Part shown: positions 1 through 64,000 of the stretch, in pieces | Numbering within the stretch: position 1 is the stretch's first letter | How the letters are laid out: each line of letters begins with the position of its first letter | Notes under the pieces: model-generated | What the model was told of the DNA's origin: nothing | Seen by the model: only the letters and a program-made list of their open reading frames with translations | The model's database searches: none | Assembly (NCBI GenBank): GCA_963724765.1 | Contig: CAVRVY010000001.1 | Location: 192,001 to 256,000 of the forward strand | Reading direction: 5' to 3' | DNA from: an uncultured delta proteobacterium | GTDB lineage: Bacteria > Desulfobacterota > Binatia > Binatales > Binataceae | Length of the DNA: 64,000 nt | Position numbers and translations under genes: made by a program

Positions 1-1
1 C

Positions 2-340
2 GTCAAGTGGGATTTGTTTTTGAATCTGGGCGTCGCGTACCTAGGTCAGAACGAAAGGCAGAAGGCGATCAAAACGCTACAAATTGCTGTCTTGCTCGGA
101 CCGAATCATCCCGAAGCGCATTTCAATCTCGCGATCGCTTATGAAAAGAGTAACAGGTTACGTGAAGCACTACAGGAAATAATCGTTTCGCTGTACCTGG
201 CGCCAGAAGATCCTGATGAACAGAATACGAAAGGGATCATCTGCGCTGAGATGGGAAACCTCGCGTGCGCGCGTGACGAATGGGCGCACATGGTGCAAGT
301 CGCGCCCAACTATGCGCTCGAGTCAATCTGGCGATTCTGA
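2..340 (+). CDS. TPR-repeat protein, C-terminal part (5' end outside window)
   Basis: Frame open to window edge; TPR motifs NLGVAY...A, EAHFNLAIAY, NTKGIICAEMG. Confidence 0.75.
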   Translation, partial: VKWDLFLNLGVAYLGQNERQKAIKTLQIAVLLGPNHPEAHFNLAIAYEKSNRLREALQEIIVSLYLAPEDPDEQNTKGIICAEMGNLACARDEWAHMVQVAPNYALESIWRF

Positions 341-734
341 GCGGCTCACATATGCCATTGACGGTTTCGACTTCGAGCACGCTCTGCGGTGACGGGTCCC
401 CGTTTGCACGCTGATGTTGCGGGATCGATGTCGTATTTCATCGATGTCACTCGCTCTTTCGAGCAAAGGCTATGCAGGCGCATCTCATCAACTTCTACAG
501 GAACGCCCCGCCGCCGAGGCTATGTATCGTGAATCGGCACAGCGCTCTGTCGATATTGCAAACGGGTTTCTCAGGCGTTTGCCTGGATTCGGGCGATCCC
601 GCGCTAGCCAATCTTCCACCAAGCGTCAGTTCCGATTCGGGGTTTCGTCGATTTCGGTTTTTACTGCCTCGGCTCCTGCGGCTCGAGTAGCCGTGTTCCA
701 GTTTGCGCTCCGCGGCCCGGTGAACATCCGTCAG

Positions 735-1026
735 GTCATGCAGCAGCAGCGCGCGCAACAGCTTCTCCGGCGCGATCGACGGCCGTCCACCGCTGGCGTA
801 CAGCTCAGCCAAGCGCGATCCCAACTGCTTGAGCGCCGCATCGACCATTATCCGGACCGTCCGCAGCGGATGCCCTTGGGCACTCGTCGCTCCGCCGAAT
901 GTAACTGAACATTCCGCTTTGCTGCTGGTCCGCCCCACGCATCCCACTTCCTCCGCTACCGACGATCAGCTCCCACTCTACATGCCGTAACTAATCAATC
1001 GCGATCTTTTTTCCGCAGCCTGTTAG
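735..1026 (-). mobile_element. IS5/IS1182-type transposase N-terminal remnant with IS end
   Basis: HPLRTVRIMVDAALKQL...LYASGGRPSIAPEKLLRALLL is typical of this transposase N-terminus; IS-like end CTAACAGGCTGCGGAAAAAA at about 1006-1026; DDE domain absent. Confidence 0.7.
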
Positions 1027-1049
1027 AGGGTGAAAAAAGAGGATCGGAC

Positions 1050-1432
1050 CGTCGGGGTCGCGACCGGCCAGTACAACTTCCCCCCCGCCGGCGCAGCTCG
1101 AATATATCGACAACCACTACATCGTGCTCGACCATACGCTGCTGGTCGGTGCGTCGGCGGGAGCCGCTTATCGCTGGCATAAGTACCAGTTCACTTTCGA
1201 CGGACTCTTCAGCAGCGGATTGCGCGGCGGCTTTGCGAACGAGGAGCAGCTTCCGAAGGTATGGCAGTTCAACCTGAGCGGGGCGCGAGACTTCGACGCG
1301 CCGGGGCTCGGCATGGTGACCGACCGAATAATCCTGCTGAACATTTTGATCGAACCAACCTGATCCGGCCCGCCACCGGAATCGGTGTCTTTCAGTCTGC
1401 GTACGGACCGAGAGTCACCGTATACGACGCTG
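1050..1432 (+). pseudogene. TonB-dependent receptor C-terminal fragment, frameshifted
   Basis: Across frames: YIDNHYIVLDH...GLRGGFANEEQLP...LLNI/FDRTNLIRPATGIGVFQSAYGPR, resembling a TBDR barrel end; no N-terminus. Confidence 0.6.
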
Positions 1433-1712
1433 ACCGTGCCGTTGCCCTCGCTTTAGAATTGGGGCAGACTCAGCGCCACAAACGCGGTTCCGGAGAATGG
1501 CCTCTTCGATCGCAAGATTTCGACGGCGTATGGCCTCGTTGATCGTTGCTGCCGCTTTAGTGGTAGTCGCGACCTGGTTGGCAGCGGCGAGCGCACCTCA
1601 ACCTACGCCTGCTAGCGCGAATCCGTCCCTAAGTAAAATACGGGCCGTGTCGGCTCACTGCCGTCAATACCCGTGCCGGACGGGAGCACAAGCTTGAGGC
1701 CAAGTTTTCGTT

Positions 1713-1744
1713 CGGGCGACAGCCCTCGCAAGGGCTGCCGCCCG
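1713..1744. terminator. GC-rich stem-loop downstream of DHOR gene
   Basis: CGGGCGACAGCCC-tcgcaa-GGGCTGCCGCCCG inverted repeat 25 nt past the stop; no clear U-tract. Confidence 0.45.
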
Positions 1745-1768
1745 TGTGGCGTGCGCCACCCGCAGCAG

Positions 1769-3277
1769 TTACAGAGTTTCGATGAAGTCGACGATCTGTT
1801 GTTGCTGGCTGGGGCTTAAAGCCTGAAAAGCTTGAGCCGCAGCCTTCCCCTGCCCATCGTGCAACAATATCGCAGTAGGTATGTCGGCAGCACGGCCGTC
1901 ATGTAAATAGAATTCACGAGCACGTATTCCCCACAATGGCATAGTACGCACCATAGTCGGTCCACCTACGTCAGTAGGTGAATTATTATCGTTCACTCCG
2001 TCTGCCATACTGCCCATGTCGTGCATCAGAAAGTCACTATATGGATGATAGGTAACATTAGCCAAAGTCGAGTTCATTGTCGATGTAAGGGGCTGACCAT
2101 TAATGGTTGGAGGAACGAATGCAGATGGATTTGATGCGGTCGTTATCGACTCGACATGACAACCGGAGCAATTTATCTGCCCAAACAACTGCTGTCCAGC
2201 CTGACTGTCCGCAGTTTGTGGAGCTTGAGGCGGAGGTTGTAATCCGCGCATAAAATCGGTAAAGCGATCTAAATCTGCGCGTCCGGTCGAATCTACTGTG
2301 TCTTCCGGGTCATCAGCCACCTGTAGAGGTACACCAAACTGAGTGACGCCCATTGCACAGGTTGTGTTCGGATTCTTATTTAAATCATTGGTAATACCAA
2401 TTTCGTTAAGATAAGCGTCACCGGCAAACCCTAACAAGGTAGCATGTTCATCCTTCCATCCGAATCTGCCGACATGCGGAGTTGATAGGGCTGCCAACGT
2501 GGCCGATGACACTTCGGACGTAGGCGGACCATTCTGGTTCGTCTCGACAATCATCCGAGTCGATCCGCGGATCGATGGATCTTGGTTAGCTGCGATTTGC
2601 TCAAAGGTCTCATCGGCAGTTGCTTCGACCAAGCCATCGCCGTAAATGGGCAATGATTCTCGATGAGCAATGCAAGTTGGCGTTCCGGTTGTCCCAGTGT
2701 CGTTGGACGTTCCGGGAATGCAAATTGGTAATTTGTATGAAAAGCCTCTGGTTTCCTCGACTTGTTGACAGGTGGAGGCCCTATCGTCTGCCAATCCTAT
2801 CTCTCCGCCCAGTGTGGCAGCCGCTATCCCGTATGGAAAGATCACATCCGTATTCTCCATGGTTGGACCTTCCATAAGCATGTTGTCTACTGCAAAGATT
2901 CTTACAGGAGGTCCCCCGGTTGATAGCCGTTGCTCAAACAGATTCAGGCCGCCCCCTCCCATTGCTGGATTGCTATGACAAGCCGCGCACGAGGTATTAT
3001 TGAATAAGGGCCCTAATTGACCAGCTGGACCTGTTGGGTTAGTTGCCGAATTTAGAGTCTCGAGTTCTTTCATATTCAGCTGACCATTGACGAAATTGGT
3101 CATGTCAATTGAGTTGCTTGTCATCGCCGCAAGCGGATCTCCCATTCCGGAATAGGTAGAAAAAGTAGGATTTAAACCGGATTTCTGATTTCTAAAGTGA
3201 GTTTGCGAATTAGCGGAACCCGCAGACAAAATTAACATAATTCCGACTACTATAGACATTTTGATGCTATACATCAT
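1769..3277 (-). CDS. Secreted di-heme oxidoreductase (DHOR family) protein
   Basis: Signal peptide; two CxxCH motifs (SCAACH, NCSGCH); LGPLFN, GRFGWK, PYSDFLMHDMG, RTMPLWG, YLHDGRA motifs. Confidence 0.85.
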   Translation of the reverse strand: MMYSIKMSIVVGIMLILSAGSANSQTHFRNQKSGLNPTFSTYSGMGDPLAAMTSNSIDMTNFVNGQLNMKELETLNSATNPTGPAGQLGPLFNNTSCAACHSNPAMGGGGLNLFEQRLSTGGPPVRIFAVDNMLMEGPTMENTDVIFPYGIAAATLGGEIGLADDRASTCQQVEETRGFSYKLPICIPGTSNDTGTTGTPTCIAHRESLPIYGDGLVEATADETFEQIAANQDPSIRGSTRMIVETNQNGPPTSEVSSATLAALSTPHVGRFGWKDEHATLLGFAGDAYLNEIGITNDLNKNPNTTCAMGVTQFGVPLQVADDPEDTVDSTGRADLDRFTDFMRGLQPPPQAPQTADSQAGQQLFGQINCSGCHVESITTASNPSAFVPPTINGQPLTSTMNSTLANVTYHPYSDFLMHDMGSMADGVNDNNSPTDVGGPTMVRTMPLWGIRAREFYLHDGRAADIPTAILLHDGQGKAAAQAFQALSPSQQQQIVDFIETL

Positions 3278-3789
3278 TGGTGCCCTCAGCCCTGTTCAAG
3301 TGTGCCGACAAGCCGTTGACGAAGCGGACCCCAGCCCCCATCTCCCCAATTAGGCTGATGGAGATTGGGACCGCTCCCCCAGTCGTGGTAAACCGACCAC
3401 GACTGGAGGAGCTAAAGCCTCGATTACCGGCGGTGGCCGAATTTTTGCGATTCGCCCCTAAAGCGCTCATCGCGCTTTCGAGAGCGCTCAAAAGCCAACA
3501 TGCCGCCTGCGATTGCGGAGTTGGCTACTTTGTTGTTGGGGCTTAGTAGGAAGGTGAACCGCGCCCGCCGAAGGTATGAACCTTAATGAAGGTGACTGCG
3601 CGTCTGTTTATCCGATGCCCAAGATGGGAGCGATGATGATGATAGCGACCGCTTCCGTGCCTCTGCTGATTCTGCATAACGCCCCCCCAAAGCTTGCAGC
3701 TTCAGGCGCTTCCAGAAAAACGCTCCATGCATTATTCACGCGCAAGTCAACGATTGCAAGAGGATGTACGAGCGCTCGCTCGACCGAGA

Positions 3790-3988
3790 CAGCCTTTGTT
3801 CCCGGACGACACGCCGAAGAACTACCAGCTGTTGGCGCAGGAGGAGATTCTCGGCCTCAAGCCGCGCTCGACGTGTGAACCGCGGCCAGGTGGCAAGCAG
3901 CAGCTGGTCAGAAACGCGACCATCGGCCACTTCATTACCATACGCCCACGCGCGCGTCATCCCGGATAAGGTTTTCGGGAGGCACAGG
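3790..3988 (-). mobile_element. Integrase-core IS family left end and transposase N-terminal remnant
   Basis: RRARLEAENLLLRQQLVVLRR matches the N-terminus of the 16732 transposase; terminal CCTGTGCCTCCCGAAAACC. Confidence 0.65.
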
Positions 3989-5164
3989 TACCAAAGTCTC
4001 GGCGGCTTGATTTTCGGAAGTCGTCCGCCAGTGGTCGATCCTTAGAATCGCGCAAGGCCCGGCAATCGGGGCAATTTCCTGATCGCTCGTGGGAGTCTAC
4101 AACGTTCAGGACCGGTTGGCCAACAGCCAACGCCATTGTGGATAGAGTCTCTTCCGAAGCGCAAATCAGGTCCTTGAGCAAGAATGTGTAAACAACGGCA
4201 AACCCGACGAGGAAATACCCGATGAACGAACCAAAGAAAGAAGCCCCTCCCGTCACTTGCGGGAGTGCAAAGTTCGCGTGAGCGGCAAACTAGGCGACAT
4301 CTAATGCGCCTTCTTGCGCGGCGTCTTCTCTGGGGTGCTGGGCAATCTGCGCCCTGATCTGGCCAACCCCCAGTTTCAAAATCCTGACGCGCATGATCGG
4401 TCTCTATTGCCTGGCGGATGGTTTGCCTGGATTAGTGGGGGCGCGACGACGGAGTGGCAGGTGGACCGAAAAGCCGTCTGGACGGCAAAGCATTGTTGCG
4501 TCCGCTCCGCCATAGCTGATCCGGCCACAGGTACTCGCGGCCCAAGCCTCCCTGGCCGGAACATAGCCTCCGAATGTACTTCTGTTCAGACCGACCTGCG
4601 GATACCTGTCGTAGCCCCGGTAGACGTTGTTCGAGTGTAGCCCGGACTTCCCCCTCTCCACAGAGCGGGACTTCCCCCTCCCCACCCAGGGCCGTAACAA
4701 CCCGTCCAGAGTTGCGAAGAGCAGCATTCCAAACATTCTCCGTGGAGCTATGAACAAAGGGACAGTTAGTCTGGCCATCTGAAGGAGAACCAAGGGTCGT
4801 GCTGTGTTCATGCGACGCTGAAACGAAAGACGCTCGGGCGCGGAAGAAGTTACATGTGGACAGGCCTAGCGCAGCGCTTCTCCCTACTTCAGTAATAAAC
4901 CGACGAGCCACGCGAATCGAGATGAGAACCGCTGCAGCGATCTCACCTATGCGAGCGCGCCTGTTCAGAAAAAGATCGATTTCCGGACAAAACAAAACGC
5001 AAAGGGATCCGCCGCTGTCAGCCACGCGCGGGCTATTTCGACGTGTTTAGCGAGATTAAGAGAAAAAAGAAATAACTTCATGCCGGAGGAACCAACTGGC
5101 GTTGGAAATCAAAAGGAAAGAGCGCAAGAGCGCCTCGAAAAGACAGGTCGGCGGTCTGCATCAT

Positions 5165-5391
5165 CGCTACGGACGGCTCGCCGCCTAGCTCGTACCTGCT
5201 GCCGCTGGCCGACGAATTGTCTTGCAGCGCTACGCCATCGTCTGAGAATCTTTGTATCAGAGGTTATTGGATCTCGATTCGGCTCCGTCCGTGTTAAGTT
5301 CAGATTGCTGCCCACTTACTTCAGCGCACCAATTCGATAGCAATTCTCATCGCTGAAATTGCGACTCCAGTAGAAATTTTTCGAAGGGAAG
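5165..5391 (+). mobile_element. Right-end remnant of integrase-core IS family
   Basis: Aligns by eye with 17730-17960 (CTACGGACGGCTCGCCGCC; CCCACTTACTTCAGCGCACCAATTCGAT; GCTGAAATTGCG). Confidence 0.75.
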
Positions 5392-5734
5392 GGGTCGGGC
5401 TCGAGAGCTGCCCGGTCTTCCACCACAACCCTGAAACCTTTGCGGATTTCAATCGTAACCAACTTCTGTGGCGTAATTTTGCTACCGGATAAAGGCCAGT
5501 ATTCCTAGGGACGATCGGTCATGCGCGGCTACCTCAAGCTGACCGCCAGGCGGTAGGCAGGATCTGACGATAACTGAGGCACGTGCGGTACCTGATGATC
5601 GTTACAACTGTCGGAACCGGCCGGCGCAGCCATCCACGATGTGATGTGGACGGCGCGCCGATCGGCGATAAACGAGCGAACGCTGAGATTTACAATTCCC
5701 CGGTTGCCACGGCGTTACTGGGCGGAGATCCGGA

Positions 5735-6007
5735 GTGATTATGGCGGAGATGACTGTGGAGATCAAAAACCGGCTTGATTTGAATCTGCTCGCCGCCTCG
5801 ACGCTCGCTCGGACGGCCGGCAAGTTCGCTGCGCGGACTATGATCGGGTGCGGAAAGAGTCAGGTCAGCGCCAAGAGCGTGATGGAACTGATCATGCTGG
5901 AGGCGGGGCAAGGCTCGAAACTCAAGCTATGGGCTGAAGGGGACGATGCGATCGATGCGGTCGCAGCGATTCAAGCGCTGTTCGAGAAGCGCTTCGGCCA
6001 GGAATAG
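5735..6007 (+). CDS. HPr-family protein lacking His15 (Crh-like)
   Basis: About 90 aa with HPr pattern (VEIKNRL..., SAKSVMELIML, AEGDDA); GLHARP is replaced by DLNLLA. Confidence 0.8.
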   Translation: MIMAEMTVEIKNRLDLNLLAASTLARTAGKFAARTMIGCGKSQVSAKSVMELIMLEAGQGSKLKLWAEGDDAIDAVAAIQALFEKRFGQE

Positions 6008-6163
6008 CCCTAAAGAAGAGACCTTTGCGTAACTCGCGCGGCAGGATTGTCCCAAGAGAGGTCGGCGCGAGCATCGCGAGCAGCGGGAGAGGTCGCTTCG
6101 AATTTTGCAGAACCACAGATGGTGAATGAAGTCATTGCTCCATGGTTTTCAGAGCACAGGAAG

Positions 6164-7456
6164 ATGAATCGAAAAATTAATGTTCGCTCAGGTGCAATTG
6201 CGGTTGCCGTGATGGCATTGGCGATCCTGACTGCTTTGGTCACGAAAGCGACTGCGTCCGACCCCCAAGCGATAGGGCCCAACCCAAGTTCGGAGAGCTA
6301 TCTGGCCGACTATCCGGCGCCACAGCCAGGCGCTCCCCCTGCGATCGAGATCGCACAGGCGGCGCAATCGCAAAATCTTCAGCCTGGATACGTTCCGCAG
6401 CCGCCGACTCAGGGAGCGCCCCATCAGACTCTCACGCTGCCGCAAACAGCTCCGCAATCACCACCGCCGCCGGCGCTGGAATTGCCTCGGTCACAAGGTC
6501 AAGAGGGATCGTCGCTCGAAGTGCCGATTGAGCACCAGCCGCAAACCAACGTCGGCAGAATTTCGATCACGGCCACTGACGACACCGGACGATGGATTCA
6601 GGACCTGCGCAAGCAGGATCTCACCCTCTATGAAGATGGAATCCAGCGGCCGGTTCTCAGTCTTCAGCGCGACGTCGAGACGCCCGCAAGTATCGGTATC
6701 GTAGTTGACACCAGCGGCAGCATGTCGTGGAAGCTGGCGGCCGCCGAAGCCGCGCTGCAGCACTTTGTTCGGACCCTGAATCCGAACGACCAATTTTTCC
6801 TAATAGCGTTTTCCGACCGCGCCTTCCTGCTGCAGGACTTCACCGACAATCCCGCGGGTCTGAATCGGGCGATCGGGCTCCTTCACGCCCAGGGCCGGAC
6901 CGCGTTGTATGACGCGGTGGTGCAGGGGCTCCAGAAGGTCGAACAAGGCCGATGGCCCAAGAAGGCGCTGCTGGTAATGACCGATGGTATGGACAATGCC
7001 AGCTCGAACTCGCTCAACGACGCCATCCAGGCTGGGCGCCGAGGAGGGGTTTTGATTTATACCGTAGGCATCGGCACCACCGGTGCGCCGACGATGGCGA
7101 CGGGTCCGATGATGATGGCGCCGATGTTCGGTGGTGGTGGGATACGGTTCGGCGGCGGTCTCAGGCATCACACGGGTGGCGGCGAGGACGAACGGGTCGA
7201 TGCGGCCACGTTGCGGAGCTTGAGCGATGAAACCGGGGCAACAACCTTTATAATCAATCCTCACGTGAGCGATCTGTCCGGGCTCGACTCTCACTTCCAA
7301 AGCATTTCGGCTGAGCTGCGCGAGCAATACACCGTGCGCTACGCGTCAGCCGGCGGCGCCCGGCCACATCAGATTCGGGTCGAGGGATTGCGTCCAGGAA
7401 TGGAGGTGCGCGCGCCCAAATGGGCGGTCAACGGCACCTCTGGATTCGCCGGATAA
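6164..7456 (+). CDS. VWA domain protein (VWFA-related) with Pro/Gln-rich linker
   Basis: N-terminal hydrophobic segment; MIDAS DTSGSM; TALYDAV; LVMTDGMDN; ELREQYTVRY. Confidence 0.85.
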   Translation: MNRKINVRSGAIAVAVMALAILTALVTKATASDPQAIGPNPSSESYLADYPAPQPGAPPAIEIAQAAQSQNLQPGYVPQPPTQGAPHQTLTLPQTAPQSPPPPALELPRSQGQEGSSLEVPIEHQPQTNVGRISITATDDTGRWIQDLRKQDLTLYEDGIQRPVLSLQRDVETPASIGIVVDTSGSMSWKLAAAEAALQHFVRTLNPNDQFFLIAFSDRAFLLQDFTDNPAGLNRAIGLLHAQGRTALYDAVVQGLQKVEQGRWPKKALLVMTDGMDNASSNSLNDAIQAGRRGGVLIYTVGIGTTGAPTMATGPMMMAPMFGGGGIRFGGGLRHHTGGGEDERVDAATLRSLSDETGATTFIINPHVSDLSGLDSHFQSISAELREQYTVRYASAGGARPHQIRVEGLRPGMEVRAPKWAVNGTSGFAG

Positions 7457-7651
7457 ATCAACTCCGCCGGCGATTCCGCGGTTTGGTGGAGGCTAGGGCG
7501 GGCGTTCACTCAAGGTTGGTCGACTGGTATAGAGATCACCTCAATTATTTGAGCATGGTGGACGGCGCGCTTCGTACTCCTTTACGTGAGCCGGATCGAG
7601 TAAAAGTTCAGAAGGCCTCTGAAATGAGGATCCAAAGATAGAGTGCCGCGC

Positions 7652-7667
7652 TGGCACAATGATTGCT
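7652..7667 (+). promoter_or_regulatory. Sigma-54 promoter consensus
   Basis: TGGCAC-AATGA-TTGCT, exact -24/-12 consensus in an intergenic gap. Confidence 0.55.
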
Positions 7668-7706
7668 TTCGACGGTCTGAGCATGTTACGAGTAACCAAA
7701 CCCTCG

Positions 7707-8162
7707 TTACTTCTTGCGCACCTCGCGGCGCGTCAGATGACCAGCCTCGTCATAGTATTCCACTATGTCGATGACACCGCGTTCGCTTGGATCGCGCTCC
7801 ACTATCGCGAGCGTTCCGTTGGGGCGAAAGGTCTTGACAGTCTCAGGCCTCCCGTCGTAGTCGTCATCGCGAATCTCGCGAACCACAACACCGTTGTAAT
7901 ACTGCTGGACCAGATCGACCCGCCCGTCGAAATTTCGGTCGCTCTCGACCTCGACGATTCGATCGCCTTTCACGTCTTTGATAAGGTCCGGTTTCCCGTC
8001 GCCGTTGGTATCGATCGCTATCTGGTACTCATCGCGGCTGACGCGCCGGACCCACTGGTCGGGCCGGCCGTCGCGGCCGCGATGAGTGACGACTCCGTAA
8101 GAGCCCCTGTCGCAGGAGAGAAGTGTGAGAGCTAGCGCCACATACAGAGCTGCTGTGCGCAT
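7707..8162 (-). CDS. Lipoprotein with DxNxDG (EF-hand-like) repeats
   Basis: Lipobox LLSC; DTNGDGKPD, DRNFDGRVD, DDDYDGRPE motifs. Confidence 0.7.
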   Translation of the reverse strand: MRTAALYVALALTLLSCDRGSYGVVTHRGRDGRPDQWVRRVSRDEYQIAIDTNGDGKPDLIKDVKGDRIVEVESDRNFDGRVDLVQQYYNGVVVREIRDDDYDGRPETVKTFRPNGTLAIVERDPSERGVIDIVEYYDEAGHLTRREVRKK

Positions 8163-8508
8163 GCTTCCTTATACACAGCGGCGGGCTGCTCCTCAACTTT
8201 GCCGTCTGCTTCTGACCTTGGTGCTCGTTTCTGTTCCATTGAACGGAATGCCTGCAGCCCGAGCGTCGAGGCTTATTCCCCTCAGAACAACCTTCGTACC
8301 CTTCGACACGAGCATTCAGTCGCCTAACCCGACGGCGATTCAGTTCAGCGTTGCGGCGCCATCGCACAGGCGTGTTGCCTTGGCTCCTAGTACGATCTCC
8401 TTCCCGATCCCGCAACAGCGAAACGTCTCTCCCGACATGGTTATCGATGACCACTGTCGATCCGGTGTCGCCGGCTTTCCCAGCATACGGTCACCTCCTC
8501 GAGCTTGA
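8161..8508 (+). CDS. Hypothetical protein ending in RSPP, upstream of efflux operon
   Basis: Hydrophobic N-terminus and C-terminal IRSPPRA, a tail seen in small ORFs preceding metal transporters; weak. Confidence 0.35.
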   Translation: MLPYTQRRAAPQLCRLLLTLVLVSVPLNGMPAARASRLIPLRTTFVPFDTSIQSPNPTAIQFSVAAPSHRRVALAPSTISFPIPQQRNVSPDMVIDDHCRSGVAGFPSIRSPPRA

Positions 8509-8716
8509 TGTCTTGTCGGGCGAATCGCGTTGCCGTTTACACGCGACGCAGCTCGAAAACAACTAACAATCGCGCTCTTCGCAGCCCGTAACTTCGGTCA
8601 TCGAAGGGCTTAACTAGCGATGGTTCGCTCGATTCGCTGAGCAGCTTTCGCAGTGCTGGCCTCGTTGCCGCACGAGCGAGAGCATTCGGCCATCGCGAAG
8701 CAGACTAGGAGCGTCA

Positions 8717-10009
8717 ATGCTGCATAAAGAGAGAATTGGGGGCGCGCTGATAGTGGCGCTATCGATGGTCGGGCCCTTATTCGCGACGCCCGGAAATATT
8801 CGCGCCGAGCTCGGCGTGGAATCCGCACTCGACGCGACTCAGCTCGTCGAAATAGCGGTGGAAGTCAATCCGCAAATTAAGGCTGCGAGAGCGCAATGGG
8901 AGGCGGCTCAGCATCAGATTCTGCAAAACTATGCTCCTGCGGATCCGGTCTTCACCTACTCGAATGTGGATAGCAGCAAAGACTTCAACGCGGCTGTCCA
9001 CGCCCATGCATTGAGCGAAAATTTCCAGTTTCCGGGAGAAGCGTTTCTACAGGCGGATGAATCAAGCCGGACCGCCGAGATTGCGCGTTTGACGTATGAG
9101 GCGGCGGTGCGGGACCTGCGAGCCGCCGTCGAGACCGCATATTACCAGGTACTGCTGGACAGTGCGCTGATCGAGGTCAATGCCGAGAACATCGCAAACC
9201 TGAAGCAAGTCGTTCGAGTAACTCAGGTCCAATACACGGGGGGCCAGGCGGCCCAATCCGATCTCATCGGTGCCGAGTTAGCTCTCCAGCAGGCTCAGTT
9301 GCAGCAACGCCAGTACCAAACCAACCGCTTGAACGACCGAGTAGGACTGAATCAACTGCTCTATCGGAGACCTGCCTCGCCGTTGAACCTTGACCAGAAG
9401 ATCGAGCTGAAACCACTGGAGATCCGGCTGAATAAAGCGGTCGATACCGCAACGCACGCGCGCCAGGAGATACTCGAAGCCGCGCTCACGGAGAAAAATT
9501 CAACCACGGCGGTGACACTCGCTGAGATGGAATATCTGCCGAACTATACGCTCGGATACGAGTTTGACTACATCCTGCAAGTCGGTGCGCAGCCCCTTCC
9601 CCACGTGACCCAGGGCAATACATGGACCATCGGATTCAATCTGCCGATATTTTTCTGGATCCATCAGCGCGAGGACGTGCGCTCGGCGCAACATTCGTTG
9701 CAGGCCGCTCGTTACAGCATGAATTCCGTCCTAAGCCAAACCGAGGCAACCGTCACGCAATTGTACCAATCCGCGCAATTCGCCTACGAGTCGGCGCAGG
9801 TGTACAGCGGGGAGCTGATTCCCTTGGCCGACAAGGACTTCAAAGTGTCATTGGTCGCTTATCAGACGGGCAAAGTCGACTTCCTTACATTGTCCTCGGC
9901 CTTGCAAAGCGACTACGCGTCGCGCCTCACTTACCTTCAGAACGCAAATTCCTTCTTCGCCGGAGAAGTTGCGTTGGAGCAGGCGATGGGGGTCTCGTTT
10001 CAAAAATGA
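8717..10009 (+). CDS. TolC/CzcC-family outer membrane efflux protein
   Basis: Two OEP-type halves (AVEVNPQIKAAR; YLPNYTLG; AYQTGKVDFL); heads an RND operon. Confidence 0.88.
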   Translation: MLHKERIGGALIVALSMVGPLFATPGNIRAELGVESALDATQLVEIAVEVNPQIKAARAQWEAAQHQILQNYAPADPVFTYSNVDSSKDFNAAVHAHALSENFQFPGEAFLQADESSRTAEIARLTYEAAVRDLRAAVETAYYQVLLDSALIEVNAENIANLKQVVRVTQVQYTGGQAAQSDLIGAELALQQAQLQQRQYQTNRLNDRVGLNQLLYRRPASPLNLDQKIELKPLEIRLNKAVDTATHARQEILEAALTEKNSTTAVTLAEMEYLPNYTLGYEFDYILQVGAQPLPHVTQGNTWTIGFNLPIFFWIHQREDVRSAQHSLQAARYSMNSVLSQTEATVTQLYQSAQFAYESAQVYSGELIPLADKDFKVSLVAYQTGKVDFLTLSSALQSDYASRLTYLQNANSFFAGEVALEQAMGVSFQK

Positions 10010-11229
10010 AGCTGATTACCACAGCTGCAGGGTTTGCAAACAAAAGAACACATCTCAAGGTCCTCTCTGGTCTGATCATGGCTTGGCTGGCGCTGAGCGT
10101 GCTTAGCGGATGCGATAGCGCGTCGCCATCTCCGGCCGAAACCAATTCCGTGTCGTCTGAAATAAAAACCGGTTGGTTCATCAGGCCGTCTGAAACGGCA
10201 ACCTTGGTTCATCAGGCCGACGGACCTGAATTGATGGTGATCGCCAATGCTCAAGCCGAGGAAGGGGCGATCGACACTGTAAGGCAGGCGCCACTGCCAG
10301 GCGTTCTGGAAGCGACAGGCCAGGTGACGTTCTACGATAAGCTGGTCTCGACCATCATCTCGCGGCTCACGGGGCGGATTGAGGAAATGCGGAGCTCGCA
10401 ATGGGAGATGGTTCGCCGCGGACAGCTGGTGATGAAGGTGTACAGCCCCGACTACATGTCCGCCGAGGCGGAGTACCTTGCAGCGACCTCCGACGGGAGC
10501 CAAAGCGGCGGCCCCGGCACACAGACCGGGGCCTTCGGCATGCCGGCCGGCGTGAGCATGGCGGCAAGCCTGAAGGAAGCCGCCGTGCGCAAGCTTGATC
10601 TACTGGGCTTTTCACCCGCGGACATCGCCGCGATCCGGACGGCAAGGCCGTCGGTCTGGGTGCGTGCCCCGATCAGCGGAATTATCGTGAGCAAGAATGT
10701 GGTGCGCGGCCAGGCGGTTAACCCCGGCGACCAGCTTTTCGCTTTGGCCACGCTGCAGCGGGTATGGATCACCGCGGACATTTATCAAGACGACCTCGCC
10801 CGCGTGAGTGTTGGACAAAGTCTGGAGGCGGTTACCGCCTCCTATCCAGGAGAAGTCTTCAAGGGCACGGTTCAGAGAATCAGCCCCGCCCTGGATCCCA
10901 ACATCCACACCCTGCAATTGCGCTGTCAGGTCAACAACCCCGGATCCCTGCTTAAGCCGCAAATGCTGGCGCGGGTGCGCCTGGTAACCAGTTCCAGGCT
11001 GGCGCTCGTGATCCCCCAGTCAGCGTTGGTTTTCGATGACAACGCCTACTTTGCGTTCATCGTGACCGGTGCGAACAGCGTCGAGCGCCGACGAGTAGAG
11101 ATCGCCGAATGGAACGAGCCCGGATACGCCCGCGTGCTAAGCGGTATCCAGCCAGGCGACAGATTCCTTACGACAGAATCGGTCAAATTTAACGCCATGT
11201 GGCATGCGGCTCACAGCAAGACCTCATGA
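10006..11229 (+). CDS. RND periplasmic adaptor (CzcB-like) 1
   Basis: ATGA overlap with TolC stop; VRAPISGII, QRVWITADIY, LKPQMLA. Confidence 0.88.
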   Translation: MKLITTAAGFANKRTHLKVLSGLIMAWLALSVLSGCDSASPSPAETNSVSSEIKTGWFIRPSETATLVHQADGPELMVIANAQAEEGAIDTVRQAPLPGVLEATGQVTFYDKLVSTIISRLTGRIEEMRSSQWEMVRRGQLVMKVYSPDYMSAEAEYLAATSDGSQSGGPGTQTGAFGMPAGVSMAASLKEAAVRKLDLLGFSPADIAAIRTARPSVWVRAPISGIIVSKNVVRGQAVNPGDQLFALATLQRVWITADIYQDDLARVSVGQSLEAVTASYPGEVFKGTVQRISPALDPNIHTLQLRCQVNNPGSLLKPQMLARVRLVTSSRLALVIPQSALVFDDNAYFAFIVTGANSVERRRVEIAEWNEPGYARVLSGIQPGDRFLTTESVKFNAMWHAAHSKTS

Positions 11230-11306
11230 GAGCATCAACGTCCGCATAGCGGAGGACCAGTTTTTGGTGGCGAAGGTCGCTCCTGAGCAGACACTTGAGG
11301 ACCGTT

Positions 11307-12464
11307 ATGAGAATGAAAACGCTGTTGAGAATATTGAGGTTTAGCCGGTTAGCGTCAGTGCTCCTTTTGAGCCTGCTCTTTGGATGTGACAGTTCGACGG
11401 TGAGCCGCGCCGCCGCAGAAGTTCCATCATCAGCGCCATCGTCCGGCATACCGCAATTGGTTACCCAAGGCGGCCACCAGGAGTGGATGGTGATCAATCT
11501 CTCCCAGATAGAAGGCCTGTCCGTTGGTAGCGTCCAGGTTATTGCCTTGCCGGGAATACTCGAGGCGGTCGGCCAGGTGAATTTCGACGATCGTCTGGTC
11601 TCAACGATAATCTCGCGGGTCACTGGTCGGTTAGAGGACATCCGAGTCTCGCAATGGGACACGGTGCGCGCTGGCGAGAATATTCTTTCGCTCTACAGCC
11701 CTGATTTCATGACTGCGGAGGCAGAATATCTCGAGGCCTTCTCAAGCCCCCCGCGGATAACAGGCCCGGGGATACCTGCCGGCACCTATGAAATGACGGC
11801 CGACCTGAAGGCCGCGGCGATCAAAAAACTCGAATTGCTTGGCCTCTCGCCCGCCGACATCGCGGGCATCAAGCACGCCACGCCGTCGCGCTGGATGCGG
11901 GCGCCGATCAGCGGAATTGTGGTGACCAAACTTGCCTTGCGTGGCGCACAGGTTAATCCGGGCGACCAACTCTTCTCGCTGGCCTCGCTAGAGCGGGTAT
12001 GGATTACCGTTGACATATATGAAGACGACCTTTCCCGAGTTCATGCCGGCCAAAGTTTAGAAGCCGTCACGCTCGCTTATCCGGACAAAGTCTTCAAAGG
12101 GGTGGTGAACCGTATCAGCCCCAACCTTGATCCCAACTTCCACACACTTCAGCTTCTCTGTCGGATCGAAAACCCTGGGGAGAAACTCAAACCACAGATG
12201 TTGGCTCGGGTGCGGATCGTGACCCACCCCGGTACAGCTCTGGTTGTGCCCCAAACAGCCCTGGTTTTCGACGGCAACGTTTACTACGCCTTCGTGCAAA
12301 CAGGCGCGAACACGGTTGAGCGCCGCAGTGTTGAAATTGCTACGTGGAACGATCAGGGCTACGCCCGCGTAGTGTCAGGGCTCAAGTCTGGCGAGCGCGT
12401 CATAACCCGTAAGTCACTTCAGCTAAACGCCCTATGGCGTGAGGCGCACGGAGAGAGCTCCTAA
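11307..12464 (+). CDS. RND periplasmic adaptor (CzcB-like) 2
   Basis: Paralog of the upstream adaptor (MRAPISGIV, ERVWITVDIY, LKPQMLA); lipobox LFGC. Confidence 0.88.
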   Translation: MRMKTLLRILRFSRLASVLLLSLLFGCDSSTVSRAAAEVPSSAPSSGIPQLVTQGGHQEWMVINLSQIEGLSVGSVQVIALPGILEAVGQVNFDDRLVSTIISRVTGRLEDIRVSQWDTVRAGENILSLYSPDFMTAEAEYLEAFSSPPRITGPGIPAGTYEMTADLKAAAIKKLELLGLSPADIAGIKHATPSRWMRAPISGIVVTKLALRGAQVNPGDQLFSLASLERVWITVDIYEDDLSRVHAGQSLEAVTLAYPDKVFKGVVNRISPNLDPNFHTLQLLCRIENPGEKLKPQMLARVRIVTHPGTALVVPQTALVFDGNVYYAFVQTGANTVERRSVEIATWNDQGYARVVSGLKSGERVITRKSLQLNALWREAHGESS

Positions 12465-12476
12465 GAGGGAAGCGAG

Positions 12477-15400
12477 ATGATCAGGATTCTAATGGACTGG
12501 GCGCTCGCCGAGCGCGCGATCGTTGTAGGGCTTGCGCTGCTCCTTATAATCTCCGGGCTCTATGCATTTCATGAACTGGATATTGAAGCGTATCCCGATC
12601 CGGTACAACCAGATATAGAGATTACTACTCAGCCCTTTGGGTATAGTGCCGAAGAGGTTGAAAAGCTGGCCACCATCCCACTTGAGTGGGGTCTGGCGGG
12701 AATGCGCAACCTCGAAGCAATACGGACTATTTCCCTTTTCGGTTTATCAGACGTTAAGTTGTTCTTCAGCTGGGACAGCGACTACTACTGGGATCGGACC
12801 GACGTCCTTAACCGGCTCGCACTTATAACCCTTCCGTTGCCGGCGGGTATTACTCCTGGCCTCAATCCCGACAATCCGATTGGCGAGATCTACCGCTATA
12901 CCGTCCAGAGTCCCGACCACAATGTGCTGGAGGAAAAGGAGGTCGAGGACTGGATACTTGAAAAGCAATTCAAGACCGTTCCGTGGATCGAGGACGTGGC
13001 TGGTTTCGGCGGTCTGACAAAGGAGTACCACGTCGACGTCGATGCTGAGAAGCTCACTCACTACCAGATGTCGCTGCCTACTCTGATCGGCGCGATCTCG
13101 AATGCCAACATCAACGTCGGCGGCAACTACCTTGACGTGGGCGAGCAAGCTATGGATGTGCGCGGTGTCGGATTCATCCACAGTCTGGACGATATCCGAA
13201 ACATCACGCTCAATACCAGTAACGCGACGCCGGTTCGGGTTCGCGAGTTGGCGGATGTGTCGATCGGCCACGCCCCACGTCTTGGAATTGTAGGCATGAA
13301 CGACAAAGACGAAGTGGTCGAGGGGATCGTGCTGATGCGCAAGTATGGCGATACCCTCAAGGCCCTCGACGGTGTCGAAGCCAAGGCCGAGCAGCTCAAC
13401 ACTTCTGGCATGCTTCCCAAGGGGTACAAAGTCGTTCCATACTATGATCGCAGGGAACTGGTTTATACCACTCTTCGCACCGTATTCGAAAATCTCTCAT
13501 TGGGAATGTTGCTGGTCTTTCTGGTGCTCATCTTCTTCCTCGGCAATCTGCGCACCGCCCTCATCGCGGCCGTTAACATTCCACTGGCGATGTTTGGTGC
13601 CTTCATACTACTATATTTTACCGGGACGCCTGCAAATCTCCTCTCTCTCGGTGCGGTGGATTTTGGCATCATCATCGACTCGACGATTATTGTTGTCGAG
13701 AACATCTATCGCCACATGACCACAGACATTTTGGCAACCGAAGACAAAATGCATTGCATCCGCCGTGCTTCGGTCGAGGTCGGTGGTCCGATGCTCTACT
13801 CAACGTTGATTTTCATCGTTGCTTTTCTGCCTCTGTTCACGATGAAAGGTGTCGAAGGCGTAATCTTCTCACCGATGTCACACACCTATGCGTTCGCGCT
13901 GATCACTGCGATTATTCTCGCCGTGACTCTTACGCCGGTGCTGAGTTCCTATCTTCTGAAAAAAGGAATGAAAGAGACTCACAACATCGTGTGGAGGTCG
14001 TTTCACCGCTTTTATCACAACCTGTTTGTCCGGATCCTGCGATTCCCCCGTCTGACACTTGTGGCGATCGTGCTGATCATGGCCGCGGGGCTCTCCTTTT
14101 TTCCATACCTGGGCGGCGAGTTTCTGCCCAAGCTCGAAGAGGGAAACATCTGGGCCCGTGCGACGCTGCCGCTGACGACCTCGTTATCCAATGCCGATGA
14201 GGTCATGTCAGGCGCGCGCCGAGTATTCCTGTCCTTTCCGGAAGTAACCCAGGTAGTCTCTCAAGCCGGCCGGCCCGACGATGGTTCGGATACGACCGGA
14301 TTTTTCAACCTTGAATTTTTTGTCGATCTGAAGGACCAGGACCAATGGCGGCCGCGCGGCATGACCAAAGATGAACTCGTCTCGAAGATGGCCGATAAAT
14401 TGAACGCGCGCTATCCGGGCGTGAACTTTGGTTTCTCCCAAAACATCGAGGACAACGTCGAGGAAGCTCTTTCGGGCGTTAAAGGGGTTAATTCGATCAA
14501 GGTCTATGGCCCCGATCTAGGCGTTGATGAACGGATCGCCAACCGGATCAAAGAGGTGGTCAGCGGGGTGCCGGGGATGACCGATATGGCAGTATATCGC
14601 GCGATGGGGCAGCCCAACCTAGTGATTACACCCGACCGGGCTGCCTGCTCCCGATACGGATTGAACGTCGGCGACGTCAACGGCGTGGTTCAGGCGGCGA
14701 TCGGTGGACAGGCGGTCACCCAGGTGCTTCAGGGCGAGCGGGCTTTCAACCTCGTGGTCCGTTGGCTGCCGAAATACCGCAATAGCTTGAATGCGATTCG
14801 CCAGATCCGAATCGCGCAACCCTCGGGCGGCTATGTCCAACTTGATCAAGTAGCTGACATCAAAACCGAGGAAGGCGCCTCGTTTATCTATCGCGAAGGC
14901 CTTCAGCGCTACGTGCCGATGCGTTTTAATGTCCGCGGCCGTGACATGCAGACCACCGTCGAAGACGCCAAGCGTGCGGTAGCCAAACAAATCAATTTGC
15001 CTAGAGGCGTTCGCCTCGAATGGCAGGGCGAGTATAGCGAGCTTCAGAAGGCCAACCGGCGCTTCGCAATCGTCGTACCGCTGGCACTACTTTTGATCAT
15101 GGGCATTCTGTACGCCGCAACCACCTCCTTCGTCAATACGGCGATCCTGATGGCGCAAGTTCCGCTGGCCTGCTTGGGCGGCGTATTGGCGCTGGTCATA
15201 ACCGGCACGCCGTTCAGCGTTTCGGCGGCAGTCGGCTTCATTTCAATCTTCGCGATCGCGATCATGGACGGCATATTGTTGAACTTCTACATCCACCAGC
15301 TCTGGGTGCAAGGTTACACCGTGCTTGATTCAATTGTCATGGGCGCTGACCGCCGATTTCGCGCTCTGATGATGACCGCGCTGGTTGACGGTCTGGGACT

Positions 15401-15593
15401 TTTGCCCGCTGCACTCTCGACGCGAATTGGCGCGCAGACTCAGAAGCCCCTGGCAATCGTCGTCATAGGAGGCGCGATATCGATCGCGCTGTTGACCCGG
15501 GTGTTTCATCCAACACTGGTTTACGTTTTTCACAAACAGCTCGGCCTGAGCGATGAGGGTGAACGACTGGAAGCACCGCCATTCGATGAGTGA
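12477..15593 (+). CDS. czcA: CusA/CzcA-family heavy metal efflux RND permease
   Basis: 1038 aa; IEAYPD, GAVDFGIIID...EN (CzcA-type TM4), GGEFLPKLEEG, QKPLAIVVIGG. Confidence 0.9.
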   Translation: MIRILMDWALAERAIVVGLALLLIISGLYAFHELDIEAYPDPVQPDIEITTQPFGYSAEEVEKLATIPLEWGLAGMRNLEAIRTISLFGLSDVKLFFSWDSDYYWDRTDVLNRLALITLPLPAGITPGLNPDNPIGEIYRYTVQSPDHNVLEEKEVEDWILEKQFKTVPWIEDVAGFGGLTKEYHVDVDAEKLTHYQMSLPTLIGAISNANINVGGNYLDVGEQAMDVRGVGFIHSLDDIRNITLNTSNATPVRVRELADVSIGHAPRLGIVGMNDKDEVVEGIVLMRKYGDTLKALDGVEAKAEQLNTSGMLPKGYKVVPYYDRRELVYTTLRTVFENLSLGMLLVFLVLIFFLGNLRTALIAAVNIPLAMFGAFILLYFTGTPANLLSLGAVDFGIIIDSTIIVVENIYRHMTTDILATEDKMHCIRRASVEVGGPMLYSTLIFIVAFLPLFTMKGVEGVIFSPMSHTYAFALITAIILAVTLTPVLSSYLLKKGMKETHNIVWRSFHRFYHNLFVRILRFPRLTLVAIVLIMAAGLSFFPYLGGEFLPKLEEGNIWARATLPLTTSLSNADEVMSGARRVFLSFPEVTQVVSQAGRPDDGSDTTGFFNLEFFVDLKDQDQWRPRGMTKDELVSKMADKLNARYPGVNFGFSQNIEDNVEEALSGVKGVNSIKVYGPDLGVDERIANRIKEVVSGVPGMTDMAVYRAMGQPNLVITPDRAACSRYGLNVGDVNGVVQAAIGGQAVTQVLQGERAFNLVVRWLPKYRNSLNAIRQIRIAQPSGGYVQLDQVADIKTEEGASFIYREGLQRYVPMRFNVRGRDMQTTVEDAKRAVAKQINLPRGVRLEWQGEYSELQKANRRFAIVVPLALLLIMGILYAATTSFVNTAILMAQVPLACLGGVLALVITGTPFSVSAAVGFISIFAIAIMDGILLNFYIHQLWVQGYTVLDSIVMGADRRFRALMMTALVDGLGLLPAALSTRIGAQTQKPLAIVVIGGAISIALLTRVFHPTLVYVFHKQLGLSDEGERLEAPPFDE

Positions 15594-15961
15594 TGAATAG
15601 CATTAGGGAAATCCAATGAAACAGTTGTATGAATACTTGGCGGCCGTGGCTGTCTCGTCGATTAGTCTGTATCCGAGTGCAGCCTGCGCGGCCGGCCGTC
15701 ATGGAGCAAATCACACAGTCTCCGCGGCGATGTATCAACTTTTCAAGCGAACACCCTTTTCAGAATGTCAGTCGTATTGTCAACTTTCCGTGCCCAGCTG
15801 GGACCTGCACCTCGACCGCGCAGACCTATTCCGGACAGGACATCTTCGAGACGGCAACAATCTACACGTGGTGACACTTGAGAATATCAGGGTTTAGAGA
15901 GCGATGCCCCAGAACTGATCAGGACTGATTTTCAGTGCTCGGCCAATGGGAGCTGCAAACG

Positions 15962-16269
15962 ATGGCCAAATTGCTGGTCGTCGAAGACGAAAAGAATATA
16001 CGACTGGGCCTCGCAGCGCTGTACCAGGAACATCGGGTTCAGACCGCGGGGGAGTGCGCACGAGGCTATGGAAATGCTTGCCACAGACGACTTCGATCTG
16101 GTGCTCAGCGACTACCGAATGACCAAAATGAATGGGGCTGGAATTGCTGAGCGAAGTCAAGAGCCGGTTTCCTGACACTACAGTGATATTGATGAGCGCT
16201 CACACTACGTTGAACGTGGTAGCCATTATAAAAGCGGGGACTTACGATTATCTGACGAAGCCATTTTAA
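15962..16269 (+). pseudogene. NtrC-type response regulator receiver fragment, frameshifted
   Basis: MAKLLVVEDEKNIR / FDLVLSDYRMTKMNG / TVILMSAH...YDYLTKPF spread over frames. Confidence 0.75.
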
Positions 16270-16381
16270 CCGATCAGGTCTGAAGGCGCGGTGCTCTGTG
16301 CAAGGTACGCACGTCAACACAAATGAGCGCACCCCCGCTGCTGTGCATGACGTAACCTCTACAGCGAGGGAGGGACAACCA

Positions 16382-16660
16382 ATGGCGTCGGCGGATCTCG
16401 AACTCTGCTACCTGACAGCGACGGAAGCAATCGATCAGTTCAAGGCGAAGAAGTTATCGCCGGCCGAGCTGATGAAAGCTGTGATCGCGCGATGCGAGGC
16501 GGTGAATCCGAAACTCAACGTCCTTACCTAAACGTTCGCCGAGCGCGCGCTCGAGCATGCCAAGGCTTCCGAGGCACGCTATATGAAGGGCCCAGCGCGA
16601 CCGCTCGAAGGCGTCCCGCTCGCGATTAAGGATTTTCATCCGGTCAGGGGCGAGATCACC
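16382..16660 (+). pseudogene. Amidase N-terminal fragment truncated by IS
   Basis: LTATEAIDQFKAKKLSP...VNPKLN, internal TAA, then PLEGVPLAIKD; ends at the IS left end. Confidence 0.8.
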
Positions 16661-17958
16661 TGTGGCTGCTAAAAACCTCGAACGCTCCTAAAAGTCTAGA
16701 GTTTTAGGATGGGCGGCCGTAGTGTGCCGGCATGCTTAAGCTCGTGCGTTCCATCGTCTCGGTCCTTGCCCGCCGATTCCGTAGCCGGGCGGTTCTGGAA
16801 TTGGAGAACCTCGCCCTCCGTCAGCTGCACGTTCTTCGTCGCCAGCGGCCGGGTCGGCCCCGGCTGATCGCGATCGACCGCTTGCTCTGGGTCTGGCTCT
16901 ACCGATTGTGGCCGCGCTGTCTGGCCGCGATGGTGTTGGTCAAGCCGGCCACCGTCGTCCAATGGCACCGTCAGGGCTTCCGCCTGTTTTGGCGCTGGCG
17001 TTCAAGATCAGGACGGCCGTCAATTGATCACGAAGTTCGGGATCTAATTCGGCAAATGAACGCTGCCAACCCGCTCTGGGGGGCGCCCCGGATCCATGGC
17101 GAGCTGCTGAAGCTCGGCATCGAGATAAGCCAAGCCACGGTTGCCAAGTATATGGTGCGAAGACGAGGCAGACCTTCTCCGACCTGGCGTAGCTTCCTAC
17201 TCCATCAGACTCAAGGCATCGCCGCAACCGACATGTTTGTCGTGGCTTGCGCATCGTTTCGGCTGCTGTATGTGATGATCATTCTGGCCCACGATCGCAG
17301 GAAGATTGTGCGATTTGATGTCACCCTGCATCCCACCGCAGGCTGGCTATCGCGTCAGGTGACCGAAGCGTTCCCGTGGGACACCGCTCCGCGCTATTTG
17401 CTTCGCGACCGTGACGCGTCGTACGGCTGGTATTTCCGTAATCGAGTCGAGGCTATGGGAATGACGGAGGTTGTCAGCGCACCTCGATCACCCTGGCAGA
17501 ACGCCTTCGTCGAGCGGGTCATCGGCTCGATTCGTCGCGAATGTCTGGATCACATGGTGATCTTCAACGAGCGCCATCTGCTCCGCGTCCTCTCGTCGTA
17601 CGTCGACTACTACCACCGAACGCGCACGCATCTTTCACTCAACAAGGACTGCCCGGACCCTCGCCCACTCATGCCACCCAGGATCGGAAGAGTCGTCGCC
17701 ATCCCACAAGTCAGTGGCCTGCATCACCGCTACGAACGTCTCGCCGCCTGCTTCGTAACAGCTCTTGCTCACCAACGATTGCGCCATGGCCGGTACGTCA
17801 TCGTCTGAGGATCTCTGTATCCGAGGTTCTTCGATCTCAATCCAAGGCCGACCGTTTTTAGGTTCAGCTTGCGGCCCACTTACTTCAGCGCACCAATTCG
17901 ATGGCAATTCTCGCAGCCGCTGAAATTGCGGCTCCAAATGGTATTTCTAGTAGCGACA
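16661..17958 (+). mobile_element. Near-complete integrase-core (rve) IS with TGT...ACA ends
   Basis: Imperfect terminal inverted repeats TGTGGCTGCTAAAAA / TTTCTAGTAGCGACA; no target duplication visible. Confidence 0.8.
16732..17808 (+). CDS. Integrase core domain transposase
   Basis: NPLWGAPRIHGEL, YLLRDRD, SPWQNAFVERVIGSIRRECLD, GLHHRYERLAA. Confidence 0.9.
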   Translation: MLKLVRSIVSVLARRFRSRAVLELENLALRQLHVLRRQRPGRPRLIAIDRLLWVWLYRLWPRCLAAMVLVKPATVVQWHRQGFRLFWRWRSRSGRPSIDHEVRDLIRQMNAANPLWGAPRIHGELLKLGIEISQATVAKYMVRRRGRPSPTWRSFLLHQTQGIAATDMFVVACASFRLLYVMIILAHDRRKIVRFDVTLHPTAGWLSRQVTEAFPWDTAPRYLLRDRDASYGWYFRNRVEAMGMTEVVSAPRSPWQNAFVERVIGSIRRECLDHMVIFNERHLLRVLSSYVDYYHRTRTHLSLNKDCPDPRPLMPPRIGRVVAIPQVSGLHHRYERLAACFVTALAHQRLRHGRYVIV

Positions 17959-18100
17959 GGGGTCAGGTCAATACGCTGTTATTGCTTCGAATTCTTCCCG
18001 TTCACTCGCTCATAGACCCCGCGGCTCTTTCGCTTCACCATCTTCGCATCAATCCAACGCGTAATGGCCGCGAAGACCTCGGAGGGCCGCTTATCCTTGG

Positions 18101-18512
18101 TCATAGGCACGGCACGGATATGCGAGGCCTTGAACTGCCGGTTTGAAGCAGCCGAATCAGCCGTTCCATGCGCAATCGGCCGCCCGTACAAAGACCGGTG
18201 CGAATGGGTTTTTCCGCCATCCCCCACGCCCCAATCCAGACGTGGAAGGCCGACGTAGTCGCCCTTACCGTGATACCCCACGTTCGAAATAGTGCCACTG
18301 GGTTTGGTTACCTTGATGGCATTTTGGAGAGTCTGTTCGCTCCCCAGAGCCTCAATTGCCGAATAAACGCCTTCTCCGTTAGTGAGTTCCATGCTTCGAT
18401 CAGTTGCGTCTTCCCCGGTGTGATCGACGATAGCGTCGGCTCCATAGATACGGGCCAGCTTTTGCCGTTTGGGCACCGAGTCGATCCCGATCACAAGGCC
18501 CGCGCCACGCAA
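18101..18512 (-). pseudogene. Zn-dependent alcohol dehydrogenase C-terminal fragment
   Basis: GAGLVIGIDS...YGADAIVD...AIEALG...GTISNVGYHG, frameshift, then IRTGLCTGGRLRMERL. Confidence 0.75.
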
Positions 18513-18514
18513 TG

Positions 18515-18530
18515 AGCATCACCTGTGCCA
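18515..18530 (-). promoter_or_regulatory. Sigma-54 promoter-like site
   Basis: TGGCAC-AGGTG-ATGCT on the minus strand. Confidence 0.5.
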
Positions 18531-18667
18531 GATACGGCCAAAGCCGCTGACAAGTCTATGTCCGAGAGTTGGAGACCAGAGAAGATTGTGCCCTTGAGCA
18601 CCACCGAGATTGGCTTGATGATGCTTGCGGACACATTCGAGAACCGGAAGGGACGGTTGTTTGGGTT

Positions 18668-19531
18668 TCAGGTTGACGCCAATGCCTCCGAACCGCTTAT
18701 CAGGTCGAGAATTTCAGTGGTTACGGAATCCTGGCGGAGGCGTTGCATCAGTTTTGTGAGATCGGCGGACTTGTTCTGGATGTTCTGATGCGCGGCTTCC
18801 ATCGCGCGAAAGCGGGTCGAGTTCTCGCTGAAGAACGATTGCATGGCGGCGTTCTCGAGCGTTGCGAAAAAATACTCGCCGACTATCTCATCGAACAATC
18901 GCTGCGGCCGAAGGTTGATGATCGGCGGCAGCGGCGTGGAAGCCGGTTGCACGGCCGCCGGTACCTCGAGCGGCAGCAAGTGACGTCGCTGGATGCGCGG
19001 GAGCTGTGCCCCAGCATATTCTGCATAGACGACATCGACGCCCTCAATGCGGCGCTCGCTGAACATCCGATAGAGTTCTGACGCGACACGGCGTGCAGCA
19101 CCGGTAACTCCCGCGCAATGGGTCGCCATCGGCAGCACCAGGTCCGGACTTACTTCGCGGTCGCGACAGATCTGGGCGCCACGGGTTCCGACCACAATAA
19201 GCGCGAGCCCGCCGCCGCTTGCCGTTCTAGCGCGTTCGGCCTCCCGCAACGGATGCTCATTGAAGCCTCCGCACAGGCCGTGCTCCGCGCAAAACACAAC
19301 GAGTCCGGATTTATTTGGTCGCGCCGCAACTTCAATCGCGCGGGCAGGCGGCAGCAAAGTCGCGGCCTGGGACAAGGCCTCGCGAATCTGGCCGGAGTAG
19401 TCGCGAATCGCTTCGAGCGATCTGAGCGCCTGTTGCATCTGCGATGCGGCCATCGCCCTAATCGCCGCAACTATCTCTAGCAGCTCGTTGAGCGAGGTTA
19501 TTCGAGTAGCGGTTTCGCGTTCCTGGGCCAT
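18668..19531 (-). CDS. atpG: N-type ATPase gamma subunit
   Basis: IVAAIRAMAA, EHGLCGGFN, SENSTRFRAMEAA, RLRQDSVTTEILD. Confidence 0.92.
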   Translation of the reverse strand: MAQERETATRITSLNELLEIVAAIRAMAASQMQQALRSLEAIRDYSGQIREALSQAATLLPPARAIEVAARPNKSGLVVFCAEHGLCGGFNEHPLREAERARTASGGGLALIVVGTRGAQICRDREVSPDLVLPMATHCAGVTGAARRVASELYRMFSERRIEGVDVVYAEYAGAQLPRIQRRHLLPLEVPAAVQPASTPLPPIINLRPQRLFDEIVGEYFFATLENAAMQSFFSENSTRFRAMEAAHQNIQNKSADLTKLMQRLRQDSVTTEILDLISGSEALAST

Positions 19532-19542
19532 CGACTTATCGC

Positions 19543-21093
19543 TTAGCGGCGCGCGGCGTCCGCGTGATTCAAGCGCTCCACCAACTCGCCGACGGCAGTG
19601 ACCAGTGCCGCGCGTGTTTGCGGCTCCAACTCTCCAGTAGCATTAATATGCTGCATCGGTCCCGCGGCGCGCTCGTTCAGCCAGGGTCCGAGTTTCGACT
19701 GAAGCACGCTCACTTTGTCGACCGGAAGCCGGTCGAGCAGCCGCTCGTCGATTGCCACCAGCAAGGCCACCTGATGCGCAACTGACAGCGGCGCGAATTG
19801 CGGCTGCGTGAGGACTGCGCGAATTCGCCGCCCATGCTCGATGATCTCGCGCGTGCGCTCATCCACCATCCCGCCAAAGCGTGTGAAGATTTCCAGTTCC
19901 AGAAATTGCGTGTATTCGAGGCGGAGACGTTCGGCTAGCTTCCGCATCGCATGCGACTGCGTCTTGCCTCCAACACGCGACACGCTCTTGCCAACATTTA
20001 CGGCCGGCTTCTGTCCTTCGTGAAACAACCGCGGTTCGAGAACGATCTGCCCGTCGGTGATCGAAATCAGGTTGGTTGGAATGTACGCGGACAGATTGCC
20101 TTCCTCCGTCGCGGCCAGCGGTAGTGCGGTCAGCGATCCGCCGCCGCGCTCGCGGTTGAGCTTAGCCGCGCGTTCGAGCAGCCGCGAATGGATATAGAAG
20201 ATGTCGCCCGGGTAGGCTTCGCGTCCCGGTGGATTTCGCAACAGCAGCGATAGCTGCCGATAGATCACCGCGTGCTTGCTCAGATCATCGATGATAAGGA
20301 GCGCATCACCGCCGCGTTCCGAGAAATACTCTGCCATCGTACAGGCGGCATACGGCGCCAGCCATTGGATTCCGGGCGGGTCGTCCGAGGGTGCGAATAC
20401 AAAGATGCATCGCTCCGGCGCGCCGTAGCGTTTGACCGCATCGATCACCTGGCTCACGGACGAGGTCTTCTGTCCGACAGCACAGTAGATACATACCACG
20501 CCGGTATCGCGTTGATTGATTATCGTGTCGATCGCGATCGCGGTTTTTCCGGTCTCACGATCGCCGATGATCAGTTCGCGCTGGCCACGGCCGAGCGCCA
20601 GCATCGCGTCGATTACGAGCAGACCCGTATTGAGCGAAGTATCAACGAAATCGCGATCGACAATCGCTGGCGCTGGCCGCTCAACCGGCTCGACTCCCGC
20701 CGCCTCGATCTCGGGACCCCCGTCCACCGGAACGCCGAGTGCGTTCACGGTTCGGCCCAGCAGCTTGTCACCCACCGGCACGCTCGCGACTGAACCCGTT
20801 CCGTGCACCAGATTGCCGGCTCTGATGCTGCTGTCATCGCCAAGCATCCCGCATCCTATTAGATCGGGGTCGAGCGTCAGAACAATTCCGACGACCGGCT
20901 CTCCGCCATCCGAGCGGTCGAAGAGCAACAGTTCACCGAGCCGCGTTTCTGGCAAGCCGCGCACGCTGGCGACATTGTCTCCAACTCGTTCGACGCGGCC
21001 GATCATGTCGAGCCGCGGCTCGGCCTTGAGCTCGCCAAGAAGTCGGCTTGCTCGGCCGAGGCGGTCCTTAACATTTTCAGCCAGCGTGCTCAT
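19543..21093 (-). CDS. atpA: N-type ATPase alpha subunit
   Basis: GRGQRELIIGDRETGKT, PPGREAYPGDIFYIHSRLLER, SITDGQI. Confidence 0.95.
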   Translation of the reverse strand: MSTLAENVKDRLGRASRLLGELKAEPRLDMIGRVERVGDNVASVRGLPETRLGELLLFDRSDGGEPVVGIVLTLDPDLIGCGMLGDDSSIRAGNLVHGTGSVASVPVGDKLLGRTVNALGVPVDGGPEIEAAGVEPVERPAPAIVDRDFVDTSLNTGLLVIDAMLALGRGQRELIIGDRETGKTAIAIDTIINQRDTGVVCIYCAVGQKTSSVSQVIDAVKRYGAPERCIFVFAPSDDPPGIQWLAPYAACTMAEYFSERGGDALLIIDDLSKHAVIYRQLSLLLRNPPGREAYPGDIFYIHSRLLERAAKLNRERGGGSLTALPLAATEEGNLSAYIPTNLISITDGQIVLEPRLFHEGQKPAVNVGKSVSRVGGKTQSHAMRKLAERLRLEYTQFLELEIFTRFGGMVDERTREIIEHGRRIRAVLTQPQFAPLSVAHQVALLVAIDERLLDRLPVDKVSVLQSKLGPWLNERAAGPMQHINATGELEPQTRAALVTAVGELVERLNHADAARR

Positions 21094-21829
21094 TGCGATT
21101 GATCTCCTTGGCGGCGATGGCCAGCGCGTCGCGCCAGTTGAAGCGGAGAACTGCGCTCGGCAAAGTGATTTCGGCGCCTGCAATAAGCGCCGGATCGATG
21201 TTGAACTTTATTCCCGCCGCGGCCCCGATCCGCTGCGCGAGCTGTTCGCGCCATTGCGTCTCTTCTCGCGCGTCGAGTGGGTGAGCGGTCGTGACCACCA
21301 GCGGTGTTTCGCCCACATGTGAAACGAGCGCGCCCCGTTCCGATGGCGAGAGATGGTCCAGGTAGTCCAGGACGCGGGTCAGGAAGACGTGCTCGATGGC
21401 GGGAAAGGCCAGTTCGCGAAGCAGCAGTTGCGCGAGGTTCACGGCCAGTTCGATTGTCTGGGAAAACAATTCCTGGGTGGCGGCGGCGCGTTCTTCGCTG
21501 AGCTGAGTGACCGCCTGATGGCGATTTTTCTCGACTTCCGCGCGGGCTTCATCGAGCATCTTTATCCGTTCTGCGGTAAGTTGTGCGCGCTGCTCGTCGA
21601 TCGCCTTTTGCCGCTCGGCCTCAATTCCCGCTCGCTGCGCCTGAAGGTCCCGCTGCAGATCCGAAGCCTTTTGCTTTTCAGCTGATACCTCTGTCATGCC
21701 TCGCGCAATTTCCTCCTTGCGCTTGGCGACCATCGAACTGACCGGCTTGAACAGAAAGCGCCGGAGCAGCCAGATCAAGATGAGAAAATTGACCGCCTGC
21801 AGCGCGAAGGTCCACCAACTGAAATTCAT
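21077..21829 (-). CDS. atpF: N-type ATPase b subunit with delta-like C-terminal extension
   Basis: [18 protein letters not shown], coiled coil, C-terminal DPALIAG. Confidence 0.9.
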
Positions 21830-22068
21830 CGCGCGAAAGGATTTGCAAAAAGCAGCAGCAAGGCGACTACCAGACAGTAGATCGCCATCGTCTCGATCAT
21901 CGCCAGGCCAACGAACAGGGTGCGCGACAGCGAGCCCGCAGCCTCGGGTTGCCGCGCGATACCTTCCATCGCCGCCGTGATCGCGCGACCTTCGGCGAGC
22001 GCCGGCGAGATCGAGCCGACAGCGACCGCTACTACCGCGCCAATTATGCTAAGCATTTGAACCGTCAT
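21826..22068 (-). CDS. atpE: N-type ATPase c subunit
   Basis: [21 protein letters not shown]. Confidence 0.95.
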
Positions 22069-22084
22069 CTACTTTCGTCCTCCC

Positions 22085-22753
22085 TCATTTCTCGATTACG
22101 CCGATACCGCCGCCGATATAGACCGTGGCCAAGACGCTGAATATGTAGGCCTGTACCAGGCCAACCAGAATTCCGAACGCCATGAACGGAATCGGCACCA
22201 GCAAACCTGCCAGCGTCAGAATGATCGCAATCACCAGCTCCTCGCTCATGATATTTCCAAACAGACGCATTGCCAGCGAAAACGATCGCGTCAGTTCGGA
22301 CAAAATATTGAACGGCAACATAACCGGATTCGGCCTGAGGTAGCTTTTCAAGTACGTATGAACGCCTTGAACACGTACTCCATAGAAATGTACCGACAGG
22401 AATACTATCGCGGCGAGTGCGGCCGCCGTTTCGATCGACGCGGTCGGTGCTCTGACCCCGGGCACGAGTCCGCTAAGGTTCGCTACTACCAGAAAGATAA
22501 ACAGTGTTCCGAGCAGCGGCAGGAATGGGGCTGCATCACGGTTCAAAAGGGCAGCGATTTGCTCTTCGATTCCATCCACAACAGTTTCGATCATCGCTTG
22601 CCAGCCCCCGGCGTCGACACGAAACCTCCGCGTCACAATCCAGCTCGCGGCGGTCAGCGTCGCCATCAACCCCCATGTGGTTACGACCGTGCCGCTGATA
22701 GGAACGATGCCTACGTGAAAGAGGACTATTGTCTCGAGCGGCGAATGGCTCAT
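22085..22753 (-). CDS. atpB: N-type ATPase a subunit
   Basis: SLAMRLFGNIMS, GLVQAYIF; ATG overlaps the atpR stop. Confidence 0.92.
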   Translation of the reverse strand: MSHSPLETIVLFHVGIVPISGTVVTTWGLMATLTAASWIVTRRFRVDAGGWQAMIETVVDGIEEQIAALLNRDAAPFLPLLGTLFIFLVVANLSGLVPGVRAPTASIETAAALAAIVFLSVHFYGVRVQGVHTYLKSYLRPNPVMLPFNILSELTRSFSLAMRLFGNIMSEELVIAIILTLAGLLVPIPFMAFGILVGLVQAYIFSVLATVYIGGGIGVIEK

Positions 22754-23037
22754 GGATTCCTTTCGAGCGTGAGCCGGTAGTGATTGATTGATATCGTCCG
22801 TATCGCGAGGAACCCTGCGAAGCTTGCGAGCAAGGGCGCGCCGCCTTGCCGGGCGCAGAGCGTGAAGGCCGCGACGGCGACGGCAAGGCGCGAGACGTGG
22901 AGCAGCAACGAGTTCCATCCGGATTCGTGACCTGCGTAAAGCCGGACGTTCCATCCAAGCGCAGCGAAATAAGCGGCGCCGATCAATGCGCCGAGTACGG
23001 CATAGGGCGCTGAACGCCAAATGATCGCTTGTATCAT
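22750..23037 (-). CDS. atpR: N-ATPase AtpR subunit
   Basis: GAAYFAALGWNV...RLAV...GFLAIR; lies between atpQ and atpB. Confidence 0.8.
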   Translation of the reverse strand: MIQAIIWRSAPYAVLGALIGAAYFAALGWNVRLYAGHESGWNSLLLHVSRLAVAVAAFTLCARQGGAPLLASFAGFLAIRTISINHYRLTLERNP

Positions 23038-23342
23038 TCGCTGGTCATCCTCTTCCAAACCGCCCAGTAGCCTAATGCGGCGCCAAGAAGGACCAGCGCC
23101 GCGCTCCAGAACACGCCGCTATCGAAGGTGCGATCGAGCCAGCGTCCAACGAACGCTCCTATGAGAATCGGCGCGACGATTGTCCATCCGAACCGCCCCA
23201 TCATCGCAAGCGCACGGCCCATCGGCCATTCTCCGGTCTTCAGCCAGTGCTCGCGCCGACCGTGCGCCCGCTTTACTGCTTCTTCCATTTCGCGATCGTC
23301 GGCCCTCAACTTGTGATCGCCATGCCCTTGTTCGGTTGCCAC
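23034..23342 (-). CDS. atpQ: AtpZ/AtpQ family protein
   Basis: GRFGWTIVAPILIGAFVGRWLD motif. Confidence 0.85.
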   Translation of the reverse strand: MATEQGHGDHKLRADDREMEEAVKRAHGRREHWLKTGEWPMGRALAMMGRFGWTIVAPILIGAFVGRWLDRTFDSGVFWSAALVLLGAALGYWAVWKRMTSE

Positions 23343-23358
23343 GATCAGCCTGCGCGGT

Positions 23359-23784
23359 TTACTTCAGCGGCTCAGCCCTGAGCGGTCGATCAGTCGGCCG
23401 CAGGTAGCGATAGATTTGCCGAATTGCGGCTTGCTCGAGGCTGAGTGCTCCTGAGCGGGCCGAGCGTTCGGTCTCGACATTCTGCGTCATCGTGGCGAGG
23501 ATTTCGCTGCGCAAATGTCCTAGATCATCGTTTACGACCGCTTCACGGGTGGCTATCTCCACGACCTTGCCATCGCGAACGCGCAGCACGCCGCCGCGCA
23601 CGGCGATGTAGTGCTCGACGCCACCGCCATTGCGCCATCTGACGACGCAGATCGAAAGCGTGGTGAGAAAATCTGCATGCCCCGGTTCGATACCAAAAGC
23701 GCCGCTCGGATCCTCGGCGCGAACGTGGCGAACCAAATCTTCGTTGACCGCTATCGCGGTGGGGGTGGTAACGATCAGTCTCAC
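23359..23784 (-). CDS. atpC: N-type ATPase epsilon subunit
   Basis: GTG start, RLIVTTP, GAFGIEPGHADFL, AVRGGVL. Confidence 0.9.
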   Translation of the reverse strand: MRLIVTTPTAIAVNEDLVRHVRAEDPSGAFGIEPGHADFLTTLSICVVRWRNGGGVEHYIAVRGGVLRVRDGKVVEIATREAVVNDDLGHLRSEILATMTQNVETERSARSGALSLEQAAIRQIYRYLRPTDRPLRAEPLK

Positions 23785-23788
23785 CGGT

Positions 23789-25288
<1,500 letters not shown>

Positions 25289-25419
25289 CTACCGAACTGC
25301 CGACCTGAGGCTCTTCGAGATGTCTTACTTTCGGCAGATTCGATCGCCCAGTTAACAAGGCCGCCAGCCTTCAATCATCCTCTATTCGCCGCGAAGTTTC
25401 CGACAATTCGGCGAACCGG

Positions 25420-25790
25420 CTGAGGCGAGGTAACGGCGCGCTATCTGTAACCGCTCGCTCGACGATGGCCAGGTTCTTGCGCGCGGGTTCATAATCCGGA
25501 TCGATGCGAGTCAGCTTCACCCAAGACGGCGCGAGCATCCTGGTAGTTACCCATCTTCGCATCGATCACCGCCAGAGTATTCTGCGCACCTGGTTGATCA
25601 GGTTCCAGCTTCAGCGGCGCCAGAATTTCTTTGCGTGCCTCCGCCATGAGTCCTGCGCACTCGTACGTGAGACTCAGATTGAAGTGCGTTTCGCTATGCG
25701 CAGGACCTAGCTTTGTGGCGATTGTTAGAGCGTTGATTGCGGCAGGAAACTCATGACGCTCCATGTGAAGAAGGCCAAAATTGTACTGCC
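25420..25790 (-). pseudogene. TPR protein C-terminal fragment, frameshifted
   Basis: YNFGLL...ETHFNLSLTYE...AQNTLAVI / DPDYEPARKNL; collinear with the TPR tail at 2-340. Confidence 0.65.
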
Positions 25791-26379
25791 GTCGGGACAG
25801 CAGCGGAACAGGGCTACTACTCGCCACCTCTAGCCCGAACTTCACACAATCGCGGCGTCGATTTTCGAAATCACTCGCGACGATGAAACTGCGCGACATC
25901 CTTGGCGACTTCCCCAAGGTCACGGTTGCCCACGCCCCACTCGCAGCATGCGCGAGGCTGTCGTGTCCTGTCAGTATGATATCAATTGATTCAGTGGCGG
26001 CGTGGGCCTGCTCAAACTGCCTAAAAACCCGAGAACATCCGCGCTACCTGTCTCAACATCAGCCGGCCGATGCGCCACCAGAACCGCAGTCGCCATCTTC
26101 CACCGAGCCCCTTTCGGCGCGACAGAGGACCACTGGCATCGCAGACTCTATCGCCTTGCCAAGCATGCGGAAAGCACCAACTCTTCAGAGCCAGCTGAGT
26201 ATCGGCGGGACGTAATTGCTTAGAAGCAGCGGTGCTGTAGTCCACATCCTTATGCAGGGCTATCGTCCCGTCGCTCAGGTCGTTGCCGCTCATCTCGTCG
26301 CTCAACTCCTGGGCATTTTTTACCGCCGTCATGCTCTTCATCATGGCCCTCGTGATGAGCCCCCATGCTTGCCGAGGGT

Positions 26380-26790
26380 CTATCGCCCCATCCGGACTGG
26401 AAATGCGGGCCGTCGCGCCGGGATGAACCAGAGGGTCAAGAGCACGAGCATGCCGAACGTGAGATAGACTGCCGTGAACACCCAAGGCGGGGCATTATAG
26501 AAGATCAACCAGTCGAGCCAGTAGCCGATGAAATCGCGCGCGTAGCCGGTGTCACCGGCCCTTAGCCGAAGCGCGTTCTCCAAGCTCGTGAGCGGGCAAC
26601 TGGTTCCAACAAGTGACTCTGCGCATACCAGAAGAATCATCGCCAGGTGCGCGGCACGGAAATAGAAGTTCCGCACCCATCGCCACTGCGCTGCTGAGCC
26701 GATGAGGATCGCCGCGAATCCGACTACGACAATCGCGACATAAGCCGCGTGTACCGCCACAACGATATCGGCCATCATCCGCCAAAGCAT
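26380..26790 (-). CDS. DUF2784-family membrane protein
   Basis: ADIVVAVHAAY, HLAM, CPLTSLENALR, FIGYWL...IFY. Confidence 0.85.
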   Translation of the reverse strand: MLWRMMADIVVAVHAAYVAIVVVGFAAILIGSAAQWRWVRNFYFRAAHLAMILLVCAESLVGTSCPLTSLENALRLRAGDTGYARDFIGYWLDWLIFYNAPPWVFTAVYLTFGMLVLLTLWFIPARRPAFPVRMGR

Positions 26791-26980
26791 GGAATTCTCA
26801 TGATTACTCGCATAGCTCGCATAGGCGAAATCCTACCGCGTCACTTCGATTTTCTCTCCGTGGGCGAGGAATTCGGTGCCGATGCCTGGGCGAACGATGC
26901 CTTGGGCGAGCACATTGCACGGTAGAAATTTGCGGACATCGCGAGTCCTGCGACCGAGTGCCATTTGGGGCAGCTGCGCG

Positions 26981-28360
26981 CTAGTGATGGCCGTGCTGCT
27001 GCGGGGCATGCTGAGCCGGGGCGCCGTGCTGAGGCGGGGGCGCTGCCAGACGCGATAGCGCCCGCACCTGGGCGGTATGACGGTTTTCAAGTGCCTGCTC
27101 ACGGGCAGCCTGCGTACGCTCGAGCGCCTGCTCCTGCTGCATATGCTGGCGCGCGCCGGCCTGCTCCTGTTGCAGATGCTGGCGCTCGAGCGCCTGCACT
27201 TGCTTATCATGCTGGCGCTCTAAGGCTTGCACCTGCTGTTCGTGCTGGCGCGCAACTTGTTGCCATTGCTGCTCGTTGGGGGCACCCTTTGACGCCTGCA
27301 GCACGCTCAGCAACAACCGTCTCAGTTCCAGGGCTCTCAGTTGCTTGATATGCTGCTGCTCCAGCGCCTGCAATTGCGCCCCGTGCTTGCGCTCTTCTAT
27401 CTGCTCCTGTTCGGCATGCTGTCGCTCGAATTTCTCTACCTGGTCGGCATGATGAGCCTCCAGCGTTTGCAGCTGCACGCTATGCTGACGCTCGACCGAT
27501 TGCTGCAGCGTCTGCCTCCATTCCGGATGACGCTGGACTGCAACCTGCGGCTGCTTGACTGCCCACCAATTCACGTCGCGCCAGACATGCTGCTGGTCAT
27601 AGTCGCCCTGCCATTCGGGATGATGCTGGCTCGCCCAGGTGGGGTTATGCTCGTGCCACCACGAGTCGTTGTGCCAGACATGATGGTCGTCGAAGTCGCC
27701 CCACCACTCAGGATGGTTTTCCTGCACCCATTGCGGCTGATGCGCCCACCACCAATCGGCGGGATACCATACGCCTTGATAGTAATCGCCCCACCATTCG
27801 GGGTGATTCTCGCTTACCCAGACGGGGTAGTTCTGATACCACCATCCGGCGGGATACCAGATGCCCCGGTATTCGTTGCCCCACCAGTCAGGATGATTTG
27901 CCAGGAACCACTGGCGCCGATGCCGCCACCACCAGGCGGCGGGATACCAGACGCCGTTGTCGATGAAACCCCACCATTCGGGATGGTTCACCTGCACCCA
28001 CTGGGGTTGGTACTGCCACCACCATCCGGCGGGGTACCACAAGCCTTGATGGTAATCGCCCCACCATTCGGGATGATGCAGCCGGGTCCAAGCCGGTTGG
28101 TTCTGCCACCACCATCCGGCGGGACGCCAGACGTGATCGCTGTCGTAGTCGTCCCACCATTCGGGATGATTCGCGCGGACCCAGTCAGGCTGATTCTCCC
28201 ACCACCACGACGCGTCGTGCCAGACGTGCCCATGGTCGTAGTCGCCCCACACGGGTGCGGGAGGGAGTGGAGAGGGCCAGGACTTGAACTGCGCCAGCGT
28301 GGGTGCCGTCAGCATCAGCATCATGATTGCCGTCGCCGCCAGACTCTTGATTCCGCTCAT
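26981..28360 (-). CDS. Secreted tryptophan-rich tandem-repeat protein with C-terminal coiled coil
   Basis: RBS-like GAAGGG before ATG at 28360; signal peptide ending PTLA; eight W-rich repeats; Q/E/H-rich tail. Confidence 0.8.
   Translation of the reverse strand: MSGIKSLAATAIMMLMLTAPTLAQFKSWPSPLPPAPVWGDYDHGHVWHDASWWWENQPDWVRANHPEWWDDYDSDHVWRPAGWWWQNQPAWTRLHHPEWWGDYHQGLWYPAGWWWQYQPQWVQVNHPEWWGFIDNGVWYPAAWWWRHRRQWFLANHPDWWGNEYRGIWYPAGWWYQNYPVWVSENHPEWWGDYYQGVWYPADWWWAHQPQWVQENHPEWWGDFDDHHVWHNDSWWHEHNPTWASQHHPEWQGDYDQQHVWRDVNWWAVKQPQVAVQRHPEWRQTLQQSVERQHSVQLQTLEAHHADQVEKFERQHAEQEQIEERKHGAQLQALEQQHIKQLRALELRRLLLSVLQASKGAPNEQQWQQVARQHEQQVQALERQHDKQVQALERQHLQQEQAGARQHMQQEQALERTQAAREQALENRHTAQVRALSRLAAPPPQHGAPAQHAPQQHGHH
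27055..27490 (-). repeat. 11-aa (33 bp) repeats, consensus RQHxxQxQALE
   Basis: RQHSVQLQTLE, RQHAEQEQIEE, RQHEQQVQALE, RQHDKQVQALE, RQHMQQEQALE and others. Confidence 0.8.
27518..28249 (-). repeat. Eight tandem 90-93 bp coding repeats (WGDY...WxPAxWWW...W...HPEW)
   Basis: Recurring CCCCACCATTCGGGATG and CCACCATCCGGCGGG on the + strand; 244 codons = 4x31 + 4x30. Confidence 0.92.
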
Positions 28361-28450
28361 TCGCCCTTCGTCCTCCAGCCCATCAACTAACGCGTGAGCC
28401 GCTCGATGCTCTGCCCTTTCCACCAGTTTCCACTTAAACGAGTGTCCGGG

Positions 28451-28730
28451 CTACTGAATGTTCAGAGCGGTCCTATGCGAGCGCCATTCGAGCGGCAGCT
28501 CGATGCGCCGGGTGACTGCTTCTGCAGTAAGACTGGTCGGCTGCCGGCCCTCCACAATGGACTCAACGATATCCGGCGCCAGGAATGCCAAGCGGATCAG
28601 GCGACCTACATAGCGAACGGTGAGCCCGTCGCGCGCAGCGATCTGAGCGAGAGAGGTCGCTTTCCCGGTGCTGATCGCATCGAACCAGCGATGTGCCCGG
28701 GCGACGGCTTTCAACAGCGGCAGATCGACC
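28451..28730 (-). pseudogene. Large serine recombinase C-terminal remnant
   Basis: LLKAVARAHRW...IAARDG...YVGRLIRLAFLAPDIVESIVEGRQP...LPLEW. Confidence 0.7.
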
Positions 28731-28936
28731 GTCGCCTGAACGATTGTGATCCCCTACGATTAGCCGGAACTCAACTCTCCCTCTCCCCCCAGTCGGTCCT
28801 TCAATTTCCGGCAGTCTCTGGAGAATGAGCGAAATTCCCGGGTATCGCGGGACTTCACACCTATTAGAGGATGCCGGAAAATTAGTCATTACGGCGTTGT
28901 GGAATCGCCGATCCTTGACATCCCCCGCTGAATCGC

Positions 28937-29665
28937 ATGCCCACTGCCATTTCGCATCTGACCGATTTCTGCTCCGGCAGGCTGAAGCAGCGGACTCTGC
29001 TGTGGATTTTCATCCCGCTTATTCTGGCGTCATATTTCGGCAGTTTGACGCTCGCAATCTGGATGTTTCCTGGTCCATTCGACTGGCGCACCAGGTCGAT
29101 GTCGAAGCTTCTCTATCCGAGGAACAATCCGCAGTTTCACGCGATAGGCTCCGTTGGAGTGGCCGTGGCGGGCCTGTTGACGATCCCCTTTGCCGGTTAC
29201 ATCGGAAGGCGGCTCCGGGTCATTTCTCCCGTACCGGCAGAGATTGGCGCTCTTGCATTTGGCGCGGGAGCTATCAGTTTGATTCTCGGGGCGCTGATAG
29301 TGTTGCAGCCTTTCCTCCACGAAATGTTCGCGCGGGGCGCAGGCATTTTTCTGGGCCTGGGGATGCTGGCGTTCTACTTGTGCGCCCTTATAGGACTCTC
29401 GGTCCCTTCAAACGAAGGGCACGCCCGGCTTCCGATTTTTCTCGCATGGAGTCTGACCGTGCCACCGGCGCTTCTAGTCGTTGTGCTGCGATTGCTGACT
29501 GCCGCTCATTTTAAATGGTCGAATCCGGTCTATCAGGCGATAGAAAATCGATCGTTGTGGCACCTGGGATTTTGGGAATGGATCGGCTCGATAGCGGTGT
29601 TTCTATTCCTGCTCGGCGCCGCCGTGTTTCTGCCGGAAAATGGGCGTGACGAGACCCGAGCTTGA
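28937..29665 (+). CDS. Multi-pass membrane protein (DUF998-like)
   Basis: About six hydrophobic segments; FDWRTRSMSKL, HEMFA, FWEW. Confidence 0.6.
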   Translation: MPTAISHLTDFCSGRLKQRTLLWIFIPLILASYFGSLTLAIWMFPGPFDWRTRSMSKLLYPRNNPQFHAIGSVGVAVAGLLTIPFAGYIGRRLRVISPVPAEIGALAFGAGAISLILGALIVLQPFLHEMFARGAGIFLGLGMLAFYLCALIGLSVPSNEGHARLPIFLAWSLTVPPALLVVVLRLLTAAHFKWSNPVYQAIENRSLWHLGFWEWIGSIAVFLFLLGAAVFLPENGRDETRA

Positions 29666-29725
29666 CGCTTGCTTGACTTGGTGACCAACATGAGGCGGTC
29701 GTAACAGTCGGCGGGAGTTCGATCG

Positions 29726-30364
29726 GTGCCGGGGTTCTGTCGAGTGCTGCTTGCGACGGCATTTGCGATCGTTGCCGCAAGCCGCGGCGTTTTCGCCTTC
29801 GACCTCGACCAAGTCCTGACCAAGGACACAAAGGTTGTATCGGTCGAGGGAGCGCTTGCGCACTTCGGCTCGCGCCTGAATAACGGTCTGGGCTACGTCC
29901 AGGCATGGAATCTGGGCGCACGTTTCTCCCTGCTCCCATTCGGCGTCACGCGCTCGCAGCTCCTAGGCGGTATGGCCGATGGAGCGGTCGAGATCGGCCT
30001 CGAGCCGACCTTCCAGCGCTTCAACACGGTGCATCAGAACTTCGCCGGCCTTGGATTGGACGTCAGATACTACCTCGTGCACTTCCGTCGTGGGCGATTC
30101 GTGCCCTGGATAAATGCCTCGATCGCGCCCGGCGGCACCGATCTACGGATGGGCAGCAGCGTTAGCGAGACGCGCCTGAGCGGACCATTCATGAACCTGA
30201 TACAGGCAGGAGTCGGCGTCTCGTATTTCGTCACAGAGCGCAGCGCCGTCTACACCGGTCTGAATGCGCAGCACATCTCGAACGCCGGCCTCAACGGAAG
30301 CCAGGACAATTTCGCCCTTAATACTCCGGTCGGCGTTGTGTTGGGGATGTCGTGGTTTTTCTAG
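29726..30364 (+). CDS. PagL-like lipid A 3-O-deacylase / acyloxyacyl hydrolase beta-barrel
   Basis: HISNAG catalytic motif; beta-barrel pattern; terminal WFF. Confidence 0.75.
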   Translation: MPGFCRVLLATAFAIVAASRGVFAFDLDQVLTKDTKVVSVEGALAHFGSRLNNGLGYVQAWNLGARFSLLPFGVTRSQLLGGMADGAVEIGLEPTFQRFNTVHQNFAGLGLDVRYYLVHFRRGRFVPWINASIAPGGTDLRMGSSVSETRLSGPFMNLIQAGVGVSYFVTERSAVYTGLNAQHISNAGLNGSQDNFALNTPVGVVLGMSWFF

Positions 30365-30548
30365 AGCGGGCAGCAACAACCAAACGTGCTTGGTCCCCAC
30401 GTTAGCGTGGTAAGTCCGGTCTAAAACGCACGCCTGGGAGCGTGTAAACTTGGAAGCGTTGCGGGGGGGGGCAAATGCCCGCCACTCCGCCAGATGAGCA
30501 ACTGTCCTAATCTGAGGGCAAGTGTCCTAGTTCGAAAGGCGGAGTGTC

Positions 30549-30794
30549 CTATTTTCCTTTGAGGCGCGGATCGTCGCTAGCGATGCATCGCCACGAGGCA
30601 AAGAATGCCTGTGGACCGGGATATTTCTCAGCGGCGTGTTCTTTGCCCTTTTCGCAGTCAGCCGCAGAGTCGTACACTCCATATTGGAACCAACGCGTTA
30701 ATGGCGCGCCAGTGACATAGGAGCCATTAAGTTTAGGCGGCGCGAGCAGATACCAGCCAATCAGCGCGAGCACAGCGATGTGGCGTGCCTTCAT
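30549..30794 (-). CDS. Small secreted protein (GWYLxxPP...C...CIASDDPRL)
   Basis: Hydrophobic N-terminus, two Cys, distinctive C-terminal motif. Confidence 0.65.
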   Translation of the reverse strand: MKARHIAVLALIGWYLLAPPKLNGSYVTGAPLTRWFQYGVYDSAADCEKGKEHAAEKYPGPQAFFASWRCIASDDPRLKGK

Positions 30795-31129
30795 GCGAGC
30801 TTTCTAGCTTACACCCACCAAAAGCGAAAGCCTAAGCAGGAGGGCTCGGCCTTTCTAAACGCTCTACCTGCACCAGGCAAACGGCCAGCACTATCGTGGC
30901 CGACCTTTCTTCGCAGTCAAGCCAGTGCGTTCGGCCAGTATCCCGAGGAACGAACGAGGGGACACGCGGGCCTGCAGGGTAAGTCCTGTTGGGTCAAGCT
31001 CATGCGATCCGCGGCTGCGCAGATTGCGACGGTAGGGGTTGGCTCTGGCGTGGCTTTGGCCGACAACAGCCCACCCTCAATGCTCGAGGAATTAGTCTGC
31101 GGTCCGCCCAGGGAGCGAGCGAACTGCTG

Positions 31130-31268
31130 TGCACCATCGACCAGCGTTCGCAATCGTCGCGAGGGCGGTGATAAAAAGCAACACGGCAAGTATGGAATAG
31201 ACGACTAGTTCCGCTTTGCCCAGATACTCGTTAATGCGAGTGCGGAAGCTGTCTTTGTCGTTGACCAT
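31130..31268 (-). pseudogene. Possible PsiE-like membrane protein N-terminal fragment
   Basis: YLGKAELVVYSILAVLLFITALA, then similarity is lost. Confidence 0.3.
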
Positions 31269-31664
31269 GTTGCTCGCTACCAAGGTCAGTGGCCCGTCTA
31301 CATTTGTGTCCTTGCCGTTGACTTGTTGCCTTCGTAAACAGCCGACGATGAGCAAGTCGAAATTTTTGCTCGCCGGGACGTCGAGGGTTCATCCGGAGTT
31401 TCCATTTTGGGTCCGGACTCAAACGTCTTGTATAACAAAACGGATTCGGTTTGCATACCCGCAGCCTAGTTTTGCGCGCAGGGCGATTCCAGCATCCCCA
31501 GGGAGGGATGAGGGTAGACGACCTCCCGCAAAAGTGAGGCAAGCTGCAGCAACGGCCGCGGTGATACTAGCTCGAAAAGATCAACAGTGTTGCGCTGCGA
31601 AGCGGTCCATATATGATCCGCGCGGATTCATTGGTGGTTTCGATCGCCTACGGAAAGTCTGCGT

Positions 31665-31931
31665 TCATGGCGATGCCGAACAGAGGAGCATTGTCGATCG
31701 CCCGAAGCGAACTCCGAACCCGCACGGCATTGGTGTTAAAAATGATCGCGCTCCGCCACCAAATTCCAGTGCTGATGCGCAACCGAAGTTCTCGGCTGTG
31801 CTTGCCTCCTTTGGACTAGCTGCTCTGCGACTGGACAGTTCCGGGCACCATTGGCCCTCTCCTTGTCGAACGATCCATATCCAGACCGCGGTTCCCGACG
31901 CTAATTTGCTTGGCTCACATGGGTCCATCAA
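31665..31931 (-). pseudogene. Degenerate third copy of PWWP/Tudor-like gene (N-terminus only)
   Basis: MDPCEPSKLASGTAVWIWIVRQGEGQW aligns with MEPSEVKELKLGTPVWVWIVRFGRGRW. Confidence 0.6.
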
Positions 31932-31963
31932 AATCTCTCTCCATCACTACTTCCGGGTGGTTG

Positions 31964-33187
31964 TCACAAGGCGTCTTCTAACAGGGAAATCACTTGGTCT
32001 TCGGTAGCGGGCTGGCCCGTTATGAGGCAGGCTCCTCGCTGCGCAAAGTGACTTGCCACGAGCCTTAGCTGCTCGCGGCTGATGTCGACCTCGCGAAACC
32101 TGGTTGGCAAGCCCAGTTTTGCGAGCAGCGTTTGTAGTTTGTCTGTGAGGCTGTTCGATGCAGTTTGGTCCGGCGCGTCTCGCGGAACTATCCCAAGGGA
32201 GCGGGCTACCTCCGCCTGACGAGCCAGCACTTCGGGCTCTCGCGCTGCCGTCCAGCGCATACTGGCCGGTAACGTCACGCAAGCGGTGAGTCCGTAGGGT
32301 AGGCGGCACAGCGCTGCGAGTTCATACGCCAATGCATGGCTGGGAAGGGCCGGAGTTGCGGGCCTTAGAGGTTGTGTATGAATCGGCGAGTGGTCGGCGA
32401 GCCAGGCCGCTATTTGGCAGCGCAGGCGGGTTTCCAAATTGTCAGGCGCCTGCAGAGTGCGGGGCAGATTGGTAAACAACACCCGCAGCGCGGAAAGTTT
32501 CATTGCATCCCCCACCAGATGCGGCGGGAAGCCGCAAAGGACCTCCAGCGTATGATCGATTGCCATGATTCCTGAACTCAACCACAGCGCCATGGGTGTG
32601 TGGACAGTAGCGGTGGGGTCGTACATGACGACGCGACTGGCCACTGCCGAAGCTGTGTATGAGCGCTTGACGCCCACTTCAAAGTCGGTGGCGCTGAAGC
32701 TGCGAGTATACTCTGAACCTGAAAGAGTAGTGGGAATGCTTATTTGCGGAATGAGCGTCACTGCCAACGGCTCGCGGCGTTCCATGAACGATCCAAGTAG
32801 CCGCGAACTATTAAGATTAGCGGCCAGGCAGGTGCGGACGGCTTTTCCAGCGTCGATTACGCTGCCCCCGCCCATCGCAATAACTAGGTCGGCATTGCAG
32901 CGGCGTGCGGCGACAACAGCGTCAATTACAATTTCAAGTGGAACATGCTCGAAAGCGGCCGTGAAGCTCGCCGCGAGCCGCTTTCCAAGAATCGCCGATG
33001 CTCGCTGAAACGGTGACTGGCCTTTCAGGGAGCGTGGCGCGAGTAACAAAACCCGCTGGCCGTCAAGGCGTTCGACTTCCGATTCGAGATGCTCGTCTAC
33101 CGTCCTCGCACCATATAGTATTCGTTCGACAGTAGGCACGAACTGAATCATGCCTGTGAGCTGATCGTGCGAGTCTATATTCATCAC
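31964..33187 (-). CDS. Iron-containing alcohol dehydrogenase / maleylacetate reductase-like protein
   Basis: GGGSVIDAGK, IPTTLSGSE, AIDHTLE, SHALAY. Confidence 0.85.
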   Translation of the reverse strand: MMNIDSHDQLTGMIQFVPTVERILYGARTVDEHLESEVERLDGQRVLLLAPRSLKGQSPFQRASAILGKRLAASFTAAFEHVPLEIVIDAVVAARRCNADLVIAMGGGSVIDAGKAVRTCLAANLNSSRLLGSFMERREPLAVTLIPQISIPTTLSGSEYTRSFSATDFEVGVKRSYTASAVASRVVMYDPTATVHTPMALWLSSGIMAIDHTLEVLCGFPPHLVGDAMKLSALRVLFTNLPRTLQAPDNLETRLRCQIAAWLADHSPIHTQPLRPATPALPSHALAYELAALCRLPYGLTACVTLPASMRWTAAREPEVLARQAEVARSLGIVPRDAPDQTASNSLTDKLQTLLAKLGLPTRFREVDISREQLRLVASHFAQRGACLITGQPATEDQVISLLEDAL

Positions 33188-33588
33188 TGAGACTGGACAG
33201 GCTGCCGGCTATCGCCCGGGCGATTACCAGAATCCGAAATGGCCGAAGGGCGATAGAACAGGCAACCAGAGAGACCTGGCCAGACTTGACTACGCACGAA
33301 AACTAGACACCCACGTAAAGTTTCAGGGACTCCCGCGCTTGATATCTGCTGCGTGGTCGCGTTACCCGAGAGTCTGATGAACGACTATGAGAAATGAGCG
33401 CTGGACGGCGAGACGCCGTCCAGCGCTGCATCCCCGACCGCTGCCTCCCCCGCGCACCTAGCGGTATCTCCGAACTACTCACTGCCGTTGTCGAGCCGAA
33501 CATTCCGCGCACAGACATGCGTGTCAGGTTGAGTTGTCCAGGCTTTGATGGTTTCGGCGGTTTCCGCAACATGGACATTTCGCCTAGA

Positions 33589-33786
33589 TTAGATTCGCTT
33601 CGCCGGACCTACCGGTAAACAGACTCCCCTTCTCCTGCCCTCTGCGTTCCAGCCTAGGGACCCCTCATTGGTCCGTTCCAGCAGAGCGCGTGCTTCGACT
33701 TCGCTGCGTCGATGATCCCGGCGAAGATGCTCGATAACCCCATATTCAGCTCTTACCCAGCAGAGCGGACATTGTCTCGTTTCCAT
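33589..33786 (-). CDS. Small C2H2-like zinc-finger protein
   Basis: RBS GAGGAGG, ATG at 33786; METRQCPLC-x10-HLRRDH. Confidence 0.65.
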   Translation of the reverse strand: METRQCPLCWVRAEYGVIEHLRRDHRRSEVEARALLERTNEGSLGWNAEGRRRGVCLPVGPAKRI

Positions 33787-34192
33787 GTGAGCCCTCCTCG
33801 ACCGAGCCGCCGTGAACGCCATTCGCGCCAATGCTTTCGCTGGAGACTCGCGAGTCTTCTGCGACAATGCGTAAGTCATTCACCGGAGCAGGCTTCTCCG
33901 GCGTTCGCAGGCGAGAAGTTGGCACGAACCGTGGGCGATCGTTGCCCTTCACAGTGATGTCGCGGAGCTCAAGACGCCTCATCGGCGCAGTGATAAGGCC
34001 GACTTTCACGGGCGGATCAGTGCGATGTCGGCCAGGCGAAAAAGATTCAAACCTGACCTCTACAAGCGGCAGGCCGTACGTAGTTTCGATCTTTTCCACC
34101 GTTCCCGGCCACCAACGGCCCTTACCAAACCAGACAATCCACACCCAAACGGGTGCTGCAAGTTTCAGCTCCTTAACATCGGATGGTTTCAT
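33746..34192 (-). CDS. Hypothetical protein with PWWP/Tudor-like N-terminal barrel
   Basis: PVWVWIVWFGKGRWWPGTVEKI...VEVRFES; conserved in the paralog at 50172-50573. Confidence 0.7.
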   Translation of the reverse strand: MKPSDVKELKLAAPVWVWIVWFGKGRWWPGTVEKIETTYGLPLVEVRFESFSPGRHRTDPPVKVGLITAPMRRLELRDITVKGNDRPRFVPTSRLRTPEKPAPVNDLRIVAEDSRVSSESIGANGVHGGSVEEGSHGNETMSALLGKS

Positions 34193-34246
34193 CGACTCTC
34201 CGGAACCCGGATACCAGTGGGCACGTTGACTAACGCGACCTTCTGT

Positions 34247-36016
34247 TCAGAGCTCGAGTGCGGCGGCAAGTGTCTCACGCTGGACTTCAAGTTCCCGAGG
34301 CAGATCGGCATTGATCCGATCGAAGAATTCTTCCTGTAAACGAAGCTCAGCGACCCACTCTTCAGGTTTTACCGCGAGCGCTCCGTCCAGCCGCGCCGCG
34401 GTAATATCCAACCCTGCAAGATCCAAGTCCAGCTTGTGAGGAATGAGACCAACAGCGGTTTGCGCGGCGCCGACACGGCCATGCACACGGTCGGCAATCC
34501 ACTTCAAAACCCTCATGTTCTCGCCGTAACCCGGCCAGAGAAATGAATTGTCTCGATCCTTTCGGAACCAGTTGACCATGAAGATCTTGGGTGGATGGGC
34601 AAGCTTGCTGTGCATCCCGAACCAGTGACTGATGTAATCGGCGACGTTGTAGCCACAGAAGGGAAGCATCGCCATCGGATCGCGGCGCACAACGCCGACC
34701 TTACCGCTCGCTGCTGCGGTAGTCTCCGAGCCCATCGTCGCGCCTAGGTATACGCCGTGGGCCCAATCAAATGACTCAAGCACCAGGGGAATCGTAGTGG
34801 CCCGACGGCCGCCGAAAATGATCGCCGAAATAGGCACTCCTTCAGGCGAGTCTGCATACGGCGTGTATGCGGGATTGTTCGTCATGGGGCAGGTGAAACG
34901 GCTGTTGGGGTGGGCAGCGGGGCGGCCCGACTCCCCTGTCCAAGGGTTTCCTCGCCAGTCAACGATACCCGAGGGAGGTTCGGTTTCGATGCCTTCCCAC
35001 CACACGTCATTGTCTGGAGTTAGCGCGACGTTGGTGAATATCGTGTCGCTCCGGATCATTTCCGTCGCGTTGAGATTAGAGCGCGCGCTGGTTCCGGGGG
35101 CGACCCCGAAATAACCGGCCTCAGGATTGATAGCCCACAGACGTCCATCTCGACCCACCCGCATCCAGGCGATATCGTCTCCGACGGTAAATATGCGCCA
35201 ACCTTTGAAAGGGGCCGGGGGCGTGAGCATCGCCAGGTTGGTCTTGCCGCACGCACTCGGAAAAGCTGCCGCTATATAGGTGACTTCTCCCTGCGGGCTC
35301 TCGAGCCCCAATATCAGCATGTGCTCGGCAAGCCATCCTTCTTTGCGACCTAGATAGCTGGCAATTCGCAGGCCGAAGCACTTCTTGCTCAACAGGGCGT
35401 TGCCGCCGTAGTTGCTTCCCACCGACCAAACCATGTTGTCCTGCGGAAAGTGACATATCAGCCGTCTGTTTGGATCACAGTCGAGAGTGCAATGCATGCC
35501 CCGCTGAAAATCGTCAGTTGTGCGTAGCAGATCACTCGCTACGCTTCCCATCCGGGTCATGATTCGAAGGCTCAGAACCACATAGAGACTATCGGTCAAC
35601 TGCACTCCGACTTTCGCCAAAGGAGACCCCACCGGTCCGAGCACGTAGGGCACCCCGTACATCGTCCGGCCTTTGTACGCACCTTCAAGCCAACTTTTGA
35701 GCTTTCGCCGGGTCTCGCCCGGATCCATCCAATTGTTTGTCGGCCCAGCTTCATCCCGAGTGGGCGTGCAAACGTAGGTCAGCTCCTCAGTGCGCGAGAC
35801 ATCGCTTGGATGCGAGCGATGAAGATAACAACCGGGGCGCCTGCGTTGGTCGAGTGGCATCAGCACGCCAGTAGCGACCGCCTGCGCCGTCAGACGACGT
35901 TTCTCTTCTTCGGAACCGTCGCACCAGATCATGTTTTTGGCCTGGGTCAACGACGCCATCTCATTCACCCAAGCGTCCAGAGGCGTAAGGCCGTTCCGAT
36001 CCTTTCGCCTCTTCAT
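34247..36016 (-). CDS. pckG: Phosphoenolpyruvate carboxykinase (GTP)
   Basis: NYGGNALLSKKC, WLAEHM, FPSACGKTNLAM, VGDDIAW, INPEAGYFGVAPG. Confidence 0.95.
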   Translation of the reverse strand: MKRRKDRNGLTPLDAWVNEMASLTQAKNMIWCDGSEEEKRRLTAQAVATGVLMPLDQRRRPGCYLHRSHPSDVSRTEELTYVCTPTRDEAGPTNNWMDPGETRRKLKSWLEGAYKGRTMYGVPYVLGPVGSPLAKVGVQLTDSLYVVLSLRIMTRMGSVASDLLRTTDDFQRGMHCTLDCDPNRRLICHFPQDNMVWSVGSNYGGNALLSKKCFGLRIASYLGRKEGWLAEHMLILGLESPQGEVTYIAAAFPSACGKTNLAMLTPPAPFKGWRIFTVGDDIAWMRVGRDGRLWAINPEAGYFGVAPGTSARSNLNATEMIRSDTIFTNVALTPDNDVWWEGIETEPPSGIVDWRGNPWTGESGRPAAHPNSRFTCPMTNNPAYTPYADSPEGVPISAIIFGGRRATTIPLVLESFDWAHGVYLGATMGSETTAAASGKVGVVRRDPMAMLPFCGYNVADYISHWFGMHSKLAHPPKIFMVNWFRKDRDNSFLWPGYGENMRVLKWIADRVHGRVGAAQTAVGLIPHKLDLDLAGLDITAARLDGALAVKPEEWVAELRLQEEFFDRINADLPRELEVQRETLAAALEL

Positions 36017-36765
36017 GATGCGATCGACCTCTTTTGGAAAGCGGGAAACAGGTTTCTCTCAACTCCGCACAGAACTTCGAAGATCGCTGTGGCATCCGGC
36101 GCTTCGAGCAATGCCTGCGTCGCTTCGGCTCGCGCGAACATCTGCGACAGCTTCGCCAGCCACGGCAAATGCAGCTCGTGGAACTTCAGGCCGAGGACGA
36201 AAAAGAGATGCGTAGCCTTGCCGTCTAATGCGTCGAAGTCGACTCCATGCGCGGACCTTCCCAACACCATGAACGGTCTCACGACGTGCTCCGGATGGCG
36301 GTACATCGTATGCAGGAACGCAACGCCATTACCGACCGCGCTCGGCATGATGTTCTCGCGTTCGATAAGGGCGTGGACGAACCAGGTCTCGTCATCAACC
36401 AAGCCAAGACGACTGGCCAACGCAGCGAGCTCTTCAACCACGCCAAGCTTGGTGGTCGCGACGAGTTCGGGGACGATGTGGCTCGGCTGAAAGCACCTCT
36501 CGAGCGCAAGCATCCGTTGCGGCGCAGACGGTGCGCCTCGCACTTCAAAACGGCGCGGGGCGACGCCAAGCATCTGGTCGTCGAGCCAGGTATCAATCAT
36601 CGCCTTGCGAAAGCGCCATTGATTGCCGATTTTGACGCCTGGGACATCTCCTTCCGACACGAGCTTGAGAAGTGTGCGCTCATTGACGCTCAAGTATGCG
36701 GCCAGTTCCTTAAGAGTCAGGAGCCTATCGTCAGAAGGTCTAACTGTTTTCAAGAAGTTTGACAT
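36013..36765 (-). CDS. Excisionase-like HTH fused to PTS EIIA (Ntr/fructose-type) domain
   Basis: LLTLKELAAYL...PGVKIGNQWRF; ERE...VGNGVAFLH...GVDFDALDG; ATGA overlap with pckG. Confidence 0.88.
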   Translation of the reverse strand: MSNFLKTVRPSDDRLLTLKELAAYLSVNERTLLKLVSEGDVPGVKIGNQWRFRKAMIDTWLDDQMLGVAPRRFEVRGAPSAPQRMLALERCFQPSHIVPELVATTKLGVVEELAALASRLGLVDDETWFVHALIERENIMPSAVGNGVAFLHTMYRHPEHVVRPFMVLGRSAHGVDFDALDGKATHLFFVLGLKFHELHLPWLAKLSQMFARAEATQALLEAPDATAIFEVLCGVERNLFPAFQKRSIAS

Positions 36766-36774
36766 CGGTTAGAA

Positions 36775-36837
36775 TTTACGCCATTTTACCCAATAGTTCA
36801 ATATTGGCGGAGAATTACATTGTTTTACGAGCTTTAC
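36775..36837. promoter_or_regulatory. Phased TTTAC direct repeats upstream of HTH-EIIA gene
   Basis: TTTAC at 36775, 36785, 36824, 36833 and TTAC at 36815, in an AT-rich patch. Confidence 0.5.
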
Positions 36838-37197
36838 GTCAAAAGCAAGCGCCCGCGCCGCGCTCACAAGAGCTGCAGAGTCGCGTTCACGCCTGTGGAA
36901 AAGCGACACCTGTCCGGCGAGATATTCCGCGGAACGAAACTCGACTGGTTGGACTTTTCTGGAGCCTACCTCCAAGGGGCGCGGTTCGAGAGCGCTTCAC
37001 TGTGCGGCTGTGACTTCTCCGGGGCGGACTTGAGGGGAACTGTGTTCTGGGACTGCGATCTTCGGTGGGCTCGTTTTAACCGCTCGGTTTTTGGAGATAA
37101 CTCCTTTAAGCACAGCTGGTTGACCGGGGCGGAGGGCATTACTCGTTCTCTATTTGAATATATCCGCGCACGTGGAGGGCATTTCGCTTACTGCTAG
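36820..37197 (+). CDS. Pentapeptide repeat protein (start uncertain)
   Basis: LDFSG AYLQG ARFES ASLCG CDFSG ADLRG repeats. Confidence 0.75.
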   Translation: MFYELYVKSKRPRRAHKSCRVAFTPVEKRHLSGEIFRGTKLDWLDFSGAYLQGARFESASLCGCDFSGADLRGTVFWDCDLRWARFNRSVFGDNSFKHSWLTGAEGITRSLFEYIRARGGHFAYC

Positions 37198-37216
37198 CGA
37201 AACTGACGGTGCCGCA

Positions 37217-37702
37217 ATGAGTTGGGAAGGACCTCATAAGATTAGTGACTATCTTGGCAACGTAGCGCGCAGCCCGGGGAAGCGTCCGCCTGAAAGGCCA
37301 GGCGTTTATATAGTGTCCGAAAATCCATGGCGCGACGTGCCCACGCGTGACGATAACATCTTGTACGTTGGACAGGCCGCATACCTCCGATACCACGTGG
37401 GACGACTAATCTCCGATCTGCTCGGGTTCACGGGTGACAATCCGTCGCCGGAGGAAGCCTACCAACACAAGGGTGGTCACTCGCTGTGGTCACATTACTG
37501 CCTGCCACGCAAAATCGAGCCCAGCCGGCTATACCTTGGGTGGTGCTCGGCATGTATTTGTGTGGCCTGTGCAGAAACCAAGCTGCTCGAAATGATGATT
37601 ACTGGCCCCCACCGAGTTCGGATCTGTGCTGCGCACCGGCCGGCTTTGGACCTCAGCCAAAACTGCCGAGTGTCCTCCGCAGAAATTGTCGGCGTGACTT
37701 GA
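37217..37702 (+). CDS. GIY-YIG-like protein with Cys-rich C-terminus
   Basis: PERPGVYIV...ILYVGQA; WCSACICVACAE. Confidence 0.55.
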   Translation: MSWEGPHKISDYLGNVARSPGKRPPERPGVYIVSENPWRDVPTRDDNILYVGQAAYLRYHVGRLISDLLGFTGDNPSPEEAYQHKGGHSLWSHYCLPRKIEPSRLYLGWCSACICVACAETKLLEMMITGPHRVRICAAHRPALDLSQNCRVSSAEIVGVT

Positions 37703-37760
37703 AACGCGTTAAATTGCGACCAATTTGAAGGAGGAGACCGAAATCAAGGACCATTGGTCC

Positions 37761-38841
37761 ATGATGGACTCCTGCCTGCTTTGGCTGAACCTGTTTGCCG
37801 ATTTGCTCCGCTTTTTGGTTCTTAGTTTACGATCCAAAAGGTCGCTCGCGGCCGAGAATCTCTTCCTGCGCGAACAGCTCGCGTTTCTACCAGGATCGCA
37901 GAATCAACCCCCGACGGACCTCCCATCCAACCCGCTTGACCCTCCTGTGGCTCAGCCGCCGGTTCAATTGGCGAAGCGCGTTGACCGTCGTGACGCCCAA
38001 AACCTTCATCGGTTGGTAGCGCAAGGGCTTCCAGCTTTTCTGGCGTCGGAAATGCCAATCTGGCCGGCCGCGGATTCCGCCGGAGCTCCAACGTCTGATC
38101 TGCAAGATGGCTCGCGAGAACCCCTCGTGGGGCGGGGAGCGAATTGCAAACGAGTTGTTGCTGAAACTGGGCCTCCGCGTGTCGCCGCGCACGATCCGTA
38201 AATATCTGCCAGAGTTGCCGGCCGCACCAGCCGGCAACCCTCGCCGCGCTCAGCGTTGGTCAACCTTTCTCAAGAATCACGCCGACGCCATCATCGCCTG
38301 TGACTTCTGCGTCGTAGCGAGCGCCACTTTTCGGATTCTTTACGTGCTCGTGGTCATGGAACATGCTTCACGCCGAATTATTCACGTCAACGTGACTGCC
38401 CATCCGACCGCAGCCTGGACCCTCCAACACCTGCGTGAAGCCATCCCCTCAGACCACATGTACCGTTTTATCCTTTATGACCGCGACGCGATCTTCTCCT
38501 GGGATTCGATGCTTCGGTAGCGGGCATGGGCCTTGAAGTCATCGAAACACCCGCGCGGAGCCCGAAGGCGAATTCGCTCTGCGAAAGGCTAATCGGGACA
38601 CTCCGGCGTGAGTGTCTGGATTGGATTATTCCCTTGACCGAGGAGCATCTTCGAAAAACTCTGCGATCGTGGCTCGCGCATTACAATCGAGGTCGACCAC
38701 ACTCATCCAGTTCCAACGCCAGAGGCACCGTTTCGACCGATCGAGCCGAGTCGTGGCGCACTCCGTACTGAACGGACTTCACCACGAATATAGCCTCCTG
38801 GCCCGCGCGGCATGAGGGTTGTTGAGTTTTTGCGGACGACA
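37761..38841 (+). mobile_element. Degenerate integrase-core IS (frameshifted transposase)
   Basis: SLAAENLFLREQL, ENPSWGGERIANEL, ACDF, SPKANSLCERLIGTLRRECLD, GLHHEY; right end TTTTTGCGGACGACA. Confidence 0.85.
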
Positions 38842-38844
38842 AAT

Positions 38845-38961
38845 ATGTTAGCGCTTGCGATACCCTGCCATCGCGTGATTAAGGCCGACGGCTCGATCTC
38901 CGGCTATCGCTGGGGCGTTGCCCTTAAGCGCCGATTTCTCCAGATGGAGACTCCGGGATGA
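38845..38961 (+). pseudogene. Ada/MGMT methyltransferase C-terminal remnant
   Basis: LAIPCHRVIKADGSISGYRWG active-site motif; 5' part replaced by the IS. Confidence 0.8.
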
Positions 38962-39360
38962 GCACCATGGCTCCCAGCAATCTGGTGATGGCGGTCGATT
39001 GGCCCGCGGTGGGTCGCCAATCTCGATGCTCAGGGCTGGGTTGTAGTGTCCGGTCTACTAACAGACTCGGAATGCGACAGTATTGCCAATCTCTATACAT
39101 GTGGCGAAGGGTTCCGCAGTCATGTCGTGATGGCACGGCATGGCTTCGGACAGGGAGAATATCGTTATTTCGCCTATCCCCTTCCACGCTTGGTTCAAGG
39201 GTTGCGGACTGCCCTTTATCCGCACCTCGCTTCTGTGGCGAACCGCTGGTACGAGCGCATGGCCCTGGAGATACGCTTTCCTGCCACGCATGCCGCTTTC
39301 CTCGATCGCTCTCTTCGCCGATTCAAGGGAAGCTCGGCGAGCCGGCATGCGCGCCTGTAA
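38958..39360 (+). pseudogene. 2OG-Fe(II) oxygenase (DUF2086-like), frameshifted and truncated
   Basis: VDWPAV / LDAQG...FRSHVVMARHGFGQGEYRYFAYPLP...FPATHAAFLDR. Confidence 0.75.
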
Positions 39361-39471
39361 ACTCTGCCGGCCATCATGAAAAAGTTAGATGGGAATCCCG
39401 CTCAGCGATTTCACATCAGGGGGCAGCGTGGGGTTCTAGTAACAAAGAACACCACGTTGGAGGTATTTACG

Positions 39472-39939
39472 ATGAGCTTCAGAATTACCGGTCTGCCAGT
39501 CGAACAATTCGCGCCGCTGTTTGATCTCTCGGATGAAGAGCTCGAGAAGCGGCACATAGTCCGAAACATCGCTGACGAACAGATGATAGTTCCCTGTCGC
39601 GTCAATCTCACGGACTCGAAACCCGGCGACGAGTTGTTGCTTCTCAACTACGAACATCATTTCGCCGATTCGCCCTACCGCATGCGCTTTGCCATCTTCG
39701 TTCGAAGGGGTGAGGAGACGTACGATGAAGTGGACAAGATCCCCGAACAATTGCGTTCACGAATGTTGGCAGTGCGCGCGTTCGATGCCAAGGTTATGCT
39801 GCTCGCCTTTGAACTAGTTGATGGCCGCGAGCTCGAGTCTGCGATTGAGCGAGTCTTCAACAATCAAGCAGCGGCCTATCTGCATGTCCATTATGCTGCG
39901 CCCGGCTGCTACGCGGCCCGCATCGACCGGGTCGCCTAA
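39472..39939 (+). CDS. DUF1203 domain protein
   Basis: MSFRITGL, PCRVNLTD, LLLLNY, YLHVHYAAPGCYAARID. Confidence 0.88.
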   Translation: MSFRITGLPVEQFAPLFDLSDEELEKRHIVRNIADEQMIVPCRVNLTDSKPGDELLLLNYEHHFADSPYRMRFAIFVRRGEETYDEVDKIPEQLRSRMLAVRAFDAKVMLLAFELVDGRELESAIERVFNNQAAAYLHVHYAAPGCYAARIDRVA

Positions 39940-40016
39940 CACAAAATCAACTGGGAGAGCGGAATTACCTACCGGGGCAACCCGAAATCCTACAAGAGGA
40001 GCCCAAAGGAGCCCAA

Positions 40017-40466
40017 ATGAGTAAAGAAATTGACAACAAGGCTATCGTTAGTCGCTGGTTCACCGAATTCTGGGGCAAGAGCTGCGATCTCAGAGTGGTA
40101 GACGAACTCGCAGCGCCCGACATGCTGCTGCAATACTCACTGCACGAGCCGCGTCGTGGCCGTGAGGACGTCAAGGCGTTCATGATCGGATTTCGCGAGG
40201 CGTTTCCGGATCTGAATTTCTGGGGCACGGCCGATCTTATCGCCGAGGGCGACTATGTGGTTGGCCAATGGGAAGGTGGCGGTACACACACCGGTCCGGC
40301 TTTCAGCGACTTTCTCATCGGATCGTTGCCGGCGGCGACTGGACGGAAGATGCATTTCACTGGGACCACCGTACTTCGCGTCAAAGGTGGCAAAATCGCG
40401 GAGGAGATCGGTTTGGACGACGGTGTGACCGCCCTACAACAGCTCGGCCTAATCCGTAAAGTTTGA
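40017..40466 (+). CDS. SnoaL-like ester cyclase
   Basis: AFPDL, LIAEGDYV, GTHTG, GKIAEE, ALQQLG. Confidence 0.88.
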   Translation: MSKEIDNKAIVSRWFTEFWGKSCDLRVVDELAAPDMLLQYSLHEPRRGREDVKAFMIGFREAFPDLNFWGTADLIAEGDYVVGQWEGGGTHTGPAFSDFLIGSLPAATGRKMHFTGTTVLRVKGGKIAEEIGLDDGVTALQQLGLIRKV

Positions 40467-40471
40467 TCGAG

Positions 40472-40507
40472 AAAGGGCCGCTGCCGACTTATAGGTAGCG
40501 GCCTTTT
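40472..40507 (+). terminator. Rho-independent terminator
   Basis: AAAGGGCCGCTGCC-loop-GGTAGCGGCCTTTT immediately after the stop. Confidence 0.65.
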
Positions 40508-40605
40508 CCGTCCGGACCCAATCATTACGCGACACGCGCGCCCCGACGGCCTGACGGGTGCCAGCCATGGCGGTTGCGAGCCCATTCGGCCCTAGAGTCG
40601 CCGGC

Positions 40606-40760
40606 ATGCTCGTGCTCATATCTGCTGTTGTTTCCTTGCTTGTCTTTCGGTTCCCCAGCTGTGCAGATTTAGAGCTTGAGTTCGTCGCCCTCCGCCACCA
40701 GTTAACGGTTCTCCGTCGCCAGCGGCCTGGCCGTCCCCGACTCTCCTTCATCGATCGCTT
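40606..40760 (+). mobile_element. Integrase-core IS transposase N-terminal remnant
   Basis: LELEFVALRHQLTVLRRQRPGRPRLSFIDR. Confidence 0.75.
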
Positions 40761-40772
40761 CTGTGGGTCTGG

Positions 40773-41112
40773 GCTGTCCTACTCAAAATTCGATCGACAG
40801 GCAAATTCCGTCAGCGAGCAGATCCTGATCGATGAAGTTCAACCCAGCGCGCTGAACCCCGAGCGACGATCTTATCCGCGAACGGCCCCTCAGCGAGTCG
40901 GTTTCTCGTTTGGAAAATGAGGGTCCGGCACCTTTTGCGAATAGGGGCGCGCTTTGATCAACGCCGAGCCCCGAGGCCAAAGCGGATCAGGCGGCGAGCC
41001 GTTCGTAGCAATGGTGCAGACCGCCGACTTGCGGAATCGCGATCACCTTGCCGCGTGTTGGCGCATGGGCGGGGCGAGGACACGGGCAGTCTTTGTCCAG
41101 CGACGGATGGGT
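40773..41112 (-). mobile_element. Integrase-core IS C-terminal and right-end remnant
   Basis: THPSLDKDCP...VIAIPQVGGLHHCYERLAA* (stop 40987-40989); end AATTTTGAGTAGGACAG. Confidence 0.75.
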
Positions 41113-41583
41113 CTACGACACTGACCCCTTAGAAGCTCGGTAAAAGCCAGGACACATCGGCAGCGCGAACCACCCAACGCGGCTCACGATGCCGAGCTCG
41201 CGGTGCATAACCTGATCGACGTGTTTGAAGGGACGGCGGCCGCGGCATTGCGCCAGCCCGGCGTGCGAATGCGCTGAGCCATCGTCATGTTGGCAGCCTG
41301 TCACAATCACCTGAGCGCGCGAACGTCGCGAGCGATCTAAGGACTTTCATCGACGCCAATTGCTCATTCATCTACCAAATCTTCTCTTATACTTGACGTG
41401 ATGGGCAATGTATGCTTTATTGGTCCTATATTAGTCCCGCGGTCGCCGCGCGGCACGAGAACCCGCGCGCTCCTCGTCAATACGGCGGGAGCGCCATTGC
41501 AACCCATGCGCCCGCGCGCTCTCCAAATTGGAGGCATCGCGCCGCCTGGTCTGTGAGGTCGCGGCGCGCGCGGAGGGGAGACG

Positions 41584-41952
41584 ATGAAATTCAACGACCA
41601 AGAACTGGCTACGGTCCTTGCAGCGTTGCGCGTCTTTCAGAACTTGGACGACACCGACCGCGCCGCAATGGATCAGTTCTCCGACGAAGACCCGCTCACC
41701 GACGAAAAAATCGACGCGCTGGCAGAGCGGCTTAACATGGACGAGGCCGCCACTGTCGACGCGCTGGATGCGCTCGACGCAATCGCGACGGCTTTCGACC
41801 AGGCGCGTAATCGCGCCGGCAACCTGCAAGCTACGTTGGAAAGCGGCAACGCGCTCCGCGAGCTGGCGCTGCGGTACAAGGTCGGCGGTTCCCAGGACCC
41901 GATAGAACAGGTCGTGCAGGTCGCGCACGCGATCCTCAAACTCTATGTCTAG
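41584..41952 (+). CDS. Hypothetical acidic helical protein
   Basis: RBS GGAGGGGAG; protein-like composition; no family recognised. Confidence 0.55.
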   Translation: MKFNDQELATVLAALRVFQNLDDTDRAAMDQFSDEDPLTDEKIDALAERLNMDEAATVDALDALDAIATAFDQARNRAGNLQATLESGNALRELALRYKVGGSQDPIEQVVQVAHAILKLYV

Positions 41953-41959
41953 TGCAGTC

Positions 41960-42227
41960 CCCATCCGCCCAAGTGACGGTTACCTATCCATGCAACCTCA
42001 AACACGGAGCGTCCATGGACGAACGATATCGCTGAAATCGAGCGCCGCCTGGTCCACGCCGTGGGACCGAACACTTTCGAGCATCTCTGCGTTGCGCTCC
42101 TTCAATTGGAGCACCCGGAACATGTCTGCGCCCACGTCGGAGGAAGCGGCGACGGCGGCGTTGACGGTATCGGCGCTGATGCTACTGAGAAGGTCGTCGG
42201 GTTGCTGCAATGCAAGTGGGCCTATCG
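41960..42227 (+). pseudogene. Mrr-like restriction endonuclease fragment
   Basis: FEHLCVALL...VGGSGDGGVDGIG...QCK catalytic pattern. Confidence 0.6.
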
Positions 42228-42734
42228 GGTGCCATGTTGGCCAATGCTGGCGAGATGATTCCGCCCTGCGGAGTTCCCGCCTTGGTCGGCCATAGCGTTC
42301 GGCCTTTCCACGAATCCGGCCTTCAGCCACTTCCGGAGTATCGCCCTGTCCATTGGTACATGAGCGAGTAACCAGTCGTGACTGATATTATCGAAGCAGC
42401 CTCGGATGTCGCCCTCCAATATCCATTGAGCCGAACGCGGCTGGTTGAACAGGATTTGACATTCCATCATCGCATCCTGGGCCGAGCGTTTCGTCCGGAA
42501 TCCATAGGAGTTGGGGTCCGCCGTACATTCCGCGATTGGTTCCAGTGCGAGCAGATGGAGCACCTGCATTGCGCGGTCCCTCATCGTTGGAATCCCGAGC
42601 GGTCGCATCCTGCGGCTGCTTTTCGGGATGTATACCCGTCTCAGTAGGCACGGTTTATAACCGCGCTTTCTGAGCGATAACACTGCTTCGGATTTGGTGT
42701 CCGGTGTGGACATTCAGGCGACTTCGCGTCGCAC
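42228..42734 (-). mobile_element. ltrA: Group II intron remnant (5' end plus partial reverse transcriptase)
   Basis: 5' GTGCGACGCGAAGTCGCCTGAA at 42734; RRVYIPK, RPLGIPT.RDR, SYGFR, EGDIRGCFDNISHDWL, then GTPQG-like after a frameshift. Confidence 0.85.
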
Positions 42735-42869
42735 ATTGATGCTCCGGTAGGGCTTCTTCGATACCAGATTGCGCGGCAGTCCGGTCGAGATCCACGGCCT
42801 GCGCCACGGCACTATTCCTTGTTCGAGCACGTTCACGATCTTCTCGGTCACGATTTCGTAAACCTTCAT
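42735..42869 (-). pseudogene. ardC: ArdC antirestriction protein N-terminal fragment
   Basis: MKVYEIVTEKIVNVLEQGIVPWRRPW...PRNLVSKKPYRSIN; too short for the ORF track. Confidence 0.75.
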
Positions 42870-43354
42870 GTCCGTAATCTCCGATTGCGGTTTAGATGGT
42901 TTGGGGGAGAACCGCTTGCGCGGCTCTCCCCGGGTTGGTCGGTTAGAACGGAATGTCGCCGGAAGGTTCAGCCTTGGGCGCGTCGCCGTTGGCGCGTTTG
43001 CCGAACAGGCGGAGTTGCGGCGCCACGATTTCGGTGGTGCAAGCGAGAAATTCGCCCAAAAGGCGCGAGTAGGCGTTGTGCGGAAAAACGCGACCGCCCC
43101 GACGGCCAGGGCGGTCCGCGCGAGACCCGGCCTGCACGTGCCTCCGGTTCCTAGATGAATGCGGGCGCGTTCTATCCAACGTCACCTCTAATGTCGGTCC
43201 TTCAATCGGGTCGCGACATGTGCGCCAATCATCGCAGACGACGCCACGGGTAGGAGCTATATGAACCGCATGTACGATCTGACGATCAACTCAAACCGGA
43301 CCCAGTGGACCACCATCGACTGTCTAGAGGAAAGTCCTAAGTTTTACACGCCAA

Positions 43355-44566
43355 TTAATCCCCTTGATTAATAGGAACCATCGGCTGCACCTCTTTGCGG
43401 TCGAGCCGAAGCTCGAAGATGCTCGCCTCGGATAGGCAGTAGTCGCTCGGCGGATGATGGATGGTCGCGGTCACGCCGTCGCGGAAGAGCAGCTCGAGCT
43501 TGCCGCCCTTGAAGAGCGCATGGGCTCCGCCCATCTCCAGACACGAACGTGTTACCGCCGCCACGGTCTCGCCCACGAAATACTTGGTCTTAAAATAGTT
43601 CGCCGTCACACGCGGCGTTTGCCCCTCCCGATCGAGGGACCAGGCACATTCACGAACCATCAGGCGCCCGGCATCGATTTGGGCGGCGGCCTTAGCGATG
43701 CGCCTGCGGATGTCGGGATGGTAAGCGAGTGATTGCTTGTATCCCTTGGGCAGCCGCCTATGGACCGCCTCCTTGGCCACCTCCAACGCTCCCACGGCGA
43801 TCCCCAAATAGACGGCGGTGTATGGCAGGTTGTAGAGCGGTTCGCTGTCGGAGACGAATTTGCCGGCGTTGGGAATTTCGCAGTACAGCCCCTCCTCGGG
43901 CACGAAGACGTCTTCCAGCACCATGTTGTCGCTTCTGGTCGCGCGCATTCCCAACGTATTCCAGTTGCGTTCGAAGCGGATTCCTGGCAGTCGGGGGGAA
44001 ATCAGGAAACTCAGCGCCGCCTCGGGATCGTCGGATTCCTGCGGATGGGCGAAAATATTTATCACGTCCGCGGATTGGGCCATCGTGCAAAATCCCTTAG
44101 TGCCATTGAGTAGCCAACCGCCGTCTACCCTGCGGGCCTGGGTCGAGCAGGCGAATGTGGAAGGAAGCAGACCGGTCGTACCCGGCTCCGAGAGGATCGC
44201 TGCCAGTAATTTGTTCGGCCTTACGATCAGGTCGCCGAATCTTTGCTTGTAGCTCTCGGCGAAGTCGGCCTTCATGAGATAGGCGGCTTGCGTGGCGATG
44301 TGCATGTTGAAAGAGACCGCCGTCGACGGGCATCCCTGAGCGAGTTCCTCTGCCGCGATTACCCATCCCAGTACCCCTGCGCCGCTGCCCCCATACTCCC
44401 TCGGGGCGCACAATTGGCAAAAGCCCGCCTCCTTGAGCTTGGCGTAGTTCTCGGTCGTGTGGGAAGTTTCCTGGTCGTGTTGTGTCGCCCGAGTGGCGAA
44501 ATCAGCGGCCAGGTCTTTTGCCAGATCCTTTATGCGTTGTAGTTCGGGATCGAGCGTGAAATCCAT
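43355..44566 (-). CDS. Acyl-CoA dehydrogenase superfamily flavoprotein
   Basis: EELAQGCPSTA, SEPG, WLLNGTKGF, WNTLGMRATRS, LFRD. Confidence 0.88.
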   Translation of the reverse strand: MDFTLDPELQRIKDLAKDLAADFATRATQHDQETSHTTENYAKLKEAGFCQLCAPREYGGSGAGVLGWVIAAEELAQGCPSTAVSFNMHIATQAAYLMKADFAESYKQRFGDLIVRPNKLLAAILSEPGTTGLLPSTFACSTQARRVDGGWLLNGTKGFCTMAQSADVINIFAHPQESDDPEAALSFLISPRLPGIRFERNWNTLGMRATRSDNMVLEDVFVPEEGLYCEIPNAGKFVSDSEPLYNLPYTAVYLGIAVGALEVAKEAVHRRLPKGYKQSLAYHPDIRRRIAKAAAQIDAGRLMVRECAWSLDREGQTPRVTANYFKTKYFVGETVAAVTRSCLEMGGAHALFKGGKLELLFRDGVTATIHHPPSDYCLSEASIFELRLDRKEVQPMVPINQGD

Positions 44567-44752
44567 CGTCTTGAACACTCCTACAAGCTCATGACTTATG
44601 CCGAACCGTTTCTAAAGTTATCGGCAAGCGATAAATTCTCTTCACACGTATGACGCCAGCACTTCGCTGACCGCACCCAAGGCTACTCTGCGGGGGAATC
44701 GCACCACTTAAAGCCTTTACGCGCCGCTGCAGCTCGCTGCAGGCAGCGGTTG

Positions 44753-45222
44753 TCAAAGCGTTATTCCATGAATTTGCGATTGCTCCAGGGGCTTGTCGAA
44801 GGAGGTGGCGAGATACTGGAGAAAGCGAAGCCGCTCATACTTCCATTGTCCGTTCACGCGCACGTACTGGTCTTCGTAACGCCCCGCCAGCCAGCCGGGC
44901 CCGCCCTCTACGAAACTCACCGGCTCGAAGATATACCAGCGGCCGGTGGCGCGATCGCCGTCGACTTCGATCAGTGGGTTCATCACTTGGTGCATGGCGA
45001 AACAAAGCAGCCCTGCGCGACTTTCGCGAAGAAGTTACGAATCGCCTCGCGTCCGTCGAAGCGGCCGAATTCACCACCGTCCCAGACACCGTTTTCGACG
45101 AAGCAGTTAGCGATACCGTCGGTGTCGTAACTGGCGTCGCAGAGATAGCAATAGTGGGCCTTGAGCTCCTTGATCGCCTCGATGTCCTCGAGCACTTGAA
45201 TTCTTCGCGCCAGATCGTCCAT
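44753..45222 (-). pseudogene. NTF2/SnoaL-like (LinA/BaiE-type) protein with single frameshift
   Basis: LEDIEAIKELKAHYCYLCD...GREAI, then HQVMNPLIEVDGDRATGRW...GRYEDQY; shift near 45010. Confidence 0.75.
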
Positions 45223-45225
45223 CGC

Positions 45226-46233
45226 TCACTCCTGCTTGGTTTTGATGCCAGCGGCCGCCGGCAAGACTGATTTGCCGAAGCGTTCCATTTGGGCCATGAA
45301 GTCGCTGACGGTAGCCGCTTGCACGTCGAGGTGAAGTCCGCAGAATGAGTAACCGCATTCCCCCAATTGCTCCAGGTCGGCGATCAACTCATCGGGATTG
45401 CCGGTCAGGAATGTCCGTGCCGCCCTCGTCGAACGGTTCTCCGTAACGCCGCACATGACCAGTGCCATCATTGGAAAGGCGCTGACATCGCGGCCCATCT
45501 TCGCACCCTCTTCGCGCACCATATTGGTAAGCTCGCGGAAGGCCTCGGGACCCGAACGCGGGTCGGTGACGATCGGATAGAGCCCGTCGCAATAACGCAC
45601 CGCGCGCCGGATACCGATCCGGCTAACCCCGCCGTAAATGATCAGCGGACGAGGCTTCTGCACCGGTTTGGGGTCGACTGAGACTTCCTCGAAGTCGTAG
45701 AAGCTCCCCTGATAGGCCACCCATGGCTCGGTCCATGCTCGCTTATAGATCTCGATGCACTCTTCGGTCATCCGGCCGCGGTCCGCGAAGGAAACTCCCA
45801 GCGCATCGAATTCTTCGCTGCACCATCCGGGACCAACCGCCATGATCAGGCGGCCGCCCGACAACACGTCGACCGTGGCAAACTGGCGCGCGTCGCTCAA
45901 CGGATGGCGGTAGGGCGAGATCAGCACAGACGGCGCGAGCTTGATTCGGTTGGTTTTTGCTGCCACCGCGCCCATCGTGACAGCCCCGTCGAGCATGTTG
46001 GGCCGCTCCGGGTAGGCGTTGCGCCCCGATTCGGTATTGACCAGATGGGCCGATTCGGTCTCGCGTGGCATGGCTACGTGATCGGGGAACCAGAGCGAAT
46101 GATAGCCGAACTCCTCGGCGCGCTGCGCAATCTCGATCAGCGGTAGCTTCTCAGCGGGCACCTTTCGAATAAAAATGTCGCGGCCCTGGCGAGTCAGCAA
46201 GCCGTGGGTCGGCATATTTAATCCGATGTCCAT
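45226..46233 (-). CDS. LLM-class (probably F420-dependent) oxidoreductase
   Basis: AEEFGYHSLWFPDHV, ATVDVLSGGRL, EEFDALG, PKPVQKP. Confidence 0.88.
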   Translation of the reverse strand: MDIGLNMPTHGLLTRQGRDIFIRKVPAEKLPLIEIAQRAEEFGYHSLWFPDHVAMPRETESAHLVNTESGRNAYPERPNMLDGAVTMGAVAAKTNRIKLAPSVLISPYRHPLSDARQFATVDVLSGGRLIMAVGPGWCSEEFDALGVSFADRGRMTEECIEIYKRAWTEPWVAYQGSFYDFEEVSVDPKPVQKPRPLIIYGGVSRIGIRRAVRYCDGLYPIVTDPRSGPEAFRELTNMVREEGAKMGRDVSAFPMMALVMCGVTENRSTRAARTFLTGNPDELIADLEQLGECGYSFCGLHLDVQAATVSDFMAQMERFGKSVLPAAAGIKTKQE

Positions 46234-46652
46234 CAGCGTGCCTCCTTTGAACCGAAAGGGGCGGCATCGGCGAGGTCGCTCCGGCCGACATTTCGTCGAT
46301 CGATGCGCCTCTTGTTCGGATTGTAGCGATAGACCTTTGCTATGGTTGGCATGAGCAAGGCGTCGAATTGTGCCAGTGCCCGATCGTAGATGTGGTTGAG
46401 CGGGGCACCATGGACGCTGATCTCACCGCCGGCAGCGAATGTAAAATCATCCATGTTAACAATCGCGACGATCCCAGCAGCGGCATCGAGAATGAGGGTG
46501 ACGATGGTAGCCACGAGGTCAGGAACATGACCTTCGAGTACGAGCGAGCCACACATCATCGGCGCTCCAGCGATAGACATTGTCCTTGAGGGTGAAGGAG
46601 TTGGCCTTGCGGCTTGGCGCAGGTCTTGCCCTGTCGGAATGCTCAAGACCAT
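46233..46652 (-). pseudogene. Amidase remnant (internally deleted)
   Basis: IAGAPMMCGSLVLEGHVP...ATIV...NMDDF...YDRALAQFDALLMPT. Confidence 0.65.
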
Positions 46653-46689
46653 CGGGATCCTTTGCAGTTCGGCCTGCGCTTTCTTGGCC

Positions 46690-47433
46690 CTATAAGGCCT
46701 GATTACCCTCGCGCTTCATCTCTCTTGTCTTGCGCAGCTCCGATTGACGCCCAACAATCTCTTTGGCCAACGCTACTAGCGCTGTGCGCAGTTGCTGTTT
46801 GAAGCGATGGCCGAGGTTAATCGCAACCGGATCGATCTGATGATCCACGAAACAGCCGTTAGTAAAGGAGAGAGCGAAATTGCCCAACTCATCACTGATC
46901 GATTCGGAGGGCTCGCTACCAAGAGATATAACCAGTGACTCGATCGCGGGCCTGAACTTGTTCACGGCAGCGCAGCGCACCTGGCGAATCGTTTCCGCAG
47001 CCTTGCGACCAATACGCGCGCGATCCATGTATAGTGTCAGCTGCAACCGGAGCAGCTCGGGCCGGCGCTTCAGTTCATGAGCGATAATGTCGAGCATCCG
47101 GTCGAGCTTGACTTCGAACGAGCCGTCCAGGTCTTCCCAGTCGGGAATCAAATCGAGCCAGCGCGAGGCGCCCTCCGCGGCAACGGTGGCGAGCAGGTGC
47201 TGCTTGCTGTCGAAGTGCCAATAGAGGGAACTTGTGGGAAGACCTGAGAGCCGGGCTATTGCACCCATGCTGGTGCCGACATAGCCTTTTTCGGCCAACA
47301 GCCTGGAAGCGACTCTTCTAATCCGCTGGCGCGAGCGATCGCCGAGTTCCACCCGCCGATTGCGTGTGGCGCTCGTGCGCCGCGACCGCTCGCGCCTGCT
47401 GAAAGCAGCACTCTCTGTAGTTTGCACTGCCAT
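46690..47433 (-). CDS. TetR/AcrR family regulator
   Basis: LLAEKGYVGTSMGAIA...SSLYWHFDSKQHL. Confidence 0.9.
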   Translation of the reverse strand: MAVQTTESAAFSRRERSRRTSATRNRRVELGDRSRQRIRRVASRLLAEKGYVGTSMGAIARLSGLPTSSLYWHFDSKQHLLATVAAEGASRWLDLIPDWEDLDGSFEVKLDRMLDIIAHELKRRPELLRLQLTLYMDRARIGRKAAETIRQVRCAAVNKFRPAIESLVISLGSEPSESISDELGNFALSFTNGCFVDHQIDPVAINLGHRFKQQLRTALVALAKEIVGRQSELRKTREMKREGNQAL

Positions 47434-47467
47434 TTGACCCGCACGCTATCACAGCGAACCTATAAAG

Positions 47468-47498
47468 CACAATCGTTCTATACCGATCGTTCCGGATA
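47468..47498. promoter_or_regulatory. Candidate TetR operator
   Basis: ATCGTTC twice (47472, 47486) and near-palindrome TACCGATCGTTC just upstream of the TetR gene. Confidence 0.35.
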
Positions 47499-47716
47499 GA
47501 CAATTCGCTCCGGACGGTTTAAATCGAAATGCGCCTGATCCGCTATTTTGACTGTTGCTTTCTAATTGCCGTGTAGACTGAACGGCCTTCCTCTGCAAGG
47601 TGAGAGCGCCAGAGAGAAAATCCCTCACTGAAGCAGCCGGATAGACCGGTTGCACCGGAGTAAAAATCCGGCAGCAATAGCCCATTTGCCGTGGAACGGC
47701 AGAGGTGGGCGGAGGG

Positions 47717-49216
47717 ATGAAGCGGGTGGAACTATACGCGCAGGTTCGACGAGCGGTTTACGTGGAGGGGCTGAGTCGGCGGGAAGCAGCACGGCGCTTT
47801 GGGATCGACCCGCGGACGGTGGCGAAGATGCTGGCGTTCTCGGTGCCGCCTGGTTATCGACGGAGCCGGCCGCCGGCGCGGCCCAAGCTGGATCCGTTTG
47901 TCGGGATTATCGACCGGATCTTGGAAGAAGATAAGTTACGCCCAGCCAAGCAGCAGCACACGGCGAAACGGATTTTCGAGCGGCTGCGCGATGAGCATGG
48001 GTATGACGGCGGGATCTCGATCGTAAGGGCTTACGTACACGAGCATCGCCAGCGGCTGCGCGAGATGTTCGTGCCACTGCACCATGATCCTGGACACGCG
48101 CAAGTCGACTTCGGTGAAGCGCTCGCGGTAATCGCAGGTGAGGAGTGCAAGATCCACTTCTTCGCGATGGACTTGCCGCACAGCGATGCTTGTTTGGTGC
48201 AGGCCTATCCGGCGGAGAGCACCGAGGCCTTCTGCGAAGGTCACAACGTCAGCTTCGAGTTCTTTGGCGGAGTGCCGCGTTCGATCCTCTACGACAACAC
48301 CAAGCTGGCGGTGGCGCGCATACTCGGAGATGGCACCCGTAAGCGCACCAAGGTCTTCAGTGAGCTGCAGTCCCACTCTCTGTTCGCCGATCGCTTCGGG
48401 CGGCCGGGCAAGGGTAACGATAAGGGCAAGGTCGAGGGGTTGGTCGGCTATGCGCGGCGCAACTTCATGGTGCCGATCCCGCGCGCACTCAGCTTCGCTG
48501 AGCTAAATGAGCAGTTGCTGGAGTGCTGCCGCCGTCGTTTGAAGGATCGGCTACGTGGTCATGATGACACCATCGGCGAGCGGCTGGTGAAGGACCGTGA
48601 GGCTCTCCTGCCGCTGCCGCCCGCACCCTATGATGCGTGCGAAAAGAGGCCCGCCTGGGTCAGCTCGTTGTCGCTGGTGCGCTACCGCGGCAACAACTAC
48701 TCAGTGCCAAGCGCATACGGTCACCGCGAGGTGCTGGTCCGAGGTTACGTCCACGAAGTTGTGATCGCCTGTGCAACCGAGGAGATCGCCCGGCACGCTC
48801 GTTCCTACGAGCGCGAGGACTTCGTGTTCAACCCACTGCACTACCTGGCCCTGCTGGAGCGGAAGATCGGCGCGCTGGACCAGGCCGCGCCGCTGGTCGG
48901 CTGGGAACTACCTGAAGAGTTCGCAACGCTGCGCCGGCTGCTCGAAGCGCGCCTGCGCAAGCCCGGTAAGCGGGAGTTCGTTCAGGTCCTGCGCTTGCTC
49001 GAGGTGTTCGGTCTCGAAGACGTGGTCGCAGGAGTTCGAGAAGCGATCGATCGCGGAGTGATTAGCTTCGACGCGGTCAAGCATCTCGTGCTGTGCCGCA
49101 TCGAACGGCGCCCACCGCGACTCGACCTGAAGATCTATCCCTATCTGCCACAGGCGACTGTGAGCACCACCTCGGCCCGATCCTACCTGAGCCTGATGGC
49201 GGGAGCAGGTTCATGA
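47717..49216 (+). CDS. istA: IS21 transposase
   Basis: HTAKRIFERL, AQVDFG, ILYDN, NDKGKVE. Confidence 0.93.
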   Translation: MKRVELYAQVRRAVYVEGLSRREAARRFGIDPRTVAKMLAFSVPPGYRRSRPPARPKLDPFVGIIDRILEEDKLRPAKQQHTAKRIFERLRDEHGYDGGISIVRAYVHEHRQRLREMFVPLHHDPGHAQVDFGEALAVIAGEECKIHFFAMDLPHSDACLVQAYPAESTEAFCEGHNVSFEFFGGVPRSILYDNTKLAVARILGDGTRKRTKVFSELQSHSLFADRFGRPGKGNDKGKVEGLVGYARRNFMVPIPRALSFAELNEQLLECCRRRLKDRLRGHDDTIGERLVKDREALLPLPPAPYDACEKRPAWVSSLSLVRYRGNNYSVPSAYGHREVLVRGYVHEVVIACATEEIARHARSYEREDFVFNPLHYLALLERKIGALDQAAPLVGWELPEEFATLRRLLEARLRKPGKREFVQVLRLLEVFGLEDVVAGVREAIDRGVISFDAVKHLVLCRIERRPPRLDLKIYPYLPQATVSTTSARSYLSLMAGAGS

Positions 49217-49989
49217 GCGATACGCCCCAGGTTCTGCTCACCCATTACTTGAAAACACTCAGATTGCCCACCTTTTTGCGCGAGTATGACAAGTTGGCGC
49301 GCCAATGCGCCGGCGAGGATGTCGACTATCCTCGCTACCTGTTGCGCCTGGCCGAGCTGGAGATGATCGAACGGGAACGCCGGACCATCGAGCGGCGAAT
49401 CAAGGAAGCCAGGTTCCCGGCGGTCAAAAGTCTCGATAGCTTCGAATTCGCAGCGCTCCCCTCGCTCAACAAGACGCTAGTGCTGGAACTGGCCCGCTCG
49501 GAGTATATCGCGCGCCGCGAGAACATCATCGCGGTCGGCAACAGTGGCACCGGCAAGACTCATGTGGCTCTCGGGCTAGGTCTGGCCGCCTGCCAGAAGG
49601 GTCTCGCGGTCGGCTTCACCACCGCTGCCGCTTTGGTCAACGAGCTGCATGAAGCGCATGATGAGAAGCGTCTGCTGCGCCTCCAACGTCAACTCGCCGG
49701 CTACAAGCTTCTGATCGTGGATGAACTCGGCTACGTCCCGCTCTCCCCAACTGGTGCAGAGTTACTGTTCGAAGTCTTCAGCCAGCGCTACGAGCGCGGC
49801 TCGATCATCGTTACCAGCAATCTGCCGTTCGATGAGTGGACCAGCGTGTTCGGCTCCGAGCGCTTAACCGGCGCACTGCTTGATCGTCTTACCCACCACG
49901 TTCACATCCTCGAGATGAACGGTGACAGCTTCAGGCTCAAACACAGCAAGCGCCGCATCAGTGACGATCAACCGCGAGAATCCGGCTAA
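49213..49989 (+). CDS. istB: IS21 helper ATPase
   Basis: GNSGTGKTH, LIVDELGY, TSNLPF, LLDRLTHH. Confidence 0.93.
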   Translation: MSDTPQVLLTHYLKTLRLPTFLREYDKLARQCAGEDVDYPRYLLRLAELEMIERERRTIERRIKEARFPAVKSLDSFEFAALPSLNKTLVLELARSEYIARRENIIAVGNSGTGKTHVALGLGLAACQKGLAVGFTTAAALVNELHEAHDEKRLLRLQRQLAGYKLLIVDELGYVPLSPTGAELLFEVFSQRYERGSIIVTSNLPFDEWTSVFGSERLTGALLDRLTHHVHILEMNGDSFRLKHSKRRISDDQPRESG

Positions 49990-50171
49990 CACCACTAACT
50001 CCAACCCACAAAGCTAGATCTTTTCGACACAGTAGCGAGGGGGTGATCCCCCTCGCGCTCCCCCTGCCAGACGTCAACCTACCTGCCATCGGCTTATCCA
50101 AATGATGGACTTTTGCTCTGGCGCGCTGATGTACTTTCACTCCGGTGTTGACACATCGCTCTGTTTCCACA

Positions 50172-50573
50172 TCAGTCCTCCTCGACCGGGGATCCGTAAG
50201 CGCCACTTGGGCTGCCGCTTTCTCCCGATCCTCGCGAGTCTGGGACGGTAAACAACCCATCTGCAGCGGCGGGCGTCTCGGGCTTTCGGAGGACGGAAGT
50301 TGGTACGAATCGAGGACGATCGGTGCCTTCAACGTTGATGTCGCGTAGCGCAAGACGCCTCATTCGTGCGGTAACAAGGCCAACGGTGACCGGCGGATCG
50401 GTTCGGTGCCGAGTAGGCGAACAGGATTCGAACCTAACCTTGATATGAGGCAGGCCCATGATTGTTTCGATTCCCTCGACTATCCCAAGCCACCAACGGC
50501 CCCTACCAAAACGAACAATCCACACCCAGACCGGTGTCCCCAGTTTCAATTCCTTAACCTCGGACGGCTCCAT
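50172..50573 (-). CDS. Second PWWP/Tudor-like hypothetical protein
   Basis: Paralog of 33746-34192 (LGTPVWVWIVRFGRGRWWLG...RHRTDPPV...DRPRFVPTS). Confidence 0.7.
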   Translation of the reverse strand: MEPSEVKELKLGTPVWVWIVRFGRGRWWLGIVEGIETIMGLPHIKVRFESCSPTRHRTDPPVTVGLVTARMRRLALRDINVEGTDRPRFVPTSVLRKPETPAAADGLFTVPDSRGSGESGSPSGAYGSPVEED

Positions 50574-50623
50574 TCGTTCTCCACAACCAGGGTATCTGTT
50601 GGCGCTGTGATTGGAATCCTCAG

Positions 50624-50810
50624 TCAAAGCTCGAAGGCCGCCGCCAAAGTCTCGCGCTGGACTTCGAGTTCGCGAAGCAGATTCGCATCGATCCGGTCGA
50701 AGAGTTCCTCCTGGGAGCGAAGCTCAGCGGCCCATTCATCGCGTTTTATGGCAAGTACCGTATCGAGGCGTGGAGCTGTAATATCCAGTCCGGCAGAATC
50801 CAGCATCGTG
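50624..50810 (-). pseudogene. pckG C-terminal remnant
   Basis: AGLDITAPRLD...EWAAELRSQEELFDRIDANLLRELEVQRETLAAAFEL matches the end of PckG at 34247. Confidence 0.85.
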
Positions 50811-50863
50811 CTTGTGATGAAGTCCAAGAGGCGAGCTCGAAATTCAAAGCCATCTAATTCGTG

Positions 50864-50879
50864 AGCATCAGCCGTGCCA
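50864..50879 (-). promoter_or_regulatory. Sigma-54 promoter-like site
   Basis: TGGCAC-GGCTG-ATGCT on the minus strand. Confidence 0.55.
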
Positions 50880-51090
50880 TAGCCACGCTCCCGGTTCGCC
50901 GTCGGCCTCGGACGACAGGCTATGGCCGAACTTCTCTCCCAATTCGTACAGACGCAGCGATTGTGCTGTAGCTTCAGGCGTCAGATGTATCGACACACTG
51001 ATGCTTAAGGCGACAGATCAATGGAGCGAAAGAGCCCGTAGGGAGACGCCACAGCGGAGCCTCGGCAGAGAATTAATCAGACGGGATTCC

Positions 51091-52593
51091 TTACAGGCCG
51101 TATTCTTTGATCTTTGTGTAGAGCTTTTTTCGGGAGATCCCCAGCAGCTTGGCAGTCTGGACCTTGTTACGGTTTGTCGTCTCCAACGCTCGCCGAATCA
51201 CATCGCGCTCGGCCTCGGCAAAACTACCCGCGCGAGCGGCTCGGGTGGCGGCGGTTCGGGCGCTAATCTCGGGCTCGCCTCGAATCGGCGCTGGCAGATC
51301 CGCAAGCCGGATCTTGTCGTAACGCCCAAAGGTAAACCCCGTCTCGATGGCGTTGGCAAGTTCTCGAACATTTCCGGGCCACTCATAGCGGCGCATCGCT
51401 TCAAGTGCTCGCGCCTCGAGACCTGCGATTGGAGGTTCTCGGTTCAGTCTTTGGTTGAAGAGCTCGATGAAATGCTCTACCAGCAGTGGGACATCATCCA
51501 GCCGTTCGCGCAGCGGAGGAATTCGGAGCACGTTCGCCTGGAGGCGGTAGTAAAGGTCCTCGCGTAGTTGCCGAGCGCGAACGGCTTCTTCCGGGTCGCC
51601 ATTGGTTGAAGCGACGACGCGTAAATTCACAGAGATTTCCCGGCTCGACCCGACAGGCCGTACGGCGCGTTCCTGAAGCACGCGTAACAGTTTGCTTTGC
51701 GTCTCCGGAGCCATCTCTGTGATTTCATCCAGGAAGAGCGTACCTCCCGCGGCTGCGCGAAAGAGGCCCAGAAACTCCATAGTGGCGCCGGTAAAGGCCC
51801 CGCGCTTGTAGCCGAACAATTCGCTTTCGACGAGTTCTCGCGGAATCGCTGCACAGTTGAAAGGAATGAAAGGAGCCAACGGCGTCTCACCCACTTCGTG
51901 AATGGCGCGCGCCACTAGTTCCTTTCCCGTTCCGGTCTCCCCCACAATGAGAATCGTCCCTCGAGCGTGGCCAGCCATACTGATTCGCTCGTAGAGCTGC
52001 CGCATCACTTCAGTGCCACCAACCAATCCGTGAAAGTGCTGCCGTTCCTTCAGCGGCAAGCGCGCGGCTTCCCGCTCGAGGTCCTGTATTCGTGTCTTGA
52101 GCAGTGACGAACGCACCCGGAAGTAGGTGTCTGCCAGTACAATGCTCCGGATGTGGCTTAGTTTGTCGAACGCCAGGTAAACCGGCGGCAACGGGGGGAA
52201 TCCAGGAAGTGACCTCGCCACGCTCTCCTCGAACAAGTGCAGCGAAATCACAACCTCGAAATACGGGACTTCACGTTCGGCCAGTTTCTCGGCTTCGCGG
52301 CGAACGACGTCCACAAATCCCGCCATGTCTCTGTCCAGCAGAAACCGCATCGACTCGTCCAGCTCGTGACCGAATAGCTCGAAAAATTCGGCTTCTGAGA
52401 GCACCCGCGAATCGCCGAAATGTACTTCGTATTGCCTGTGCCAGTTACTCAGGATCTCATCCCGGCGCTTGGCTACGGCCTCCAGCACAGGACGTAGCTC
52501 CTCAAGCTCGCGATCCCACAGAATGCGGAAGTAGGGAGGACCCGATAGTCCCAGAGAGAGACGCGCCGAGTTGGCTTTAGTTTCTTTTGGCAC
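51091..52593 (-). CDS. Sigma-54-dependent Fis-family activator with helical N-terminal sensor
   Basis: GETGTGKE, ESELFG...GAFTGA, FLDEI, WPGNVREL, C-terminal Fis HTH. Confidence 0.92.
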   Translation of the reverse strand: MPKETKANSARLSLGLSGPPYFRILWDRELEELRPVLEAVAKRRDEILSNWHRQYEVHFGDSRVLSEAEFFELFGHELDESMRFLLDRDMAGFVDVVRREAEKLAEREVPYFEVVISLHLFEESVARSLPGFPPLPPVYLAFDKLSHIRSIVLADTYFRVRSSLLKTRIQDLEREAARLPLKERQHFHGLVGGTEVMRQLYERISMAGHARGTILIVGETGTGKELVARAIHEVGETPLAPFIPFNCAAIPRELVESELFGYKRGAFTGATMEFLGLFRAAAGGTLFLDEITEMAPETQSKLLRVLQERAVRPVGSSREISVNLRVVASTNGDPEEAVRARQLREDLYYRLQANVLRIPPLRERLDDVPLLVEHFIELFNQRLNREPPIAGLEARALEAMRRYEWPGNVRELANAIETGFTFGRYDKIRLADLPAPIRGEPEISARTAATRAARAGSFAEAERDVIRRALETTNRNKVQTAKLLGISRKKLYTKIKEYGL

Positions 52594-52720
52594 CGGTTTC
52601 AGCCTCGATGTCGGGTCTTGGCCTAAGTCGCGTCGTTTAGCTATGGACCCAGCACCGCCTGAATTGATGAGGGAAGACCTTTAATCGACCATCAAAGCCC
52701 ACAGACTGCACGTCCCAGCT

Positions 52721-52736
52721 TGGCATGATTCCAGCT
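52721..52736 (+). promoter_or_regulatory. Sigma-54 promoter-like site
   Basis: TGGCAT-GATTC-CAGCT with correct GG/GC spacing, divergent from the activator gene. Confidence 0.35.
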
Positions 52737-53053
52737 ATTCAAACCGACGTTGCCAAGCTTAACGACGTAGAAAAAATGGATAGACTCCATTCAGGCATGG
52801 TCATCGCCGCGCAAGCTCGATTGTCGGAGACCGACGCGAAGAATTCCGCTTCTTCTGTAGCACCGGGCACATTCTCGGTCTATCAGCGGTGGGGTTGCCA
52901 CAGAGCTAAACGCCGCGAACATCACTGCGACCGATCGGAATGCTGAAGCCGTGCACATGATGATGCCCGCGCCCAAGCAGCTCGCGGGTCCCTGCGTACC
53001 GACTGAGGGAAACACGTAGCCACGCGGCGTCGGCCCCGCAAGGGCCAGCGTTT

Positions 53054-53449
53054 ATGGCGCAGACCTTTCCACATTTTCTTGTGGTCTCGGGCGACGAAAC
53101 ATTGAAGCTCATGGCTTCTCAAGTTGGCGGCGAGCGTTACCGCGTTCAGTTCTGTATCAATCCCTACTCTGCGCTCAAGCTATCATCAGCATCTAGGCTT
53201 AAAGCCATGTTAATAGACGATACTACGCTCGTCGGATCGGAACGAAATACCCTTCTAATCCGATTGCGACAGTGGGCCCCGCGCGCGTTTCTAATCTATG
53301 TCGCCCAGCAACAAAGCCCTGAAATCGAGCGGCAAGCCCGGGCCTGTGGTGTCCACTACTACACGGCCAAGCCCATTGAACGAGAGCGGCTCTCCAAGGT
53401 CTTGAAAGCGTTTCTGGAATTCAAAGGGCCCCGTGGGCTCTTGCCTTAG
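53054..53449 (+). CDS. Single-domain, atypical response regulator receiver
   Basis: FLVVSGD, MLIDD, ARACGVHYYTAKPI. Confidence 0.7.
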   Translation: MAQTFPHFLVVSGDETLKLMASQVGGERYRVQFCINPYSALKLSSASRLKAMLIDDTTLVGSERNTLLIRLRQWAPRAFLIYVAQQQSPEIERQARACGVHYYTAKPIERERLSKVLKAFLEFKGPRGLLP

Positions 53450-53739
53450 ATGGTAGGACCGGCTTAACCCGTTGTCTTGCGCATTTGGTCCCTTGTGTGT
53501 CGGCTGGCAACGGCTGCCACCCTCGAGCTGACATCAGGGGACCTCGCGTCTCGCCTCCGCCATGCTCTCGGTAGAGACAGCCCGACAGGTCCGACTTAGG
53601 CCCCTCTTAGACACTAAGAGCCATCCGCAATTTCGAGTCGGATACTCCACCATTGCCGATCGGGACCAACGTGATGTTGCCAATGGAGTCACTACGGAAC
53701 GCCACGTCGCTTTTCTCGTTGTCGGATGGGCCTGTGAAT

Positions 53740-53755
53740 TGGCACGCTCGATGCT
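53740..53755 (+). promoter_or_regulatory. Sigma-54 promoter-like site
   Basis: TGGCAC-GCTCG-ATGCT, 30 nt before the ATG at 53785. Confidence 0.55.
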
Positions 53756-53784
53756 CCATCTGTTGATCAAACGCGAGGGAGCCA

Positions 53785-53935
53785 ATGGGCCAAAAGACGC
53801 TTTTTCGAAAAGTCGCCGAGCGTATGCGATGTGACGAGCGTTGGGCCGAGTCGCTCACTTTCGCAGTGTTCCAGGAGCTTCGGGACCGACTCACGCCGGG
53901 CGAGGCGGCGGATGTCGACGCACAACTGGCCGGCC
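53785..53935 (+). pseudogene. DUF2267-family protein, truncated
   Basis: FRKVAER...AVFQELRDRLTPGEAADVDAQL, then similarity is lost. Confidence 0.65.
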
Positions 53936-54130
53936 GGACTCAAGATGCGTATCTACAAAAAGATGACCGGGCTGCCGATCTCCAAAACGAGGATGCGGGG
54001 GGGGGACACTCACAGCTACCCAGGATTTCAAAATGGAAATCGCGGTTGAGATCAAACATTGTAAAGTATCGTTGGAGACACGACACTACATGGCGGGTTC
54101 TCGCCAATACTCAGTCGTAAGGAGGTTCTT

Positions 54131-54577
54131 ATGGCACTGCTGAGATTTTCACCCGATCTCGATCCGGTGAGTAATCTGCTCACATTGCAGACCGAATTGG
54201 AGCGTTTCCTGCGCAATCCCGCAATCAGGCTCGGCGTGTCGGGACCCGGCGATTTTCCGCCCTTGAACGTATTCGACGACGGGGAGGGAGTCGTCGTGAT
54301 GGCCGAGATACCCGGGATGGATCCAGAAAGCCTCAACGTCTCCGGACAGAGTCACACCCTGACAATCAAGGGTGAGCGCAAGCGCGAGACGGTCGGTGAC
54401 GCCACAGGGTACCACCGGCGCGAACGACCGTTCGGTGAGTTCTCGCGCTCCGTCCAACTCCCCGATGAACTCGATCTTGACAAGGCGGCCGCCAGATACG
54501 AGGCCGGGATGCTGACGGTCAGGGTGCCCAAGGCGGAGTCGGCAAAGCCGCGTCAGATCGCGGTGAACCCGGCTTAA
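54131..54577 (+). CDS. Hsp20/alpha-crystallin protein
   Basis: FPPLNV, AEIPG, YHRRER..GEFSRS, YEAGMLTV. Confidence 0.92.
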   Translation: MALLRFSPDLDPVSNLLTLQTELERFLRNPAIRLGVSGPGDFPPLNVFDDGEGVVVMAEIPGMDPESLNVSGQSHTLTIKGERKRETVGDATGYHRRERPFGEFSRSVQLPDELDLDKAAARYEAGMLTVRVPKAESAKPRQIAVNPA

Positions 54578-54626
54578 GACCATGAGGGCGAAGGATTCAA
54601 GGCGCCCTTAAAGGAGGAAACGGACA

Positions 54627-55025
54627 ATGACCGAACAGGAGATTGCCGCGAAGGAAAAGCAGCAGGTACCGGGCCAGGAGAAGACTCGCGCGGGCCGGTT
54701 CTTTCTGCCCGGCGTCGATATCTATGAGTTCGGCGATTCGATCAAGCTTTGGGTCGATATGCCGGGAGTGAAGGAGAGCGACGTCGAGGTAACGCTCAAG
54801 GAGGGGGTTCTTACTATCACTGGTACCGTGTCGACCGAGGCTTATGAGAAGCTGTCGCCGCTATACACTGAGTACAACGTCGGAAACTACTTCAGGCAGT
54901 TCGAATTGAACGAGGATGTGGACGACAAGCATATCGGGGCCTTGATGAGGAACGGAGTGCTCGAGCTAACGCTTCCCAAGGGCGAGCGTGCGCAGGCTCG
55001 CCGGATCGAGATCAAGGCGGGCTGA
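54627..55025 (+). CDS. Hsp20/alpha-crystallin protein
   Basis: PGVDIYE, DMPGV, NGVLELTLPK. Confidence 0.92.
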   Translation: MTEQEIAAKEKQQVPGQEKTRAGRFFLPGVDIYEFGDSIKLWVDMPGVKESDVEVTLKEGVLTITGTVSTEAYEKLSPLYTEYNVGNYFRQFELNEDVDDKHIGALMRNGVLELTLPKGERAQARRIEIKAG

Positions 55026-55049
55026 CGTCGAACGGAGGAATTTCGAGTG

Positions 55050-55730
55050 ATGGCGTGGAAGGACCCGTATGCCATCCTCGGCGTCGGGCGTGGCGCGCCG
55101 CTTTCAGAGATCAAGCGCGCCTACCGGAAGCTCGCTTTCAGCGCGCATCCCGACGTTGGCGACAATCCGGATGCGCAGCGCTTTCGGGAGGTCCACGAGG
55201 CCTACGAAACCCTGAGCGAGATGGAGCAACGGTGCCCGCGCAGAATCAAGGTCGTGCGGGCACCGGACCGCTCTGGCCACGCGGGGACGATGTACGCGGC
55301 GCCGCAAGGACGTCCCGAGCCGATTCGGCGGAGACCTCCTGTCGACGTAATCGGCGACTTCGGGACCGTAAGTCCGTCGGTCGGCGAGATCCTTGACCAT
55401 ATTGCGCAGAACTTCTTCGGTTTCCATCAAAAGAGCCATGGGTCGTGCCAGCGTCTGGGCGTCGAGATTGTGCTCGACACGCGCGAGGCTTTCTTCGGCG
55501 TTTCTATGCCGATCGAGGTGCCCGTATACGTGCGATGCGGCCGATGCGGGGGCGGTGGCGGGGAGTGGGCCGTGTGTCCGCTATGTCATGGATATGGGAT
55601 GATGGAGACCACTCATAGCATAAGGCTCGAGATTCCGCCCGAGGCCCGAAGTGGCGACAGCTATCAGATCGATCTGAGGAGGGCGGGAATCGAGAACCTG
55701 CTGCTCGACGTGACGATTGTCGTTGCGTGA
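55050..55730 (+). CDS. DnaJ-domain protein with short zinc-binding segment
   Basis: DPYAILGV...IKRAYRKLA..HPD; CGRCGG...CPLCHGYG. Confidence 0.85.
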   Translation: MAWKDPYAILGVGRGAPLSEIKRAYRKLAFSAHPDVGDNPDAQRFREVHEAYETLSEMEQRCPRRIKVVRAPDRSGHAGTMYAAPQGRPEPIRRRPPVDVIGDFGTVSPSVGEILDHIAQNFFGFHQKSHGSCQRLGVEIVLDTREAFFGVSMPIEVPVYVRCGRCGGGGGEWAVCPLCHGYGMMETTHSIRLEIPPEARSGDSYQIDLRRAGIENLLLDVTIVVA

Positions 55731-55924
55731 GAAAGCGCCGTGCGGCTACCGCGAGGCGCGGCATCGGAGCCACGCGCATGACTCCTTACTTTCCAATATT
55801 GCGAGTCCGCTTAGCCATCCTCCGCCAGAGCCTCTACGTTAAGGTTGCATCGCAGTCCAAACGCCGGCGTCAATGGCAAAAAGGCTTTTATCGAAATTGC
55901 CTGACCCGCAGATAGGAGGACGCT

Positions 55925-56410
55925 ATGGCTTTTTTACGACCATGGGCTCCGCTTCGTGAGATGGAGGAATTCCGGCATACCGTCGATGAGATGCTGGAAC
56001 ACCTCAGAGGCAAGATCGGGTACCCGCTTGGAGGCGGGTCAGCCGCTCTGAAGCCGCCGATCGAGTCCTTTGTGGAAGAGGGAAGGCTGACGGTGCGCGT
56101 CGAGCTGCCCGGCCTCGACCCCAAGGACATCACGGTGAACGTGGTGGGCGACATGCTGACGATCCGCGCCTCGCGTCAGGAGGAGCACGAAACCAAGAAT
56201 CGCGATTTCCTTCATCGCGAGTTCAGATATGGTGCCATCGAACGCTTGATGACCCTACCCGAGGGCGTAAAGGCCGAAGACATCAAGGCAAGCTTCAGCA
56301 ATGGTTTGCTCCAGCTCACCATCCCAATGCCTGAGGAGACCGCGCCCAAGGAAGTGAAGGTTCACGTCGAGCACGCCCAATCGAAACCTGAGGGTGAGAA
56401 AACGGCCTGA
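55925..56410 (+). CDS. Hsp20/alpha-crystallin protein
   Basis: VELPGLDP, REFRYG.IER, FSNGLLQLTIP. Confidence 0.92.
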   Translation: MAFLRPWAPLREMEEFRHTVDEMLEHLRGKIGYPLGGGSAALKPPIESFVEEGRLTVRVELPGLDPKDITVNVVGDMLTIRASRQEEHETKNRDFLHREFRYGAIERLMTLPEGVKAEDIKASFSNGLLQLTIPMPEETAPKEVKVHVEHAQSKPEGEKTA

Positions 56411-56465
56411 ACTCGCAATATCTGAAGCACTCCCGGCCGGCTCGGCATCAAACATGGATGACCTC

Positions 56466-57476
56466 TCAACTGCTGGTGCCGCGCAACGAGTAGGAACTCA
56501 GAACGCGGGCGTAGTTGGAGCGCTGGAAGGCCGCCGGGTTGGGCACATTGCGCTGACTCATGCTGCCACACATCTGGCGAATGGCTTCGTACTCGTGCTC
56601 CTCCATCCATCTCAGGAGATCGCGCAAGACGGCGTCGAGATGATGGACGCCGTTGCTGAGCAGTGCCGAGGTCATCATCGTGACGCGCGCCCCAGCCATC
56701 ATGCCCTTCAGCACGTCTTGAGCGCTATGAACGCCGCCTGTGATCGCCAGGTCGGCGTCAACACGTCCGAAGATGATCGCGACCCAATGCAGCCTCAGCA
56801 GCAATTCCTCGGGGCGGCTCAGAGTCAGGCTGGGCGTGACTTCGAGCAGTTCGAGATCCAAATCCGGCTGATAGAAGCGATTGAACAGCACCAGCGCATT
56901 CGCGCCGGCGCAATCGAGTTGTTTCGCCATGTTTGGATGAGCACTGAAGAATGGGGAGAGCTTCACCGCGACGGGAATCCGTACACTTTGTTTTACCCCC
57001 CGAACCAGCTCGACGTATGCCCGCTCGACGTGGCCGGCGGTGAGTTCCGGGTCGGTCACAATCGAATAGAGGTTCAACTCGATGGCGTCGGCGCCCGCTT
57101 GTTCTATCTCGCGTGCATAGCGGATCCAACCGCCGGCTGAGACGCCATTGAGGCTGCCGATGACGGGAATCGAAACGCTCACCTTGGCCTTGCGAATCAG
57201 CTCCAGATAGCCATCGGGACCGAGGTTGTACGTCGTCAGGTCGGGAAAGTAGTTCAGCGACTCCGCGAAACTTTCAGCGCCGCGAAAGAGATCCGCGTCA
57301 AGCATCTCACTTTCCAACGTGAGCTGCTCTTCGAAGAGGGATGGCAATACGACGGCGGCGATTCCGTGATCTTCGAGATGCCGAATCTTGTCGAGTGAAT
57401 CGCACAGCGGCGACGCTGACGCAACGATGGGATTCCTCAAGGCGAGGCCCAGATACGTCGTCGTGAGGTCGATCAT
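56466..57476 (-). CDS. Dihydroorotate dehydrogenase-like FMN protein (PFOR-associated)
   Basis: [44 protein letters not shown]; ATGA overlap with PFOR. Confidence 0.88.
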
Positions 57477-60400
57477 TGCCTGCCCCCTTTTGCCAGCTTG
57501 CCCGAGGCAGTCTCCGATTCGGTGGCAGATTGCGAGGACGGGATTGCCGCGCCGGTCATAGCGGCACGATTTGCGTATACGCGCCACTGGCGAGCGACGT
57601 CGTCCTGCGCCATCTGGAGCAACTCGCGCGCAGCTTCGGGATTGCTGCGCGCGAGCATCGTGTAGCGCGCTTCCTGATAGGCGTACTGCTTGAGCGGGAT
57701 GCTGGGCGCCTTCGAGTCGAGCTGAAAAGGGTTCTTGCCTTCTTTTCGCAGCGCCGGGTTGTAGCGCATAAGCGGCCAGTAGCCGGAGAGCATCGCGTTC
57801 TTCTGCTGGTTCAGGCCGAAGGCCATGTCGTAGCCGTGCGCGATGCAATGGCTATACGCGATGATCAGCGAGGCGCCGTCGTACGCTTCAGCCTCGAGCA
57901 AAGCCCGGACGGTGTGCGTATCGTTGCCGCCCATCGCCACGCGCGCGACGTAAACCGAGCCGTAGCTGATGGCCTCCATCGCGAGGTCCTTCTTGGCGGT
58001 CTGTTTGCCACCGGCGGCAAACTTCGCAACCGCGCCGCGCGGCGTGGATTTGGACATTTGCCCGCCCGTGTTCGAGTACACTTCAGTATCCAGCACCATC
58101 ACGTTCACGTTCATTCCGGAGGCGAGCACATGATCGAGTCCGCCAAACCCGATGTCATAGGCCCATCCGTCGCCGCCCACGAGCCAAACGCTCTTGCGCA
58201 CCAGCGCATCGGCAACCGCCATCAGGTCGCGCGCGTCGTTGGTTTCGAGACCTGCAATAACCCGCTTGACCTCGGCGACCCGCTGGCGCTGCGCCGCGAT
58301 GCCTGCCTCAGTCGATTGATCAGCTTCCAGGATCTCCGAGACGAGGCGCCCGCCGAGCTGACTGGAAAGACGCCGGATCAGCTCCCGCGCGTAGTCAAAC
58401 CGCTTGTCGAGCGCAAGCCTCATCCCGAGCCCGAACTCGGCATTGTCTTCGAACAAGGAATTTGACCACGCCGGCCCCCGGCCTTCGGCGTTCGAGGTGT
58501 AAGGCGTGGTCGGCAAATTGCCACCATATATAGAGGAGCATCCGGTCGCGTTCGCGATCAGCAACCGATCGCCGAAGAGTTGGGTGAGCAGTTTGATGTA
58601 GGGCGTCTCGCCGCATCCAGCGCACGCTCCGGAAAATTCGAACAGCGGTTCGAGCAGTTGCGCATCTTTGACTTGCGCGTGCACGAGACTGTCTCGATTG
58701 AACTCCGGCAGCGACAGGAAAAACTCCCAGTTCCTCGCCTCCGCGTCGCGAATTGGAGGCTGAGGCGACATGTTGATCGCCTTGTGCTGCACCTCGCTCT
58801 TGCTTTTGGCCGGGCACACTTCGACGCACAGGCGGCATCCGGTGCAGTCCTCGGGCGCCACTTGCAGCGTGTAACGCATCGCCTCGAGGCCGCGCCAGCG
58901 GGGCATCGCTGACTTGAAGGTCGCAGGCGCATCGTCGAGGTGACTGGGCCCGTATACCTTCGCGCGAATCACCGCATGGGGGCAGACCAGCACGCACTTC
59001 CCGCACTGGATGCACAGGTCTTGATCCCAGACCGGGATCTCCTGCGCGATGTTGAGCTTTTCCCATTTCGCCGTGCCGGTGGGAAAGGTGCCGTCGGGCG
59101 GCAGCGCGCTGGTGGGAACCGAATCACCGTAGCCGGCGATGAGAGCGCCGAGGACATCGCGAACGAAGGCCGGCGCGTGCGAGGGCACCGGAGCGAGAAT
59201 ATCGATCGCGCTGCTCGCCGTCGCCGGTATGGTGACCTCGTGCAGATGCGCAAGTGTAGTATCCACAGCGGCGAAGTTCCGTTGCACGATCGCTTCGCCA
59301 CGCTTACCGTATGTTTCCTGGATCGCCGATTTGATCGCCGCGATCGCCGCATCCGGCGGCAACACGCCGCTCACGGCAAAAAAGCACGTCTGCATGATCG
59401 TATTGATGCGGCCGCCCATGCCGGCCTGGCGCGCCACCTTGTACGCATCGATGACGAAGAAGCGAAGCTCCTTGTCGAGGATCTGCTGCTGCACCTTGCG
59501 CGGCAGATGGTTCCACACCTCGTCGGGCGCGTATGGCGCATTGAGAAGGAACGTCGCTCCCTGATCCGCCGCCGCGAGCACGTCCATCCGCTCGAGGAAG
59601 GCGAACTGATGGCATCCGATGAAGCTCGCCTTGCTGATCAGGTATGTCGAACGGATCGGGTCCGGCCCGAAGCGCAGATGCGACACCGTGACCGAGCCCG
59701 CCTTCTTCGAATCGTAGACGAAGTAACCCTGCGCGTAGCTGGGCGTGTTCTCGCCGATGATCACGATCGAGTTCTTGTTCGCACCCACGGTGCCGTCCGA
59801 TCCAAATCCATAGAAGAGCGCGCGCACAGTCAGTGGACTTTCAGTCGAAAACGCGGGGTCGAATGCGAGGCTGGAATGAGTCACGTCGTCGTGAATCCCC
59901 ACGGTGAAGTGATTCTTGGGAGTCTCCTTCCGGAGTTCATCGAAGACCGCCTTCACCATCGCGGGTGTGAATTCCTTTGATGACAGGCCGTATCGTCCTC
60001 CGATGATTCGCGGCCACCCACCATCGATGGTGCCTGCCGCCCACGCCTCGCTGAGCGCCGTCACGACATCGAGATAGAGCGGCTCGCCGCTGCCGCCGGG
60101 CTCCTTGGTGCGGTCCAGCACCGCTATCGCACGCGTCGTTCCTGGCAAAGCTGCCGCGAAAGCGGCGCTGTCGAACGGCCGAAACAATCGCACCTTGAGC
60201 AGGCCGACCTTTTCTCCCCCGGCGATGAGGCGTTCGATCGTCTCCTCGGCAGCGCCGGCGCCCGAGCCCATCAAGATGATGACCCGTTCCGCTCCGGGAT
60301 CCCCGACATAATCAAACAGTCGATATGCGCGGCCGGTCCGACGCGCGAAGCGATCCATGAGGTCCTGAACAATTGTCGGACATGCGCGATAGAAGGGATT

Positions 60401-61084
60401 AATGGCCTCGCGCGCCTGAAAAAAGACATCCGGGTTCTGCGCCGTCCCGCGCAGCATCGGTCGATCTGGACTGAGCGCGCGATCGCGATGCTGCCGGACG
60501 AACTTCGCATCGATGAGCGCACGCAGATCGTCGTCTGAGAGGGGATGGATCTTGTTGAGCTCATGCGAAGTGCGGAAGCCGTCGAAAAAATGCAGAAACG
60601 GGATCCGCGATTCGAGCGAAGCGGCATGCGCAATCAGGGCGAAGTCGTGTGCTTCCTGAACGGAATTGGAGGACAGCAAGCCGAAGCCAGTCGCGCGTGC
60701 CGCCATGACATCGCTGTGGTCGCCGAATATCGAAAGAGCGTGCGTCGCGATAGTCCGTGCCGCGACGTGGATGACGCACACGGTAAGCTCACCCGCGATT
60801 TTGTACATGTTGGGGATCATCAGAAGAAGGCCTTGCGAGGCGGTGAAAGTCGTGCCAAGGGCTCCCGCCTGCAATGCACCATGTAGCGCGCCGGCGGCTC
60901 CGCCTTCGCTCTGCATTTCGACCACCTTAGGCACGGTGCCGAAGATGTTCCTGCGAGCCTCATCGCTCCATTGATCGGCCCATTCACCCATCGGCGACGA
61001 CGGCGTGATGGGGTAGATCGCGATCACTTCACTCAAGCGGTAGGCAACAGATGCCGCTGCTTCGTTCCCGTCAAGGATTTCCAT
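57473..61084 (-). CDS. nifJ: Pyruvate:ferredoxin (flavodoxin) oxidoreductase
   Basis: [49 protein letters not shown]. Confidence 0.96.
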
Positions 61085-61578
61085 TTTGGCCCTTACCAGG
61101 AGCCGTTTGGCTTTTCCTAGGTTCGTGTAGGAGTACTGCTAGCTGCGCTGAGGAAGCCCTCAAGTAATATCCCTAGCATTTGCTCACGTCTCTTCGGCCT
61201 CCGCGACGTCGCCCCTTACTTAATCCAGCAAGAAGGAAGCCATCGGGATTGAGTGCTTGCCGTCCGTTTGGCTCCGCCGAGGACGGAACTTCATTACTTC
61301 GCTTCTCCCCAATTCAACCCAGGCGGGCACGCGGGCGTCGATTTCGGCCAGAAAGACGCTGGCTTCCCGGCCGCGCGAGTTTTCTTGTGTATCCAAAGGA
61401 ATCATTTTCTTGGTGTTGTGTGTCCGCAGGAATCATCTGCAACTCTGCCATTAGAGTAAACGAAGCAGAGTAATGGCAGAAACTAAACCGTTCGTCCAAA
61501 GACAAGAGAGGGAAAACCTTTGGTTCAAACGCGAATTATTTGGCCTCTATCGAAGTCTTTCGCCCGGTCTTTTCGCCT

Positions 61579-61594
61579 CGGCACGATTTTGGCT
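61579..61594 (+). promoter_or_regulatory. Weak sigma-54 promoter-like site upstream of cox genes
   Basis: CGGCAC-GATTT-TGGCT with correct GG/GC spacing. Confidence 0.3.
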
Positions 61595-61817
61595 GTGTCG
61601 CGACGCAGGCAACAGAAGAGTTCAGCGTGGGTAGCGACTGGTTACTTGTGGTCGAGGGCAGGAGCAATGCAGTTTCTCCCGGTCGACCTGGCGAACACCA
61701 TTCGGCCAGCCGAGTTGTCGCCGCAGATCTGGCAACGCGTAAGTTGGGATCGGGAATGAGGATTATATAGCGACCAGAACAGCGTTACCCGGATCCTTCG
61801 CGTGACGCTGAACGGGG

Positions 61818-62558
61818 GTGAACTCAGTGATTCTTGGGTGGCTCCCAGAAGACATTTCGACGTTCGGTCCGAACATCGATTCAATCCTCAAGCTGATCAT
61901 TTACGTGGTCGGCGTCGCATTCGTCTTGGCCGAGGGTACACTTTTGGCGTTCGTCATCTTGTACCGTCGCCGCGAGGGCGGACGCGCATCGTTTGTGCCT
62001 GGCGAATCGCTGCACGAGCTCGCATGGGTGCTGATCCCAGTCGTCATCGTCATCTTCTTCGATGTGGCGATCGACGTTCGGGCAAAGCCGGTCTGGGATC
62101 TGGTCAAGGAGCAAAGCCCTCCTCCGGGGCTGACTGTAAAGTTGGATGCGTTCCAGTTCGGATGGGAGTTCACGTATCCGGGCCCCGACGGCCAGTTCGG
62201 CACGCACGACTTGGTCCAAACAACGACTTTGACCGTTCCCACGGGCCAGGTGATTCGGTTGCTCATGACGTCGAAGGACGCGATCCACAGTTTCTACGTG
62301 CCGCAGTTACGGCTTAAACAGGACATCGTTCCCGGTCGGCAGATCCCTGCATGGTTCGAGGTAACGCGTCCCGGCAAATACGAAATCGCATGCTCCCAGC
62401 TTTGCGGGATCTCGCACTTCGCGATGAAGGGTATCCTGCGCGTTCTGACGCCCGCGGAGTATCAGCAATGGGTTAGCCAGCACTGGCCCAAGTCCGGCGC
62501 TGGGGCAGGTAAGAGCGCATCAAGTGCGCGATCATCCGCGAGCGGAACGGAGGGATAG
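61818..62558 (+). CDS. coxB: Cytochrome c oxidase subunit II
   Basis: QFGWEFTY, DAIHSF, CuA motif CSQLCGISHFAM. Confidence 0.92.
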   Translation: MNSVILGWLPEDISTFGPNIDSILKLIIYVVGVAFVLAEGTLLAFVILYRRREGGRASFVPGESLHELAWVLIPVVIVIFFDVAIDVRAKPVWDLVKEQSPPPGLTVKLDAFQFGWEFTYPGPDGQFGTHDLVQTTTLTVPTGQVIRLLMTSKDAIHSFYVPQLRLKQDIVPGRQIPAWFEVTRPGKYEIACSQLCGISHFAMKGILRVLTPAEYQQWVSQHWPKSGAGAGKSASSARSSASGTEG

Positions 62559-62561
62559 GCC

Positions 62562-64000
62562 ATGGCCGAGATCCAAGTCGCGCCAACCGCCGAGGCCCAT
62601 GAGAAGATGGGCTTTTGGCGAGCATATTTATTTTCTGTCGACCACAAGGTCATCGCCAAGCAGTACCTGTTTCTGGGCCTGTTCATGGGGTTTGTGGGCG
62701 TGGGCCTGTCGTACGTCTTCCGTTGGCAGCTCGCCTGGCCCGGCACCGCCGTCCCCGGCTGGGGGAAGGTAACCGCGGCACAATATTACGAACTCGTCAC
62801 GATGCACGGAACGATAATGGTCTTCTTCGTGGCGATGCCGATTCTGCTTGGCGCTTTCGGCAATTTCCTCATCCCGCTGATGATCGGCGCGCGCGACATG
62901 GCCTTCCCGCGGCTCAACATGGTCTCGTTCTGGACGATTTTCGTGGGCTCGGTACTCCTGCTTATTTCGTTTTTCGTACCTGGCGGCGCGTCGCGCGCGG
63001 GCTGGACCGACTACGTTCCATTGTCCGACGCCTCAAAGTATCTCCCAGGAAATTACTGGGGCGGAAACCTCTGGTTGATCGCCGTAGCGATCGATTTCGC
63101 TTCGGTCCTGATGGGCGGGATCAACTTTCTCACCACGGCAATCGCGATGCGCGCGCCGGGGATGACGATGTGGCGAATGCCGCTGTTGGTCTGGCAGGAG
63201 CTGGTGGCGAGCGTGTTGTTCATGCTGAGCGTCGGACCGCTCATCGCCGGCGTGGTGATGCTACTGTTTGACCGGATAGTGGGGACAGGTTTCTTCCTTC
63301 CGGAAAAGGGCGCCGATCCGCTGCTTTGGCAACACCTGTTCTGGTTCTTCGGCCATCCGGAGGTCTACGTAGTCGCCGTGCCGGGACTTGGGATCGTGAT
63401 GGAGATACTCCCCGTATTCAGCCGCAAGCCGATCTTTGGCTATCGCATGATCGTGTGGTCCACGATTGCTGCGGGTACCCTCAGCTTCATGGTGTGGGCA
63501 CACCATATGTTCGTGAGCGGGCTGGACCCGACGCTGGCGGCGCCTTTCAGCGCGACTACGATCGCGATTTCCATCCCGTTCGCGGTGATGCTGTTTGCGA
63601 TGATCGCGACGCTGTGGCGCGCTCAGATTAGGTTCTCAACGCCGATGCTGTTCGCGCTGGGCGCGCTGGCGAATTTCCTACTCGGCGGCGTAACCGGCAT
63701 TCCTCTGGGGACGGACGCCGCCGACATCTATCTGCACGACAGTTACTTTGTAATCGCCCATTTCCACAACACTCTCGTGCCGACCGCGGTCATCGCGGGA
63801 TTTGGCGGGATCTACTACTGGTTTCCGAAGATGTTCGGCCGCATGATGAACGAGACCTGGGGCAAAGTGCACTTCATCTTCACCTGGGTCGGCTTCAACT
63901 TGGTTTTCATTCCGCTCTTCCTCATCGGCTTGGGCGGCGGCCAGCGCCGAATGTACATGTTGAAGGCATATACTTACTACAAGCCGCTCCAGCCGCTGCA
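62562..64000 (+). CDS. coxA: Cytochrome c oxidase subunit I, type A1 (runs off window)
   Basis: Translated by hand: DHKVI, TMHGTIMVFF, DMAFPRLN, LFWFFGHPEVY, VWAHHM, HDSYFVIAHFH. Confidence 0.93.
   Translation, partial: MAEIQVAPTAEAHEKMGFWRAYLFSVDHKVIAKQYLFLGLFMGFVGVGLSYVFRWQLAWPGTAVPGWGKVTAAQYYELVTMHGTIMVFFVAMPILLGAFGNFLIPLMIGARDMAFPRLNMVSFWTIFVGSVLLLISFFVPGGASRAGWTDYVPLSDASKYLPGNYWGGNLWLIAVAIDFASVLMGGINFLTTAIAMRAPGMTMWRMPLLVWQELVASVLFMLSVGPLIAGVVMLLFDRIVGTGFFLPEKGADPLLWQHLFWFFGHPEVYVVAVPGLGIVMEILPVFSRKPIFGYRMIVWSTIAAGTLSFMVWAHHMFVSGLDPTLAAPFSATTIAISIPFAVMLFAMIATLWRAQIRFSTPMLFALGALANFLLGGVTGIPLGTDAADIYLHDSYFVIAHFHNTLVPTAVIAGFGGIYYWFPKMFGRMMNETWGKVHFIFTWVGFNLVFIPLFLIGLGGGQRRMYMLKAYTYYKPLQPL

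Follow-up and report, generated by a model that had tools for sequence, protein, structure and literature searches.

The locus considered here raises the question of what a soil bacterium might do with a protein in which tryptophan makes up 53 of 459 residues (11.5%), alongside 13.9% glutamine and 8.5% histidine, and from which cysteine is entirely absent. The gene lies in a window of 64,000 nucleotides (the whole stretch of DNA that was analysed) from an uncultured delta proteobacterium of the Binataceae. In the list of open reading frames the open frame spans 26981-28423 on the minus strand; the ATG at 28360, which gives the 459-residue product, is favored over the GTG at 28423 because a GGAGGA precedes it by 10 nt. 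Among the 6,069 six-frame ORFs of at least 200 residues in its own genome, the window ORF ranks first in Trp content (11.0%, with 8.5% for the runner-up and a median of 0.9%), so that the extreme composition is not a matter of chance. Antisense and out-of-frame ORFs across the repeats, e.g. 27341-28390 on the plus strand, remain open because the TGG/CCA-rich sequence is without stop codons, and are not considered to be genes.

Features of the gene and its product, with window coordinates, strand, and the basis of each assignment
Feature	Position	Strand	Basis
Coding sequence, 459 aa plus stop	26981..28360	minus	ORF list and translation, ATG start
GGAAAC, putative counterpart of the ortholog -35-like element	28426..28431	minus	Upstream comparison, inference
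Shine-Dalgarno-like GGAGGA, 10 nt 5' of the ATG	28371..28376	minus	Read from the sequence
Putative signal peptide, residues 1-24 (basic n-region, hydrophobic core, A-Q end)	28289..28360	minus	Sequence features
Pro-rich linker, residues 25-37 (QFKSWPSPLPPAPV-type)	28250..28288	minus	Conserved in orthologs
Eight Trp-rich modules of about 30-32 aa each, residues 38-281	27518..28249	minus	Motif positions, unit alignment, AlphaFold2
First long helix, residues 282-356, six 11-residue repeats (predicted)	27293..27517	minus	Model and autocorrelation
Helix break, residues 357-362 (predicted)	27275..27292	minus	Model secondary structure
Second long helix, residues 363-439, six 11-residue repeats (predicted)	27044..27274	minus	Model and autocorrelation
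Pro/Gln/His tail, residues 440-459, HH end, predicted disordered	26984..27043	minus	Model and sequence

An earlier note on this DNA had described a secreted protein with a signal peptide and proline linker, eight repeats of 30-31 residues closed by an invariant HP(E/D)W, a run of 11-residue repeats and a His-rich tail. That plan stands, with two small amendments: the eight units are 30-32 residues long, and the 51 tryptophans that the note had counted in 244 residues are indeed 51, in a stretch (residues 37-281) of 245 residues. The HP[ED]W motif closes each unit, at residues 65, 96, 126, 156, 186, 216, 247 and 278, and the units, from first to eighth, carry 7, 7, 7, 7, 6, 7, 6 and 4 Trp. Tandem Repeats Finder assigns the modules periods of 90 and 93 nt and the 11-mers one of 33 nt. 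The note's observation that the repeats have drifted apart as DNA while being kept as protein is borne out by a mean identity among the eight units of 64% at the nucleotide and 52% at the amino acid level, with conserved residues other than Trp encoded by a differing codon in 114 of 277 pairwise comparisons.

A consensus drawn from 140 units in 20 proteins divides evenly into 70 units of 30 residues, W-G-D-[YF]-Y-Q-G-x-W-Y-P-A-x-W-W-W-Q-x-Q-P-x-W-[VA]-R-x-[NH]-H-P-[ED]-W, and 70 of 31 residues, W-G-D-[FY]-D-D-x-H-V-W-[RH]-P-A-x-W-W-W-Q-x-x-P-x-W-[VA]-R-x-[HN]-H-P-[ED]-W. Five of the tryptophans and the H-P of the final motif are 97-100% fixed across all 140 units. In the 31-residue type D5 is conserved in 100% and H8 in 83% of units; the 30-residue type has one conserved histidine only.

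The 11-residue repeats that follow are no less regular. Over residues 282-440 histidine is autocorrelated at lag 11 (0.65) and lag 22 (0.61), with values of no more than 0.05 at every other lag to 24; in 17 of 22 orthologs the lag-11 value is at least 0.44. The first helix carries His at 293, 304, 315, 326 and 337, and the second at 373, 384, 395, 406 and 428; across 22 sequences H293, H373 and H428, together with E345 and E425, do not vary, and H384 is retained in 90% or more. Hydrophobic residues of the same region recur at lags 3, 8 and 11, which would place the histidines on the face of the Leu/Val seam. Residues 282-440 thus show the 11-residue periodicity of seam residues by which hendecads are defined, and they resemble hendecad coiled coils in the cleanness of that period and in the 4-3-4 spacing of the seam, but differ from them in that nearly every repeat of the window protein places a His in the seam. 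A literature search combining hendecad, histidine, coiled coil and metal returned unrelated work only. As modelled, the two-helix C-terminal part fits a helical hairpin and a stalk equally well. Beyond it, 5 histidines fall in the final 21 residues; in 19 of 22 orthologs at least three occur within the last 30 residues, and 12 of the 22 end in HH.

The available sequence data indicate that the gene is real and that its product is under purifying selection, as the earlier note had argued from the repeats. Compared with five orthologs, the repeats give dN/dS values of 0.12-0.20 and the C-terminal part values of 0.16-0.44; for most ortholog pairs dS is greater than 1, and the least saturated of them, with L006, gives a dN/dS of 0.196. 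Four DNA runs, each from a different study of peat or soil, yield contigs with near-identical pieces free of indels, and one of these runs may be the source sample; among the 22 runs listed as bearing the gene there is no RNA run. Contigs that skip 142 or 210 nt within the repeats (90% likeness, short sides) probably represent relatives or misjoined repeats, and were not used.

The leader was assigned from its features and its conservation rather than by a predictor, and the same N-terminal layout is found in 26 of 30 ortholog N termini compared. A lipobox is ruled out by the absence of Cys. The host genome encodes Omp85 and LpxC, and these, with Sec export and the lack of a lipobox, imply that the protein should reach the periplasm. 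It is thus predicted to be soluble and Sec-exported, in a Binataceae soil bacterium with a diderm envelope, and we infer that it either stays periplasmic or is released from that compartment.

The earlier note had named the lack of any homolog, together with that of expression, as grounds for abandoning its reading. Homologs do exist: a word-indexed search of 5.8 billion clusters returned seven proteins, of which P0002 is full-length, at 45% identity, and a HMMER search with the repeat region against 1.84 billion cluster representatives returned 81 at E<=0.001 and 32 at E<=1e-10. Many of the HMMER relatives are fragments, and at least 14 of 85 stored relatives shift into another frame of the same repeats, which is taken to reflect indel errors of assembly. 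Multi-module relatives, counted with one genome per species, occur at 37 loci, labelled as Candidatus Binataceae, Binatus and "uncultured delta proteobacterium" soil metagenome-assembled genomes, with a few others including one "Acidiferrales." The orthologs share a common plan of leader, PWPSP-type linker, modules, helices rich in Q, E, R and H, and a Gly/His tail, the modules numbering 8-11 by a tolerant count in all but one of 22 aligned proteins.

Matches at E<=1e-5 are present in 107 of 165 Binataceae genomes, spanning 19 of 30 genera (103 of 161 genomes without the four unpublished genomes G498, G416, G558 and G553), and in 64 Binataceae genomes the multi-module match is strong (best E<=1e-40). 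None of 396 genomes sampled across the wider phylum outside the Binataceae gave a match. Among the genomes sampled, the multi-module form is therefore found only in Binataceae, and the protein is, as judged from these searches, a lineage-specific exported one. The survey of taxonomic range and gene neighborhood proposed in the earlier note has thus yielded a family-restricted multi-module form, the neighbors of which, as set out below, are not conserved.

Shorter relatives with one to three modules are present in a few other soil lineages. The same genome encodes two short paralogs, a secreted protein of 128 residues with two modules and a 154-residue ORF with one. A profile search with the short proteins added 73 relatives, every named one of which is a "hypothetical protein"; the few with a stated organism come from Binataceae, an Acidoferrales metagenome-assembled genome and an alphaproteobacterial one. 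Many of these short relatives begin with one or two helical modules, weakly haemophore-like, which are followed by two or three Trp modules, and His-rich or Gly/His-rich tails, seen in 19 of 22 orthologs, recur among them.

The view of the earlier note that the protein belongs to no named family is upheld by every search made. Against Pfam-A and NCBIfam the window protein matched no family even at E<=10, nor did the orthologs P0002 and P0004; the best E-values in PDB sequence profile searches were 0.095 for the long and 0.19 for the short family. Three leads from a protein language model, i.e. RcnB (PF11776), the WXXGXW repeat (PF12779) and DUF2502 (PF10697), had similarities of 0.76, 0.78 and 0.84, all below 0.9, and were set aside, with no hmmscan hit to any of the three in the window protein, the paralogs or the short relatives; a search of the genome with PF10697 reached 17.1 bits at an unrelated place. 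No publication on such a Trp-rich repeat protein was found in searches of main texts in the Binatota and periplasmic literature, and the word "tryptophan" does not occur in the text of PMC8262859.

The solenoid that the note had envisaged is also what AlphaFold2 predicts. The model of the repeat region (22-row alignment) has a pLDDT of 90.2 and a pTM of 0.79, and that of the whole protein (18-row alignment) has a pLDDT of 77.5, with long C-terminal helices at residues 279-356 and 363-439. Each module is modelled as a β-hairpin followed by two 7-residue helices, the modules being stacked as a solenoid; since every 30 residues contain five to seven fixed Trp, the interior of that solenoid would be built largely of tryptophan. 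The comparison of a monomer model with known structures that the note had suggested thus gives a confident repeat model without a PDB counterpart: Foldseek found nothing in the PDB at E<=0.001 for either model (best E-values 2.9 and 3.8), and VIA-align returned none of 48,161 representative chains at Z>=2.

The closest topological likeness is to ankyrin-type solenoids of about 30 residues per unit, which likewise pair a β-hairpin with two short helices in tandem, as far as the model goes. By contrast with the Leu/Ala core of ankyrin repeats, the core here would be Trp-based, and there is no Foldseek, VIA-align or Pfam repeat match. The protein is accordingly rated, on the evidence of its sequence, as a putative new family, and the repeat domain is probably a new repeat fold; this claim to novelty is based on negative searches and a predicted model, and lack of a structural match does not by itself prove a new fold.

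The genomic surroundings say little about function. None of 13 proteins flanking the gene in the window is matched in the 37 ortholog loci, and the window neighbors (DUF2784, TPR, ATP synthase beta, PagL-like and Fe-ADH proteins) offer no functional clue. In the two closest loci, L007 and L008, the gene follows yidC-jag-like ORFs and faces a small ferredoxin-like ORF, as read from their N termini; the R3H and KH domains precomputed for P0003 are consistent with jag. The two short paralogs adjoin housekeeping genes. A recurrent neighbor, in 17 of 37 loci, is a gene on the opposite strand, 0-5 kb downstream, for a NicO-like membrane protein whose loop is rich in His and for which the match to PF03824 (E 6.9e-5, 22.8 bits) is below the 27.7-bit cut-off. 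These 17 loci form one close clade of about 85% identity in which the NicO-like gene is convergent, and the adjacency is thus a sign of shared ancestry as much as of linkage; the NicO-like homolog of the window genome sits on another contig. The scan returned no sigma-70 promoter and no intrinsic terminator, and no metal-regulator site was found.

The reading that we tentatively prefer, with more doubt than conviction, is that of a periplasmic protein that may bind or buffer divalent metals through His, Asp and Glu. On this proposal the exported protein would stay in the periplasm, or be released from there, and would bind divalent ions of the Ni, Co, Cu or Zn type. Candidate ligands lie in the 31-residue modules (the GD-x-D-D-x-H turn and the closing HHPEW), in the ladder of His and Glu that would run between the two helices, and in the His-rich tail; the protein could then act as a metal buffer, store or chaperone, for which the Trp solenoid would provide a rigid scaffold.

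That the conserved polar residues of modules and helices are His, Asp and Glu was counted in favor of metal binding, as were the His-rich tails and the NicO-like neighbor. Counted against it were the lack of any match to a known metal-binding family, even at E<=10; the chance that the conserved His and Asp are purely structural, e.g. as helix caps or turn residues; the single conserved His of the 30-residue modules; and a neighborhood that is not conserved, in which the NicO-like gene is limited to close kin.

The natural comparison is with His-rich periplasmic metal proteins such as ZraP, RcnB and SilE/PcoE. The window protein shares with them export, a small to mid size, freedom from Cys, conserved His, Asp and Glu, and a flexible His-rich end, and some of its relatives adjoin a metal-transporter-like gene. 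It differs in having no sequence match to them, RcnB being a lead from the language model only, and neither tandem modules rich in Trp nor a His ladder of 11-residue period is known to us from ZraP, RcnB or SilE/PcoE.

The gene product could instead be a structural protein of the envelope, i.e. a rigid spacer, fibre or adhesin, in which the histidines have no metal role. The modelled shape, an elongated solenoid continued by long helices, would suit this; variable repeat number is common in surface and spacer proteins, and the module number does vary between orthologs, from about 8 to 11; and the gene stands alone among neighbors that change. On the other hand, nothing is seen that would fix the protein in place: without Cys there can be no lipid anchor, Pfam shows no β-barrel, sorting signal or secretion-partner domain, and there are no conserved secretion genes alongside. 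We regard a structural role as rather unlikely.

A further alternative is a periplasmic stress protein in which a hairpin like those of Spy, CpxP and ZraP would hold unfolded envelope proteins, under induction by an ECF sigma factor. The main pointer to it is an upstream motif, G[GT]AAAC-N15-18-CGTA, which occurs in 15 of 31 ortholog loci, many of the 15 closely related, at 69-107 nt before the start codon; in a shuffled-sequence control the mean was 0.04 and the maximum 1 (500 shuffles), and in two clades the hexamers are kept while the spacer differs. By comparison with the sigma-W and sigma-E consensus sequences, we take this to be a putative ECF-type promoter. The one-module paralog (the 154-residue ORF), moreover, is directly upstream of grpE-dnaK-dnaJ, and the long ortholog L037 is located downstream of dnaK-dnaJ. 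Like Spy, CpxP and ZraP, the protein would be periplasmic, with a predicted pair of long polar helices bearing conserved residues at regular intervals. However, the region upstream of the window gene itself lacks the CGTA element, having GCATCG where the orthologs would place it at -10, and the stricter GKAAAC-N16-17-CGTAYC occurs at three places across the genome, none before a clear gene. The LTxxQ motif is absent from the window protein, there is no Pfam hit, and a solenoid of 245 Trp-rich residues stands in front of the helices; the Trp modules would be left unexplained. Such a role appears improbable.

It is equally improbable, in our view, that exposed tryptophans serve to bind an organic ligand, for example a tetrapyrrole (haem included), a pigment, aromatic compounds of humic or phenolic type, or a polysaccharide. 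The extreme Trp density and the origin of the gene-bearing DNA runs in peat and soil are consistent with this, as is a weak likeness of the N-terminal modules of short relatives to the mycobacterial haemophore family (PF16525 MHB and TIGR04529). That likeness is confined to those modules, with best matches of E 8.7e-4 and 19.9 bits for PF16525 (cut-off 27.4) and E 3.4e-5 and 24.6 bits for TIGR04529 (cut-off 32), both below cut-off, and with a precomputed PF16525 hit in 2 of the 73 short relatives. By contrast, neither profile hits the window protein, the Trp/His module itself is without a match, and no uptake or degradation genes are linked. The fixation of five to seven Trp per 30 residues also suggests that most of them probably belong to the core and not to a binding surface.

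It can hardly be credited that the Trp and Tyr residues serve as a chain that carries holes or electrons over long distances across the periplasm, as their density and regular spacing alone would suggest, given that a cofactor motif is missing (neither Cys nor CxxCH occurs), that no redox partner is conserved nearby and that no homology to redox proteins was found.

Returning to the preferred reading of a periplasmic metal-binding protein, a bolder form of it may be considered, in which a new fold with a continuous core of stacked Trp and a lattice of His, Asp and Glu would make a high-capacity periplasmic metal store, or else a Trp charge conduit. We consider this quite unlikely; if true, either would represent an as yet undescribed type of protein.

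A natural domain with about 20% Trp, maintained by selection and predicted to be unlike any PDB fold, would extend the known repeat architectures by a new one, and may be an attractive scaffold for design, spectroscopy and charge-transfer studies. Binataceae are common uncultured bacteria of soil and peat, and the identity of the ligand of this protein would inform how they handle metals or organic matter in acidic soils.

In 17 of the 37 loci encoding a multi-module relative, the gene for the Trp-rich repeat protein is convergent with a NicO-like membrane protein gene, typified by that at the ortholog locus L011. In some of these loci the two are separated by genes for a FecR-domain protein and for a 693-residue lipoprotein-like protein. 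A homolog of the NicO-like protein, 70% identical, is encoded in the genome of the window, on contig C2. Upstream of the orthologs, the motif G[GT]AAAC-N15-18-CGTA is present in 15 of 31 regions, compared with 0.04 expected; from its sequence it looks like an ECF-sigma promoter. The copy in the window retains only the first hexamer (28426-28431), and the strict form of the motif has three matches across the genome, none of which precedes a clear gene.

Features in the window, at orthologs of the repeat gene and at its short paralogs (G000, genome of the window; C1 and C4, its contigs; L003 and L049, its short-paralog loci)
Feature	Location	Strand	Details
Membrane protein, His-rich loop	L011 7605-8438	-	277 aa; NicO (PF03824) match below threshold
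G[GT]AAAC-N15-18-CGTA	69-107 nt before start		ortholog loci within L006-L033
ATP synthase beta-subunit gene	window 23789-25231	-	Pfam ATP-synt_ab
Long antisense ORF over repeats	window 27341-28390	+	349 aa
ORF just upstream of repeat gene	window 28451-28714	-	87 aa
Secreted two-module (Trp/His) paralog	L003 985-1371	+	128 aa; G000 C1, about 1.384 Mb
Secreted protein adjoining two-module paralog	L003 1489-2421	-	310 aa; G000 C1, about 1.384 Mb
One-module lipoprotein-like paralog	L049 6451-6915	+	G000 C4, about 1.379 Mb

The 87-residue ORF had no match in a Pfam search; we take it to resemble a C-terminal piece of a recombinase. This ORF and the absence of synteny may together point to a rearrangement at this site. 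Elsewhere in the window, the ATP synthase beta gene heads a same-strand run of ORFs extending down to about 18668, a beta-first order that, on a check of the beta subunit, is reminiscent of N-type ATPase operons.

Within 26981-28423, the antisense strand and alternative frames of the repeats also contain long ORFs; these are by-products of composition and were rejected as genes. At least 14 of 85 database relatives (P0005, P0006, P0008, P0009, P0012, P0014, P0015, P0017, P0025, P0026, P0029, P0032, P0050 and P0077) change to another frame of the same Trp repeats, recognisable by stretches such as MVVAV or SSRMVGR. Since every frame of the TGG-rich repeat DNA is open, indel errors in assembly give long gene calls that are chimeric between frames; some of the switches may instead reflect true frameshift variants.

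Short relatives from other soil lineages (P0058, P0047, P0063, P0054, P0069, P0089 and P0119) have two or three Trp/His modules joined to N-terminal helical modules, of the FLxxHPxxAxxLxxNPxL type, and terminate in His-rich tails; the helical modules weakly match the mycobacterial haemophore family (PF16525/TIGR04529). In the genome of the window, the window protein's Q/R-rich helix and His tail have a similar counterpart (tblastn E 1.3e-7) in the C terminus of the protein adjoining the two-module paralog. The one-module paralog lies directly upstream of grpE-dnaK-dnaJ, and at L037 (1019-7548) the long ortholog is found downstream of dnaK-dnaJ, at a distance of about 1.5 kb. The proximity may be due to chance or may reflect an old shared location.
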